Shown here: in pieces, positions 1-9,561 of the stretch
Position numbering within the stretch: the first letter of the stretch is position 1
How the letters are laid out: every line of letters starts with the position of its first letter
IMG/VR virus record: IMGVR_UViG_2541047595_000019
From: a virus
Taxonomy: Duplodnaviria > Heunggongvirae > Uroviricota > Caudoviricetes
Length of the DNA: 9,561 nucleotides
Reading direction: 5' to 3' (one strand)
Made by a program: the position numbers and the translations under genes
The notes under the pieces: generated by a model
Databases searched by the model: none
What the model saw: only the letters and a program-made list of their open reading frames with translations
Told to the model about the DNA's origin: nothing

Positions 1-97
1 TTACAGGGAACATTCAACAATTTCGCTTTGATTTTTCCGATGCGGTGATGTGGGGTGATACAAAGTTACCCCATTTTTTTGGCATTCAGTGGAATGA

Positions 98-137
98 TTG
101 CGCATATTTGCGCACGTAAACAAACGGATATTATAAT
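98..137 (+). promoter_or_regulatory. Candidate sigma70 promoter with operator-like motif upstream of the alpA-like gene
   Basis: TTGCGCA occurs twice (98-104 and 108-114), separated by TAT, and the core TGCGCA is self-complementary. A TATAAT hexamer sits at 132-137, 18 bp downstream of the TTGCGC -35-like hexamer at 108-113. Identified by eye only. Confidence 0.3.
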
Positions 138-242
138 TTATCCATAGTGGGCGATCTGCAAACTATCTTCGATAATCTCTCAATCAAGCTATATCACCCG
201 CCGTTGTGCGTTTTTTCATCTTGAAAGAAAAAAGGTCAAGCC

Positions 243-443
243 ATGAAGAACATCAACCCCAAATTTATTAATTTGGCCCAGCTTATTGAGCTGACCAATA
301 TTAGCCGCAGCACCATTTATCGGCTATTACACACAGACCCGTTGTTTCCGCGCCCGTTTAAATTAAGAGGCGGTAATCGTCTTTACTGGAATATCGACGA
401 AGTAAACGACTACCTATCCAGCCAGGTAAAAGCCTATGCGTAA
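243..443 (+). CDS. alpA: AlpA-family (MerR-superfamily, excisionase-like) transcriptional regulator, 66 aa
   Basis: ATG at 243 with an AAGGT Shine-Dalgarno upstream. The translation has the AlpA/Xis-type HTH signature (LIELTNISRSTIYRLL ... FPRPFKLRGGNRLYW ... EV..YL). Family assignment is from motif recognition. Confidence 0.8.
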   Translation: MKNINPKFINLAQLIELTNISRSTIYRLLHTDPLFPRPFKLRGGNRLYWNIDEVNDYLSSQVKAYA

Positions 444-536
444 TCGTCAATTAACTGCATCCACCAGCCGCTAAGTTATTTAAACTTCTTCCTCTTTCTT
501 TCCTCCTGGTGGCGATCTTTTTTTATCGAGGTGGAA

Positions 537-770
537 ATGAAAGATAGCGAATTAATGACAGTAAACTTGCCACTTTCACTTGGCGTTACTCGACGGACGC
601 TATTCAGGTGGATGAGTAAGATTAAAAATTGGCCCGTTCCGGTGAGTCCGGTCGGTGCAAGAGTTAAGTTATCCGATCTGAGATTATGGAATTCTACAAA
701 AACAAAGGCGCTCGCCACCAATGAAAAACAGCAAATCACATTTTTAGGTAAACATCATGACCAATATTGA
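537..770 (+). CDS. Second AlpA/Xis-like HTH DNA-binding protein, 77 aa from ATG 537 (ORF track starts at GTG 531)
   Basis: Translation LSLGVTRRTLFRWMSKIKNWPVPVSPVGARVKLSDLRLW follows the same helix-turn-helix-plus-wing pattern as AlpA/excisionase proteins. GAGGTGG precedes the start. The 3' end overlaps the next gene by 14 nt. Confidence 0.55.
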   Translation: MKDSELMTVNLPLSLGVTRRTLFRWMSKIKNWPVPVSPVGARVKLSDLRLWNSTKTKALATNEKQQITFLGKHHDQY

Positions 771-1152
771 ACGATTAGATCGCTGCGCGGACATTATGCG
801 CCGCAGGTGGATTTATGACCCTGAATCAGGTTTATTATTCAGCCGTGAAGCGAAAGGCCCTGTAAAAGGCGGTATGACTAACAAGGGGCATCTGGTGGTA
901 AGCATACAGGAAGGCGATTTTAAGGTAACGCTCACCTATCAAAAAGCCTGCTACGTGTATGCATATGGCGCTTATGACGAGACATTGTACGAGGTCCACC
1001 ACATTAATCTGAACAAACAAGACAACCGCCTCAAGAATATTCGACTGATGACGAAAGAAATGCATCGTCGTATTCATAAAAACGTACGCAAGATAGCTCA
1101 GCTGGGCCACACGTACTGGCTTCAACCAGAAGCAATAGAACAATCGCTATAA
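757..1152 (+). CDS. HNH endonuclease (HNH_3/AP2-like homing-endonuclease type), 131 aa
   Basis: Motif EVHHINLNKQDNRLKNIRLMTKEMHRRIH matches the H-H...N...DNR..NLR..T...H HNH signature. The N-terminal GHLVVSIQEGDFKV...YVYAYG resembles the beta-hairpin DNA-binding part of free-standing HNH enzymes. AGGTAAA Shine-Dalgarno before ATG 757. Confidence 0.7.
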   Translation: MTNIERLDRCADIMRRRWIYDPESGLLFSREAKGPVKGGMTNKGHLVVSIQEGDFKVTLTYQKACYVYAYGAYDETLYEVHHINLNKQDNRLKNIRLMTKEMHRRIHKNVRKIAQLGHTYWLQPEAIEQSL

Positions 1153-1169
1153 ACACAGGAGAAACGACT

Positions 1170-1235
1170 ATGAGCAAATTTTGTTTTACCGGAACCAACG
1201 AAGAATTAATCGCCCAGCGGGCAGCAATTTTTTAA
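1170..1235 (+). CDS. Mini-ORF, 21 aa (MSKFCFTGTNEELIAQRAAIF), possibly a translationally coupled small protein
   Basis: Strong AGGAGA Shine-Dalgarno 7 nt upstream of ATG 1170. The stop at 1233-1235 sits 12 nt before the next start and inside its Shine-Dalgarno region. No family recognised. Confidence 0.25.
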   Translation: MSKFCFTGTNEELIAQRAAIF

Positions 1236-1247
1236 GGAAGAGGCAGC

Positions 1248-1583
1248 ATGAAAATCAAAGCAACCACAATTAACGAAAACAAAGAAATAACAGCAATCAA
1301 AGTAAAAGGAGTAGATGCCATGCATTCATTAGACAGTTATTTTCAGCGCACGACAGCCCCTAAATCAGCAGCCCAGGAACGCCGTGAGGAATTCCAGGAA
1401 AAAGTGATGCGTTCTGCTGATTATATTGCAGACAAGTTCGTGGAAACGGTTCGGCCACTTGTTGATGAAGTAGCTGATAAACTTCAGTCTGAAATGCCGG
1501 AAGACATGGAAGGCACTGCAAAGGCGCGACTTCTTTTTGAATTAAGTCGTCGTTTCGGCGTGTCAATTAGCACTTTTAAATAA
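1248..1583 (+). CDS. Hypothetical protein, 111 aa
   Basis: ATG 1248 preceded by AAGGAAGAGG. Uninterrupted ORF, tightly packed with its neighbours. No family recognised. Confidence 0.6.
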   Translation: MKIKATTINENKEITAIKVKGVDAMHSLDSYFQRTTAPKSAAQERREEFQEKVMRSADYIADKFVETVRPLVDEVADKLQSEMPEDMEGTAKARLLFELSRRFGVSISTFK

Positions 1584-1600
1584 TCGGAAGAGGAAAGACA

Positions 1601-2143
1601 ATGGACGCATTTGATGTACTGGCAAATAAAGGCGCGGAACTGGTAGAGCAGCGAAATAAATGCACCGACGAAGGTGGGCGCGCGCTGTTAAATAAACAGA
1701 TTAAAGCGATCCGTATGGCCCAATTTAAATTAATCAGCAATGAAGTTATCGAAACAATTAAACCGCAGATCCCACAAATCGTTGCTGACGCTATTAAAGC
1801 CGCCGGACTGGAGAAACGCATTGCCGGGCTGAAAACGAACGCAGAGAAAATGGAGATGCACAAACAGAGCGGTTCTCCGACTCCGGATGATTACTTCTCA
1901 CCGGATGCTGAGTTTATGGCGCAGGTTGAGGAACGTCTGGGTAGCTGTCTCACCGAGGAACAGCGTCGCTATTTTGATGTAGTGGATAGTGCGGCAGGTA
2001 TTGACCTGAACTCGTATTTCGGTCGTGAAATTGAGCATTTTGATGCCGCCCCGTCTATGCCAGAGCCAGAACCAGAGAGGGCCGCCGATCCTGAAGCTGA
2101 GCAACGGAAACGCGTATTCAATGCGATAGGGATTCGGTACTGA
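1601..2143 (+). CDS. Hypothetical acidic protein, 180 aa
   Basis: ATG 1601 preceded by GGAAGAGGAAAG. Acidic, proline/glutamate-rich C-terminus (PEPEPERAADPEAEQ). No family recognised. Confidence 0.65.
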   Translation: MDAFDVLANKGAELVEQRNKCTDEGGRALLNKQIKAIRMAQFKLISNEVIETIKPQIPQIVADAIKAAGLEKRIAGLKTNAEKMEMHKQSGSPTPDDYFSPDAEFMAQVEERLGSCLTEEQRRYFDVVDSAAGIDLNSYFGREIEHFDAAPSMPEPEPERAADPEAEQRKRVFNAIGIRY

Positions 2144-2157
2144 TCGGATAAAAGAAA

Positions 2158-2176
2158 GCCGGGGAATTACCCCGGC
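2158..2176. terminator. Perfect GC-rich hairpin (GCCGGGG-AATT-CCCCGGC); the U-tract is on the minus-strand side only
   Basis: A 7-8 bp perfect stem with a 4-nt loop, 15 nt after the stop of the 1601-2143 gene. On the + strand it is followed by AATGCGA, not a T-run. On the minus strand it is followed by TTTCTTTTAT. Confidence 0.35.
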
Positions 2177-2262
2177 AATGCGACCAATGAACAATCGGAT
2201 AAGAAGAAGCAGTTTTGAAACAATGTTCGGGAACTATATTAGCACAAGTCAGGAGAAACAGC

Positions 2263-2547
2263 ATGATGGCACTACGAGTGGTACAAGGCATCGCAAGAAC
2301 CGTCGCAGAGCGCGTGTCAGACCTGAAAAACTCTCCATTGAGCGAGCAACCTTTAAAGCGGCAAATGCTCCGCTTATGGGCAGAATACTCGCTTGGAACG
2401 ATTAACAAGCTCCTTGCCATGAAATCGGGGGATGGCAGGACCGCGGAGGAAAAGGAATTCATCAGGCGTTTAACCCTCACTCGCAGAGACATTCATAGCC
2501 AATTACGCAGCGTGGGGAGCGATATTGATGATGGGACGAACGATTAA
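2263..2547 (+). CDS. Hypothetical protein, 94 aa (ATG 2263 preferred over the TTG 2215 start in the track)
   Basis: AGGAGA Shine-Dalgarno at 2251-2256, 6 nt before a tandem ATG ATG at 2263. No family recognised. Confidence 0.55.
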   Translation: MMALRVVQGIARTVAERVSDLKNSPLSEQPLKRQMLRLWAEYSLGTINKLLAMKSGDGRTAEEKEFIRRLTLTRRDIHSQLRSVGSDIDDGTND

Positions 2548-2582
2548 TTTTCGGACAAGTACTATGCGCGCGCGAGGCAATC

Positions 2583-2801
2583 ATGAAGCAAGACATAGCG
2601 GAAAGGCTGGAGATACTCGAAAACCAGCGAGAAGAAGCCAGACAGATGCGCAGGGAGGCAAATAAAGAGGGCCGGAAAAAAGATGCATGGCATCTGAGAC
2701 AATTCATCAACTTTACAAACCGTTGCATCCGGGAGTGCTACATGGAAGACGCAGAAAACTGGCTGGATTCCTTGCCAGAAAAGCACGGAACAGAGCGATG
2801 A
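2583..2801 (+). CDS. Hypothetical charged protein, 72 aa
   Basis: ATG 2583 preceded by GAGG. Its stop lies 21 nt before the next start. No family recognised. Confidence 0.5.
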   Translation: MKQDIAERLEILENQREEARQMRREANKEGRKKDAWHLRQFINFTNRCIRECYMEDAENWLDSLPEKHGTER

Positions 2802-2822
2802 TTGTTAGACGAAGGGGGTTAC

Positions 2823-3266
2823 ATGCCGATGAGACACCAGGCTGTCATTGAGCAGATCAAGCGGGAGCTAAGGGAACAAATCAAAGAGATTAGAGAGGAT
2901 GCGGCTACGGCGGCGTATGCAATCGGGATGGAAGTAATTGCCAATGCAGCAGTAGAAACGCCACGCGATACAGGGACGCTGATCGGTGGCTATTACGATC
3001 CGCAGGTAAGCCAGGATGATGAAGGTGTGCATTGCACGGTAGGAAACACGGTCCGCTATGCATATTGGGTGCATGAAATGCCGGGGACACTGAAAGGACA
3101 ACCGCGCGAACATTTCGGTAAGACGCGGGAAGGTATCGCATTTGGCGGCGGCACTGGCAGGGGTAACTATTGGGACCCGGACGCCGATCCTAAATTCCTT
3201 GAGCGGGCACTTAACGACCACAAAGCGGAGTATATGGATATAGCGATGAGATATCTTAAGAGGTAA
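2823..3266 (+). CDS. HK97 gp10-like phage virion component (head-tail joining / tail-component family), 147 aa from ATG 2823
   Basis: GAAGGGGG Shine-Dalgarno 4 nt before ATG 2823. Blocks ETPRDTGTLIGG, VGNTVRYAYWVHEMPG and KFLERALNDHK resemble the conserved TG-L, V-YA-YVEFG and PFL-PAL blocks of HK97 gp10-family proteins. This is from memory and is a moderate-confidence family call. Confidence 0.55.
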   Translation: MPMRHQAVIEQIKRELREQIKEIREDAATAAYAIGMEVIANAAVETPRDTGTLIGGYYDPQVSQDDEGVHCTVGNTVRYAYWVHEMPGTLKGQPREHFGKTREGIAFGGGTGRGNYWDPDADPKFLERALNDHKAEYMDIAMRYLKR

Positions 3267-3272
3267 GAAGAG

Positions 3273-5462
3273 ATGAGCGAGCAAGTCGGAAGCCTTCAGA
3301 TAGAGATTGACCTGAAGACAAAAAATTTACTGGTATCACAACGCCATGCTGAAAACGCGCTGGATGATATTGGCAATAAGATTGGCGGCGCAGAGCGACA
3401 AGCAGCAAAACTTAACACGCAGCTAACAAAAACATCGCGCGCTATTAGCGGCAATCTGCGTGCCGGATTCCAGCAGGCTGGATACCAGATTCAGGACTTC
3501 GTGGTGCAGGTCCAGTCAGGACAAAGCGCACTGATAGCGTTGTCACAGCAAGGCAGCCAGTTATTGAGTGCCTTCGGTGGCTGGGGTATTGCACTTGGTG
3601 CGGCGCTTACAGTTGGTGTATCGCTGTTTAAAGCCCTGACAGGTGAAACCGAGGAGACAACAGACAAGACCGAAGTATTTGAAAAGGCTTGCAGTAATTT
3701 ACGCCAGGTAATGGCCCTGAACGAGCAAGGCGTAAACGTCCTGTCAAACGAATACGCCAACCTCGCGAAACAGTCAGCCGAGGCCGCTGCGATGGTCGAA
3801 CGACATTTAACACTGAAACTACGCGAAGCCAAATCAGCGATGAGTGTCTATATCACCAATACACTGGACGCCCAAAACGCGACTGCGGGTTTTGGGATGA
3901 TTGGATCTGACAGTTTACTCGACATGATGCAGGCGATGCGTGCGCTGGGCGTTGAAACGTATGATTACGCCGACGCAATGGACCAGTTGAACGACATGGG
4001 CCTACGTGGTGCGCAGATCCATAAAGAGCTAAACCGCGAACTTGATGATATGGCAGATAAAACTGGCGTATCAAAAGAAGCGCTCTTTGATATGTGCCAG
4101 GAATTAATGGCGGTCGCTAAAGCGCCGACAGCGGACAGCATTTCAGCACTATCAAACCGCATTGCCAGCATGAACCCTACGACAGCGGAAGGTGTTGGCC
4201 TGTTTAATGAACTACAGCAGGCATTGATTAAAGCCGCTATTGAGCTTCAACAGTTCGGGGATATTAGCGAAGATACCGCCAATAAACTTGATGTATTAAA
4301 TCACGCGGCGGATTCTCAATGGGTGAAAGACTTTACAGAAAACATAAAGATGCAAACAAAGGCATTGGGAGCTTCACGCGGCGAAATCATGCGGTTACAG
4401 CTTGAGAATAAGAACCTTACAGTAGAAGAACGCGCCAATGCTGAACAGGCAATCAAGAATTACGAAGATAAACAAAATCGACTTGAACAAGAGAAAGAAG
4501 CGAAACGCCAGGCACTGGCAGCAGAACGCGCCGCCACCGCAGAACGCAAACGCCTGATGCGTGAAGAAGAGCAGGAGCGGAAACGCATTGAGCGTGAGAA
4601 AGAACAGCGCGAGCGCCAGACAAAACAAGCGAAACGCTTCACTGACCAGATCGAAACCAACTATCTGACAACCGTCAATCCGGCGACAGGTCAGGCAGAA
4701 AATCCGCTGGCAGCAATTCAGGCGCAACAGCAACGTGAATTCGAAATGCTGGAAATGTATCGCCAGCAGAATTTAGTCAGTGAGCAGCAATACCGTAACG
4801 CCCTGGAAAACATTATTAACACGTCAGCCATGCGCGTAGCAGCCATCGAGCAACAACAGGCGAGCGAATACAGTAAGAACATTCAGGGATTGATGAGCGC
4901 ATATAGCGGCATGTTTGGCGAGCTTGCTGGCGTTATTTCTGATGGTGCGGGCGAGCAGAGTGCAGCATATCGTGCGATGTTTGCAGTACAGAAAGGTTTT
5001 GCAATGGCATCCGCAGCATTGAGCCTTCAGGAGTCACTAGCGAAGGCTAACTCGCTCCCATTCCCGGCTAATATTCCGGCCTATGCGCAAGCATTAACAG
5101 CAGGTACGCAGATCATTTCAGCCATTCGCGGCATAGCTTTTGGTGGCGGTCGCTACAACGGAGGGGTGGTTGATTCGGGTAAATTCTATCGTGTCGGTGA
5201 GTCCAACAAGCCTGAGCTGTTTCAATCCGGTGGGCGACAGTACATGATTCCTGGTGAGGGCGGCAGGATTATCCCCAACCGCGATATTGGTGGCAGTGGT
5301 GGCGGCATCACACTGAACGTAACAAACAACATCCAGGCGACAAACGGCTGGACTGAAGACGACTCAAAAGCGTTGCAACAGACTATAGAAAACACAGCAA
5401 TGCGCCTGATGCAGCGCGAGTCGCAAAGACCTGGAGGCATGTTACAACCACGGCGGCGTTAA
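3273..5462 (+). CDS. Phage tail tape measure protein, lambda gpH-like, 729 aa
   Basis: AAGAGG Shine-Dalgarno before ATG 3273. The N-terminus (MSEQVGSLQIEIDL ... QVQSGQSALIALSQQGSQLLSAFGGWGIALGAAL) parallels lambda gpH (MAEPVGDLVVDL ... QLAGGQSPWLILLQQGGQVKDSFGG). The C-terminus is glycine-rich (AFGGGRYNGGVVDSGKFYRVGESNKPELF ... GGSGGG) like the lambda tape measure C-terminal domain. The centre is a long helical, highly charged ruler-like region. Confidence 0.85.
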   Translation: MSEQVGSLQIEIDLKTKNLLVSQRHAENALDDIGNKIGGAERQAAKLNTQLTKTSRAISGNLRAGFQQAGYQIQDFVVQVQSGQSALIALSQQGSQLLSAFGGWGIALGAALTVGVSLFKALTGETEETTDKTEVFEKACSNLRQVMALNEQGVNVLSNEYANLAKQSAEAAAMVERHLTLKLREAKSAMSVYITNTLDAQNATAGFGMIGSDSLLDMMQAMRALGVETYDYADAMDQLNDMGLRGAQIHKELNRELDDMADKTGVSKEALFDMCQELMAVAKAPTADSISALSNRIASMNPTTAEGVGLFNELQQALIKAAIELQQFGDISEDTANKLDVLNHAADSQWVKDFTENIKMQTKALGASRGEIMRLQLENKNLTVEERANAEQAIKNYEDKQNRLEQEKEAKRQALAAERAATAERKRLMREEEQERKRIEREKEQRERQTKQAKRFTDQIETNYLTTVNPATGQAENPLAAIQAQQQREFEMLEMYRQQNLVSEQQYRNALENIINTSAMRVAAIEQQQASEYSKNIQGLMSAYSGMFGELAGVISDGAGEQSAAYRAMFAVQKGFAMASAALSLQESLAKANSLPFPANIPAYAQALTAGTQIISAIRGIAFGGGRYNGGVVDSGKFYRVGESNKPELFQSGGRQYMIPGEGGRIIPNRDIGGSGGGITLNVTNNIQATNGWTEDDSKALQQTIENTAMRLMQRESQRPGGMLQPRRR

Positions 5463-5466
5463 CCAA

Positions 5467-5631
5467 ATCCCACGCCAGGGGGATAGACTGGCGGACCCTT
5501 CCCGGTTCTATGCGAAAAATCCCTCACAATTACCCTGCTAATTTGCCAGATTTCACGTACACACGCCAAACAAAAGCCCAGGCAGTTAGCAACCTACCCA
5601 GGCCTTTCTCACAATCCCCGCCGATATTATA
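5467..5631. repeat. Direct repeat copy A (~165 bp), immediately after the tape measure stop codon
   Basis: Near-identical to 8341-8551. The core ATAGACTGGCGGACCCTTCCCG...GAAAAATCCCTCACAATTACCCTGC.AATTTGCCAGATTTCACGTACAC.CGCC ... AGTTAGCAACCTACCCAGGCCTTTCTCACAATC.CCCGCCGATATTATA matches with a handful of substitutions, offset exactly 2880 bp. Confidence 0.85.
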
Positions 5632-5672
5632 ACCGCCATTCCCTGGTTTTATCATTTGTTGCCCAGCCTGCC

Positions 5673-5686
5673 ATTTGTAGACAAAT
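5673..5686. promoter_or_regulatory. Operator-like perfect palindrome ATTTGT-AG-ACAAAT
   Basis: 6-bp inverted arms around a 2-bp centre, about 90 bp upstream of the candidate promoter for the 5810 gene. CATTTGT is also present at 5653-5659. Confidence 0.3.
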
Positions 5687-5774
5687 CCCATCACACATAA
5701 ATCATCAACCAATAAATTGACCTAAATCATTTTATCAGTCGCTTAACCAGGTGTATTTTGTAGTCAAACAAGGG

Positions 5775-5801
5775 TTGACAAGGTTTAGCAACAAATATGA
5801 G
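5775..5801 (+). promoter_or_regulatory. Candidate promoter: TTGACA (5775-5780) and TATGAG (5796-5801) ahead of ATG 5810
   Basis: Consensus -35 hexamer. The -10-like hexamer is 15 bp downstream, which is a short spacer, and overlaps the GAGGTG Shine-Dalgarno. Confidence 0.3.
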
Positions 5802-5809
5802 GTGAAATC

Positions 5810-5998
5810 ATGAAACACGATAGAGCGGAAATTATCTTCGATATGGTGCGTGAAAGAGTGTGCGCTATGGATACTAAGATTGCACTGATAAGAGCGGGCG
5901 TGCCAGCAACTGCACAAGAACTACTGGTACTAATAGAAAGGCGTGAATACGAGCTAAGCAAAGCCAAAAGAGCATTTGCATTAATATACGCAAAATAA
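5810..5998 (+). CDS. Hypothetical small protein, 62 aa
   Basis: ATG 5810 preceded by GAGGTGAAATC. By eye it uses codons that are rare in enterobacteria (AGA, ATA, CTA), suggesting foreign origin. No family recognised. Confidence 0.55.
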   Translation: MKHDRAEIIFDMVRERVCAMDTKIALIRAGVPATAQELLVLIERREYELSKAKRAFALIYAK

Positions 5999-6017
5999 AC
6001 ACACGGGAGATTAAACA

Positions 6018-6248
6018 ATGGATAAAAATGAAGTAATCCTTCTTAGCCGCCCTGCCATTTGCCGGATGCTGGGCGGAATTAGCAGAGGCACGTTTTATTC
6101 GTGGCGTAAGAAATGGGAACAGAACGGAACTCCATTCCCCGACCCTGTTGATGTGCTGGGTACAGGGCGGGGTGTCATGTATCGCTATCAGGATGTGATG
6201 AAGTTCTTTAAATCGATTGGACTACTTTCTGACAGCGATAACCAGTAA
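6018..6248 (+). CDS. Third AlpA/excisionase-like HTH protein, 76 aa
   Basis: GGGAG Shine-Dalgarno 8 nt before ATG 6018. Translation LLSRPAICRMLGGISRGTFYSWRKK ... FPDPVDVLGTGRGVMYRYQDVMKFF fits the AlpA/Xis HTH-wing pattern. Confidence 0.6.
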   Translation: MDKNEVILLSRPAICRMLGGISRGTFYSWRKKWEQNGTPFPDPVDVLGTGRGVMYRYQDVMKFFKSIGLLSDSDNQ

Positions 6249-6265
6249 TCATCTAACTTGCTAAT

Positions 6266-6288
6266 ACCCGGCCCCGCGCCGGGTTTTT
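6266..6288 (+). terminator. Rho-independent terminator (CCCGGC-CCCGC-GCCGGG followed by TTTTT)
   Basis: 6-bp GC stem, 5-nt loop and a T5 run, 18 nt after the stop at 6246-6248. The 22-nt core is identical to 7861-7882. Confidence 0.7.
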
Positions 6289-6384
6289 GATCCCTGTCAA
6301 CTTCCCCATCAAAGCGGCTACCATCACCCGCTTTTTGTTGATAAATTAGAAAGCAAAACGTTTAGCGACAAAATGAGGTAATGT

Positions 6385-7068
6385 ATGGAATACATGGATT
6401 GGGTTGAGTTAGGCATGAACAAGCGCGCTCGCAAGATGACGCGGCAAGATGTCGCTGAGGCAATGGGCTTCAAAGGCAAAGGCGCTGCTAGCCACAAGTT
6501 TAAAGGGCGTCGCGATACAACAAACAAGACCGCTGATGATGTGTTTAAAATGCTCGCCGCAGTCGGTTGGCAAGCTGTCATCTTCGATAGCAACGGGAAG
6601 ATCGTAATGGGTACGGCACACGTTGATAGCCCGGACGGCATGGAACAAAAATTTATCAAGCGTTGCGAAGAACTAGCCAGAGAAAACGAGGCGCTAAAGG
6701 CTGAGATTGATATGTTGAAAAACCAGCTAAACAACAAAATCGATATTGTAGACAAACCAGTTAATCAACAAATCGAGACCAAGGGCGACGCTATTGTAGG
6801 AGAACCAGCTAAACAACAAAAAGCGGCGGGCGGACGTCCGGCAAAATTCAAAGTAGAACAGCTTGAGCAATGGCTTAAGGAGCAAGGCGGATACAAGGGG
6901 ACTATCGACGATTTGGCGTTATATGCGTTCGGTAAGATCGGCAAAGATGGCAAGCTGCATGGCGCACCAGGCCGCCACTGGATGTACAAGGCGTTAGCTA
7001 AACTGGAGGACGAGGGGAAAATTGCCAAAGAGGCAGCGACAAGGAGCGGGATTAATATTGTTGCTTAA
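6385..7068 (+). CDS. Putative DNA-binding regulator, 227 aa (HTH-like N-terminus, central coiled coil, basic C-terminal domain)
   Basis: TGAGGT Shine-Dalgarno 6 nt before ATG 6385. The N-terminus MTRQDVAEAMGFKG...DDVFKML looks like a Cro/CI-type HTH. EELARENEALKAEIDMLKNQL is a heptad-like coiled coil. Family not confidently recognised. Confidence 0.65.
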   Translation: MEYMDWVELGMNKRARKMTRQDVAEAMGFKGKGAASHKFKGRRDTTNKTADDVFKMLAAVGWQAVIFDSNGKIVMGTAHVDSPDGMEQKFIKRCEELARENEALKAEIDMLKNQLNNKIDIVDKPVNQQIETKGDAIVGEPAKQQKAAGGRPAKFKVEQLEQWLKEQGGYKGTIDDLALYAFGKIGKDGKLHGAPGRHWMYKALAKLEDEGKIAKEAATRSGINIVA

Positions 7069-7112
7069 CCCTTAAAGCCAACGATTAGCTACAAAACCAG
7101 CCATCAAGCGAA

Positions 7113-7138
7113 GCCCAGCCATAGCGCTGGGTTTTTTT
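7113..7138 (+). terminator. Rho-independent terminator (CCCAGC-CATAGC-GCTGGG followed by TTTTTTT)
   Basis: GC stem plus a T7 run, about 45 nt after the stop at 7066-7068. Confidence 0.65.
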
Positions 7139-7177
7139 ATTGATATTCACAAGGCATTGTCGCGTCACAAAACAAAT

Positions 7178-7191
7178 TTGATACATATCAA
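7178..7191. promoter_or_regulatory. Operator-like perfect palindrome TTGATA-CA-TATCAA
   Basis: 6-bp inverted arms with a 2-bp centre, the same 6-2-6 architecture as the 5673-5686 palindrome. It lies in the intergenic region upstream of the 7303 gene. Confidence 0.3.
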
Positions 7192-7302
7192 TGATATTAA
7201 CGCAGCGTTTTGATAACCATTCAGTTAAGAATCGCAACAACTAAAGGAGGTGATAAAGGCTGGCGAGCCGTTGCCCTATGGCAGCAAAACGGGAGCAACA
7301 AC

Positions 7303-7854
7303 ATGTTTGACTTGGTACAGGTTGATAGCGAGTGGCGCATTAGTAGTCTTGAGTTGTTGGACTTGGTTAATCAGATTCGTGTGGCTGAAGGTCTTAACAA
7401 ACTGCCGCCGAACAGATTCAACAAGAAAATTAAAGACGAGCTTGAAGGTGAAAGTCTCTACTGGCATAAAATGCGCATTAATATAAATCAACAACTTACA
7501 AAAGAAGTTGAGATTTGTGAACTCACTGGAGACCAGGCTTTAAGAGTGGGGATGCGCGAATTTAAGCGTGTCAGGGCAAAAGTAGTAGAACGAATCAACC
7601 AATTGCGATTGGAGGTATCGCAGTACAAACTGATTCAACAATGCGCAGACAAGGCAGATCAGGCGGTAGCGTTAGCCAACGAAGGCAAGTTAAACGAAGT
7701 AGCGGATCTCATTGTGATAGCGAAACGCGAGTATCTACCGCTATCAAGCGCGGCAGGTAAAACGCTAAATAGGTGTAGACCGACGAAACGCAAACTGAAC
7801 CAGTCGGAAAACTATATTGGTAGTCTTCTTCAAATCGACTTGTTCCCTGAGTGA
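7303..7854 (+). CDS. Hypothetical protein, 183 aa from ATG 7303; possible phage regulatory (Rha/antirepressor-like) protein
   Basis: GGGAG Shine-Dalgarno 7 nt before ATG 7303. The track's 7210 start is TTG with no Shine-Dalgarno. The N-terminal WRISSLELLDLVNQIRVAEGLNKL is reminiscent of Rha-type phage regulators, but the match is weak. Confidence 0.55.
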   Translation: MFDLVQVDSEWRISSLELLDLVNQIRVAEGLNKLPPNRFNKKIKDELEGESLYWHKMRININQQLTKEVEICELTGDQALRVGMREFKRVRAKVVERINQLRLEVSQYKLIQQCADKADQAVALANEGKLNEVADLIVIAKREYLPLSSAAGKTLNRCRPTKRKLNQSENYIGSLLQIDLFPE

Positions 7855-7860
7855 TAGTTC

Positions 7861-7882
7861 ACCCGGCCCCGCGCCGGGTTTT
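7861..7882 (+). terminator. Rho-independent terminator, identical core to 6266-6287 (ACCCGGCCCCGCGCCGGGTTTT)
   Basis: Same stem-loop followed by TTTT, 7 nt after the stop at 7852-7854. Confidence 0.7.
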
Positions 7883-8100
7883 AATGCCATCATTATTAAA
7901 TCTATTAATGCTCATTAAACCATAATTAGCATAACTTATAATCGAACAAAAATCACACAAATCAGATAATGATTTTTTCTGGTTATACTTATCTAAAAAA
8001 GTGGTATAGGATGTAACTTATTATTTTGTAAGGGCAAATTTATTGCGTGGCCAGATGAACAGGCTTGCGCACCTCCCGAAAAACACGCGAAAATCTAAGT

Positions 8101-8210
8101 GTTCTTTCTTTTTTTGTTTTTATTTTTTCATTTTCTCTTTCTTCTCTTTTCCGGTTTCTCTTCTTTCTGGTTTTGGTTTTTTCCTTTTTATTTTTATTCT
8201 TTCTTACCGT
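8101..8210. repeat. Low-complexity polypyrimidine (T/C) tract, ~110 nt
   Basis: By manual count about 96 of 110 bases are T or C, with roughly 5 A and 9 G. There is no regular periodicity. It sits in an AT-rich non-coding spacer (7883-8340). Confidence 0.8.
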
Positions 8211-8340
8211 TGGGGTAAAAACACCAAAACATTTTCGCCACAAAAGCATTAATTTCATCCTGCCAGACCAATCATTTTCACCGGATACACAGCCGGATAT
8301 AATCTCACTAACACCACACCACCCCGCACCACACCTGATA

Positions 8341-8551
8341 AATCCCGTATTCAGGAAGGGGAATAGACTGGCGGACCCTTCCCGCTTCTACATGAAAAAT
8401 CCCTCACAATTACCCTGCCAATTTGCCAGATTTCACGTACACGCGCCTATATCCCCGCTACCGGATACGCGCCGCTTATACCGGATAAACAAAGGCCCAG
8501 GTAGTTAGCAACCTACCCAGGCCTTTCTCACAATCACCCGCCGATATTATA
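8341..8551. repeat. Direct repeat copy B (~210 bp), carrying a 39-bp insertion (8448-8486) relative to copy A
   Basis: Aligns with 5467-5631. The insertion TATATCCCCGCTACCGGATACGCGCCGCTTATACCGGAT contains two CCGGATA motifs. Confidence 0.85.
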
Positions 8552-8670
8552 TCACCCACCCTGCCGTTTTCAGGCGGGAGGTGAATAGCCGTCACTTGTT
8601 GCATAATTGATTAATTTCCGACCAATTAAATTAACTCCCACCAATACACGCTAGATGGGAGGTGGATTTT

Positions 8671-8742
8671 GTGACGCAGATCACTTTCTCTATTCCTGCA
8701 TTTTTGTTTAATTCAATCAACGGAAGGCAACTCCCAGGCTGA
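8671..8742 (+). CDS. Mini-ORF, 23 aa (GTG start; TQITFSIPAFLFNSINGRQLPG), speculative
   Basis: GGGAGGTG Shine-Dalgarno 6 nt before GTG 8671. The upstream motif TAGATGGGAGGTG (8652-8664) is repeated exactly at 8748-8760. Confidence 0.2.
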   Translation: MTQITFSIPAFLFNSINGRQLPG

Positions 8743-8765
8743 AAGGATAGATGGGAGGTGAAATC

Positions 8766-8828
8766 ATGAAGCGGTGGGAAGTGATTTTACTGATGGTGAT
8801 GATGTTTGTTATGTGCGTGGAGTATTAA
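8766..8828 (+). CDS. Mini-ORF encoding a 20-aa hydrophobic peptide (MKRWEVILLMVMMFVMCVEY)
   Basis: GGGAGGTG Shine-Dalgarno 5 nt before ATG 8766. The stop at 8826-8828 overlaps the Shine-Dalgarno of the next gene. Composition resembles small membrane toxin or leader peptides. Confidence 0.3.
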   Translation: MKRWEVILLMVMMFVMCVEY

Positions 8829-8839
8829 GGGGGGCAATT

Positions 8840-9019
8840 ATGGAACGCTTTATCAATAAACTACTGATTGTTGTTATCGCAATAGCGATCTTCGTATGGG
8901 TGGGCGTGCTGTTTAGCCAGTTTCCTGATGCTATGCGGTTAATTCAGATCGAGGGACAACGCGCTTTTATCCCTGGCTGGCGCGTGATTTACGAATTAAT
9001 CCGCTGGTTTGCAGCTTGA
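8840..9019 (+). CDS. Small membrane protein, 59 aa, one predicted transmembrane helix
   Basis: TAAGGGGGGCA Shine-Dalgarno context before ATG 8840 (the track starts at an upstream GTG). The hydrophobic helix is LLIVVIAIAIFVWVGVLF. Confidence 0.5.
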   Translation: MERFINKLLIVVIAIAIFVWVGVLFSQFPDAMRLIQIEGQRAFIPGWRVIYELIRWFAA

Positions 9020-9033
9020 ATAAGGGGGGCACT

Positions 9034-9561
9034 ATGAACAGAGAAAAGACATTCCCGGAAATGCTGGAAGAGGCAGCGATTAACAGCCTGGCTATTGCAG
9101 ACACTAAGGAATTAATGACGTTCACCAAGCGCCAGATAACCGCAATTATGCAGATGCCGAGTATTAGCGAGGAACCTGCGACGGCACACGCTATGGCTAT
9201 CCATACGCTCACAATGGCGACTTACCTTTGGTTGTATAGCGACTTCGGGTTGCAGCCAGTCGATGCAGACGATCGCGAGTTATTCGCTGTGGATGTTGAC
9301 GACGTACACGCCGTACTGATGCCGCTAAATGTTCTGGTTGGCTGGATTTACCACAATAGCGTCGAGGCGGTTTGCAGGGCGAAAGCGGGAAATCCTGGTG
9401 GAACTGACTGGCGGTTACTGTTCCGGCAAATGACTTTAGAGCAGTTCATCGACGACAAATATGGACTATCACACGACATTGCTGATGCTCTTTACGAAGC
9501 AATGAAAGAAGGCGCAACAGCCGCGCTAAATGGCAACCTGGCAGCACCGACTATTCACTGA
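9034..9561 (+). CDS. Hypothetical protein, 175 aa
   Basis: ATG 9034 preceded by the same TAAGGGGGGCA context 5 nt upstream. The ORF ends with TGA at the window edge. No family recognised. Confidence 0.6.
   Translation: MNREKTFPEMLEEAAINSLAIADTKELMTFTKRQITAIMQMPSISEEPATAHAMAIHTLTMATYLWLYSDFGLQPVDADDRELFAVDVDDVHAVLMPLNVLVGWIYHNSVEAVCRAKAGNPGGTDWRLLFRQMTLEQFIDDKYGLSHDIADALYEAMKEGATAALNGNLAAPTIH

Follow-up and report, generated by a model that had tools for sequence, protein, structure and literature searches.

Phage satellites have long been believed to take the tails of their helper phages unchanged. Only in 2025 were the PLEs of Vibrio shown to insert a tape measure protein (TMP) of their own, and mycobacterial EPIPs reported to carry a predicted one; some cf-PICIs reportedly have one as well. 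The TMP encoded by the PLEs of V. cholerae is selectively incorporated and leads to chimeric tails (PMC11838301, a preprint of the Seed laboratory). If the locus analyzed here is to be read in a similar way, manipulation of tails would be known from the best-studied host as well, in an Escherichia coli family with a siphovirus helper; the partner of the TMP would be a tail completion protein (TCP) in place of a chaperone or hub, and a “cryptic prophage” of K-12 would have to be reinterpreted.

The window, i.e. the whole stretch of 9,561 nucleotides that was analyzed, belongs to a family of 10–12 kb integrase islands located at eutA/eutB (the CPZ-55 site) and at ychJ in E. coli. Like the PLEs, which are small integrative satellites, the island is devoid of most structural genes and has its own TMP. 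In both cases the TMPs fall into sequence groups and the gene lies beside other tail-interior genes. The helper of the PLEs is a lytic myovirus, ICP1, unlike the candidate siphovirus helper of the island. The PLE TMP is accompanied by a tail assembly chaperone and in some cases also by a baseplate hub, whereas the partner of the island TMP is a TCP; no frameshift signal is present, and no window ORF matched DUF6246, any PHROG chaperone family or a baseplate hub. The PLE TMP is also clearly shorter than that of its helper, whereas the island TMPs are about as long as the nearest prophage TMP. For the PLE TMP, which replaces the helper's in satellite particles, western blot and mass spectrometry have proven incorporation; for the island TMP it is proposed here.

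The Gram-negative PICIs, e.g. the EcCI elements, resemble the island family in their size of 10–12 kb, in a site-specific tyrosine integrase gene with alpA behind it on the same strand, in dedicated att sites and in a small terminase in several members. Complete sibling islands show this arrangement, and the window opens with alpA. These PICIs possess a primase/replicase module, whereas no primase or replicase family was matched in the window (Pfam, PHROGs, NCBIfam), and classic PICIs are by definition free of virion structural genes, whereas the island family carries TCP and TMP. The cf-PICIs and EPIPs, like the island, have some virion genes, but these are capsid, scaffold or connector genes instead of a tail-interior pair only; neither the window nor its siblings yielded a capsid, portal, protease or connector gene. 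The Psu/Sid/Delta proteins and the alpha primase-helicase of P4-like satellites found no match in the window in profile searches.

CPZ-55 of K-12 (intZ, yffL–yffS) has been described as a grounded prophage only (PMC6379469). It shares the att site and the integrase family with the window family. YffM matches o110 of the window, YffP has its match in the protein encoded 5′ of the TCP gene, and YffO matches the Sf6-type small terminase that occurs in siblings L002, L004 and L052 (54% identity to the L002 copy). CPZ-55 encodes neither TCP nor TMP, and the intergenic region that follows the TMP gene in the island is found directly 3′ of yffP. Among phages, the late operon of mEp021/ES18-like siphoviruses (prophages L047 and L048; mEp010, mEp013, mEp021) contains HNH_3, Sf6-type small terminase, TCP and TMP in the same order as the island. 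Unlike the island these phages also have large terminase, portal, capsid, terminator, tube, a DUF6246 chaperone and the M/L/K/I/J tip genes.

Tail completion and tape measure genes

The products of positions 2823–5462 (+ strand) are a TCP and a full-length TMP, which together fill the lumen of siphovirus tails. The original prediction of a 729-residue ORF translationally coupled to a gp10-like ORF was correct in coordinates and coupling. The TCP ORF (2823–3266, 147 amino acids) has the ribosome-binding site AAGGGGG before its ATG and stops with TAA at 3264–3266. The TMP ORF (3273–5462, +) starts with ATG at 3273, which leaves 6 nucleotides between the ORFs, and its ribosome-binding site AAGAGG is located inside the final codons of the TCP gene. 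Both genes are tightly coupled, without overlap.

In the tape-measure profile search that had been suggested for the 729-residue product, residues 1–723 matched positions 1–805 of the 811 in PHROG 1538 (“tail length tape measure protein”, phrog_1538) with an E-value of 1.3e-96. The solved tape measure PDB 9occ_M was matched over residues 29–695 (E 1e-16). The score of Pfam TMP_2 stayed below its threshold (24.4 vs. a cut-off of 30.2), and the N-terminus alone was aligned. Similarity to lambda H had been expected at both ends. It was found for the N-terminal 103–113 residues (28% identity, pairwise E 2e-5), but the C-terminal block shows no significant similarity to lambda H and instead resembles the TMPs of mEp021/ES18-like phages. 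We rejected lambda as the reference phage, as there is a weak N-terminal match to H alone and no match between the TCP and lambda Z; the mEp021/ES18-like siphoviruses are the relevant comparators.

Residues 96–124 (3558–3644, +) form the sole strongly hydrophobic segment of the TMP (Kyte-Doolittle, 19-residue windows >1.2), and residues 391–470 are highly charged. The N-terminus, residues 1–46 (3273–3410, +), is of a type termed A and probably represents the TCP-binding segment, as judged by the association of this type with the TCP and by analogy to 80alpha. The C-terminal 130 residues (5070–5459, +) represent a module conserved in islands and prophages which may bind the tail tip.

The TCP belongs to the HK97 gp10 / lambda Z / SPP1 gp16.1 / 80alpha gp51 class. 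It scored under the curated thresholds of Pfam PF04883 (16.9 bits vs. 21.4) and NCBIfam TIGR01725 (14.8 vs. 30.8), so that the anticipated HK97 gp10 profile match was not obtained, but its fold is like that of 80alpha gp51: a long bent N-terminal helix, a loop with a β-hairpin and a C-terminal helix. A precomputed PF04883 match is present in 9 of 105 TCP homologue clusters, and close homologues are named “HK97 gp10 family” by NCBI. In 80alpha/SaPI1 one TCP bundles with residues 1–37 of three TMP copies, the tail interior proteins hardly contact the rings of the exterior, and the TMP attaches to the tip with its C-termini (PMC11661146). SPP1 requires its TCP for routing the DNA to the cytoplasm (PMC11099176). 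The gp10-like assignment of the partner was accordingly right as to class; it is not a generic neighbor, as TCPs of the 80alpha type bind TMP N-termini and its presence tracks the N-terminus type.

A siphovirus TMP gene usually has the tail chaperone gene on one side and the distal tail genes on the other. Here the TCP gene lies 5′, and an intergenic region and then regulatory-type genes, not M/L/K/I/J, lie 3′, as had been noticed. This odd placement is the anomaly at the core of the finding. No window ORF matched tube, chaperone, capsid or distal-tail families in Pfam, PHROGs and NCBIfam, in agreement with the original prediction. The complete siblings likewise lack tail-tip, chaperone, terminator, tube and capsid genes. 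The TCP gene is not located just 5′ of tail terminator and tube genes, unlike its homologues of 44–48% identity in phages L047, L048, L049 and L060.

The island family and its related siphoviruses

Of 5,426 complete E. coli genomes, 265 gave a match to the family, in each case on a chromosome. Complete siblings are bounded by the integrase and chromosomal genes (eutB/eutA or rssA/ychJ). Their flanks contain no tail or capsid genes, so that the ordinary-prophage arrangement that was to be checked for is not seen. The two att sites are used by different integrases, yet the same compact architecture recurs. A TMP gene occupies the same position in all 14 siblings that were fetched except K-12 CPZ-55, which has lost both TCP and TMP. 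The left arm of the window shares 95–99% identity with the left arm of a ychJ island, while the TCP and TMP of the window are 81–93% identical (protein) to those of an island at eut, which indicates recent exchange between islands. Pseudogenes in the annotated siblings are restricted to an integrase-adjacent fragment, an incomplete right-arm ORF (L004) and a single gene (L057); the latter sibling has a short TMP-like gene of 495 amino acids. A scan of IMG/VR retrieved phage TMPs (approximately 30% identity) and, from an isolate genome, a single short contig that is related, but no packaged island, and the representative genomes of GTDB contained only distant TMPs, in Pantoea and Lonsdalea.

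In prophages L047, L048 and L060 the gene order is HNH, TerS, TerL, portal, capsid, TCP, terminator, tube, DUF6246, TMP, M/L/K/I/J. The TMP C-terminus of these prophages is 51–64% identical to that of the window (local alignment), and the HNH protein that precedes the terminase genes in L048 is 29% identical to the window HNH. The L048 capsid protein in turn is 86–87% identical to the capsid of phages mEp010, mEp515, mEp554 and mEp044. The TMP of island L001 is 50% identical to the mEp013 TMP over its full length. The island genes for HNH, TCP and TMP, together with the small terminase of the siblings, are by sequence homologues of mEp021/ES18-like late-operon genes in the same order. As in the PLEs, the window TMP is distinct from that of the candidate helper type: the two align at the ends only, the first 58 residues with 34% identity and the last ~150 with 47%; the middle is 21–25% identical. 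TCP homologues of at least 58% identity were all found in islands and none in phages, among those with a checked genomic context.

The candidate helper prophage is present in 35 of the 5,426 genomes and hence rarer than the island. It occurs in none of the island-bearing genomes listed; as the lists of island and of helper genomes have no accession in common, they give evidence on co-residence neither way. An apparent co-residence (“2 places per genome”) was discarded, both places being the TCP and TMP of one prophage.

Both proteins are under purifying selection, with a dN/dS of about 0.10 for the TMP (at dS 0.87–1.09) and of 0.17–0.33 for the TCP. The TMP length is 726–734 residues in 13 of 15 islands including the window, even though the middle regions of island TMPs are only 18–34% identical to each other; for comparison, TMPs of related phages have 669–971 residues, and those of the mEp021/ES18-like phages 737–971. 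The TMP is modular. Its C-terminal end, presumably the tip-binding part, is conserved: the last 130 residues are 63–88% identical among 14 sibling islands and 54–57% identical to the prophage TMPs of L047 and L048. Residues 561–729 have recombined relative to L002 (dS 0.73 vs. 0.03 upstream).

The first approximately 45 residues are of two types. Type A was found in all five islands with a TCP of their own and in none of the nine without, all of which have a phage-like type B N-terminus; type B is 51–69% identical to mEp021/ES18-like phages. Such a split would arise once in 2,002 cases if islands were independent, but the count overstates their independence, since the elements are related by descent and recombination and the TCP gene and the 5′ end of the TMP gene are adjacent DNA. 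The association holds across shuffled middle regions, as type A occurs with mid1 or mid2 and type B with mid2, mid3 or mid4. The gap 5′ of TMP in islands without TCP was considered as a decayed TCP gene and rejected: it has no similarity to one and is a conserved AT-rich spacer instead.

Proposed role of the island tail proteins

We propose, with a probability of roughly 55%, that the island is a satellite of an mEp021/ES18-like helper and builds chimeric tails with its own TMP, with or without its own TCP. The dependence on a helper and the incorporation into particles are what we infer from sequence comparison. During late expression of such a temperate siphovirus a trimer of the island TMP would dock on the tail-tip complex of the helper by means of its conserved C-terminal module, and the chaperone and tube protein of the helper would assemble around it. 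Type A N-termini, which have diverged from the helper type as in the window, would then be capped by the island's own TCP, while type B N-termini of islands without a TCP gene would be capped by the TCP of the helper. The resulting chimeric tail would have approximately the length of the helper tail, about 109 nm compared to 110–117 nm.

TCP and TMP are the first proteins to leave the virion and steer the DNA into the cell. The pay-off is therefore likely to be not an altered tail length but control of DNA delivery, or else escape from something targeting the helper TMP.

Several observations count against a satellite. There is no recognized replication module, and the window variant is without the small terminase of the siblings. 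The island has no chaperone, so that its TMP would need the helper DUF6246 protein despite a middle region only 21–25% identical to prophage TMPs. To this add the missing packaged island in IMG/VR and the rarity of the candidate helper prophage.

More tentatively, at slightly less than even odds, the CPZ-55-family islands including the K-12 “cryptic prophage” could represent an unrecognized class of enterobacterial satellites which take capsid, tube and tip from mEp021/ES18-like siphoviruses and supply the tail interior, the swap serving DNA delivery. It might, for example, aid entry into cells in which the TMP of the resident helper is excluded by that helper, or give immunity to an island-encoded block on the helper TMP. 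The all-or-none association between TCP and TMP N-terminus would then be in-vivo genetic evidence of allele-specific TCP–TMP recognition. The family provides a natural experiment on TCP–TMP specificity and on the share of TMP and TCP in DNA entry, and it is tractable: one member (L046) resides in strain ATCC 8739, and phages of the mEp series that grow on K-12 are available.

The same proteins could serve interference without self-transfer. The TMP, with or without TCP, might act as a dominant-negative decoy that joins or obstructs tail assembly in infecting mEp021/ES18-like phages, leading to non-infectious or tailless particles and to protection of the population. Islands and prophages are known to block tail assembly (the Tai systems of PICIs, PMC11364771; Tab; Rta of PLE11), the C-terminal module common to island and phage TMPs is what a tail-tip competitor needs, and no replication or packaging function was recognized in the window. 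A poison, however, has no need of a full-length ruler kept at 726–734 residues across unrelated middle regions, of purifying selection along the entire TMP, or of a matching TCP whose presence follows the type of N-terminus. With the small terminase in siblings and no match to any PADLOC defence-system model as further arguments against it, we regard interference as rather unlikely. Interference and self-transfer are not exclusive, as PLEs do both.

That TCP and TMP are purposeless leftovers of an mEp021/ES18-like prophage after deletion of its other structural genes is suggested by the cataloguing of K-12 CPZ-55 as a cryptic or “grounded” prophage, by an island gene order that mirrors the phage late operon, by the short TMP-like gene of L057 and by the loss of both genes from K-12. 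We consider such decay, which had been named as an equal alternative, improbable: a remnant would not be expected to repeat a compact architecture at two att sites with different integrases, to have so few pseudogenes, to keep its TMP length and a dN/dS of 0.10 at saturating dS, to reshuffle modules actively between islands, or to have its closer TCP homologues (those checked for context) in islands instead of phages. The bounded siblings, the intact genes under purifying selection and the small terminase of the siblings are comparative evidence that favors a satellite or island, one of the two readings given in the original prediction.

A shorter island ruler giving tails shorter than the helper's, in analogy to capsid-size redirection, has counterparts in PLE11 (TMP 95 residues shorter, tails ~10 nm shorter) and in EPIP particles, whose tails differ in length from the helper's, and 729 residues are fewer than the 853 of lambda H, but this predicted redirection is hardly probable, since lambda is the wrong comparator, island TMP lengths cluster tightly without being shifted, and with 0.15 nm for each residue the 737 residues of the nearest prophage TMP (others have 780) correspond to 110.5 nm vs. 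109.3 nm, a gap of ~1 nm and less than one tube ring.

Further genes and features of the window

Searches for tRNA, tmRNA and Rfam families in the window and megablast against phages and plasmids returned nothing. The integrase lies just outside: the first base of the window corresponds to the one that follows the stop codon of the integrase gene in sibling L001. The AlpA regulator and the nuclease named in the original prediction were confirmed. The first gene past the integrase encodes an AlpA-type HTH regulator (243–443, +; Pfam Phage_AlpA 28.7 bits vs. a cut-off of 21; phrog_66). A second small HTH protein of 79 residues (531–770, +) has no Pfam or PHROG match; its copy in L001 is 98.7% identical and annotated as AlpA family by PGAP. 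The HNH endonuclease follows at 757–1152 (+; HNH_3, Pfam 34.9 bits vs. 24.8; phrog_7545).

The small proteins encoded at 1248–2801 had been left open as a divergent tube or chaperone, for which no family match speaks. The family-specific o111 (1248–1583, +), without family match, has homologues in all five siblings examined (27–99% identity). The orphan o180 (1601–2143, +) is restricted to Escherichia/Shigella with 27 close homologues only; an exhaustive HMMER search over 1.84 billion representatives gave 17 matches at 27–99% identity, mostly close homologues or fragments, and there is one weak PHROG match (E 0.007). The YffM-family protein o110 (2263–2547, +, possible start at 2215) is a three-helix bundle. 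The small basic helical protein o72 (2583–2801, +), also without family match, shares weak similarity with an L005 protein, in the C-terminal part of the latter (33%, E 0.002); this L005 protein is a homologue of the siblings' small terminase. A small terminase as such was not found in the window, which offers no more than the HNH protein and this weakly linked 72-residue protein. A G/GT-type chaperone produced by a −1 frameshift from o110 (2215–2547) into o72 was considered and rejected: the frames fit, but the overlap at 2532–2544 (GGGACGAACGATT) lacks a slippery heptamer, and o72 is provided with a ribosome-binding site of its own.

The post-TMP intergenic region (copy 1, 5477–5640) is a direct repeat of 8357–8560. 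It also occurs 3′ of the TMP gene in the five siblings tested. The right-arm module (5810–7854, +) comprises o62, HTH76 (6018–6248), o227 (6385–7068), which contains three 18-mers as a candidate origin only, and o214 (7210–7854), which has a weak anti-repressor match. Positions 8264–8358 represent an internal copy of an island right end that aligns to the attR ends of L002, L005, L046 and K-12, with the arm motif CACCGGATACAC at 8279 and the att core TCAGGAAG at 8351; the latter agrees with the core reported for CPZ-55 (PMC6379469). Copy 2 of the intergenic region (8357–8560) has a 39-nucleotide insert and opens the right arm of a second island. The genes o81 and o181 (8774–9561, +) are right-arm genes of the L002/L005 type with 98–99% nucleotide identity to L002 13176–13716.

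Tail genes of the window and their phage counterparts

The orphan tape measure gene of the original prediction was confirmed at 3273-5462: its product (TMP, 729 aa) matches PHROG 1538 over the full length (E 1.3e-96) and the solved tape measure 9occ_M (E 1e-16). The similarity to lambda H was found as a weak N-terminal stretch and is limited to it. Residues 96-124 form the single hydrophobic segment of the TMP, and its centre is a highly charged stretch. The gene of the tail completion protein (TCP, 147 aa, 2823-3266) ends 6 nt before the TMP gene, and the ribosome-binding site of the latter lies inside the last TCP codons.

All sizeable ORFs of the whole window are located on the plus strand. 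Upstream of the pair they encode, from left to right, a regulator of AlpA type (243-443), another small HTH protein (531-770), the HNH_3 endonuclease (757-1152) and four small proteins without family assignment, namely o111 (1248-1583), o180 (1601-2143), o110 (2215/2263-2547) and o72 (2583-2801). Even with exhaustive search the homologues of o180 were close or fragmentary only, and o110 is a three-helix bundle. A frameshift product of o110 and o72 was rejected, as the frame relation is present but the slippery site is absent. That recognisable tube, chaperone or capsid genes are missing also held: no window ORF matched tube, chaperone, capsid or tip families at the HMM level (and, for one protein, at the fold level). 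Ahead of alpA, the post-integrase terminator hairpin (50-74) is followed by a promoter-like site (79-108), which is overlapped at 99-114 by two self-complementary hexamers (TGCGCA-TATT-TGCGCA) that look like a putative operator.

Among TCP homologues with checked genomic context, all of at least 58% identity belong to islands, and those of at most 49% belong to phages of a single architecture. These phages contain, in this order, HNH_3, an Sf6-type small terminase, large terminase, portal, Mu-F, the DUF6260 capsid, DUF7370 and TCP, followed by the terminator, the Phage_tail_2 tube, DUF6246, TMP and then M/L/K/I/J. For HNH, small terminase, TCP and TMP, the island genes have homologues in these phages, arranged in the same order; by this comparison the island looks like the late operon of such a phage minus everything else. 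In its capsid protein L048, a representative of the candidate helper class, shares 86-87% identity with the temperate coliphages mEp010, mEp515, mEp554 and mEp044 and about 65% with ES18, and the TMP of the L001 island is 50% identical to that of mEp013.

The island family and CPZ-55 of K-12

Megablast yielded no match to the window in the phage and plasmid collections. Of the 5,426 complete E. coli genomes, 265 gave partial matches, each of them chromosomal. The complete relatives are islands of 10-12 kb that lie between chromosomal genes and have a tyrosine integrase at one end. They occupy either the eutB-eutA site, which is that of CPZ-55 in K-12 (L002, L005, L046, L050-L059), or a site adjoining ychJ with a different integrase (L001, L004). 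Position 1 of the window corresponds to the base directly after the integrase stop in an L001-type island.

CPZ-55 is itself a member of this family and has neither TCP nor TMP. Its YffM matches o110, YffO shares 54% identity with the siblings' Sf6-type small terminase, YffP matches the protein directly upstream of their TCP, and YffL has its match in L002, in a protein of 195 aa. The intergenic region which is conserved behind TMP in the family lies directly 3' of yffP in K-12. CPZ-55 looks like an island that misses the TCP-TMP cassette. In two islands of the eut-site variant (L058, L059) a cyclophilin-type peptidyl-prolyl isomerase (PF00160, 8962-9453) is encoded two genes upstream of the TCP-TMP pair, which deserves mention because the HK97 tape measure reportedly needs a periplasmic chaperone for genome injection, as Cumby et al. 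2015 are said to have found. In the literature searched CPZ-55 appears as a grounded prophage only (PMC6379469), and nothing on TMP-bearing relatives was found in the searchable literature.

Pairing of the two tail proteins and a potential chimeric tail

The C-terminal 130 residues of the TMP are conserved in all islands (63-88% identical to the window), and their identity with prophage TMPs is 54-57%. For the first approximately 45 residues there are two types. Type A (MSEQVGSLQIEIDLKTKNLL...) is carried by the window, L002, L004, L005 and L058, exactly the five elements with their own TCP, and type B (MSGNLGTIYYEVDARTGKLL...) by nine islands, all without TCP, among them L046 of E. coli ATCC 8739; these elements are non-independent samples, and the TCP gene and the 5' end of the TMP gene are adjacent DNA. 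Over 45 residues type B, with L001 as example, is 56-69% identical to prophage N-termini, and type A of the window is 42% identical to L048. The association persists despite reshuffled middle regions of the TMP: those of L004 and L046 are 91% identical, with a switch of type at about residue 46.

In place of the TCP gene the TCP-less islands carry a conserved AT-rich spacer of 290 nt directly upstream of TMP (L046 9095-9382, L001 10815-11103, equivalents in L052, L054 and L056). It is non-coding, 36-41% GC and 88-96% conserved, and may represent a separate promoter or regulatory region; a decayed TCP gene was ruled out, since there is no similarity.

The pairing of TCP with type A is explained by the 80alpha/SaPI1 structure, in which one TCP forms a bundle with residues 1-37 of three TMP copies and caps the DNA end, and the TMP C-termini bind the tip (PMC11661146). 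In SPP1, DNA needs the TCP to be guided into the cell (PMC11099176). As the interior proteins of the 80alpha/SaPI1 tail have minimal contact with the exterior rings (PMC11661146), an island could therefore swap the interior cartridge and keep the exterior of the helper. Its own TCP would be needed only once the TMP N-terminus stops matching that of the helper.

We therefore consider it somewhat better than an even bet (probability about 0.55) that the window element is a PICI-like satellite of mEp021/ES18-like siphoviruses which makes chimeric tails; it would presumably depend on a helper. Satellites with their own tape measure are a recently recognised kind and as such already known: PLEs provide the experimental precedent for satellite-made chimeric tails (PMC11838301), and EPIPs are a second report of TMP-carrying satellites. 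The island differs from these in its siphovirus helper class, as suggested by its genes, in having TCP as the partner of TMP, in carrying no other structural genes, and in its kinship to CPZ-55. Several observations count against a satellite. No replication module was recognised in the window (Pfam, PHROGs, NCBIfam), and no small terminase was found in the window variant, unlike in the siblings. A scan of IMG/VR gave no packaged island copies, co-residence of island and candidate helper prophage was not seen among the genomes listed, and the candidate helper is rare (35 of 5,426 genomes). The element might instead interfere with tail assembly without being transferred, which we regard as rather unlikely; such interference is compatible with a satellite, and both may hold.

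Maintenance, module exchange and the right part of the window

The TMP gene shows a dN/dS of 0.10 at a dS of about 1 (window versus L005, L004 versus L046), and diverged island copies of TCP show 0.17-0.33, indicating that both genes are maintained across the islands. Together with the sibling architecture this favors the island side of the original prediction, and a decayed prophage remnant appears improbable. In 13 out of 15 islands the TMP measures 726-734 aa (exceptions 788 aa and a 495-aa variant), although its middle region comes in at least four types, mutually just 18-34% identical; TMPs of related phages range from 669 to 971 aa. The predicted redirection of tail length did not stand up and is now doubtful at best, because 729 aa compared to 737-780 aa in the prophages predicts 109 nm compared to 110-117 nm. 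Canonical tail genes at the flanks were looked for as a refutation test, and the complete sibling islands are flanked by no tail, capsid or lysis genes, so the element is not a prophage with insertions. The 495-aa TMP-like gene belongs to the eut-site island L057 (3334-4821), is preceded by a gene for a 134-aa protein, and combines an unrelated N-terminus with the conserved C-terminal module, perhaps as the result of a deletion.

The left arm of the window shares 95-99% identity with L001 (ychJ site), and the TCP and TMP proteins of the window share 81-93% with those of L002 (eut site). Within TMP, residues 131-560 are near-identical to L002 (dS 0.03), and the C-terminal 170 residues differ at a dS of 0.73. 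This mosaic indicates that modules are exchanged between islands.

The regulatory genes and repeats noted downstream of TMP are right-arm modules and a 165-nt repeat (5477-5640 and 8357-8560); the repeat turned out to be the conserved post-TMP intergenic region in two copies. The copies are separated by the right-arm module o62, HTH76, o227 and o214 and by an entire right end of an island (8264-8358), whose arm motif is CACCGGATACAC (at 8279) and whose att core is TCAGGAAG (at 8351). This end is fused directly to the second repeat copy, which is followed by an L002-type right arm (o81, o181). Because of the internal right end, the second intergenic copy and the second right arm, the window is, as read from its sequence, a composite of two CPZ-55-type islands, tandem or nested. 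The junction (8264-8560) is absent from all complete E. coli genomes searched. Downstream of the o214 terminator and ahead of the internal right end, 8040-8260 is a CT-rich region of low complexity, about 220 nt long, with a GC of 0.36 and a strongly negative GC skew; the siblings examined do not have it.

The 18-mer AACCAGYTAAWCAACAAA occurs three times in the o227 gene (6385-7068), at 6721-6738, 6755-6772 and 6803-6820, against a chance expectation of 0.01; the o227 homologues of L002, L004, L005, L051 and L055 keep one or two copies. The 18-mers may be iterons, with the origin lying within an initiator gene, or a mere peptide repeat. The product of o214 (7210-7854) weakly matches the anti-repressor phrog_1726 (E 0.0025); if truly an anti-repressor, it could act on the repressor of the helper, as in other satellites. 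Identical 22-nt terminator hairpins (ACCCGGCCCCGCGCCGGGTTTT) are located 3' of HTH76 (6266-6287) and o214 (7861-7882), and a third, related hairpin at 7110-7135.

Follow-up and report, generated by a model that had tools for sequence, protein, structure and literature searches.

Evidence for two heterologous right arms in tandem in a CPZ-55-family integrative element in ychJ of Escherichia coli

INTRODUCTION

CPZ-55 of Escherichia coli K-12 (intZ, yffL–yffS) and its relatives adjoining eutA are the closest described systems to the DNA analysed here. They share with it the order int–alpA–...–R1–variable arm–R2, R1 and R2 denoting two conserved blocks, of which R1 lies between yffP and yffQ in K-12 (85% identity over 171 nt) and R2, with its 8-bp core TCAGGAAG, lies at the eutA end. 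Lambdoid phages and satellites exchange modules at short conserved linker or boundary sequences, and the lambda OOP and P22 sar RNAs are short antisense RNAs of phages, each with a promoter and an intrinsic terminator of its own. Literature searches on CPZ-55 as a satellite, and on phage satellites with a tape measure gene, yielded no paper on the CPZ-55 family.

We analysed a DNA stretch of 9,561 nt (the window, to which positions refer), in which the original prediction had seen a direct repeat bracketing a self-contained regulatory cassette. The window matches E. coli elements adjoining eutA and others in ychJ; it makes up the body of an integrative element of the CPZ-55 family, 13.9 kb long, that is inserted in the E. 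coli gene ychJ. Besides the shared gene order, this element encodes a YffS-like protein (86% over 125 residues) and a YffM-like one (45% over 31). Unlike CPZ-55, it lies in ychJ rather than at eutA/eutB, its integrase is not of the IntZ type (31% identity to IntZ) and has another core (CTGATCCAGA), it carries gp10-like and tape measure genes absent from K-12, and it has an HTH_36/iteron right end and two arms. Judged from sequence, it is thus not CPZ-55 itself but a relative of it in which the integration module has been swapped.

RESULTS

The 13.9-kb element encodes an integrase, AlpA, an HNH protein, a gp10-like connector protein, a tape measure protein and, at its right end, an HTH_36 protein with four iterons; genes for a capsid, a portal or the large terminase subunit were not found in it. 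The sole recombinase that it encodes is a tyrosine integrase of the P4/lambda type, with Arm-DNA-bind_3, Phage_int_M and Phage_integrase domains. In its small size, its int, alpA-type and replication genes and its incomplete set of virion genes, it resembles phage satellites (PICI-like/P4-like). The tape measure gene is annotated as such in relatives, its Pfam TMP_2 match being under the cut-off. The features of the window are collected in Table 1; the overall layout is tape measure gene–R1a–X–R2a–core followed by R1b–Y–R2b–core–rep/ori, X and Y being the two arms.

Table 1. Features of the window and their coordinates
Feature	Position	Strand	Basis or remark
Tape measure gene, 729 aa, last gene of conserved left arm	3273..5462	+	phrog_1538 full length, E = 1e-96
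R1a, conserved arm-head intergenic block of CPZ-55 family	5463..5640	.	85-97% identity to single-copy block in relatives
Candidate small antisense RNA gene A	5566..5631	-	promoter scan and fold
Shared RBS/ATG linker GAGGTGAAATCATGAA	5799..5814 and 8755-8770	+	both copies in window
Arm X genes	5810..7882	+	4 genes: 62, 76, 227, 183 aa
Arm X, 62-aa gene	5810-5998	+	
Arm X, 76-aa HTH/Xis-like gene	6018-6248	+	HTH_23, phrog_4745
Arm X, 227-aa gene	6385-7068	+	
Arm X, 183-aa gene	7303-7854	+	
AT-rich stretch with polypyrimidine tract (8090-8210, 65% T)	7883..8263	.	
R2a, conserved right-end block of eutA-type CPZ-55 elements	8264..8358	.	86-92% identity to eutA-stop-abutting element ends
R1b, second copy of arm-head block	8357..8558	.	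39-nt allelic insert 8448-8486
Candidate small antisense RNA gene B	8485..8551	-	promoter scan and fold
CRP-like site TGTGACGCAGATCACT	8672..8687	+	upstream of arm Y
Start of arm Y	8755..9561	+	96-99% identity to first post-tape-measure genes in L001, L004
Arm Y, 20-codon hydrophobic ORF	8766-8828	+	
Arm Y, 59-aa membrane protein	8840-9019	+	
Arm Y, 175-aa protein	9034-9561	+	

The direct repeat, R1, is real and not a chance match, as blastn of copy A against copy B gave E = 5e-42. Repeat search of the window resolved it into three collinear blocks, i.e. 5477-5567 versus 8357-8447 (91 nt, 92%, spacing 2880), 5568-5619 versus 8487-8538 (52 nt, 94%, spacing 2919) and 5617-5638 versus 8537-8558 (22 nt, 86%), so that overall 5477-5638 corresponds to 8357-8558 at 86-94% identity, and MAFFT alignment bore out the predicted 39-nt insertion in copy B. 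The predicted limits, 5467 and 8341, have to be moved to 5477 and 8357, because bases 8341-8356 belong to R2 and not to R1; their likeness to 5466-5472 (AAATCCC) lies outside the repeat, and the other R2 copy reads AACTACC where the first has the AAATCCC-like bases. The sequences after the two copies (5639-5798 and 8559-8754), which had been read as related, aligned globally with a score below the shuffle mean, so that their similarity is not significant, and share short patches only. The initiation region predicted to be common to both is genuine, one nucleotide to the left of its predicted positions, and the 8766 ORF that it leads into has only 20 codons. No tRNA was found in the window, in line with the earlier remark that the repeats lack tRNA-like features, and an Rfam scan of both strands of the entire window gave nothing at E<=1.

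In E. coli CPZ-55-type elements, R1 is a conserved block of non-coding DNA that heads the variable right arm. It follows directly after the tape measure gene in relatives, or after yffP in K-12, where the yffP-yffQ spacer is 85% identical over 171-174 nt; the block has the same position in 10 relatives, and likewise marks the left arm/right arm junction of the ychJ element. It is single-copy in all 305 carriers among 5,426 complete E. coli genomes, and a comparison with 50,697 phage genomes found nothing similar to it. R1a consists of a hairpin (block 1, 5473-5493), block 2a (5494-5567) and block 2b (5568-5640); the left end of R1b is cut off within the loop of the block-1 hairpin, and the insert of R1b is an allele also present in other elements (L030 and L035/L092).

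A second repeat pair, R2, was missed by the original prediction because one copy lies outside the window. R2a (compared over 8264-8364) is 86% identical to R2b, found ∼2.46 kb to the right and beyond the window (17457-17556 of sequence L005), and the two are 79-92% identical to eutA-abutting element ends. R2a has two CCGGATAY motifs and ends with TCAGGAAG at 8351-8358, which is the published 8-bp att core and target duplication of CPZ-55 (PMC6379469). R2 is single-copy in 448 genomes and stands next to eutA in all the chromosomal cases listed, with six of 448 R2 places being on plasmids; in the ychJ element, both R2 copies and the IntZ core are internal rather than terminal. CCGGATAY motifs occur seven times against 0.9 expected, in both R2 copies and in the insert of R1b, and by their sequence are possible integrase sites. 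At the junction between the arms, R2a and TCAGGAAG are followed by GGGAATAGACTGG, which is R1b, and the start of R1b falls inside the core. The microhomology there is AGGGGAAT at 8357-8364, i.e. AGGG(G)AAT, about 7-8 nt; since it is so short (∼7 nt) and overlaps the CPZ-55 att core, the two units were not joined by homologous recombination between R1 copies, contrary to the module exchange originally envisaged. The alternative offered with it, a duplicated junction, was right. The R2 pair reveals two full R1-arm-R2 units in tandem.

Beyond the window, arm Y continues with a 114-aa lipoprotein and the 210-aa YffS-like protein, and then R2b. The segment from R1b to R2b aligns end to end with a whole eutA-type right arm, which begins just past the tape measure gene and stops at the junction with eutA, and the parts that they share are 96-97% identical, showing that R1b-Y-R2b is a complete eutA-type right arm lodged exactly at the core relic that ends the first arm. 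Upstream of arm Y, the CRP-like site has a K-12 homologue before yffQ (TGTGATGCAGATCGCT) in the binding-site table of a Footprint-seq preprint (PMC12871828). The linker GAGGTGAAATCATGAA, to judge by its sequence, is a mosaic joint, and in L004 an A-type spacer is joined to an 8766-type ORF at this 16-17 nt linker. It is very improbable that one R1-arm-R2 unit was duplicated in tandem in situ and that one of the copies then diverged or had its genes replaced. The R1 core copies are indeed 96.6% identical, as close to each other as either is to any outside allele, and both have a private T in CACAATTACCC, but these shared bases are explicable by local gene conversion; moreover, no X protein resembles any Y protein, arm Y is nearly identical to eutA-type arms (Table 1), R2b has eutA-type bases at the positions where R2a differs, and the post-R1 spacers are of two different allelic types. 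We therefore favour, as the probable reading, two heterologous R1-arm-R2 right arms in tandem in a CPZ-55-family element in ychJ, with R1 as arm head; that two such arms stand in tandem is why R1 occurs twice in this lineage.

The DNA between the R1 copies had been described as regulatory genes with their own terminators. Terminator-like hairpins are present (6266-6287, 7110-7135 and 7861-7882, the last identical to the first), but a clear DNA-binding (HTH) domain was found in only one of the four X proteins, that of 6018-6248, so a self-contained regulatory cassette has weak support; the other three gave no informative match in domain and protein family searches. The AT-rich stretch that follows arm X is missing between terminator and R2 in relatives, and contains a minus-strand 72-codon Lys/Arg/Glu-rich ORF (8040-8258) that was gene-called in L005-L009.

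It is improbable that X was inserted or exchanged by homologous recombination between paralogous R1 junctions, with tape measure gene-R1-Y as the empty site. The arrangement expected of an empty site, in which the tape measure stop is followed by one repeat, then by the 8766 ORF and by the 9034 gene, is indeed present in single copy in L001 and L004, and recombination between R1a and R1b would in principle delete X. L001 and L004 are, however, different elements integrated at another chromosomal site, eutA, with another integrase and a tape measure identity of just 86-91%, and so are not an empty site for X; no ychJ element with tape measure gene-R1-Y was present among 24 + 24 contigs; and arm X has its own R2-core end, making the unit R1-arm-R2 and not R1-X-R1. 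The only near-isogenic structural variant found, L010, removes Y and not X: it matches the window from 1 to 8364 and passes directly to the sequence located after R2b, without R1b-Y-R2b and with the X genes retained. As R1b-Y-R2b lies between two cores and exactly this segment is lost in the near-isogenic strain, X is the resident arm rather than an inserted cassette, and the mobile unit is not bounded by the R1 pair as predicted.

L010 is a short-read contig seen in two samples, and its mis-assembly is unlikely. Its chromosomal flanks nest within the L005/L007 host clade and the two-arm form also occurs in the divergent hosts L006, L008 and L009, indicating that L010 arose by secondary loss. 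It retains R2a-specific bases up to the last 16 nt, which puts the crossover at the core; because the two cores are direct repeats, the second arm can be lost precisely. About 21 of 24 contigs had the two-arm form, including one of 5.2 Mb, and two more break inside R1a; all 24 contigs carrying the exact 175-aa arm Y protein were two-arm.

The second arm was probably brought in by an integrase of the IntZ type acting in trans. A eutA-type element would have integrated and subsequently lost the stretch from int up to and including the tape measure gene, or else a mini-circle of the right arm would have formed when aberrant excision took place at a sequence in R1 resembling the core. Integrase action at TCAGGAAG requires a co-resident eutA-type element, since the resident integrase is distant from IntZ and has another core; an intermediate with a full nested eutA-type element was not found among the sequences compared. 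Illegitimate recombination independent of an integrase accounts for the same structures, and that the tandem was made and resolved in this manner is possible, if rather doubtful. The left joint would then stem from the AGGG(G)AAT microhomology with R2 homology as anchor (homology-facilitated illegitimate recombination, or Campbell-type integration of a random circle), and L010 from slippage between 16-nt repeats. The resident integrase is of the wrong type, the 7-8-nt microhomology is at a joint situated in the hairpin loop of R1 block 1, and a 16-nt identical repeat flanks the deleted segment, all of which fit. Against this, three independent events (both joints, right and left, and the deletion in L010) all fall within a few nt of the 8-bp core, a longer 29-nt identical block and 100 nt of R2 homology were left unused, and R1b has two extra CCGGATA motifs like those of the R2 arm.

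From its sequence, the minus strand of R1 is predicted to carry the gene of a candidate antisense RNA of ∼55 nt, with a promoter of the sigma70 type and an intrinsic terminator rich in G·U pairs. The promoter scan gave ATGATA-18-TATAAT in copy A (-10 at 5631-5626, predicted start near 5620) and CTGAAA-16-TGnTATAAT in copy B (extended -10 TGATATAAT, TATAAT at 8551-8546, predicted start near 8541). Of the 12 variants retaining the region, 11 have TATAAT or TATAGT as their -10 hexamer; the -10 of L002 is degenerate. A GC-rich 14-bp hairpin follows in each copy (5607-5594/5585-5572 and 8526-8513/8504-8491), with a U tract to about 5566 in copy A. Over 13 distinct variants, 99.5% of stem cells are paired, versus 54-65% when the partners are shifted by one column, and 7 of the 14 pairs vary yet stay paired, with one compensatory change (C-G to G-C); the covariation score was reached in 41 of 500 shuffles, a modest support because the hairpin hardly varies. 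The hairpin contains four G·U pairs and is for this reason specific to the minus strand. RNA polymerase-sigma70 binds the K-12 yffP>yffQ spacer in vitro, a SELEX peak that assigns no strand (PMC3946193). Significant targets of the candidate RNA were not found elsewhere in the element.

R1 would probably act in cis as a control region, the ∼55-nt RNA being antisense to any transcript that reads on from the tape measure operon into the arm; each arm would have a promoter of its own further downstream, CRP-dependent for arm Y. We consider it unlikely that R1 yields no RNA of its own and is instead a protein-binding, promoter or packaging region, such as an operator for a regulator of the element or its helper, a rut site for Rho-dependent termination, a cos/pac site or an origin, with the minus-strand hairpin merely shielding the tape measure operon from antisense transcription. 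Such a role would suit the C-rich, G-poor plus strand of R1a (C 35%, G 17%), as in rut sites, the occurrence of CTCACAAT twice, 86 bp apart, the conservation of block 2a outside the predicted RNA, and the strandless SELEX peak. It sits poorly with the joint conservation of -10 hexamer, 35-nt leader, hairpin and U tract downstream of three unrelated types of sequence, and with the lack of a minus-strand gene upstream for a terminator to serve; mimicry of a helper's cos/pac is opposed by the phage genome comparison, and the separate iteron and rep module is a likelier origin of replication.

DISCUSSION

The candidate RNA resembles OOP and sar RNAs in its predicted size, sigma70 promoter, terminator hairpin with U tract and location opposite a convergent operon end; it differs in having no sequence or Rfam relationship to them and in overlapping non-coding DNA instead of a gene end or ribosome-binding site. 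A functional analogy may be drawn with integron cassettes, in that a promoter-proximal variable segment lies between recombination sites and could leave as a circle, yet no IntI integrase, attC hairpin or attI is present, the boundaries are R1 and the R2-core, and the arms are multi-gene with their own promoters.

As in tandem or nested att integration of prophages or satellites, inserted DNA lies between direct copies of an att core and precise core-to-core loss is seen; here, in contrast, the target site is an attR-like relic that lies within another element, the inserted unit has neither an integrase nor a left arm of its own, and the resident integrase has another specificity. As in lambdoid mosaicism, homology between relatives breaks at short shared linkers, namely AGACTGGCGGACC, the R1 core, GAGGTGAAATCATGAA, TAAGGGGGGCA-ATG and the CGCGCCGGGTTTT terminator with GCTATACAGACCA, whereas the two alternative modules here stand side by side instead of being swapped, and their joint is at an integrase core and not at a linker. 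The case is thus one of mobile-element mosaicism with two right arms in tandem, rather than a new kind of system.

The window in a ychJ-inserted relative of CPZ-55

By megablast against 50,697 phage genomes, no phage match was found for the window. Chromosomal islands in 265 complete E. coli genomes were matched, each covering at most 50% of the window, and these islands are the CPZ-55-type elements between eutB and eutA, K-12 CPZ-55 included, together with ychJ-inserted relatives. In many E. coli contigs that carry the exact tape measure protein, the window constitutes the body of the ychJ-inserted element (locus coordinate = window + 6728). The att cores CTGATCCAGA of this ychJ-type element were located at 5407 and 19310 of locus L007, so that the element measures ~13.9 kb; it encodes an integrase, AlpA, an HNH protein, a gp10-like connector protein, the tape measure protein (TMP, 729 aa; phrog_1538, E = 1e-96) and unknowns, and no capsid or terminase genes were found within the ~13.9 kb. 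Judged by IntZ and eutA the element falls outside CPZ-55, and judged by the repeats R1 and R2 and the att core it falls inside; it is a CPZ-55 relative with a different integration module.

Region 2823-5462 holds the genes of the gp10-like connector/tail-completion protein and the full-length TMP, in an element of 13.9 kb that lacks capsid, portal, terminase and other tail genes, which suggests a satellite that would alter or borrow the tails of a helper siphovirus. Literature searches found no paper describing this family, and none on CPZ-55 as a satellite. Right of the window, the Z module encodes a 203-aa HTH_36 protein (L007 17576-18187), behind whose gene lie four direct repeats of about ACGTGTGACATTTGGGAYACAGGT (L007 18247-18377; iterons of 24-30 nt), and the two probably form a replication module, initiator plus iteron origin, located at the element's right end. 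An 832-bp deletion (918-1749) in L006, L008 and L012 has eliminated most of the HNH gene together with the ORF that follows, leaving a fused 183-aa ORF.

R1 as a repeat in the window and a single-copy arm border in relatives

The direct repeat claimed in the original prediction is real: a repeat search of the window returned three collinear blocks of R1, the conserved non-coding head of the variable right arm (table below), and blastn of copy A (R1a) against copy B (R1b) gave E = 5e-42. With this E value and the two-copy form in about 21 contigs, one of them of 5.2 Mb, chance or assembly artefact was ruled out. The copy offset shifts from 2880 to 2919-2920, so that the predicted 39-nt insertion in copy B is borne out, at 8448-8486; it is an allele, also present in L030 and L035/L092. 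Copy B does not start at 8341 as had been read, because 8341-8356 is R2 sequence and R1 homology begins at 8357, and the supposed relatedness of the sequences after the two copies was not significant in alignment. The common 16-nt initiation region GAGGTGAAATCATGAA is present, at 5799-5814 and 8755-8770; no tRNA was found, in agreement with the predicted lack of tRNA-like features in the repeats, and an Rfam search of the window matched no known RNA family.

Coordinates of the repeat blocks, predicted regulatory signals and smaller features
Feature	Position	Strand	Description
R1 match 1	5477-5567 vs 8357-8447		91 nt, 92%
R1 match 2	5568-5619 vs 8487-8538		52 nt, 94%
R1 match 3	5617-5638 vs 8537-8558		22 nt, 86%
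Promoter A	ends 5626	minus	ATGATA-18-TATAAT; sigma70-type, promoter scan
Promoter B	ends 8546	minus	CTGAAA-16-TGnTATAAT; sigma70-type, promoter scan
Hairpin A	5607-5572	minus	14 bp, ~12 nt past predicted start, then UUUUGUUU
Hairpin B	8526-8491	minus	14 bp, ~12 nt past predicted start, then UUUUGUUU
72-codon Lys/Arg/Glu-rich ORF	8040-8258	minus	inside AT-rich and polypyrimidine region 7883-8263; accepted by gene callers
CRP-like site TGTGACGCAGATCACT	8672-8687		ahead of arm Y

R1 occurs in 305 of 5,426 complete genomes, at a single place in each; in K-12-type coordinates (strain 4A record) it lies at about 2,563,140-2,563,315. In all relatives examined, one R1 copy stands at the border between the conserved left arm and the variable right arm, the last left-arm gene before it being the tape measure gene or, in relatives without TMP, yffO-yffP-like genes. 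Among 185,579 species-representative genomes the exact R1 17-mer was confined to E. coli, the remaining 16 matches being dismissed as chance, and metagenome and viral scans with the R1 16-mer yielded 17 true R1 loci, each single-copy, with the double matches on one contig (L072 and L103) again due to chance.

Within R1, position 5493-5495, directly after AGACTGGCGGACC, is an insertion hot spot in relatives (L001, L002, L030, L031, L036, L048, L080 and L093); the inserts measure 100-340 nt, and one carries a hydrophobic ORF of 31 codons and a CGCGCCGGGTTTT terminator, along with the beginning of an R2-like sequence (GCTATACAGACCAATCAC). Small circular E. coli 'plasmids' (L123, i.e. CP057337.1, of 9,653 bp; CP057350.1; CP057168.1) carry a partial R1, preceded by short hypothetical genes arranged like the family's left arm and adjoined by a 'recombinase family protein' gene; no tyrosine integrase is annotated in their gene table, which is incomplete. 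The CPZ-55 family may have episomal members.

A second right arm stacked at an internal att core

R2, the right-end block of the family, is also duplicated: R2a (window 8264-8364) recurs as R2b (L005 17457-17556), 86% identical, 2.46 kb rightward and outside the window. R2 forms the very right end of eutA-type elements, touching the eutA stop codon; it was found in 448 genomes, as a single copy in each, and abuts eutA in every chromosomal match listed, with 6 of the 448 places on plasmids. One R2-like hit (H97) lies under umuC on E. coli E2348/69 plasmid NZ_CP059841.1 (96.6 kb) at 67789-67892, with 87.5% identity over 104 nt. The plasmid matches (6 records) may be remnants of CPZ-55-type ends that lie away from the eut locus.

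R2 terminates in TCAGGAAG, which is the 8-bp target duplication of CPZ-55 (PMC6379469), and the same core was also derived here from attL and attR sequences. The core occupies 8351-8358 and R1 homology starts at 8357, so the arm joint overlaps the core, and the layout reads TMP-R1a-X-R2a-core / R1b-Y-R2b-core-Z, X being the arm 1 genes (5810-7882) and Y the arm 2 genes (from 8755, running past the window). Only AGGG(G)AAT microhomology is common to the arm joint and the resident R2-Z junction. The interval 7883-8263, from the last X terminator to R2a, is made up of AT-rich sequence together with a polypyrimidine tract of 120 nt (65% T); L035/L092 have the left portion of this AT-rich sequence fused straight to the R1 hairpin.

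The R1b-to-R2b segment aligns end to end with the entire eutA-type right arm, which extends from just past the TMP gene to the eutA junction, with 96-97% identity in the shared parts, and the first arm Y genes are 96-99% identical to those directly behind TMP-R1 in the eutA-integrated L001 and L004. The arrangement anticipated in the original prediction, a TMP stop followed by a single repeat and the 8766 gene, does exist in L001 and L004, but as the setting native to arm Y in those other elements and not as an empty site; no TMP-R1-Y arrangement in a ychJ element occurred among the two sets of 24 contigs. In these sets the two-arm form was found in about 21 of the 24 contigs read, two more stopping inside R1a as short-read assemblies breaking at a repeat would, and in every one of the 24 contigs that encode the exact 175-aa protein of arm Y. 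NCTC assembly GCA_900449635.1 is one example of a two-arm strain.

Locus L010 is identical to window 1-8364, followed by the sequence behind R2b, with exactly R1b-Y-R2b missing, a deletion of 2.46 kb. By its chromosomal flanks L010 falls within the L005/L007 host clade, and two-arm elements reside in hosts of clearly distinct background (L006, L008, L009), so that L010 represents a secondary loss; its reading as an ancestral empty site was rejected. Since L010 retains R2a-specific bases until the last 16 nt (CCGTATTCAGGAAGGG), the crossover took place at the core, not in the longer 29-nt identical R2 block.

Genes and linkers of the two arms

The X genes had been called regulatory, which is supported for only one of them, encoding a 76-aa protein with a clear HTH and a weak Xis-like match; the other X and Y proteins returned nothing informative in domain, defence-system or NCBIfam annotation. 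Arm Y products include membrane and lipoprotein-like proteins and a YffS-like protein. A Footprint-seq preprint (PMC12871828) tabulates the K-12 homologue of the CRP-like site ahead of arm Y among its binding sites, and a CRP-dependent promoter of its own probably serves arm Y.

A very hydrophobic ORF of 20 codons (8766-8828; MKRWEVILLMVMMFVMCVEY) follows the shared initiation region; its DNA is 96% conserved in L001 and L004, and it could encode a small membrane peptide or leader peptide. Relative to L001 and L004, the gene for the 59-aa membrane protein (8840-9019) forms an insertion of 184 bp, and the ribosome-binding linker TAAGGGGGGCA(A/C)T(T)ATG is repeated on both sides of it (8826-8842 and 9021-9036), indicating that a single gene was added at a duplicated linker. 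The 72-aa ORF (2579-2604 region) and the 62-aa ORF (5806-5831 region) have alike initiation regions (AATCATGAAGCAAGACATAGCGGAAA versus AATCATGAAACACGATAGAGCGGAAA, 85%), and their proteins (from 2583 and 5810) gave no BLASTP match and are unrelated beyond this region; the common start is a further linker-type joint.

A candidate antisense RNA in R1

We propose that R1 contains a gene for a ~55-nt antisense RNA, modelled from the predicted promoter and hairpin on the minus strand of each copy. Across 13 distinct variants of the hairpin, 99.5% of cells are paired, and 7 of the 14 pairs vary yet stay paired, including a compensatory C-G to G-C change in L030; shifting the partner by one column lowers pairing to 54-65%, and the shuffle control for covariation was modest (41/500). 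Four of the pairs are G·U and would turn into C·A mismatches on the plus strand, which makes the hairpin minus-strand specific. Upstream of the -10 the variants split into three unrelated sequence types, marking the edge of the conserved unit. Genomic SELEX has reported RNA polymerase-sigma70 binding in the K-12 yffP>yffQ spacer (PMC3946193), and no literature on an RNA between yffP and yffQ was found.

Within the element, the only targets found for the candidate RNA were its own antisense sites; CTCACAAT in R1 block 2a (5494-5567) was rejected as a target, its partial match being no better than shuffled seeds and showing no co-variation. R1 and R2 are rich in C and poor in G on their plus strand, so Rho loading is a possible additional or rival function of R1. 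A helper-phage cos/pac mimic was likewise rejected for R1, sensitive blastn finding no match in 50,697 phage genomes.

Mechanism of arm stacking

The element thus contains tandem heterologous arms between direct att cores, and one precise core-to-core loss has occurred. An IntZ-type integrase, we infer, was at work at the internal core; a full eutA-type element nested at R2a would give the joint ...GTATTCAGGAAGAAGTGATGA. Within a few nt of the crossover core lie three separate joints, and CCGGATAY motifs (7 observed versus 0.9 expected), which occur in R2a, R2b and the 39-nt R1b insert, suggest arm-type integrase binding sites. The microhomology at the joint and the 16-nt repeat also allow the arms to have been joined and lost without integrase, by microhomology joining and slippage, and the mere 31% identity of the resident integrase to IntZ counts against an integrase step. 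In-situ duplication of one arm unit would fit the R1 cores of the two copies, which are 96.6% identical with one private base in common, and is disfavoured by the unrelated gene content of the arms, X and Y proteins having no BLASTP similarity; the likeness of the R1 cores hints at local gene conversion.

It is conceivable, and we consider it rather unlikely, that the right arms of CPZ-55-family elements are integrase-mobilised cassettes, each with its own antisense RNA. An IntZ-type integrase would then pair the terminal core TCAGGAAG with the core-like CCAGGGGA in the R1 hairpin to release an arm circle, excision being aided by the extra CCGGATA arm-type sites in the 39-nt R1 allele, and would then put the circle back in at the core of a different family member, so that arms would pile up or swap in the manner of an integron. 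The previously undescribed ~55-nt RNA carried by each arm would insulate it from the TMP operon.

Discussion

The observation behind the original prediction is confirmed and its interpretation partly supported. The family shows linker-bounded mosaicism, as is typical of phage-related elements, and the second, integrase-less right arm stacked at an internal att core, with its precise loss seen, varies on processes already known; likewise the candidate RNA, if real, would add a novel member to a known type. This is not a new class of system: it combines clear mosaic evolution with one new RNA candidate. CPZ-55 is present in K-12, yet its family is almost uncharacterised. The present case shows the family to combine a left arm that is conserved with right arms that can be interchanged, the two meeting at defined non-coding blocks, and shows that an arm can stack on another element exactly at the integrase core and then be lost precisely, providing a concrete model, testable by PCR, for cargo exchange between small satellite-like elements. 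It also draws attention to the yffP-yffQ spacer of K-12 as the site of a conserved small RNA candidate.

Follow-up and report, generated by a model that had tools for sequence, protein, structure and literature searches.

The window, that is, the whole 9,561-nt stretch of DNA that was analysed, is an E. coli island whose gene order is integrase, AlpA, HNH, gp10-like, tape measure and, last, a cassette of four genes, here called g1 to g4 (Table 1). An earlier note on this DNA had proposed four real genes at 5810-7854, and their open reading frames hold at these positions, with dN/dS values of 0.09-0.52 against relatives. Judged from such sequence comparisons, all four genes are under purifying selection. 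They are Escherichia-restricted and without a named family; g1 was seen in E. coli alone, and word-indexed protein searches with g2, g3 and g4 gave matches confined to E. coli and Shigella. NCBIfam returned sub-threshold matches for g2 and none for g1, g3 or g4, and PDB sequence searches with g2, g3, g4 and a g3-family profile found nothing significant. Homology searches put none of the proteins in a housekeeping family, the assignment that the earlier note had set against its own reading.

Table 1. Features of the cassette and its surroundings in the window (nucleotide positions, or residues of g3 where marked aa).
Feature	Position	Strand	Remarks
Conserved post-tape-measure intergenic region	5463-5809	+	Repeat copy 1 plus operator/promoter-like stretch 5654-5796
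Perfect 6-2-6 palindrome ATTTGTAGACAAAT	5673-5686	.	ATTTGT-AG-ACAAAT
Site related to palindrome, TTTGTAGTCAAA	5757-5768	.	Kept in L001-L003, with the 5673-5686 palindrome
12-mer TTTAGCAACAAA	5784-5795	+	About 15 nt ahead of g1 start
g1	5810-5998	+	62 aa, matches no family
g2	6018-6248	+	76 aa, AlpA/Xis-type winged HTH
T1 (predicted terminator)	6266-6287	+	ACCCGGCCCCGCGCCGGGTTTT; starts 18 nt past g2 stop
Twin 12-mer TTTAGCGACAAA	6361-6372	+	Ahead of g3 start
g3	6385-7068	+	227 aa, YffS family
g3, putative XRE-type HTH	~aa 1-85	+	HTH_3 matches in family members
g3, leucine zipper	aa 86-117	+	
g3, repeat linker	aa 118-148	+	
g3, conserved C-terminal winged-helix-like domain	aa 149-227	+	Weak profile matches
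Three 27-nt DNA repeats in g3	6713-6821	+	Frame of copy 1 differs from copies 2 and 3
T2 (predicted terminator)	7110-7141	+	10-bp stem 7110-7135, then T7 run to 7141; 42 nt past g3 stop
Pre-g4 intergenic region	7142-7302	+	Palindrome TTGATACATATCAA at 7178-7191, four TTGATA half-sites
g4	7303-7854	+	183 aa, optional; Rha/antirepressor/KilA-like predicted fold
T3 (predicted terminator)	7861-7882	+	Identical to T1; 7 nt past g4 stop
Optional AT-rich and polypyrimidine segment	7883-8263	.	In window, L004, L023; absent from L001, L022
Fossil right arm of CPZ-55-type attachment site	8264-8358	+	Ends in 8-bp core TCAGGAAG (8351-8358)
Repeat copy 2, fused to att core	8357-8560	+	Heads second cassette, 8765-9561 and beyond

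The first gene, g1 (dN/dS 0.09-0.13), had been judged by eye to be rich in codons rare in enterobacteria, and the counts agree: AGA, AGG, ATA and CTA make up 11 of its 62 codons (17.7%), against 1-8% in the other genes of the window. The second, g2 (dN/dS 0.26), has two alleles of 76 and 78 aa that are 58% identical, the longer of which is listed in 4391 blocks of the genome collection. Its proposed identity as an AlpA/Xis-like HTH protein held up. It passes the Pfam HTH_23 threshold (28.9 bits, cutoff 24.6) and matches phrog_4745 at 3e-11, and hhalign aligned its family with the AlpA-like proteins of the island over 44 columns (probability 85%, E 5.9e-6); one of these reference proteins lies above the Pfam Phage_AlpA threshold and another is named AlpA family by NCBI. 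There were no matches of g2 to Pfam PF05930 (Phage_AlpA), and HTH_17 (PF12728) stayed below its cutoff of 27 (E 0.048, 14.4 bits).

With such a protein next to an attachment site, g2 might be the recombination directionality factor of the CPZ-55-type integrase, with g1, g3 and g4 regulating it, a reading that its AlpA/Xis-like character and a weak Xis_Gifsy_1 match (0.0016) would fit, as would the circular form of the island, in which the cassette comes immediately before the P arm, core and int. We think this quite improbable, as two AlpA-family genes already lie directly 3' of int, the same cassette is also found in an island that has a different integration site and an integrase just 31% identical, and O157 islands do without g2. 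Moreover, the far-end AlpA gene of EcCIMP1 is dispensable for island excision (PMC11773190).

The third gene is far more divergent at one end than at the other: in DNA comparison with the relative L002, the N-terminal half of g3 is 38-56% identical and the C-terminal domain 92-100%. An exhaustive search of representative proteins with g3 gave only 6 clusters, all close relatives, and K-12 YffS is distantly related (blastp 2e-7 to the L002 allele). The description of g3 as an HTH plus coiled-coil protein stands for the leucine-zipper segment, where zipper matches were found, and may hold, by way of the family, for the HTH: HTH_3 (PF01381) is found in three of nine family members (best 1.3e-5), and the g3 of the window has no HTH_3 match itself. 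NCBI labels the protein an XRE family regulator, and a PDB profile search with the family reached a lambda-repressor-like protein at a weak E of 0.14. The C-terminal domain may also bind DNA, given weak matches such as that to a winged-helix, Lrs14-like protein (E 0.26). The AF2 model of g3 is poor (pLDDT 47).

The DNA coding for the linker of g3 contains three 27-nt repeats. Copy 1 is 89% identical to copy 3 despite its different reading frame, and the repeat is therefore a DNA sequence rather than a peptide. Alleles of 211, 227 and 242 aa contain different numbers of the repeat, and one repeat holds a near-copy of the upstream palindrome. All of this could suit a lambda-O-like replication initiator or a centromere-binding protein whose sites are the repeats in its own gene. 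Such a role is very unlikely, however, because the island family already has a Rep (HTH_36) and L008 a four-iteron origin, no AT-rich melting region lies 3' of the repeats, other YffS-family members are without them, and hhalign of g3 against Rep (Rep260) found no relationship.

The AF2 model of g4 has an N-terminal alpha/beta domain followed by a long coiled coil, with a pLDDT of 68 overall and 80-90 for residues 11-90. The earlier suggestion of a Rha/antirepressor-like protein may hold at the level of the fold, but not at that of Pfam families. In BFVD the model matched phage antirepressor, KilA and Rha-family proteins (E 1e-5 to 6e-4), and the PHROG anti-repressor phrog_1726 was a weak match to g4 (E 0.0065); the Pfam Phage_pRha, ANT and KilAC/KilA models gave no match at E up to 0.1, and PDB fold searches with the g4 model found nothing significant. 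As modelled, the N-terminal fold of g4 appears akin to that of phage Rha/antirepressor/KilA proteins. Taken as regulators, the products draw on the HTH_23/AlpA profile of g2, the HTH_3/XRE and zipper of the g3 family and the BFVD matches of g4, with the missing Pfam Rha/ANT/KilA matches of g4 on the other side. All four resemble regulators that bind nucleic acids, or else small helical partners.

Conservation is far higher in the intergenic control regions than in g2, g4 or the N-terminal HTH of g3. The region ahead of g1 (5463-5809) is kept in L001, L002 and L003 regardless of the gene that follows, and that ahead of g4 (7142-7302), taken in 50-nt bins, shares 96-100% identity with L002 even though g4 has a dS of 2.15; L003 shares the latter region as far as 7255 and has a different gene thereafter. 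Both 6-2-6 palindromes reported earlier, at 5673-5686 and 7178-7191 (TTGATA-CA-TATCAA), are perfect and are conserved in the relatives examined. Four such palindromes occur in the window, three of them intergenic, where 2.0 +/- 1.3 are expected; we dropped the idea that they are significant by themselves, and whatever weight they have comes from location and conservation, not rarity. In the whole window the 12-mer is matched just twice, once before g1 and once before g3, and the g3 alleles of 227-252 aa keep the twin. The half-sites ATTTGT and TTGATA are both present in five copies in the intergenic DNA of the cassette (717 nt), where about 0.5 would be expected, an enrichment found post hoc. 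A promoter scan gave one weak sigma-70-like candidate on the + strand ahead of g1 (9/12, 5678-5705), overlapping the palindrome, and none ahead of g3 or g4, so three independent transcripts are not established. The RNA fold of the g4 leader (7142-7305) is no better than shuffles.

By its hairpins, the cassette consists of three closed units, g1+g2, g3 and g4. The identical 22-nt terminators reported at 6266-6287 and 7861-7882 were confirmed: ACCCGGCCCCGCGCCGGGTTTT has exactly two copies in the window, and 200 shuffles gave no match even with 3 mismatches. It folds into a 7-bp G+C stem followed by a U-run, at -13.3 kcal/mol (-13.4 to -13.7 kcal/mol for T3). The third terminator was likewise found, and T2 folds at -18.4 kcal/mol (z = -4.5). 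The sequences of T1, T2 and T3 have the features of intrinsic (Rho-independent) terminators, and we take them as predicted ends of transcripts. Over the whole window, terminator-like sites are not above chance (13 against 11.3). As for recurrence elsewhere, which the earlier note had wished to see checked, a 21-mer of the hairpin occurs in more than 120 unrelated genomes, once in each; we therefore dropped the 22-mer as a signature unique to the element and regard it as a generic terminator shape.

Within the island family, the hairpin CCCGGCCCCGCGCCGGG-Tn recurs 3' of six different genes, including K-12 yffR and yffS, with stems kept and loops varying. Five independent comparisons of relatives place the joints at hairpins, in line with the earlier view of an acquired, modular cassette. 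L003 shares 6267-7255 only, the shared segment starting within T1; the window and L002 alternate between segments of 92-100% and 38-74% identity; L022 and L023 have a hybrid T2/T3 hairpin in place of the missing g4; and relatives part right after the U-run of T3, inside which lies the O157 deletion joint CGCGCCG. Modular assembly is thus well supported, with this hairpin at nearly every joint where relatives differ. The modular part of the earlier argument from identical terminators stands, and the terminators are better read as family-wide punctuation and a recombination joint than as one recent duplication. The hairpin is the family's standard stop sign and also a short shared sequence where units have been swapped, inserted or deleted. 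The g4 unit is present in the window, L001, L002, L027 and L029 and absent from L022, L023, L028 and L032, and it is best described as an optional addition to the g1-g2-g3 trio, a widespread core that lies after the tape-measure gene in every context sampled. The same slot is filled by other gene sets in L003, in K-12 and in cassette B, and the 187-aa gene that L003 has instead shows a weak hint of similarity to g4 (E 0.036).

PICIs are known to have accessory genes at their 3' end (PMC6092414; PMC11364771), and their 5' or 3' ends can carry immune systems (PMC11364771). The hypervariable slot with its alternative sets, the terminator-closed units and the foreign codon usage of g1 would all be consistent with anti-phage defence cargo, a satellite-end immune system that shields the host from competing phages. 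We nevertheless consider this unlikely. PADLOC-DB v2 gave no match for g1, g3 or g4 and no meaningful one for g2 (mad1 alone, E 0.009, 14 bits); enzymatic and effector domains (nuclease, NTPase, membrane, toxin) are absent from the four products, which are HTH-type and coiled-coil proteins only; and the trio is conserved in most islands, not sporadic.

The host element is a small phage-parasite-like island of E. coli, of the CPZ-55 family. The window is identical (100%) to 6729-16289 of L008, with the same order of int, alpA, HNH, gp10-like, TMP and cassette, and is inserted in the rssA/ychJ interval; 265 of 5426 complete genomes match it. The same layout is found at eutB-eutA, the CPZ-55 site, in many strains. 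These islands agree with a PICI layout taken as int at one end with co-directional alpA, about 10-15 kb in length and a dedicated att site: they measure about 12 kb, int lies at one end and is followed by co-directional alpA, and the att site is dedicated. The eutB-eutA copies carry a Rep (HTH_36) gene that is not of the Pri-Rep type, and in L008 a rep remnant is followed by four ACGTGTGACATTTGGGA iterons, as in a PICI replication module with an iteron origin. PICIs are further defined as being without phage structural genes, and here the island departs from them, with an HK97 gp10-like gene and a 729-aa tape-measure homologue that is 30-42% identical to siphophage TMPs. These two genes set the island apart from canonical PICIs, and we counted them against the PICI-like explanation. 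Cassette DNA gave no match in phage and plasmid collections, no phage or IMG/VR record carrying the cassette or its flanking DNA was found, and scans of IMG/VR with g3 and g4 found none.

CPZ-55 has been listed as a cryptic prophage (PMC6379469), none of the four proteins has an assigned function, and the segment might be no more than a functionless remnant of a decayed prophage with incidental terminators and palindromes. This is scarcely credible to us, given the purifying selection on all four genes, the organisation kept across thousands of assemblies, the intergenic regions that are more conserved than coding DNA, and the intact integrase, Rep and AlpA genes retained in the islands, with the iterons retained in L008. 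The O157:H7 islands are without the entire cassette, which is therefore not essential for maintenance of the island in the chromosome.

The cassette does lie between repeats, as the earlier note had it: the copies at 5477-5640 and 8357-8560 are 92-94% identical. Between the cassette and the second copy are the optional segment, where Rfam gave no match at a permissive E-value, and a fossil attachment-site arm (8264-8358) that matches the eutA-side island end in L001-L004 and whose 8-bp duplication has been published (PMC6379469). The second unit is missing from L011, where the joint falls in a 15-nt stretch that includes the core. Both repeats represent the conserved region behind the tape-measure gene, which was duplicated as a second cassette became joined at the fossil CPZ-55-type att core. 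Phages yielded no match to this region in a distant-mode search, so that no helper cos site can be recognised in it, and the + strand RNA fold of the repeat is no better than shuffles. It is possible, though we hold it to be rather unlikely, that the right arm is a capturable cassette: the post-tape-measure region, genes, att arm and core would be cut out and inserted at core-like secondary sites by a CPZ-55-type integrase, and satellites would stack and trade regulator sets in an integron-like manner. In the same reading g3 would be two-headed, its conserved C-terminal head acting on island control sites and its diversifying XRE head on the helper phage, and a previously unrecognised family of tape-measure-encoding satellites, including K-12 CPZ-55, would be defined.

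The reading that we favour, if by no wide measure, is that a PICI-like satellite island of E. coli, of the CPZ-55 family, has in this segment a right-arm module open to exchange, with a function that we infer. By analogy, the module would most likely regulate, from the far end, either the island itself or its helper phage; the earlier idea of a switch or anti-repression module that senses or controls a helper may be entertained by comparison with EcCIMP1 (PMC11773190). The module would be expressed from its own conserved control regions, with the ATTTGT/TTGATA half-sites and the 12-mer ahead of g1 and g3. Since these regions are so much more conserved than g2, the g3 HTH and g4, their binder should be a conserved part, either g1 or the C-terminal domain of g3. 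The fast-diverging g2, g3 N-terminal HTH and g4 could then be specificity determinants for variable outside targets, most plausibly the helper phage or other mobile elements.

CPZ-55 has been annotated in the K-12 genome as a 'cryptic prophage' for decades, and we found no literature linking it or the eut site to satellites. Its fuller relatives carry an integrase, Rep and iterons, AlpA genes, packaging-related genes, a tape measure and a swappable regulator cassette, a gene set that suggests a widespread, unstudied phage-satellite family in E. coli. Should the regulators of the cassette target helper phages, satellite-helper cross-talk would gain a new layer of high variability, and the joints at hairpins and att cores would give a concrete picture of module exchange. 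Otherwise the locus is a well-documented case of ordinary mosaic evolution in a mobile island.

Among known systems, K-12 CPZ-55 itself belongs to the same island family; its yffQ-yffR-yffS occupy the same eutA-adjoining slot, the same hairpin follows yffR and yffS, and YffS is distantly related to g3. In contrast to the window, its tape-measure gene is lost and g4 is absent, and YffQ and YffR have no similarity to g1 or g2, which ruled them out as relatives. The SaPI master repressor Stl has many divergent alleles and joins an HTH to a second domain, as does g3 with its putative XRE-type HTH; however, stl is divergent from the early operon next to int, whereas g3 is co-directional at the far end. 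Gram-negative PICIs are described as AlpA-activated, without Stl (PMC6092414). An operator near alpA was looked for here and none was found.

Morons were reportedly defined by Juhala et al. in 2000 as extra promoter-gene-terminator units in lambdoid late operons, and examples are lambda bor and lom and HK97 gp15, the paper on which is cited in PMC11364771. The cassette units resemble them in being terminator-closed, in lying downstream of a tape-measure gene and in being present or absent in collinear relatives (g4 varies between genes that adjoin in close relatives), as well as in the deviant codon usage of g1. Unlike morons, their products are putative DNA-binding and not envelope or exclusion proteins, the only sign of own promoters is one weak candidate, and the g1-g2-g3 trio is near-constant in the family rather than a sporadic extra. 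In P22 immI (mnt, arc, ant) a repressor-type cluster adjoins an antirepressor, and the epsilon protein of P4 is a satellite antirepressor that acts on the helper repressor. The cassette is similarly a small repressor-type cluster beside an antirepressor-type gene, but no sequence relationship was found, and none of the tests identified g1 or g3 as a ribbon-helix-helix protein.

A partial precedent is EcCIMP1, an experimentally studied E. coli PICI, likened here by its description (PMC11773190). Its family, integration site and replication protein are unrelated to those of our island, and here, in contrast, the cassette genes are co-directional with the rest of the island and split by terminators. 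Each is a satellite-type island found in E. coli that has int and alpA on the left, an extra AlpA-family gene opposite (alpA_1 in EcCIMP1) and an antirepressor-type protein, which in EcCIMP1 appears on the map, together with a PerC-type regulator among the far-end genes. In EcCIMP1 the far-end AlpA-family, antirepressor and PerC-type genes are not needed for excision of their own island; a putative island-encoded excisionase is reported to support helper excision, and the far-end regulators are reported to act on the helper or on host genes (PMC11773190).

The coordinates given in the earlier note hold for the four genes, for the pair of identical 22-nt hairpin terminators and the third terminator, and for both perfect 6-2-6 palindromes. 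All four cassette genes, here g1 to g4, give dN/dS values of 0.09-0.52 against their relatives, which indicates purifying selection. The impression that g1 is rich in rare codons was borne out: 11 of its 62 codons are AGA, AGG, ATA or CTA, compared with 1-8% in every other gene of the window. The terminator 22-mer occurs exactly twice in the window, and shuffled sequences gave zero matches at up to three mismatches. The hairpin 21-mer is present as single copies in more than 120 unrelated genomes, and the hairpin is therefore a common terminator shape. Four perfect 6-2-6 palindromes were observed in the window against 2.0 +/- 1.3 expected; their chance occurrence is not rare.

Features of the window (folding energies in kcal/mol; TMP, tape-measure gene; cassette B, a second cassette)
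Feature	Position	Remark
AlpA/Xis-type small HTH genes	243-443, 537-770	directly 3' of the integrase; with g2, at the far end, three in the island
TMP	3273-5462	
Repeat copy 1	5477-5640	normal post-TMP region
Minus-strand hairpins	5572-5607, 8491-8526	
TATAAT	5626-5631, 8546-8551	about 20 nt upstream of each hairpin on the minus strand
Palindrome	5673-5686	
Sigma-70 candidate	5678-5705	weak
Second site related to the palindrome	5757-5768	
g1	5810-5998	62 aa, plus strand
g2	6018-6248	76 aa, plus strand
T1 (terminator)	6266-6287	18 nt past the g2 stop; -13.3
g3	6385-7068	227 aa, plus strand
27-nt repeats in g3 (copies 1-3)	6713-6739, 6747-6773, 6795-6821	
T2 (terminator)	7110-7141	42 nt past the g3 stop; -18.4
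g4 leader	7142-7302	
g4	7303-7854	183 aa, plus strand
T3 (terminator)	7861-7882	7 nt past the g4 stop; about -13.5
Optional AT-rich and polypyrimidine segment	7883-8263	directly after T3; polypyrimidine run of about 110 nt at 8100-8210
Right arm of CPZ-55-type att site	8264-8358	after the optional segment; ends in TCAGGAAG
Repeat copy 2		fused directly to the TCAGGAAG core; heads cassette B
Cassette B	8359-9561	matches related island L003; continues to 17555 of the source locus
20-codon ORF	8765-8827	MKRWEVILLMVMMFVMCVEY

The cassette proteins belong to Escherichia-only families without a named function, and the proposed regulator-like content is supported. The product of g1 has no match in Pfam, PHROG, PADLOC or NCBIfam. 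That of g2 passes Pfam HTH_23 and matches a PHROG DNA-binding family at 3e-11; it falls below the Pfam AlpA and HTH_17 thresholds, and "AlpA/Xis-like" is a fair label because its family profile aligns to the island's own AlpA-like proteins (85% probability, E 5.9e-6). The g3 protein, restricted to Escherichia and Shigella (six clusters among 1.8 billion representatives), is distantly related to K-12 YffS and to a 205-aa protein in cassette B. Members of its family match HTH_3 (best 1.3e-5), its middle is a leucine zipper, and its C-terminal 80 residues give weak winged-helix matches and nothing stronger. For g4, found in eight clusters exclusively from E. coli, the AF2 model is confident at residues 11-90 and matches KilAC-antirepressor, KilA and Rha-family phage proteins in BFVD (E 1e-5 to 6e-4); the Pfam Rha and ANT models give no match, and PDB fold searches returned no significant result.

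Alleles of g3 encode 211, 227 or 242 aa and differ in the number of linker repeats. The three 27-nt units within the gene are repeats of DNA rather than of peptide: copy 1, at 89% identity to copy 3, is translated in another frame than both of the others. Copy 2 contains a near-copy of the upstream palindrome, ATTGTAGACAAA.

Modular assembly, as originally proposed, is well supported by joints at hairpins, by alternating identity and by the optional nature of g4. Either the hairpin CCCGGCCCCGCGCCGGG-Tn or one closely resembling it stands 3' of six different genes in the window, its relatives and K-12, namely g2, the 114-aa gene of cassette B and L003, g4 with its 186-aa and 187-aa counterparts, the 205-aa YffS-like gene, and K-12 yffR and yffS. 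Joints between relatives repeatedly coincide with terminator hairpins. The sole cassette block shared with L003 (6267-7255) begins inside T1, and divergence of relatives sets in directly past the U-run of T3. In the O157:H7 island (3968-4576 of its locus) the whole cassette has been lost, so that TMP is followed by a partial repeat and then directly by the right end, the deletion joint being a 7-nt CGCGCCG inside the T3 sequence. Islands without g4 carry a hybrid hairpin made of the 5' flank of T2 and a T3-type 3' half. Against L002, another related island, the cassette alternates between segments of 92-100% identity (most post-TMP and g1 bins; the g2 3' end, T1 and the region upstream of g3; the g3 C-terminal domain, T2 and the entire g4 leader) and segments of 38-74% (the g2 core and the g3 N-terminal HTH and zipper), with g4 at 54-86%. 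The g1-g2-g3 trio lies 3' of TMP in every sampled context, at three chromosomal sites, and g4-like genes are optional. We suggest that the terminator hairpins serve both as punctuation and as recombination joints.

The stretch from the TMP stop to the first cassette gene is conserved regardless of which gene comes next, including the palindrome and its related second site. The only sigma-70 candidate overlaps this palindrome. A 12-mer, TTTAGCRACAAA, has two copies in the window, 15-25 nt ahead of the g1 and g3 start codons. In the cassette intergenic DNA, 717 nt in all, ATTTGT and TTGATA are each present five times as half-sites where about 0.5 would be expected; this enrichment is suggestive only, because the half-sites were picked post hoc. 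Since the control regions are near-identical while g2, the g3 HTH and g4 diverge, we infer that the conserved parts (g1 or the g3 C-terminal domain) may bind the cassette control regions, and that the divergent parts may be specificity determinants for targets elsewhere.

The post-TMP repeats each hold a 14-bp hairpin that is stable on the minus strand only and is followed by a U-run; the TATAAT upstream of it is conserved. Four stem pairs vary among seven variants, solely as GC/GU or UG/UA, and no pair is ever broken. The hairpin also occurs in K-12 CPZ-55. Folding of 5477-5640 gave a z-score of -2.59 for the minus strand versus -0.21 for the plus strand. Possible readings of the hairpin are a leftward-transcribed RNA of some 50 nt and a terminator of leftward transcription.

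The window matches 6729-16289 of an island locus in an NCTC isolate at 100% identity, beginning just past a 388-aa integrase gene and ending at the stop codon of a cassette B gene. Many E. coli contigs encode exactly the same tape-measure protein, and carrier strains include NCTC isolate UGDF01 and ATCC 23506. The island of the window sits between rssA, which belongs to the patatin family, and ychJ. Its relatives, about 12 kb long, adjoin intZ between eutB and eutA, the location of the K-12 cryptic prophage CPZ-55, and their 8-bp target duplication, TCAGGAAG, is that published for CPZ-55 (PMC6379469). The cassette's island family includes CPZ-55; our literature search found no paper describing the family as a satellite. 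The complete eut-site island of TUM10008 reads intZ, Rep (HTH_36), an AlpA-like HTH gene with HNH, several small genes, TMP, g1, g2, g3 and attR; some relatives have an extra small-terminase-like gene (Sf6_terminase) and an HK97 gp10-like gene. The layout is PICI-like (PMC6092414), with int followed by alpA, its own replicon, a length of about 12 kb and a dedicated site. However, the island departs from a PICI rule: its tape-measure homologue is genuine, with 30-42% identity to siphophage TMPs and no phage TMP closer.

For a satellite-like island, tape-measure genes are unusual cargo. This one is hypervariable: among islands, in a comparison with L001, L002, L003 and L023-L032, it is 39-93% identical and encodes 726-788 aa, and its matches fall into three Pfam TMP families. 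Beyond the window, at 18253-18370 of the source locus, the Rep gene or remnant is followed by four direct iterons, ACGTGTGACATTTGGGA, and then by an A+T-rich stretch; this is likely the island's replication origin. The window has the 380-nt optional segment, with its AT-rich half, in common with O157:H7 and L023, whereas L001 and TUM10008 lack it; neither an Rfam match nor a credible ORF was found in it. Cassette B, with genes for 20, 59, 175, 114 and 205 aa, is flanked on both sides by att arm and core. Its very hydrophobic 20-codon ORF has a strong ribosome-binding site and is conserved ahead of cassette genes in L002 and L003; it is absent ahead of g1.

In the source locus a second arm-plus-core copy follows cassette B (17456-17555) and is fused to a rep gene whose first 48-57 codons or so are missing. 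Because 17550-19116 matches the rep-ori region at the left of the TUM10008 island, the rssA-ychJ island is a circular permutation of a eut-type island that lost intZ and gained a different integrase; that integrase is 31% identical to IntZ, and a fossil CPZ-55-type att arm with TCAGGAAG lies inside the island. An otherwise identical island, L011, lacks repeat copy 2, cassette B and the second arm; its joint falls within 15 nt that contain the core, not in the longer stretch of 29 nt over which the two arm copies are identical. The att arm is joined at one and the same point to three right-hand partners (eutA, the post-TMP region and the rep interior), all resembling AGG(N)AAT, which speaks for crossover of the integrase type at secondary sites; the fusions may instead be products of microhomology-mediated joining. 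The history of cassette B looks like integrase-mediated gain or loss of a whole right arm, and the predicted mini-circle joint for cassette capture is P arm (the att arm), TCAGGAAGG, GGAATAGACTGG.

What, then, does the cassette do? Defence models do not match its proteins, which contain no enzymatic domain; the island holds two further AlpA-family genes adjoining int, and the cassette occurs in islands whose integrases are only 31% identical. Together with the EcCIMP1 precedent discussed below, these observations lead us to favour a far-end regulatory module over defence cargo or an excision module. A lambda-O-like replication or partition module and a functionless remnant are likewise weaker readings. 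Such a regulatory module would autoregulate through the conserved control sites and act in trans on a helper phage or other elements. No carrier of the cassette was found among the phage, plasmid and IMG/VR records searched.

The cassette belongs with the mosaic modules, accessory or regulatory, that phage satellites and prophages carry. Among studied cases EcCIMP1, an E. coli PICI, comes closest. In the published account (PMC11773190), EcCIMP1 has a second AlpA-family gene, alpA_1, at its far end, which is dispensable for island excision, and an antirepressor on its map; helper excision is reportedly supported by a putative excisionase that the island encodes, and a different regulator from the island is reported to silence virulence genes in Citrobacter rodentium.

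What the first reader, a model, noticed from the sequence alone, without database searches (positions are those of the whole stretch)
8101..8210. A ~110-nt polypyrimidine tract in the AT-rich spacer before repeat copy B
Roughly nine-tenths T/C by manual count, with no regular period. A purine/pyrimidine strand asymmetry of this length is unusual in enterobacterial-type DNA. It can form triplex (H-DNA) structures, act as a protein or RNA binding platform, or be the footprint of a degenerate element. A shorter pure-pyrimidine run with a similar CTCTTTCTT core lies at 483-507, between the first two AlpA-like genes. The ORFs in the track that cross the tract look like low-complexity artefacts.
Basis: seen in the sequence. 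Interest (0 to 1): 0.5.

Follow-up and report, generated by a model that had tools for sequence, protein, structure and literature searches.

The report
Conserved mirror-repeat pyrimidine tract, island end
The T-rich tract is real: it is a conserved, non-coding, mirror-symmetric pyrimidine stretch at the right end of a CPZ-55-type E. coli genomic island, and its two halves have changed in step in different strains, which is what one expects if the DNA folds into a three-stranded (H-DNA) structure that matters to the element.

Summary
Positions 8102-8205 are 89% pyrimidine on the + strand, far beyond chance.

The tract lies in a 380-bp AT-rich non-coding module (7883-8262). This module sits between the terminator of the last island gene and the ~90-bp att arm ending in the CPZ-55 core TCAGGAAG (8351-8358).

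The same module ends IntZ-type islands at eutA in about 146 of 5,426 complete E. coli genomes. A copy is also on the EPEC plasmid pMAR2. Sister islands lack it.

The tract is not a tandem repeat and not a gene. Its nucleotides are 90-100% conserved where the flanks are 74-78%. Indels nevertheless put different variants in different reading frames.

The new point is that the whole tract is a mirror repeat centred on TCCGG. All 30 full-length copies (9 haplotypes) have perfect 14-15-nt inner arms. Outward, the T-run lengths mirror each other. Between haplotype clades the mirror-paired runs changed together (3/3, 4/4, 5/5; and 5/5 to 6/6).

This supports a selected H-DNA (triplex) motif. Its role is inferred, most likely a supercoil-dependent block to transcription or replication entering the island end.

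The link to 483-507 is not supported.

The parts
8102..8205 (+). Polypyrimidine (T-rich) tract; the whole tract is an imperfect mirror repeat (H-palindrome). The - strand is A/G-rich.
   Evidence: 89% pyrimidine, segment score 60 against a shuffle maximum of 35. Mirror alignment of the left half against the reversed right half scores 29; block-permuted null has mean 17 and maximum 28, with 0 of 5000 reaching the observed score.
8136..8149 (+). Left inner mirror arm, TCTTTCTTCTCTTT (perfect)
   Evidence: All 30 full-length copies have perfect 14-15-nt arms.
8150..8154 (+). Centre / loop of the mirror repeat, TCCGG
   Evidence: Invariant in all haplotypes.
8155..8168 (+). Right inner mirror arm, TTTCTCTTCTTTCT (perfect mirror of 8136-8149)
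7883..8262 (.). AT-rich non-coding accessory module that carries the tract. It is present in some CPZ-55-family islands and absent from others.
   Evidence: Sister islands L011 and L012 join the terminator directly to the att arm. K-12 CPZ-55 lacks the module. The module is present in about 146 of 5426 genomes.
7861..7882 (+). Intrinsic terminator hairpin of the last island gene (7210-7854); left boundary of the module
   Evidence: ACCCGGCCCCGCGCCGGGTTTT is identical to 6266-6287. Boundary seen in the alignments.
8263..8350 (+). att arm shared by all family members. It has two CCGGATA direct repeats (8281-8287, 8293-8299) and an outward sigma-70-like promoter match (8275-8303).
   Evidence: CCGGATA occurs 4 times in the window; 0 of 200 shuffles reach 4.
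8351..8358 (+). Core TCAGGAAG, the right end of the island (attR crossover region)
   Evidence: This is the 8-bp duplication reported for CPZ-55 (PMC6379469). The same end abuts eutA, yghO, a plasmid umuC-like gene and, in this window, repeat B.
8357..8560 (+). Repeat copy B: the post-tape-measure segment of a second, sister element (copy A is 5477-5640). It is not part of the tract-bearing element.

Best explanation
The tract is a cis-acting, non-coding homopyrimidine/homopurine mirror repeat (an H-motif). It lies about 150-250 bp inside the right (attR, int-distal) end of a CPZ-55-family integrative island.

Shown: it is conserved at the nucleotide level, it is mirror-symmetric about TCCGG, and its mirror-paired T runs co-vary.

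Inferred mechanism: under negative superhelical stress, one half of the pyrimidine strand folds back into the major groove of the other half. Such stress would arise in the small excised circle, or behind an RNA polymerase. Folding would be nucleated by the perfect 14-15-nt inner arms, would form T.A*T / C.G*C+ triads, and would leave an A-rich half-strand single-stranded.

Inferred role: a supercoil-dependent structural block or switch at the island end. The most likely version is a polar barrier to transcription (or forks) entering from the host side. Inbound transcripts, such as eut operon read-through, carry the purine-rich strand as coding strand, and no intrinsic terminator faces that direction.
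For: (1) Strand purity and size far exceed chance.

(2) Mirror symmetry. The inner arms 8136-8149 and 8155-8168 are perfect around TCCGG. Read outward, the run series are: left T4/CTCTTC/T3/CTC/T4/AC/T6/A/T5/G/T7/C/T3/C/T2, and right T3/CTCTTC/T3/CTGG/T4/GG/T6/CC/T5/A/T5AT2/C/T3/C/T2. None of 5000 block-permuted nulls reach the observed mirror score. With a free centre the counts are 0/400 (V1), 1/400 (V3) and 29/400 (V2b).

(3) It is not a tandem repeat. That is the only known non-selective source of long mirror repeats (PMC12214015).

(4) Covariation. All 9 haplotypes in 30 sequences keep perfect 14-15-nt arms. Mirror-paired T runs changed together: r1 = 3/3, 4/4, 5/5; r4 = 5/5, 5/5, 6/6; r0 = 4/3, 3/2, 3/2. 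Under a rough model, two branches with four indels each, all mirror-paired, has P about 1e-4.

(5) Purifying selection on nucleotides. Tract identity is 90-97% against 74-78% in the flanks for the deep split (P = 1.6e-8 and 8.8e-5). The tract stays intact when the upstream half of the module is deleted (MB19).

(6) Coding, Rfam and folding explanations fail.

(7) H-DNA and purine-coding-strand tracts are known to block RNA polymerases, and negative supercoiling drives H-DNA formation (PMC4538819; PMC11667243).
Against: No structural or expression data exist; triplex formation is only inferred.

- The tract has 12-14 purine interruptions. The outer arms need mismatches and 1-nt bulges, and interrupted tracts form H-DNA less readily in vivo (PMC11667243).
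- The perfect core arms are only 14-15 nt. Chance probability of such arms in this composition is 0.014-0.03.
- The covariation rests on three clades.
- The left outer arm shows unpaired changes: 7-nt deletions in pMAR2 and AHB5, and -1 in L019. One low-coverage contig (L023) has r1 = 4/5.
- V2b alone is not significantly mirror-symmetric with a free centre (29/400).
- Sister islands and K-12 CPZ-55 do without the module. A lineage with IS1 inside the tract persists. So the tract is dispensable.
- The invariance of the right-arm separators (GG, GG, CC, A, A) is not explained by triplex pairing.
- The barrier role is pure inference.
Confidence: 0.45

Rival explanations
1. Architectural or protein-binding platform of the attP/attR arm. 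The symmetric pattern of T runs (A-tracts) and separators is read by a symmetric nucleoprotein complex (Int, an AlpA/Xis-like factor, H-NS, Fis or similar) that shapes the intasome or silences the end.
For: The tract lies 75-180 bp from two CCGGATA repeats and about 150-250 bp from the core. CCGGATA-type sites also flank the int start in the left arm. In short islands they flank the module on both sides. The island encodes three AlpA-like winged-helix proteins (and sequence). The exact right-arm separators are conserved.
Against: Dyad-symmetric proteins need inverted repeats, not mirror repeats. All T runs and C blocks stay on one strand (CTTCTC mirrored as CTCTTC, not GAGAAG). T runs are spaced 6-8 bp apart, so they are not helically phased and give no planar bend. 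No IHF consensus occurs in the module. Islands without the module keep the same arm and core.
Confidence: 0.15
2. A small Phe/Leu/Ser-rich membrane peptide or Phe-codon leader ORF on the + strand (8055-8252, MNRLAHLPKNTRKSKCSFFF...), or a Lys-rich peptide on the - strand.
For: An ATG-initiated ORF runs through the tract in most variants. The N-terminal KxKCSFFF and the C-terminal SPQK are in one frame in V1 (window), V2 and V3. Two database entries call it a protein. PGAP annotates - strand ORFs.
Against: A purine-poor strand has almost no stop codons, so open frames are automatic. The middle is read in different frames in V1, V2 and V3, so the amino-acid sequences differ while the nucleotides are about 95% identical. 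Five haplotypes carry independent frameshifts (TOK-001 type, pMAR2 type, L018, L019, L035), and the MB19 type has lost the ATG. By my reading of the alignment, 7 of 11 substitutions upstream of the tract fall at codon position 2 (a hand count, not a tool output). Purines are avoided at third positions too. The PGAP - strand calls are in different frames in different strains. Only 2 proteins were found among 5.8 billion.
Confidence: 0.06
3. An RNA-level element. One version is a U/C-rich + strand RNA acting as a Rho (rut), S1 or Hfq platform, or as a third strand on DNA. The other version is an A-rich (ARN)n - strand RNA made by read-through from eutA that binds Hfq.
For: There is extreme strand asymmetry and both RNAs are predicted to be unstructured. 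The - strand RNA is a run of A-R-N triplets (sequence). Mirror symmetry would also allow the RNA of one arm to bind the duplex of the other arm.
Against: No Rfam match. No promoter-like site lies inside the module, and an intrinsic terminator stands just upstream on the + strand. C is only about 18%, which is atypical for rut. The tract keeps its sequence in contexts without eutA (pMAR2, this window). Simple RNA-binding platforms do not need mirror symmetry.
Confidence: 0.1
4. Functionless low-complexity DNA. It was made by slippage in an AT-rich spacer and hitch-hikes with the att arm; the apparent symmetry and covariation are chance.
For: The module is dispensable: it is absent from sister islands and K-12, and IS1 has disrupted it in one lineage. 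Phylogenetic depth is shallow (E. coli only). There are only three clades. Perfect 14-nt arms have P about 0.02.
Against: The tract is the best-conserved segment of the module (P = 1.6e-8). It is not an STR. 0 of 5000 nulls reach the mirror score. Eight indels on the two deep branches form four same-direction mirror pairs (about 1e-4).
Confidence: 0.15
5. DNA-unwinding element of a replication origin of the excised island, like the purine/pyrimidine-asymmetric AT-rich segment next to the iterons of ori-lambda.
For: It is the most AT-rich stretch of the window. Its strand asymmetry resembles lambdoid ori AT-rich regions (my own knowledge, not tested).
Against: No initiator, helicase or primase gene was recognised in the island. 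No DnaA boxes or iterons lie next to the tract. The module is absent from otherwise complete sister islands.
Confidence: 0.04

Closest known systems
H-motifs / H-palindromes (homopurine-homopyrimidine mirror repeats forming H-DNA), e.g. (GA)n, (GAA)n, c-MYC promoter element
   Same: One strand is almost all pyrimidine. There is mirror symmetry about a short spacer, with perfect 14-15-nt inner arms. Expected behaviour is a supercoil-driven intramolecular triplex that stalls polymerases (PMC4538819, PMC11667243).
   Different: [quoted passage not shown] It is T-rich rather than GA/GAA. It is interrupted by 12-14 purines. It sits on a bacterial mobile element and shows mirror-preserving compensatory indels between alleles. 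I know of no report of that feature for any H-motif (own knowledge).
TMECO / BoxC intrastrand triplex motifs of E. coli (Holder et al. 2015, PMC4666352)
   Same: These are triplex-prone sequences in E. coli associated with rearranged loci. The module studied here also lies at a mosaic, IS-targeted boundary.
   Different: TMECO is G/C-rich, about 40 nt, with three blocks on one strand (C-stem plus two G-stems), in many copies per genome. The tract here is A/T-rich, about 104 nt, a two-arm duplex mirror repeat, with one copy per island.
CPZ-55 cryptic prophage attR (E. coli K-12, eutA/eutB)
   Same: Same 8-bp core TCAGGAAG, same ~90-bp arm (78% identity over 8280-8356), and the same insertion point after the eutA stop in most homologues.
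   Different: K-12 CPZ-55 has no AT-rich module and no tract. The window's island carries tape-measure-like, tail-completion-like, HNH and AlpA-like genes, and it abuts a sister element instead of eutA.
AT-rich, strand-asymmetric unwinding region of lambdoid origins
   Same: AT-rich with purines on one strand.
   Different: About 40 bp next to iterons inside an initiator gene. Here there are no iterons and no initiator, the tract is 104 nt, and it is mirror-symmetric.

Membership tests
H-motif (H-DNA-forming mirror repeat) | Homopurine on one strand and homopyrimidine on the other | tested here: met
   89% Y over 104 nt. Uninterrupted Y runs are 22, 14, 14 and 13 nt. The inner arms are 100% pyrimidine. 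Overall purity is imperfect, with 12-14 purines.
H-motif (H-DNA-forming mirror repeat) | Mirror symmetry of the two halves about a short spacer | tested here: met
   Perfect 14-15-nt arms with a 5-nt spacer in 30 of 30 copies. By my hand count from the run series, about 43 of 52 positions match across the extended arms. 0 of 5000 permuted nulls reach the mirror score.
H-motif (H-DNA-forming mirror repeat) | Supercoil-dependent (and pH- or Mg-dependent) transition to an intramolecular triplex with a single-stranded half | not testable with these tools
   Needs S1, KMnO4 or DEPC probing, or 2D gels.
Simple tandem repeat / microsatellite | Head-to-tail copies of a short unit | tested here: not met
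   TRF gives only sub-threshold rows (score 30-39) over 8105-8134.
Protein-coding gene (either strand) | A conserved reading frame and amino-acid sequence, with substitutions concentrated at synonymous sites | tested here: not met
   The frame differs between V1, V2 and V3. Five haplotypes are frameshifted. The ATG is lost in the MB19 type. Nucleotides are more conserved than residues.
Known RNA family (Rfam 15) | Match to a covariance model | tested here: not met
   No match at E <= 1 in the whole window. No stable fold on either strand (z = 0.09 and 0.11).
CPZ-55-family integrative element, right end | Terminal arm ending in the core TCAGGAAG, next to the host target | tested here: met
   The core is at 8351-8358. 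The arm is homologous to eutA-, yghO- and plasmid-borne copies.
CPZ-55-family integrative element, right end | IntZ-type tyrosine integrase at the other end | tested here: inconclusive
   The integrase lies outside the window. In B4103-1, the homologue whose left 2.8 kb is 98.6% identical, the int gene ends exactly where the window starts.
Rho utilisation (rut) site | C-rich, G-poor unstructured RNA downstream of a promoter | tested here: not met
   C is about 18% and U about 69%. The tract is unstructured. There is no upstream promoter match, and a terminator stands just upstream.
Replication origin DUE | AT-rich unwinding segment next to initiator boxes or iterons, with an initiator gene | tested here: not met
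   No DnaA boxes or iterons in 7883-8262. No replication protein was recognised.

The most novel reading that the evidence does not exclude
The tract is a selection-maintained H-DNA element. Mirror-paired indels in diverged alleles would be evolutionary covariation evidence that an intramolecular DNA triplex forms and is functional in vivo in bacteria. This is comparable to the compensatory base changes used to prove RNA helices. Here the triplex would act as a structural insulator or switch at the end of a phage-related island.
Probability: 0.35. Interest if true: 0.85.

Novelty: new variant of a known kind. Interest (0 to 1): 0.6.

Why it matters
[quoted passage not shown] In the human genome, long mirror repeats are reported to arise only as by-products of tandem-repeat expansion (PMC12214015). 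Whether H-DNA is ever a selected, functional structure remains contested.

A non-tandem mirror repeat of about 104 nt, kept symmetric by paired indels across diverged alleles of a bacterial mobile element, would offer two things:
- a natural, genetically tractable test case in E. coli, because mirror-breaking and mirror-restoring alleles already exist as designs;
- a covariation-style criterion for finding functional non-B DNA elsewhere.

For mobile-element biology, it would point to a DNA-structure-based insulator or switch at an island end that faces a strongly inducible host operon (eut).

Tried and rejected
- Coding on the + strand (Phe-rich 65-aa ORF) and on the - strand (Lys-rich ORFs). 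Rejected on frame inconsistency, frameshift haplotypes, loss of the start codon and the substitution pattern.
- Known RNA. No Rfam match, no tRNA or tmRNA, no fold.
- Tandem repeat or periodic A-tract bending. TRF is sub-threshold, and the T-run autocorrelation peaks at lag 7, not 10-11.
- MITE or insertion with target duplication. The module boundaries show no terminal repeats or clean duplication.
- Origin of replication. No DnaA boxes or iterons.
- IHF site in the module. None found.
- Internal promoter for the tract. None passes the scan. The candidate -10 in the conserved left block is not conserved in EP91B (sequence).
- Kinship with 485-507. Rejected.
- Wider phylogenetic reach:
  - the exact 21-mer scan of GTDB representative genomes gave only 5 chance hits in unrelated phyla;
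  - viral contigs gave none;
  - the INPHARED phage collection gave none.
- Similarity of the tract to lambda cosB (an 11-mer, TTTTCCGGTTT, recalled from memory). Judged chance-level and not pursued.

Full report
**1. Observation**

Positions 8101-8210 hold 76 T, 20 C, 9 G and 5 A. The maximal pyrimidine-rich segment is 8102-8205 (104 nt, 89% Y). Its segment score is 60; the highest score in 2000 shuffles of the window, on either strand, was 35. The surrounding 7900-8300 is about 33% GC. TRF finds only sub-threshold periodicities over 8105-8134.

**2. Where the tract sits**

The window is E. coli-like mobile DNA.
- The first 2.8 kb are 98.6% identical to an island of strain B4103-1, whose integrase ends exactly at window position 1.
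- The last 0.5 kb are 98.9% identical to an island of strain CEA106S.

The genes, all on the + strand, include:
- an AlpA-type regulator and further AlpA-like HTH genes;
- an HNH endonuclease;
- a tail-completion-like protein;
- a 729-aa tape-measure-like protein.

The layout downstream of the last gene (7210-7854) is as follows.
- A terminator hairpin at 7861-7882.
- A 380-bp AT-rich stretch with no credible gene (7883-8262), which contains the tract.
- An arm of about 90 bp (8263-8350) with two CCGGATA repeats.
- The sequence TCAGGAAG (8351-8358).

TCAGGAAG is the 8-bp duplication reported for CPZ-55 integration after the eutA stop codon (PMC6379469).

The same module + arm + core forms the right end of IntZ-type islands next to eutA in E. 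coli. The full module is present in 146 of 5,426 complete genomes. The identical end is also joined to a truncated umuC-like gene on the EPEC EAF plasmid pMAR2 and related plasmids. The arm and core alone are joined to yghO in another strain.

In the window the core is followed by 'repeat B' (8357-8560). Repeat B is the segment that normally follows the tape-measure gene; copy A (5477-5640) follows this island's own tape-measure gene. So the window shows one island (E1) ending at 8358 and abutting the distal part of a sister element (E2). No complete E. coli genome has this junction.

Sister islands (CEA106S at eutA, the yghO island) and K-12 CPZ-55 lack 7883-8262 altogether. In them the terminator is joined to the arm through 7-11 bp. 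The module is therefore an accessory, non-essential part of the right end. No other polypyrimidine tract exists in any of these islands.

**3. Not a gene, not a known RNA, not an artefact**

Rfam gives nothing at E <= 1, and neither strand folds.

ORFs cross the tract on both strands because a purine-poor strand has almost no stop codons. The evidence against coding is as follows.
- The + strand ORF (8055-8252) keeps a similar N-terminus, but its hydrophobic middle is read in different frames in the three main variants. The peptide sequences therefore differ although the DNA is about 95% identical.
- Five haplotypes carry independent frameshifts.
- The MB19-type module has lost the ATG.
- By my reading of the alignment, substitutions upstream of the tract fall mainly on codon position 2.
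- PGAP's - strand calls use different frames in different strains.
- Only two predicted proteins in 5.8 billion correspond to the ORF.

The tract recurs, base for base, in long-read complete genomes, in plasmids and in metagenome contigs. It is therefore not an assembly error.

**4. Conservation**

Across the deepest split among module alleles (1EC213/pMAR2 type against the others), the flanking module is 74-78% identical. The tract is 90-97% identical: 4 differences in 106 aligned positions between 1EC213 and EP91B, P = 1.6e-8. The att arm is 86-90% identical. The tract is unchanged in MB19-type modules, which have lost about 45 bp of the upstream block. This rules out a decaying remnant.

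**5. The key finding: mirror symmetry with covariation**

The tract is a mirror repeat centred on TCCGG (8150-8154). The inner arms, 8136-8149 (TCTTTCTTCTCTTT) and 8155-8168 (TTTCTCTTCTTTCT), are perfect mirror images.

Read outward from the centre, the two halves give the same series of T-run lengths:
- left: T4, CTCTTC, T3, CTC, T4, AC, T6, A, T5, G, T7, C, T3, C, T2;
- right: T3, CTCTTC, T3, CTGG, T4, GG, T6, CC, T5, A, T5-A-T2, C, T3, C, T2.

Statistical checks on the symmetry:
- A global alignment of the left half with the reversed right half scores 29. When the T runs and separators of the right half are permuted, the mean is 17 and the maximum 28, with 0 of 5000 reaching the observed score. 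The direct (non-reversed) alignment scores 19.
- With the centre left free, 0/400 (V1), 1/400 (V3) and 29/400 (V2b) nulls reach the observed score.
- Perfect arms of at least 14 nt have P of about 0.014-0.03 in this composition.

In 30 full-length copies there are 9 haplotypes, and all have perfect 14-15-nt arms around TCCGG.

Between the three clades, the mirror-paired runs differ together:

| Run pair (left/right) | V1 (window, TOK-001) | V2 (1EC213, pMAR2) | V3 (EP91B, MB19, O157:H7) |
|---|---|---|---|
| run next to the C block (r1) | 3/3 | 4/4 | 5/5 |
| central runs (r0) | 4/3 | 3/2 | 3/2 |
| fifth run (r4) | 5/5 | 5/5 | 6/6 |

On the tree suggested by the flanks, (V2,(V1,V3)), this makes eight indels on two branches, all in four same-direction mirror pairs. 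In a simple simulation this has P of about 1e-4.

In strain TBE6, a T-to-A change in the left outer run creates T4-A-T2 opposite the right arm's T5-A-T2.

Counter-examples exist, and all are terminal:
- 7-nt deletions in the left outer arm (pMAR2, AHB5);
- a 1-nt loss (L019);
- unpaired changes in the fourth run;
- one 2.5x-coverage contig with 4/5 (L023);
- an IS1 inserted in the left arm (EC931, L027).

**6. Interpretation**

Replication cannot copy a sequence backwards without complementing it. Mirror repeats are therefore not produced by duplication. In the human genome long mirror repeats are reported to be tandem repeats, and H-DNA formation is the only functional property known for them (PMC12214015). 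This tract is not a tandem repeat, is strand-pure in its core, and keeps its symmetry through paired changes. The simplest reading is selection for an intramolecular triplex.

Proteins with two-fold symmetry would require inverted repeats, not mirror repeats. Direct-repeat pairing of the arms does not fit the run lengths (3/3, 4/2, 5/2).

What the triplex does is inferred. H-DNA is driven by negative supercoiling and hinders RNA polymerases, and tracts with purines in the coding strand block transcription (PMC4538819; PMC11667243). Three features of the locus fit a barrier role.
- In the usual location, the strongly inducible eut operon reads into the island's right end, making the purine-rich strand the coding strand.
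- No intrinsic terminator faces that way: the 7861-7882 hairpin has a T run only on the + strand.
- An outward promoter-like site and the recombination arm lie just beside the tract.

I therefore favour a supercoil-dependent polar block or switch protecting or regulating the island end. A role in recombination, or in the mosaicism of this boundary (IS1 hits, deletions, fusions at the module's left edge), is a second possibility.

Weaknesses of this reading:
- 12-14 purine interruptions and bulged outer arms;
- interrupted motifs form H-DNA less well in vivo;
- only three clades support the covariation;
- the module is dispensable;
- the invariant right-arm separators are unexplained;
- there are no structural or expression data.

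**7. Comparison with known things**

The tract meets the sequence definition of an H-motif. Triplex formation itself is untestable here. It differs from textbook H-motifs in four ways: it is non-tandem, T-rich, interrupted and bacterial. It also differs from the G/C-rich three-block TMECO/BoxC intrastrand triplex motifs of E. coli (PMC4666352). The host element is a CPZ-55-family island by core, arm and insertion site.

The 485-507 run is unrelated. It exists only in this island variant. Sister islands have a GCGGTGAGG...CCTCACCGC hairpin followed by a T run at that place.

**8. Verdict**

The feature is real and conserved. It is best filed as a new variant of a known kind (H-motif), with an unusual and testable evolutionary signature. 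Confidence that it is a selected cis-acting mirror repeat with a triplex-based role is about 0.45. Confidence in the specific barrier role is lower, about 0.25.

Noticed in passing
window 8340-8380 (junction), 5477-5640 and 8357-8560 (repeats A and B): The island that carries the tract ends at the core TCAGGAAG (8351-8358). It is joined, through a 2-5-nt AGG microhomology, to the segment that normally follows the tape-measure gene of a sister element. This looks like one CPZ-55-family element inserted into, or fused with, another. No complete E. coli genome among 5,426 has this junction.
   Followed up: partly
window 8281-8287, 8293-8299, 8461-8467, 8481-8487; L016 about 190-225 (left arm of the EP91B island): The CCGGATA motif occurs only four times in the window, always in pairs: in the att arm and in repeat B (0 of 200 shuffles reach 4). 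CCGGATAC and its inverse also flank the intZ start in the left arm. These are probably integrase arm-type or excisionase sites.
   Followed up: partly
window 8275-8303 (+): A sigma-70-like site, TTTTCA-17-TATAAT, points outward across the core and overlaps the CCGGATA repeats. It is conserved in islands with and without the module. After excision it would face the int gene, about 170 nt beyond the core, so it is a possible circle-specific int promoter.
   Followed up: no
window 8546-8573 (-) and 8493-8526; the same in repeat A, about 5617-5640 and 5574-5607: A leftward promoter-like site (CTGAAA-16-TATAAT with TG) is followed about 20 nt later by a GC-rich hairpin with T runs on both sides. 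This could give a very short antisense RNA or act as a bidirectional terminator. It is conserved in both repeat copies.
   Followed up: no
window 3273-5462, 2802-3266, 757-1152, 243-443, 531-770, 6018-6248: The island encodes a full-length tape-measure-like protein (PHROG 1538, E = 1e-96), a tail-completion/Neck1-like protein, an HNH endonuclease and three AlpA-like HTH proteins. No recognisable replication or capsid genes were found. This is a phage-satellite-like gene set that I could not match to a described satellite family.
   Followed up: partly
L014 (pMAR2) 2824-6464; L002 5087-9472: The EPEC EAF plasmid pMAR2 carries the same gadC-like / murI-like / IS1 / module / arm / core block as the eutA island of strain 1EC213. 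On the plasmid it is inserted in a truncated umuC-like gene. The island's right end has therefore moved between chromosome and virulence plasmid.
   Followed up: partly
L004 9253-10024 (EC931) and metagenome L027: IS1 is inserted inside the left arm of the tract at the same position in a complete genome and in a metagenome contig. Another IS1 sits exactly at the left edge of the module in 1EC213-type islands and in pMAR2.
   Followed up: no
window 8633-8664 and 8729-8760; 8767-8829; L001 11784-11879: Two direct repeats, AACTCCCA...GATGGGAGGTG, precede tiny ORFs. One encodes a 20-aa hydrophobic peptide (MKRWEVILLMVMMFVMCVEY). TOK-001 has a different 31-aa hydrophobic ORF at the equivalent place. 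These may be small membrane peptides.
   Followed up: no
window 6266-6287 and 7861-7882: Two identical 22-nt terminator hairpins (ACCCGGCCCCGCGCCGGGTTTT) end consecutive gene cassettes. This suggests cassette exchange by recombination at terminators.
   Followed up: no
window 485-507 versus L005 4340-4391: Upstream of the second AlpA-like gene, this island has a pure 23-nt pyrimidine run. Sister islands have a hairpin plus T run (terminator or attenuator-like) at the same place. These are alternative leader architectures for the same gene.
   Followed up: partly

What the first reader, a model, noticed from the sequence alone, without database searches (positions are those of the whole stretch)
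8652..8828. Tandem mini-ORFs behind a duplicated TAGATGGGAGGTG initiation motif, one encoding a 20-aa hydrophobic peptide
The 13-nt motif occurs at 8652-8664 and 8748-8760, each time 5-6 nt before a start codon (GTG 8671 and ATG 8766). The second peptide, MKRWEVILLMVMMFVMCVEY, is a single hydrophobic stretch ending in tyrosine, like small type I toxins (Ibs-like) or membrane-active leader peptides. Its stop overlaps the Shine-Dalgarno of the next gene, a 59-aa membrane protein. Inference: a small membrane-toxin or leader-peptide regulatory unit. Alternatively the motifs are not translated.
Basis: partly seen in the sequence, partly recalled or inferred. Interest (0 to 1): 0.5.

Follow-up and report, generated by a model that had tools for sequence, protein, structure and literature searches.

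The report
Conserved 20-codon membrane-peptide gene, hairpin RBS
The second mini-ORF is a real, conserved but unannotated 20-amino-acid hydrophobic peptide gene that heads the accessory-gene operon of CPZ-55-type prophage-like islands of E. coli (K-12 included), whereas the first "mini-ORF" is not a gene: its GTG lies inside a CRP-binding site.

Summary
The sequence facts hold: TAGATGGGAGGTG is at 8652-8664 and 8748-8760, followed by GTG 8671 and ATG 8766. The window is a CPZ-55-type island, which in E. coli sits between eutB and eutA.

The 20-codon ORF (8766-8828) recurs in 12 distinct nucleotide alleles, always 19-20 codons. pN/pS is 0.34, against 0.89 and 2.26 in the other frames. It precedes at least five unrelated downstream genes. 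A copy lies unannotated in K-12 MG1655 (2,563,518-2,563,580, between yffP and yffQ).

ORF1 (GTG 8671) is broken early in 4 of 8 alleles. Its GTG belongs to a CRP box (8670-8685) whose K-12 homologue binds CRP in vitro at 2.3 nM.

Each motif copy is the 3' arm of a stem-loop, CTCCCA-loop-TGGGAG. The upstream copy is a hairpin abutting the CRP box. The downstream copy carries the peptide gene's Shine-Dalgarno sequence inside an anti-SD hairpin. GATGGGAG recurs, on one strand only, before other cistrons in K-12-type cargo arms.

No Ibs similarity, no conserved antisense promoter and no terminator after the ORF, so a type I toxin is not supported. Best reading: a tiny membrane protein, first cistron of a CRP-dependent operon. 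Translation and function are untested.

The parts
8487..8538 (.). Terminator hairpin that closes the tape-measure operon. It is more stable on the minus strand.
   Evidence: Fold energy is -25.7 kcal/mol on the minus strand against -17.3 on the plus strand. The same asymmetry holds in K-12 and in L026, whose stem sequence is unrelated. The K-12 copy is called as a minus-strand terminator. Duplicated at 5568-5619 (D3).
8546..8573 (-). Promoter-like site CTGAAA-16-TATAAT with a TG extension, reading leftwards. Possible source of a roughly 50-nt RNA ending at the hairpin above.
   Evidence: 10 of 12 matches, also found in K-12. RpoD holoenzyme genomic SELEX places a site in the K-12 yffP-yffQ spacer; that paper assigned it to the plus strand (PMC3946193).
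8571..8583 (+). Degenerate third copy of the motif (CAGGCGGGAGGTG), with a complementary CCCACCC/CCTGCC box just upstream.
   Evidence: helix 1: 87.5% of cells paired.
8633..8664 (+). Repeat unit 1: CTCCCA (8635-8640), loop, then motif copy 1 (8652-8664). A hairpin followed by ATTTTG, abutting the CRP box. Upstream of the inferred promoter.
   Evidence: A hairpin is predicted in 7 of 7 variant-A alleles, at -9 to -15 kcal/mol. The outer stem pairs differ between alleles but stay paired. The layout matches terminator + TTTT + CRP box upstream of K-12 yffS.
8670..8685 (.). CRP box TGTGACGCAGATCACT.
   Evidence: 9 of 10 match to TGTGA-N6-TCACA (sequence). The K-12 homologue at 2,563,424-439 is a CRP site with Kd 2.3 nM in Footprint-seq (PMC12871828). 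yffQ is in the CRP genomic-SELEX target list (PMC3105977). Among the best conserved columns of the variant-A alignment.
8671..8742 (+). First 'mini-ORF' (23 codons): not a gene.
   Evidence: The aligned frame is open for 23, 25, 51, 2, 9, 80, 80 and 9 codons in eight alleles.
8707..8719 (+). Inferred -10 hexamer TTTAAT (8707-8712) and transcription start near 8719, giving class II CRP geometry.
   Evidence: The hexamer starts 29.5 nt from the box centre (8677.5). This block is invariant in 8 alleles. The start site is inferred, not mapped.
8729..8760 (+). Repeat unit 2: anti-SD CTCCCA (8731-8736), loop, then motif copy 2, whose GGAGGT (8754-8759) is the Shine-Dalgarno sequence of the peptide gene.
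   Evidence: Folding 8719-8790 gives an SD-occluding hairpin plus a second hairpin over the AUG. Energy is -19.1 kcal/mol, z -3.66, 0 of 200 shuffles as stable. Helix 3 is 76.6% paired across alleles.
8766..8828 (+). Gene for the 20-aa hydrophobic peptide MKRWEVILLMVMMFVMCVEY.
   Evidence: 12 nucleotide alleles with no stop or frameshift. pN/pS is 0.34 in frame against 0.89 and 2.26 off frame. M1, W4, E5 and M13 are invariant among the 19-20-aa alleles; M1 and M13 also hold in the aligned 40-aa paralogue. The hydrophobic core is kept despite up to 21 nt differences. A 40-aa paralogue is annotated in SC423.
8840..9019 (+). 59-aa single-helix membrane protein; orphan cargo gene.
   Evidence: apart from itself, only one marginal hit (E 2.6e-4) among 1.84 billion representatives. 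No family hits. Absent from LC-1302, where the peptide gene abuts the 175-aa gene.
9034..9561 (+). 175-aa cargo protein, E. coli only, function unknown.
   Evidence: 4 clusters. No family hits. AlphaFold model pLDDT 43.7.
5477..5809 (+). Earlier copy of the same leader (variant B), lacking the peptide gene. Its RBS and ATG are fused directly to a 62-aa gene.
   Evidence: (D2 and D3, 92-94% identity). Compare L019, where the peptide ORF sits between this RBS and the 62-aa gene.

Best explanation
The region is the regulatory head of an accessory-gene operon in a CPZ-55-type integrated island of E. coli.

A CRP box at 8670-8685 and a -10 element at 8707-8712 form what looks like a class II cAMP-CRP-dependent promoter. 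Transcripts would start near 8719 and carry a roughly 47-nt leader. In that leader, CUCCCA (8731-8736) pairs with UGGGAG of the strong Shine-Dalgarno sequence GGGAGGUG (8753-8760).

The first cistron (8766-8828) encodes a 20-residue peptide. It has a basic/aromatic head (MKRWE), a 13-residue hydrophobic core and an acidic C-terminus. Most probably it is a small inner-membrane protein whose sequence, not merely its translation, is under selection. The anti-SD hairpin, together with a second stem over the AUG, limits its translation. Its stop lies 11 nt before the next start, so whatever cargo follows is probably translationally coupled to it.

The upstream copy of the 13-nt motif is the 3' arm of a sister hairpin that lies just before the CRP box. 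It probably acts as a terminator-like insulator against read-through from the tape-measure operon. The GTG after it is part of the CRP half-site, not a start codon.

Shown here by computation: the repeats and their complementarity; conservation and purifying selection on the 20-codon ORF; decay of ORF1; homology of the CRP box to a K-12 site that binds CRP in vitro.

Inferred: the transcription start; CRP dependence in vivo; translation of the ORF; membrane insertion; hairpin throttling; coupling; what the peptide does.
For: Context. The window is a CPZ-55-type island, which in E. coli lies between eutB and eutA.

The ORF is coding.
- 12 nucleotide alleles are all 19-20 codons, with three synonymous Arg codons and three Leu codons in use. 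pN/pS is 0.34 in frame against 0.89 and 2.26 off frame.
- Random mutants carrying the same number of changes (19-21 nt) keep an open hydrophobic ORF in only 0.2-0.3% of trials.
- The ORF stays put while the following gene changes: a 59-aa protein, a 175-aa protein, yffQ, a 67-aa protein, a 62-aa protein.
- A 40-aa paralogue with the same C-terminal segment is annotated and has several alleles.

K-12 has the ORF, unannotated, at 2,563,518-2,563,580.

CRP promoter. The K-12 site has Kd 2.3 nM and yffQ is a SELEX target. The box and the -10 element are the most conserved blocks of the leader. Their spacing fits a site centred at -41.5 (sequence; established class II geometry).

Hairpins.
- 84% of cells are paired, against 33-50% when the 3' partners are slid.
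- The window leader folds with z -3.66.
- The upstream hairpin is predicted in 7 of 7 alleles.
- An analogous terminator + TTTT + CRP box layout precedes yffS.

Reiterated motif. GATGGGAG occurs 30 times on the plus strand and 3 times on the minus strand across 15 loci. Most cargo-arm copies (those inside yffS included) lie 6-9 nt before a start codon, usually with TCCCA upstream.

ORF1 is broken in 4 of 8 alleles.
Against: - There is no direct evidence of translation. The ORF is absent from the one ribosome-profiling supplement that could be searched, and CPZ-55 may simply be silent under laboratory conditions.
- The transcription start is unmapped; two TSS supplements held no entry.
- The hydrophobic core is only 13-15 residues, which is short for a membrane span.
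- Hairpin support is complementarity rather than covariation. Shuffle controls are not significant. The 290-nt leader as a whole is no more stable than shuffles (z +0.27). The SD-occluding fold is significant only in the window allele. Variant B and C leaders lack the anti-SD box yet keep the ORF.
- The ORF is dispensable in some islands. It is precisely deleted in the window's first leader copy, it is absent from FDA1284, MARGA_3 and KCTC 2571, and MB52 has an ATT start.
- Part of the conservation of codons 4-6 (TGGGAAGTG) could reflect RNA pairing rather than protein function.
Confidence: 0.6

Rival explanations
1. Type I toxin-antitoxin module. On this view the 20-aa peptide is an Ibs-like membrane-depolarising toxin held in check by a cis-encoded antisense RNA and by SD sequestration.
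For: The peptide has the length and hydrophobic character of Ibs or ShoB-type toxins, with an aromatic or aliphatic C-terminus (sequence). Its SD is sequestered by an upstream anti-SD box, as in many type I toxin mRNAs. One minus-strand promoter-like site lies inside the ORF in the window (8812-8784, 9 of 12 matches).
Against: There is no Pfam or NCBIfam match to any toxin family at E up to 1. The antisense promoter match is weak, does not exceed chance, and is absent from the K-12 and C7 alleles. There is no terminator after the ORF, and the next cistron starts 10-12 nt (19 nt in two alleles) later in every locus. Natural deletions of the ORF leave no orphan antitoxin signature.
Confidence: 0.1
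2. Purely regulatory upstream ORF. On this view only the act of translating the 20 codons matters, for example by opening structure for the next cistron or by shielding the transcript from Rho. The peptide itself would have no function.
For: The ORF belongs to the conserved leader rather than to the variable cargo, and always ends 10-19 nt before the next start, usually 10-12. Its SD and AUG lie in predicted hairpins. Some islands do without it.
Against: The amino-acid sequence is constrained, with pN/pS 0.34. M1, W4, E5 and M13 are invariant among the short alleles, there is an acidic residue at position 19, and every core substitution stays hydrophobic. A 40-aa paralogue keeps the same C-terminal segment with different nucleotides. 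There is no conserved run of regulatory codons and no terminator or anti-terminator after the ORF.
Confidence: 0.15
3. The repeated GATGGGAG hairpins are recognition sites for a dedicated trans-acting factor. This could be an RNA-binding translational regulator or nuclease, or a DNA-binding protein of the island. The mini-ORF would be just one of several cistrons under that control. This is compatible with the ORF being real.
For: The 8-mer is exact, strand-specific (30 plus against 3 minus) and reiterated 4-6 times per K-12-type locus, 4-5 of them in the cargo arm. It occurs in front of unrelated cistrons and inside yffS before an in-frame GTG. The GAT prefix is conserved even where the 5' arm cannot pair with it.
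Against: No candidate RNA-binding protein was identified in the island. GGAGGTGA is simply an extended Shine-Dalgarno sequence, so selection for strong ribosome binding plus duplication could explain much of the pattern. Loop length varies (11-16 nt), and the motif is absent from variant B and C islands.
Confidence: 0.1
4. Nothing here is translated. On this view the conservation of 8766-8828 reflects RNA or DNA constraints, such as pairing of GGUGGGAAGUG with the CUCCCA boxes, or recombination junctions.
For: Codons 4-6 show no synonymous change and resemble the motif. K-12 and whole-leader folds pair the anti-SD box with this segment.
Against: Synonymous variation is abundant elsewhere in the ORF (pS 0.40). 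The reading frame and length are kept through 33 variable sites. The off-frame pN/pS values are about 1 or above.
Confidence: 0.05

Closest known systems
Small (50 aa or fewer) hydrophobic inner-membrane proteins of E. coli found by RBS and conservation screens (Hemm/Storz-type small proteins such as YohP, KdpF, CydX, AcrZ; from my own knowledge)
   Same: A short ORF with a strong SD, one hydrophobic helix-like segment with charged ends, and sequence conservation. It was missed by annotation because of its size. It can be the first cistron of an operon, as kdpF is.
   Different: At 20 aa it is at the extreme low end of size, with a 13-15-residue core. It is confined to a mobile island of E. 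coli. There is no experimental detection, and no partner protein or phenotype is known.
Ibs/Sib and other type I toxin-antitoxin systems
   Same: An 18-30-aa hydrophobic peptide, with an SD hidden by an upstream complementary sequence.
   Different: There is no sequence similarity, no conserved antisense RNA gene and no terminator of its own. The ORF is operonic with the downstream cargo.
Class II CRP-dependent promoters (site centred at -41.5, for example galP1; established knowledge)
   Same: A near-consensus TGTGA-N6-TCACT box lies 29.5 nt before a -10-like hexamer, with no -35 element. The homologous K-12 site binds CRP at nanomolar affinity in vitro.
   Different: The start site and CRP dependence in vivo are not shown for this promoter.
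SD-sequestering leader hairpins (anti-SD translational attenuators, RNA thermometers)
   Same: A CUCCCA box pairs with UGGGAG of the SD 11-16 nt downstream. The same design is repeated before several cistrons.
   Different: No ligand, temperature response or trans factor is known. Covariation is weak, and the hairpin is absent from variant B and C leaders.
P1/P7 c4 and P4 CI antisense-RNA immunity (repeated complementary boxes in a leader that controls a small coupled ORF)
   Same: Repeated short complementary boxes lie in a prophage or satellite leader upstream of a small first ORF. This resemblance is recalled from memory only.
   Different: There is no Rfam C4 or other RNA family match at E up to 1. 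The boxes here are cis hairpins rather than targets of a processed RNA.

Membership tests
Type I toxin (Ibs-like) with antisense antitoxin | Sequence membership of a known toxin family (Ibs, Ldr, Hok, TisB and others) | tested here: not met
   No Pfam or NCBIfam hit at E up to 1 for the 20-aa and 40-aa peptides.
Type I toxin (Ibs-like) with antisense antitoxin | A cis-encoded antisense RNA gene overlapping or adjacent to the toxin ORF | tested here: not met
   The only minus-strand promoter-like site in the ORF (window 8812-8784, 9 of 12 matches) is not found in K-12 or C7. Site counts do not exceed shuffles. Weak promoters could be missed.
Type I toxin (Ibs-like) with antisense antitoxin | A stand-alone toxin transcript with its own terminator | tested here: not met
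   The next cistron starts 10-12 nt (19 nt in two alleles) after the stop in all loci, and there is no terminator between them.
Type I toxin (Ibs-like) with antisense antitoxin | Toxicity or membrane depolarisation on expression | not testable with these tools
   Needs inducible expression in vivo.
Bacterial small membrane proteins (50 aa or fewer) | A conserved short ORF with an SD and start codon, under purifying selection | tested here: met
   12 alleles; pN/pS 0.34 in frame against 0.89 and 2.26 off frame; GGAGGT lies 6 nt before the ATG.
Bacterial small membrane proteins (50 aa or fewer) | A hydrophobic segment long enough to span or embed in the membrane | tested here: inconclusive
   The residue 6-18 core has mean Kyte-Doolittle hydropathy 2.95-3.58 in all alleles. 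It is only 13-15 residues long.
Bacterial small membrane proteins (50 aa or fewer) | The protein is detected and fractionates with the membrane | not testable with these tools
   Not found in the searchable ribosome-profiling supplement. No other data could be reached.
Attenuator-type leader peptide | A conserved run of regulatory codons, and a terminator/anti-terminator between the leader ORF and the structural genes | tested here: not met
   M13 is the only invariant internal Met, and there is no conserved codon run. Only 11 nt separate the stop from the next ATG, and no terminator lies there.
Class II CRP-dependent promoter | A CRP consensus box that binds cAMP-CRP | tested here: met
   The window box TGTGACGCAGATCACT matches the consensus at 9 of 10 positions. 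The homologous K-12 box has Kd 2.3 nM in Footprint-seq, and yffQ is listed in CRP SELEX. Binding to the window sequence itself was not measured.
Class II CRP-dependent promoter | Box centred at -41.5 from a mapped start site, with CRP-dependent transcription | not testable with these tools
   The geometry is inferred from the conserved TTTAAT at 8707-8712. The TSS supplements held no entry.
Rfam RNA families (including C4 antisense RNA and known leaders) | A covariance-model match | tested here: not met
   No match at E up to 1 anywhere in the window.

The most novel reading that the evidence does not exclude
The 20-aa peptide would be a new class of island-encoded small membrane effector, for example a superinfection-exclusion or host-membrane modulator switched on by cAMP-CRP. 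The reiterated GAUGGGAG stem-loops would form a dedicated post-transcriptional control system, with a trans-acting factor or a temperature or relay switch, that governs every cistron of the K-12-type cargo arm. This would include an internal start inside yffS.
Probability: 0.15. Interest if true: 0.65.

Novelty: new member of a known kind. Interest (0 to 1): 0.42.

Why it matters
The result adds a conserved, apparently unannotated 20-codon gene to E. coli K-12 MG1655, in the yffP-yffQ spacer of the CPZ-55 prophage. It also gives a reason for an orphan high-affinity CRP site that was recently mapped there.

It shows that CPZ-55-type islands carry a fixed module upstream of a highly variable cargo slot: leader, hairpin RBS and mini-protein gene. 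That is a handle for studying how these islands express and exchange accessory genes.

All the tests can be done directly in K-12. The finding does not overturn any concept: small hydrophobic proteins, SD-occluding hairpins and CRP promoters are all known kinds.

Tried and rejected
- Rfam scan of the whole window at E up to 1: nothing.
- Phage collection: megablast, blastn and tblastn with the leader and the peptide found no match.
- Species-representative genomes: the leader pattern occurs only in E. coli.
- Pfam, PHROGs, NCBIfam and PADLOC on the peptide, the 59-aa protein, the 175-aa protein and the other cargo proteins: no informative hits.
- HMMER search of the 59-aa protein against 1.84 billion representatives: itself plus one marginal hit at E 2.6e-4.
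- AlphaFold model of the 175-aa protein: pLDDT 43.7, so no fold search was run.
- Literature: no paper holds the K-12 peptide sequence. The ORF is not in the Stringer 2021 supplement or the Weaver 2019 text. The Meydan 2019 supplement is not held. The Cappable-seq and SMRT-Cappable-seq supplements have no TSS entry for the region.
- Whole-leader fold (290 nt): z +0.27, so one large stable RNA is rejected.
- A long ORF fusing ORF1 to the peptide gene is rejected. It occurs in RM10042, and a frame-shifted variant in an SW07164-like allele (P0010).
- A lipoprotein signal peptide is rejected. Cys17 is not invariant, and the residues before it do not fit a lipobox.
- My contiguous-stem statistic with G-U pairs allowed proved non-discriminating, because 32% of control windows reach 6 bp. 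It is not used as evidence.

Full report
**1. What the window is**

The right end of the window matches E. coli chromosomes at one place only: an island inserted between eutB and eutA. In K-12 that island is the annotated cryptic prophage CPZ-55.

Related islands are about 7-12 kb. They carry the integrase intZ, small HTH proteins, an HNH protein, an HK97 gp10-like protein and, in many strains, a roughly 730-aa tape-measure protein. A variable set of small 'hypothetical' genes then runs up to eutA.

The window holds the same parts:
- an AlpA-like HTH (243-443);
- an HNH protein (757-1152);
- a Neck1/gp10-like protein (2802-3266);
- a tape-measure protein (3273-5462).

The finding lies in the non-coding stretch that follows the tape-measure gene and precedes the variable genes.

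**2. The observation**

GGGGGG and the ATG at 8840 of a 59-aa hydrophobic protein follow.

The repeat is not chance. An exact 13-mer pair within 150 nt arises in 2.3% of order-1 Markov simulations. The repeat extends to 32 nt (D10). Both copies persist in diverged homologues.

The unit is therefore a stem-loop, and the 13-mer is its 3' arm.

**3. The leader and its variants**

About 370 nt after the tape-measure gene (after yffP in K-12) is a conserved leader. It occurs twice in this window, at 5477-5619 and 8357-8538 (92-94% identity). The two copies bracket a 2.9-kb block of genes.

The 200 nt nearest the first cargo gene come in at least three versions.
- Variant A is found at window 8540-8765 and in K-12, RM10042, FDA1284, SW07164, MB52, MARGA_3, KCTC 2571 and SC423. 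It carries the motif copies.
- Variants B and C do not carry them.

In species-representative genomes the leader was found only in E. coli. It is not in the phage collection.

**4. The second mini-ORF is a gene**

I recovered 12 distinct nucleotide alleles from complete genomes and metagenomes, plus one with an ATT start. The evidence for coding is as follows.
- All alleles are 19-20 codons.
- M1, W4, E5 and M13 are invariant among these alleles. K2, R3, V6, L8, L9 and an acidic residue at position 19 are nearly so.
- Every substitution in residues 6-18 stays hydrophobic.
- Arg3 uses CGC, CGG and CGT, and Leu8 uses CTA, TTA and TTG.
- Mean pN/pS is 0.34 in frame, against 0.89 and 2.26 in the other frames. 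The other frames carry 61 and 8 stops.
- With 19-21 nucleotide differences from the window allele, only 0.2-0.3% of random mutants would keep an open hydrophobic ORF of this length.

The ORF is found behind leader variants A, B and C and ahead of at least five unrelated genes. It therefore belongs to the conserved head of the operon, not to the cargo.

A 40-aa paralogue in strain SC423 shares the C-terminal segment (LEVIGVLVMMLVMCCEF). It is annotated by PGAP and has several alleles of its own.

K-12 MG1655 has the ORF (MKRWEVALLVMVMLVCCIEL) at 2,563,518-2,563,580, 11 nt before yffQ. Nothing is annotated there. I found no mention of it in the searchable literature.

**5. The first mini-ORF is not a gene**

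The frame aligned to GTG 8671 is open for 23, 25, 51, 2, 9, 80, 80 and 9 codons in eight variant-A alleles.

Its first codons are conserved for another reason: TGTGACGCAGATCACT (8670-8685) is a CRP box. The K-12 homologue (TGTGATGCAGATCGCT, 2,563,424-439) is listed among novel high-affinity CRP sites, with Kd 2.3 nM and yffQ as the associated gene, in a 2026 Footprint-seq preprint (PMC12871828). yffQ is also among the CRP genomic-SELEX targets (PMC3105977).

The box and a TTTAAT hexamer (8707-8712) are the best conserved blocks of the variant-A leader. The hexamer starts 29.5 nt from the box centre. That is the geometry of a class II CRP promoter with a start near 8719. This rests on established knowledge of class II promoters; the start itself is inferred.

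**6. What the two motif copies do**

Downstream copy.
- It lies in the inferred 47-nt 5' UTR, and its GGAGGT is the peptide gene's Shine-Dalgarno sequence.
- Folding 8719-8790 gives a CUCCCA:UGGGAG stem over the SD and a second stem over the AUG. Energy is -19.1 kcal/mol, z -3.66.
- Other alleles keep the complementarity, sometimes with G-U pairs, but their folds are not significant.

Upstream copy.
- It lies before the promoter.
- Its hairpin is predicted in 7 of 7 alleles, at -9 to -15 kcal/mol.
- The outer pairs differ between SW07164, MARGA_3 and SC423 yet stay paired.
- It is followed by AUUUUGU, which runs into the CRP box.
- In K-12, the CRP box upstream of yffS is preceded in the same way by a canonical terminator whose T-run merges into the box.
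- I therefore read the upstream copy as a terminator-like insulator. This is an inference.

Caveats on the structures.
- The named hairpins are paired in 84% of cells, against 33-50% for slid controls. They show almost no covariation, and the shuffle controls are not exceeded.
- RNAalifold prefers a nested alternative with one covarying pair (3 GC, 3 AU, 1 UG).
- Alternative pairings among these near-identical boxes are therefore possible but unresolved.
- The whole 290-nt leader is not unusually stable.

**7. The motif is reiterated in the family**

- GATGGGAG occurs 30 times on the plus strand and 3 times on the minus strand of 15 loci, but only in K-12-type arms.
- In K-12 it sits at five places: the insulator hairpin, the peptide SD, the yffS SD, and two places inside yffS. 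One of those is 8 nt before an in-frame GTG.
- In SC423 it precedes four successive annotated starts by 6-8 nt.
- Most copies have TCCCA or CTCCCA 13-17 nt upstream.

This is either a repeatedly duplicated strong RBS with a built-in anti-SD, or a site for an unknown factor.

**8. Comparison with known kinds**

- Ibs or type I toxin membership fails on sequence, antisense gene and transcript architecture.
- An attenuator-type leader peptide fails on codon runs and on the absence of a terminator.
- The closest kind is the class of small hydrophobic membrane proteins of enterobacteria. Here the gene is placed as first cistron of a CRP-controlled operon with an SD-occluding leader.

**9. What remains unknown**

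Still open are whether the ORF is translated, where the peptide goes and what it does. The ORF is dispensable in some islands: it is precisely deleted in the window's first leader copy and absent from FDA1284, MARGA_3 and KCTC 2571. The neighbouring 59-aa and 175-aa proteins are orphans, so the surrounding genes give no functional clue.

Noticed in passing
window 5477-5619 and 8357-8538 (with 5620-5809 against 8539-8765): The leader that follows the tape-measure gene is present twice (92-94% identity), bracketing a 2.9-kb gene block. This gives two tandem cargo slots. No complete E. coli genome covers 80% or more of the window, so the arrangement is unusual.
   Followed up: partly
window 5795-5815 (compare L019 4000-4100): In the first leader copy the peptide gene is precisely deleted. 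Its RBS and ATGAA are joined to the 62-aa gene (GAGGTGAAATCATGAA|ACACGATAG). In other strains the 20-codon ORF sits between them.
   Followed up: yes
window 8487-8573, minus strand (K-12 L004 5945-6034): Candidate small RNA of roughly 50-55 nt. A conserved TG-extended TATAAT promoter reads leftwards into a hairpin that is 7-11 kcal/mol more stable on the minus strand in three alleles, one with an unrelated stem, and is followed by a U-run. RpoD holoenzyme SELEX places a site in this K-12 spacer.
   Followed up: partly
window 8826-8842 and 9021-9036: The junction TAAGGGGGGCA(A/C)T(T)ATG is repeated before the 59-aa and 175-aa genes. Strain LC-1302 lacks the 59-aa gene exactly between these repeats. 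Cistrons therefore seem to be gained and lost by recombination at shared RBS junctions.
   Followed up: partly
L004 (K-12) 7212-7229, 7642-7660 and 7702: yffS has the same CTCCCA...GATGGGAG hairpin RBS. It also carries two internal copies of the motif, one 8 nt before an in-frame GTG at codon 144, which may be an internal start. A second high-affinity CRP site lies upstream of yffS, directly after a terminator.
   Followed up: partly
L018 (strain SC423) 4110-4232: A 40-aa annotated paralogue of the peptide (MGIRNNAGWWRKFKHFHPEIGLVLEVIGVLVMMLVMCCEF). Three small genes follow, each behind a GATGGGAGATGAA(T/A)T(T/C)ATG site.
   Followed up: partly
window 8040-8260: A roughly 200-nt polypyrimidine (T/C-rich) tract with internal degenerate repeats. 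It generates spurious long ORFs on both strands.
   Followed up: no
window 6266-6287 and 7861-7882 (also 7114-7135): Two identical 22-nt terminator hairpins, ACCCGGCCCCGCGCCGGGTTTT, follow successive cargo genes. The K-12 yffR-yffS spacer has a near-identical one.
   Followed up: no
window 1-5462 and related loci L001, L002: The island encodes a full-length tape-measure protein and an HK97 gp10-like connector protein, but no capsid or terminase genes were seen in the stretches examined. It keeps intact ORFs across many strains, which looks more like a phage satellite than a decaying prophage.
   Followed up: no
L025 (strain MB52) about 3220: This allele of the peptide gene has ATT in place of ATG. 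It is either a rare start codon or a recent inactivation.
   Followed up: no
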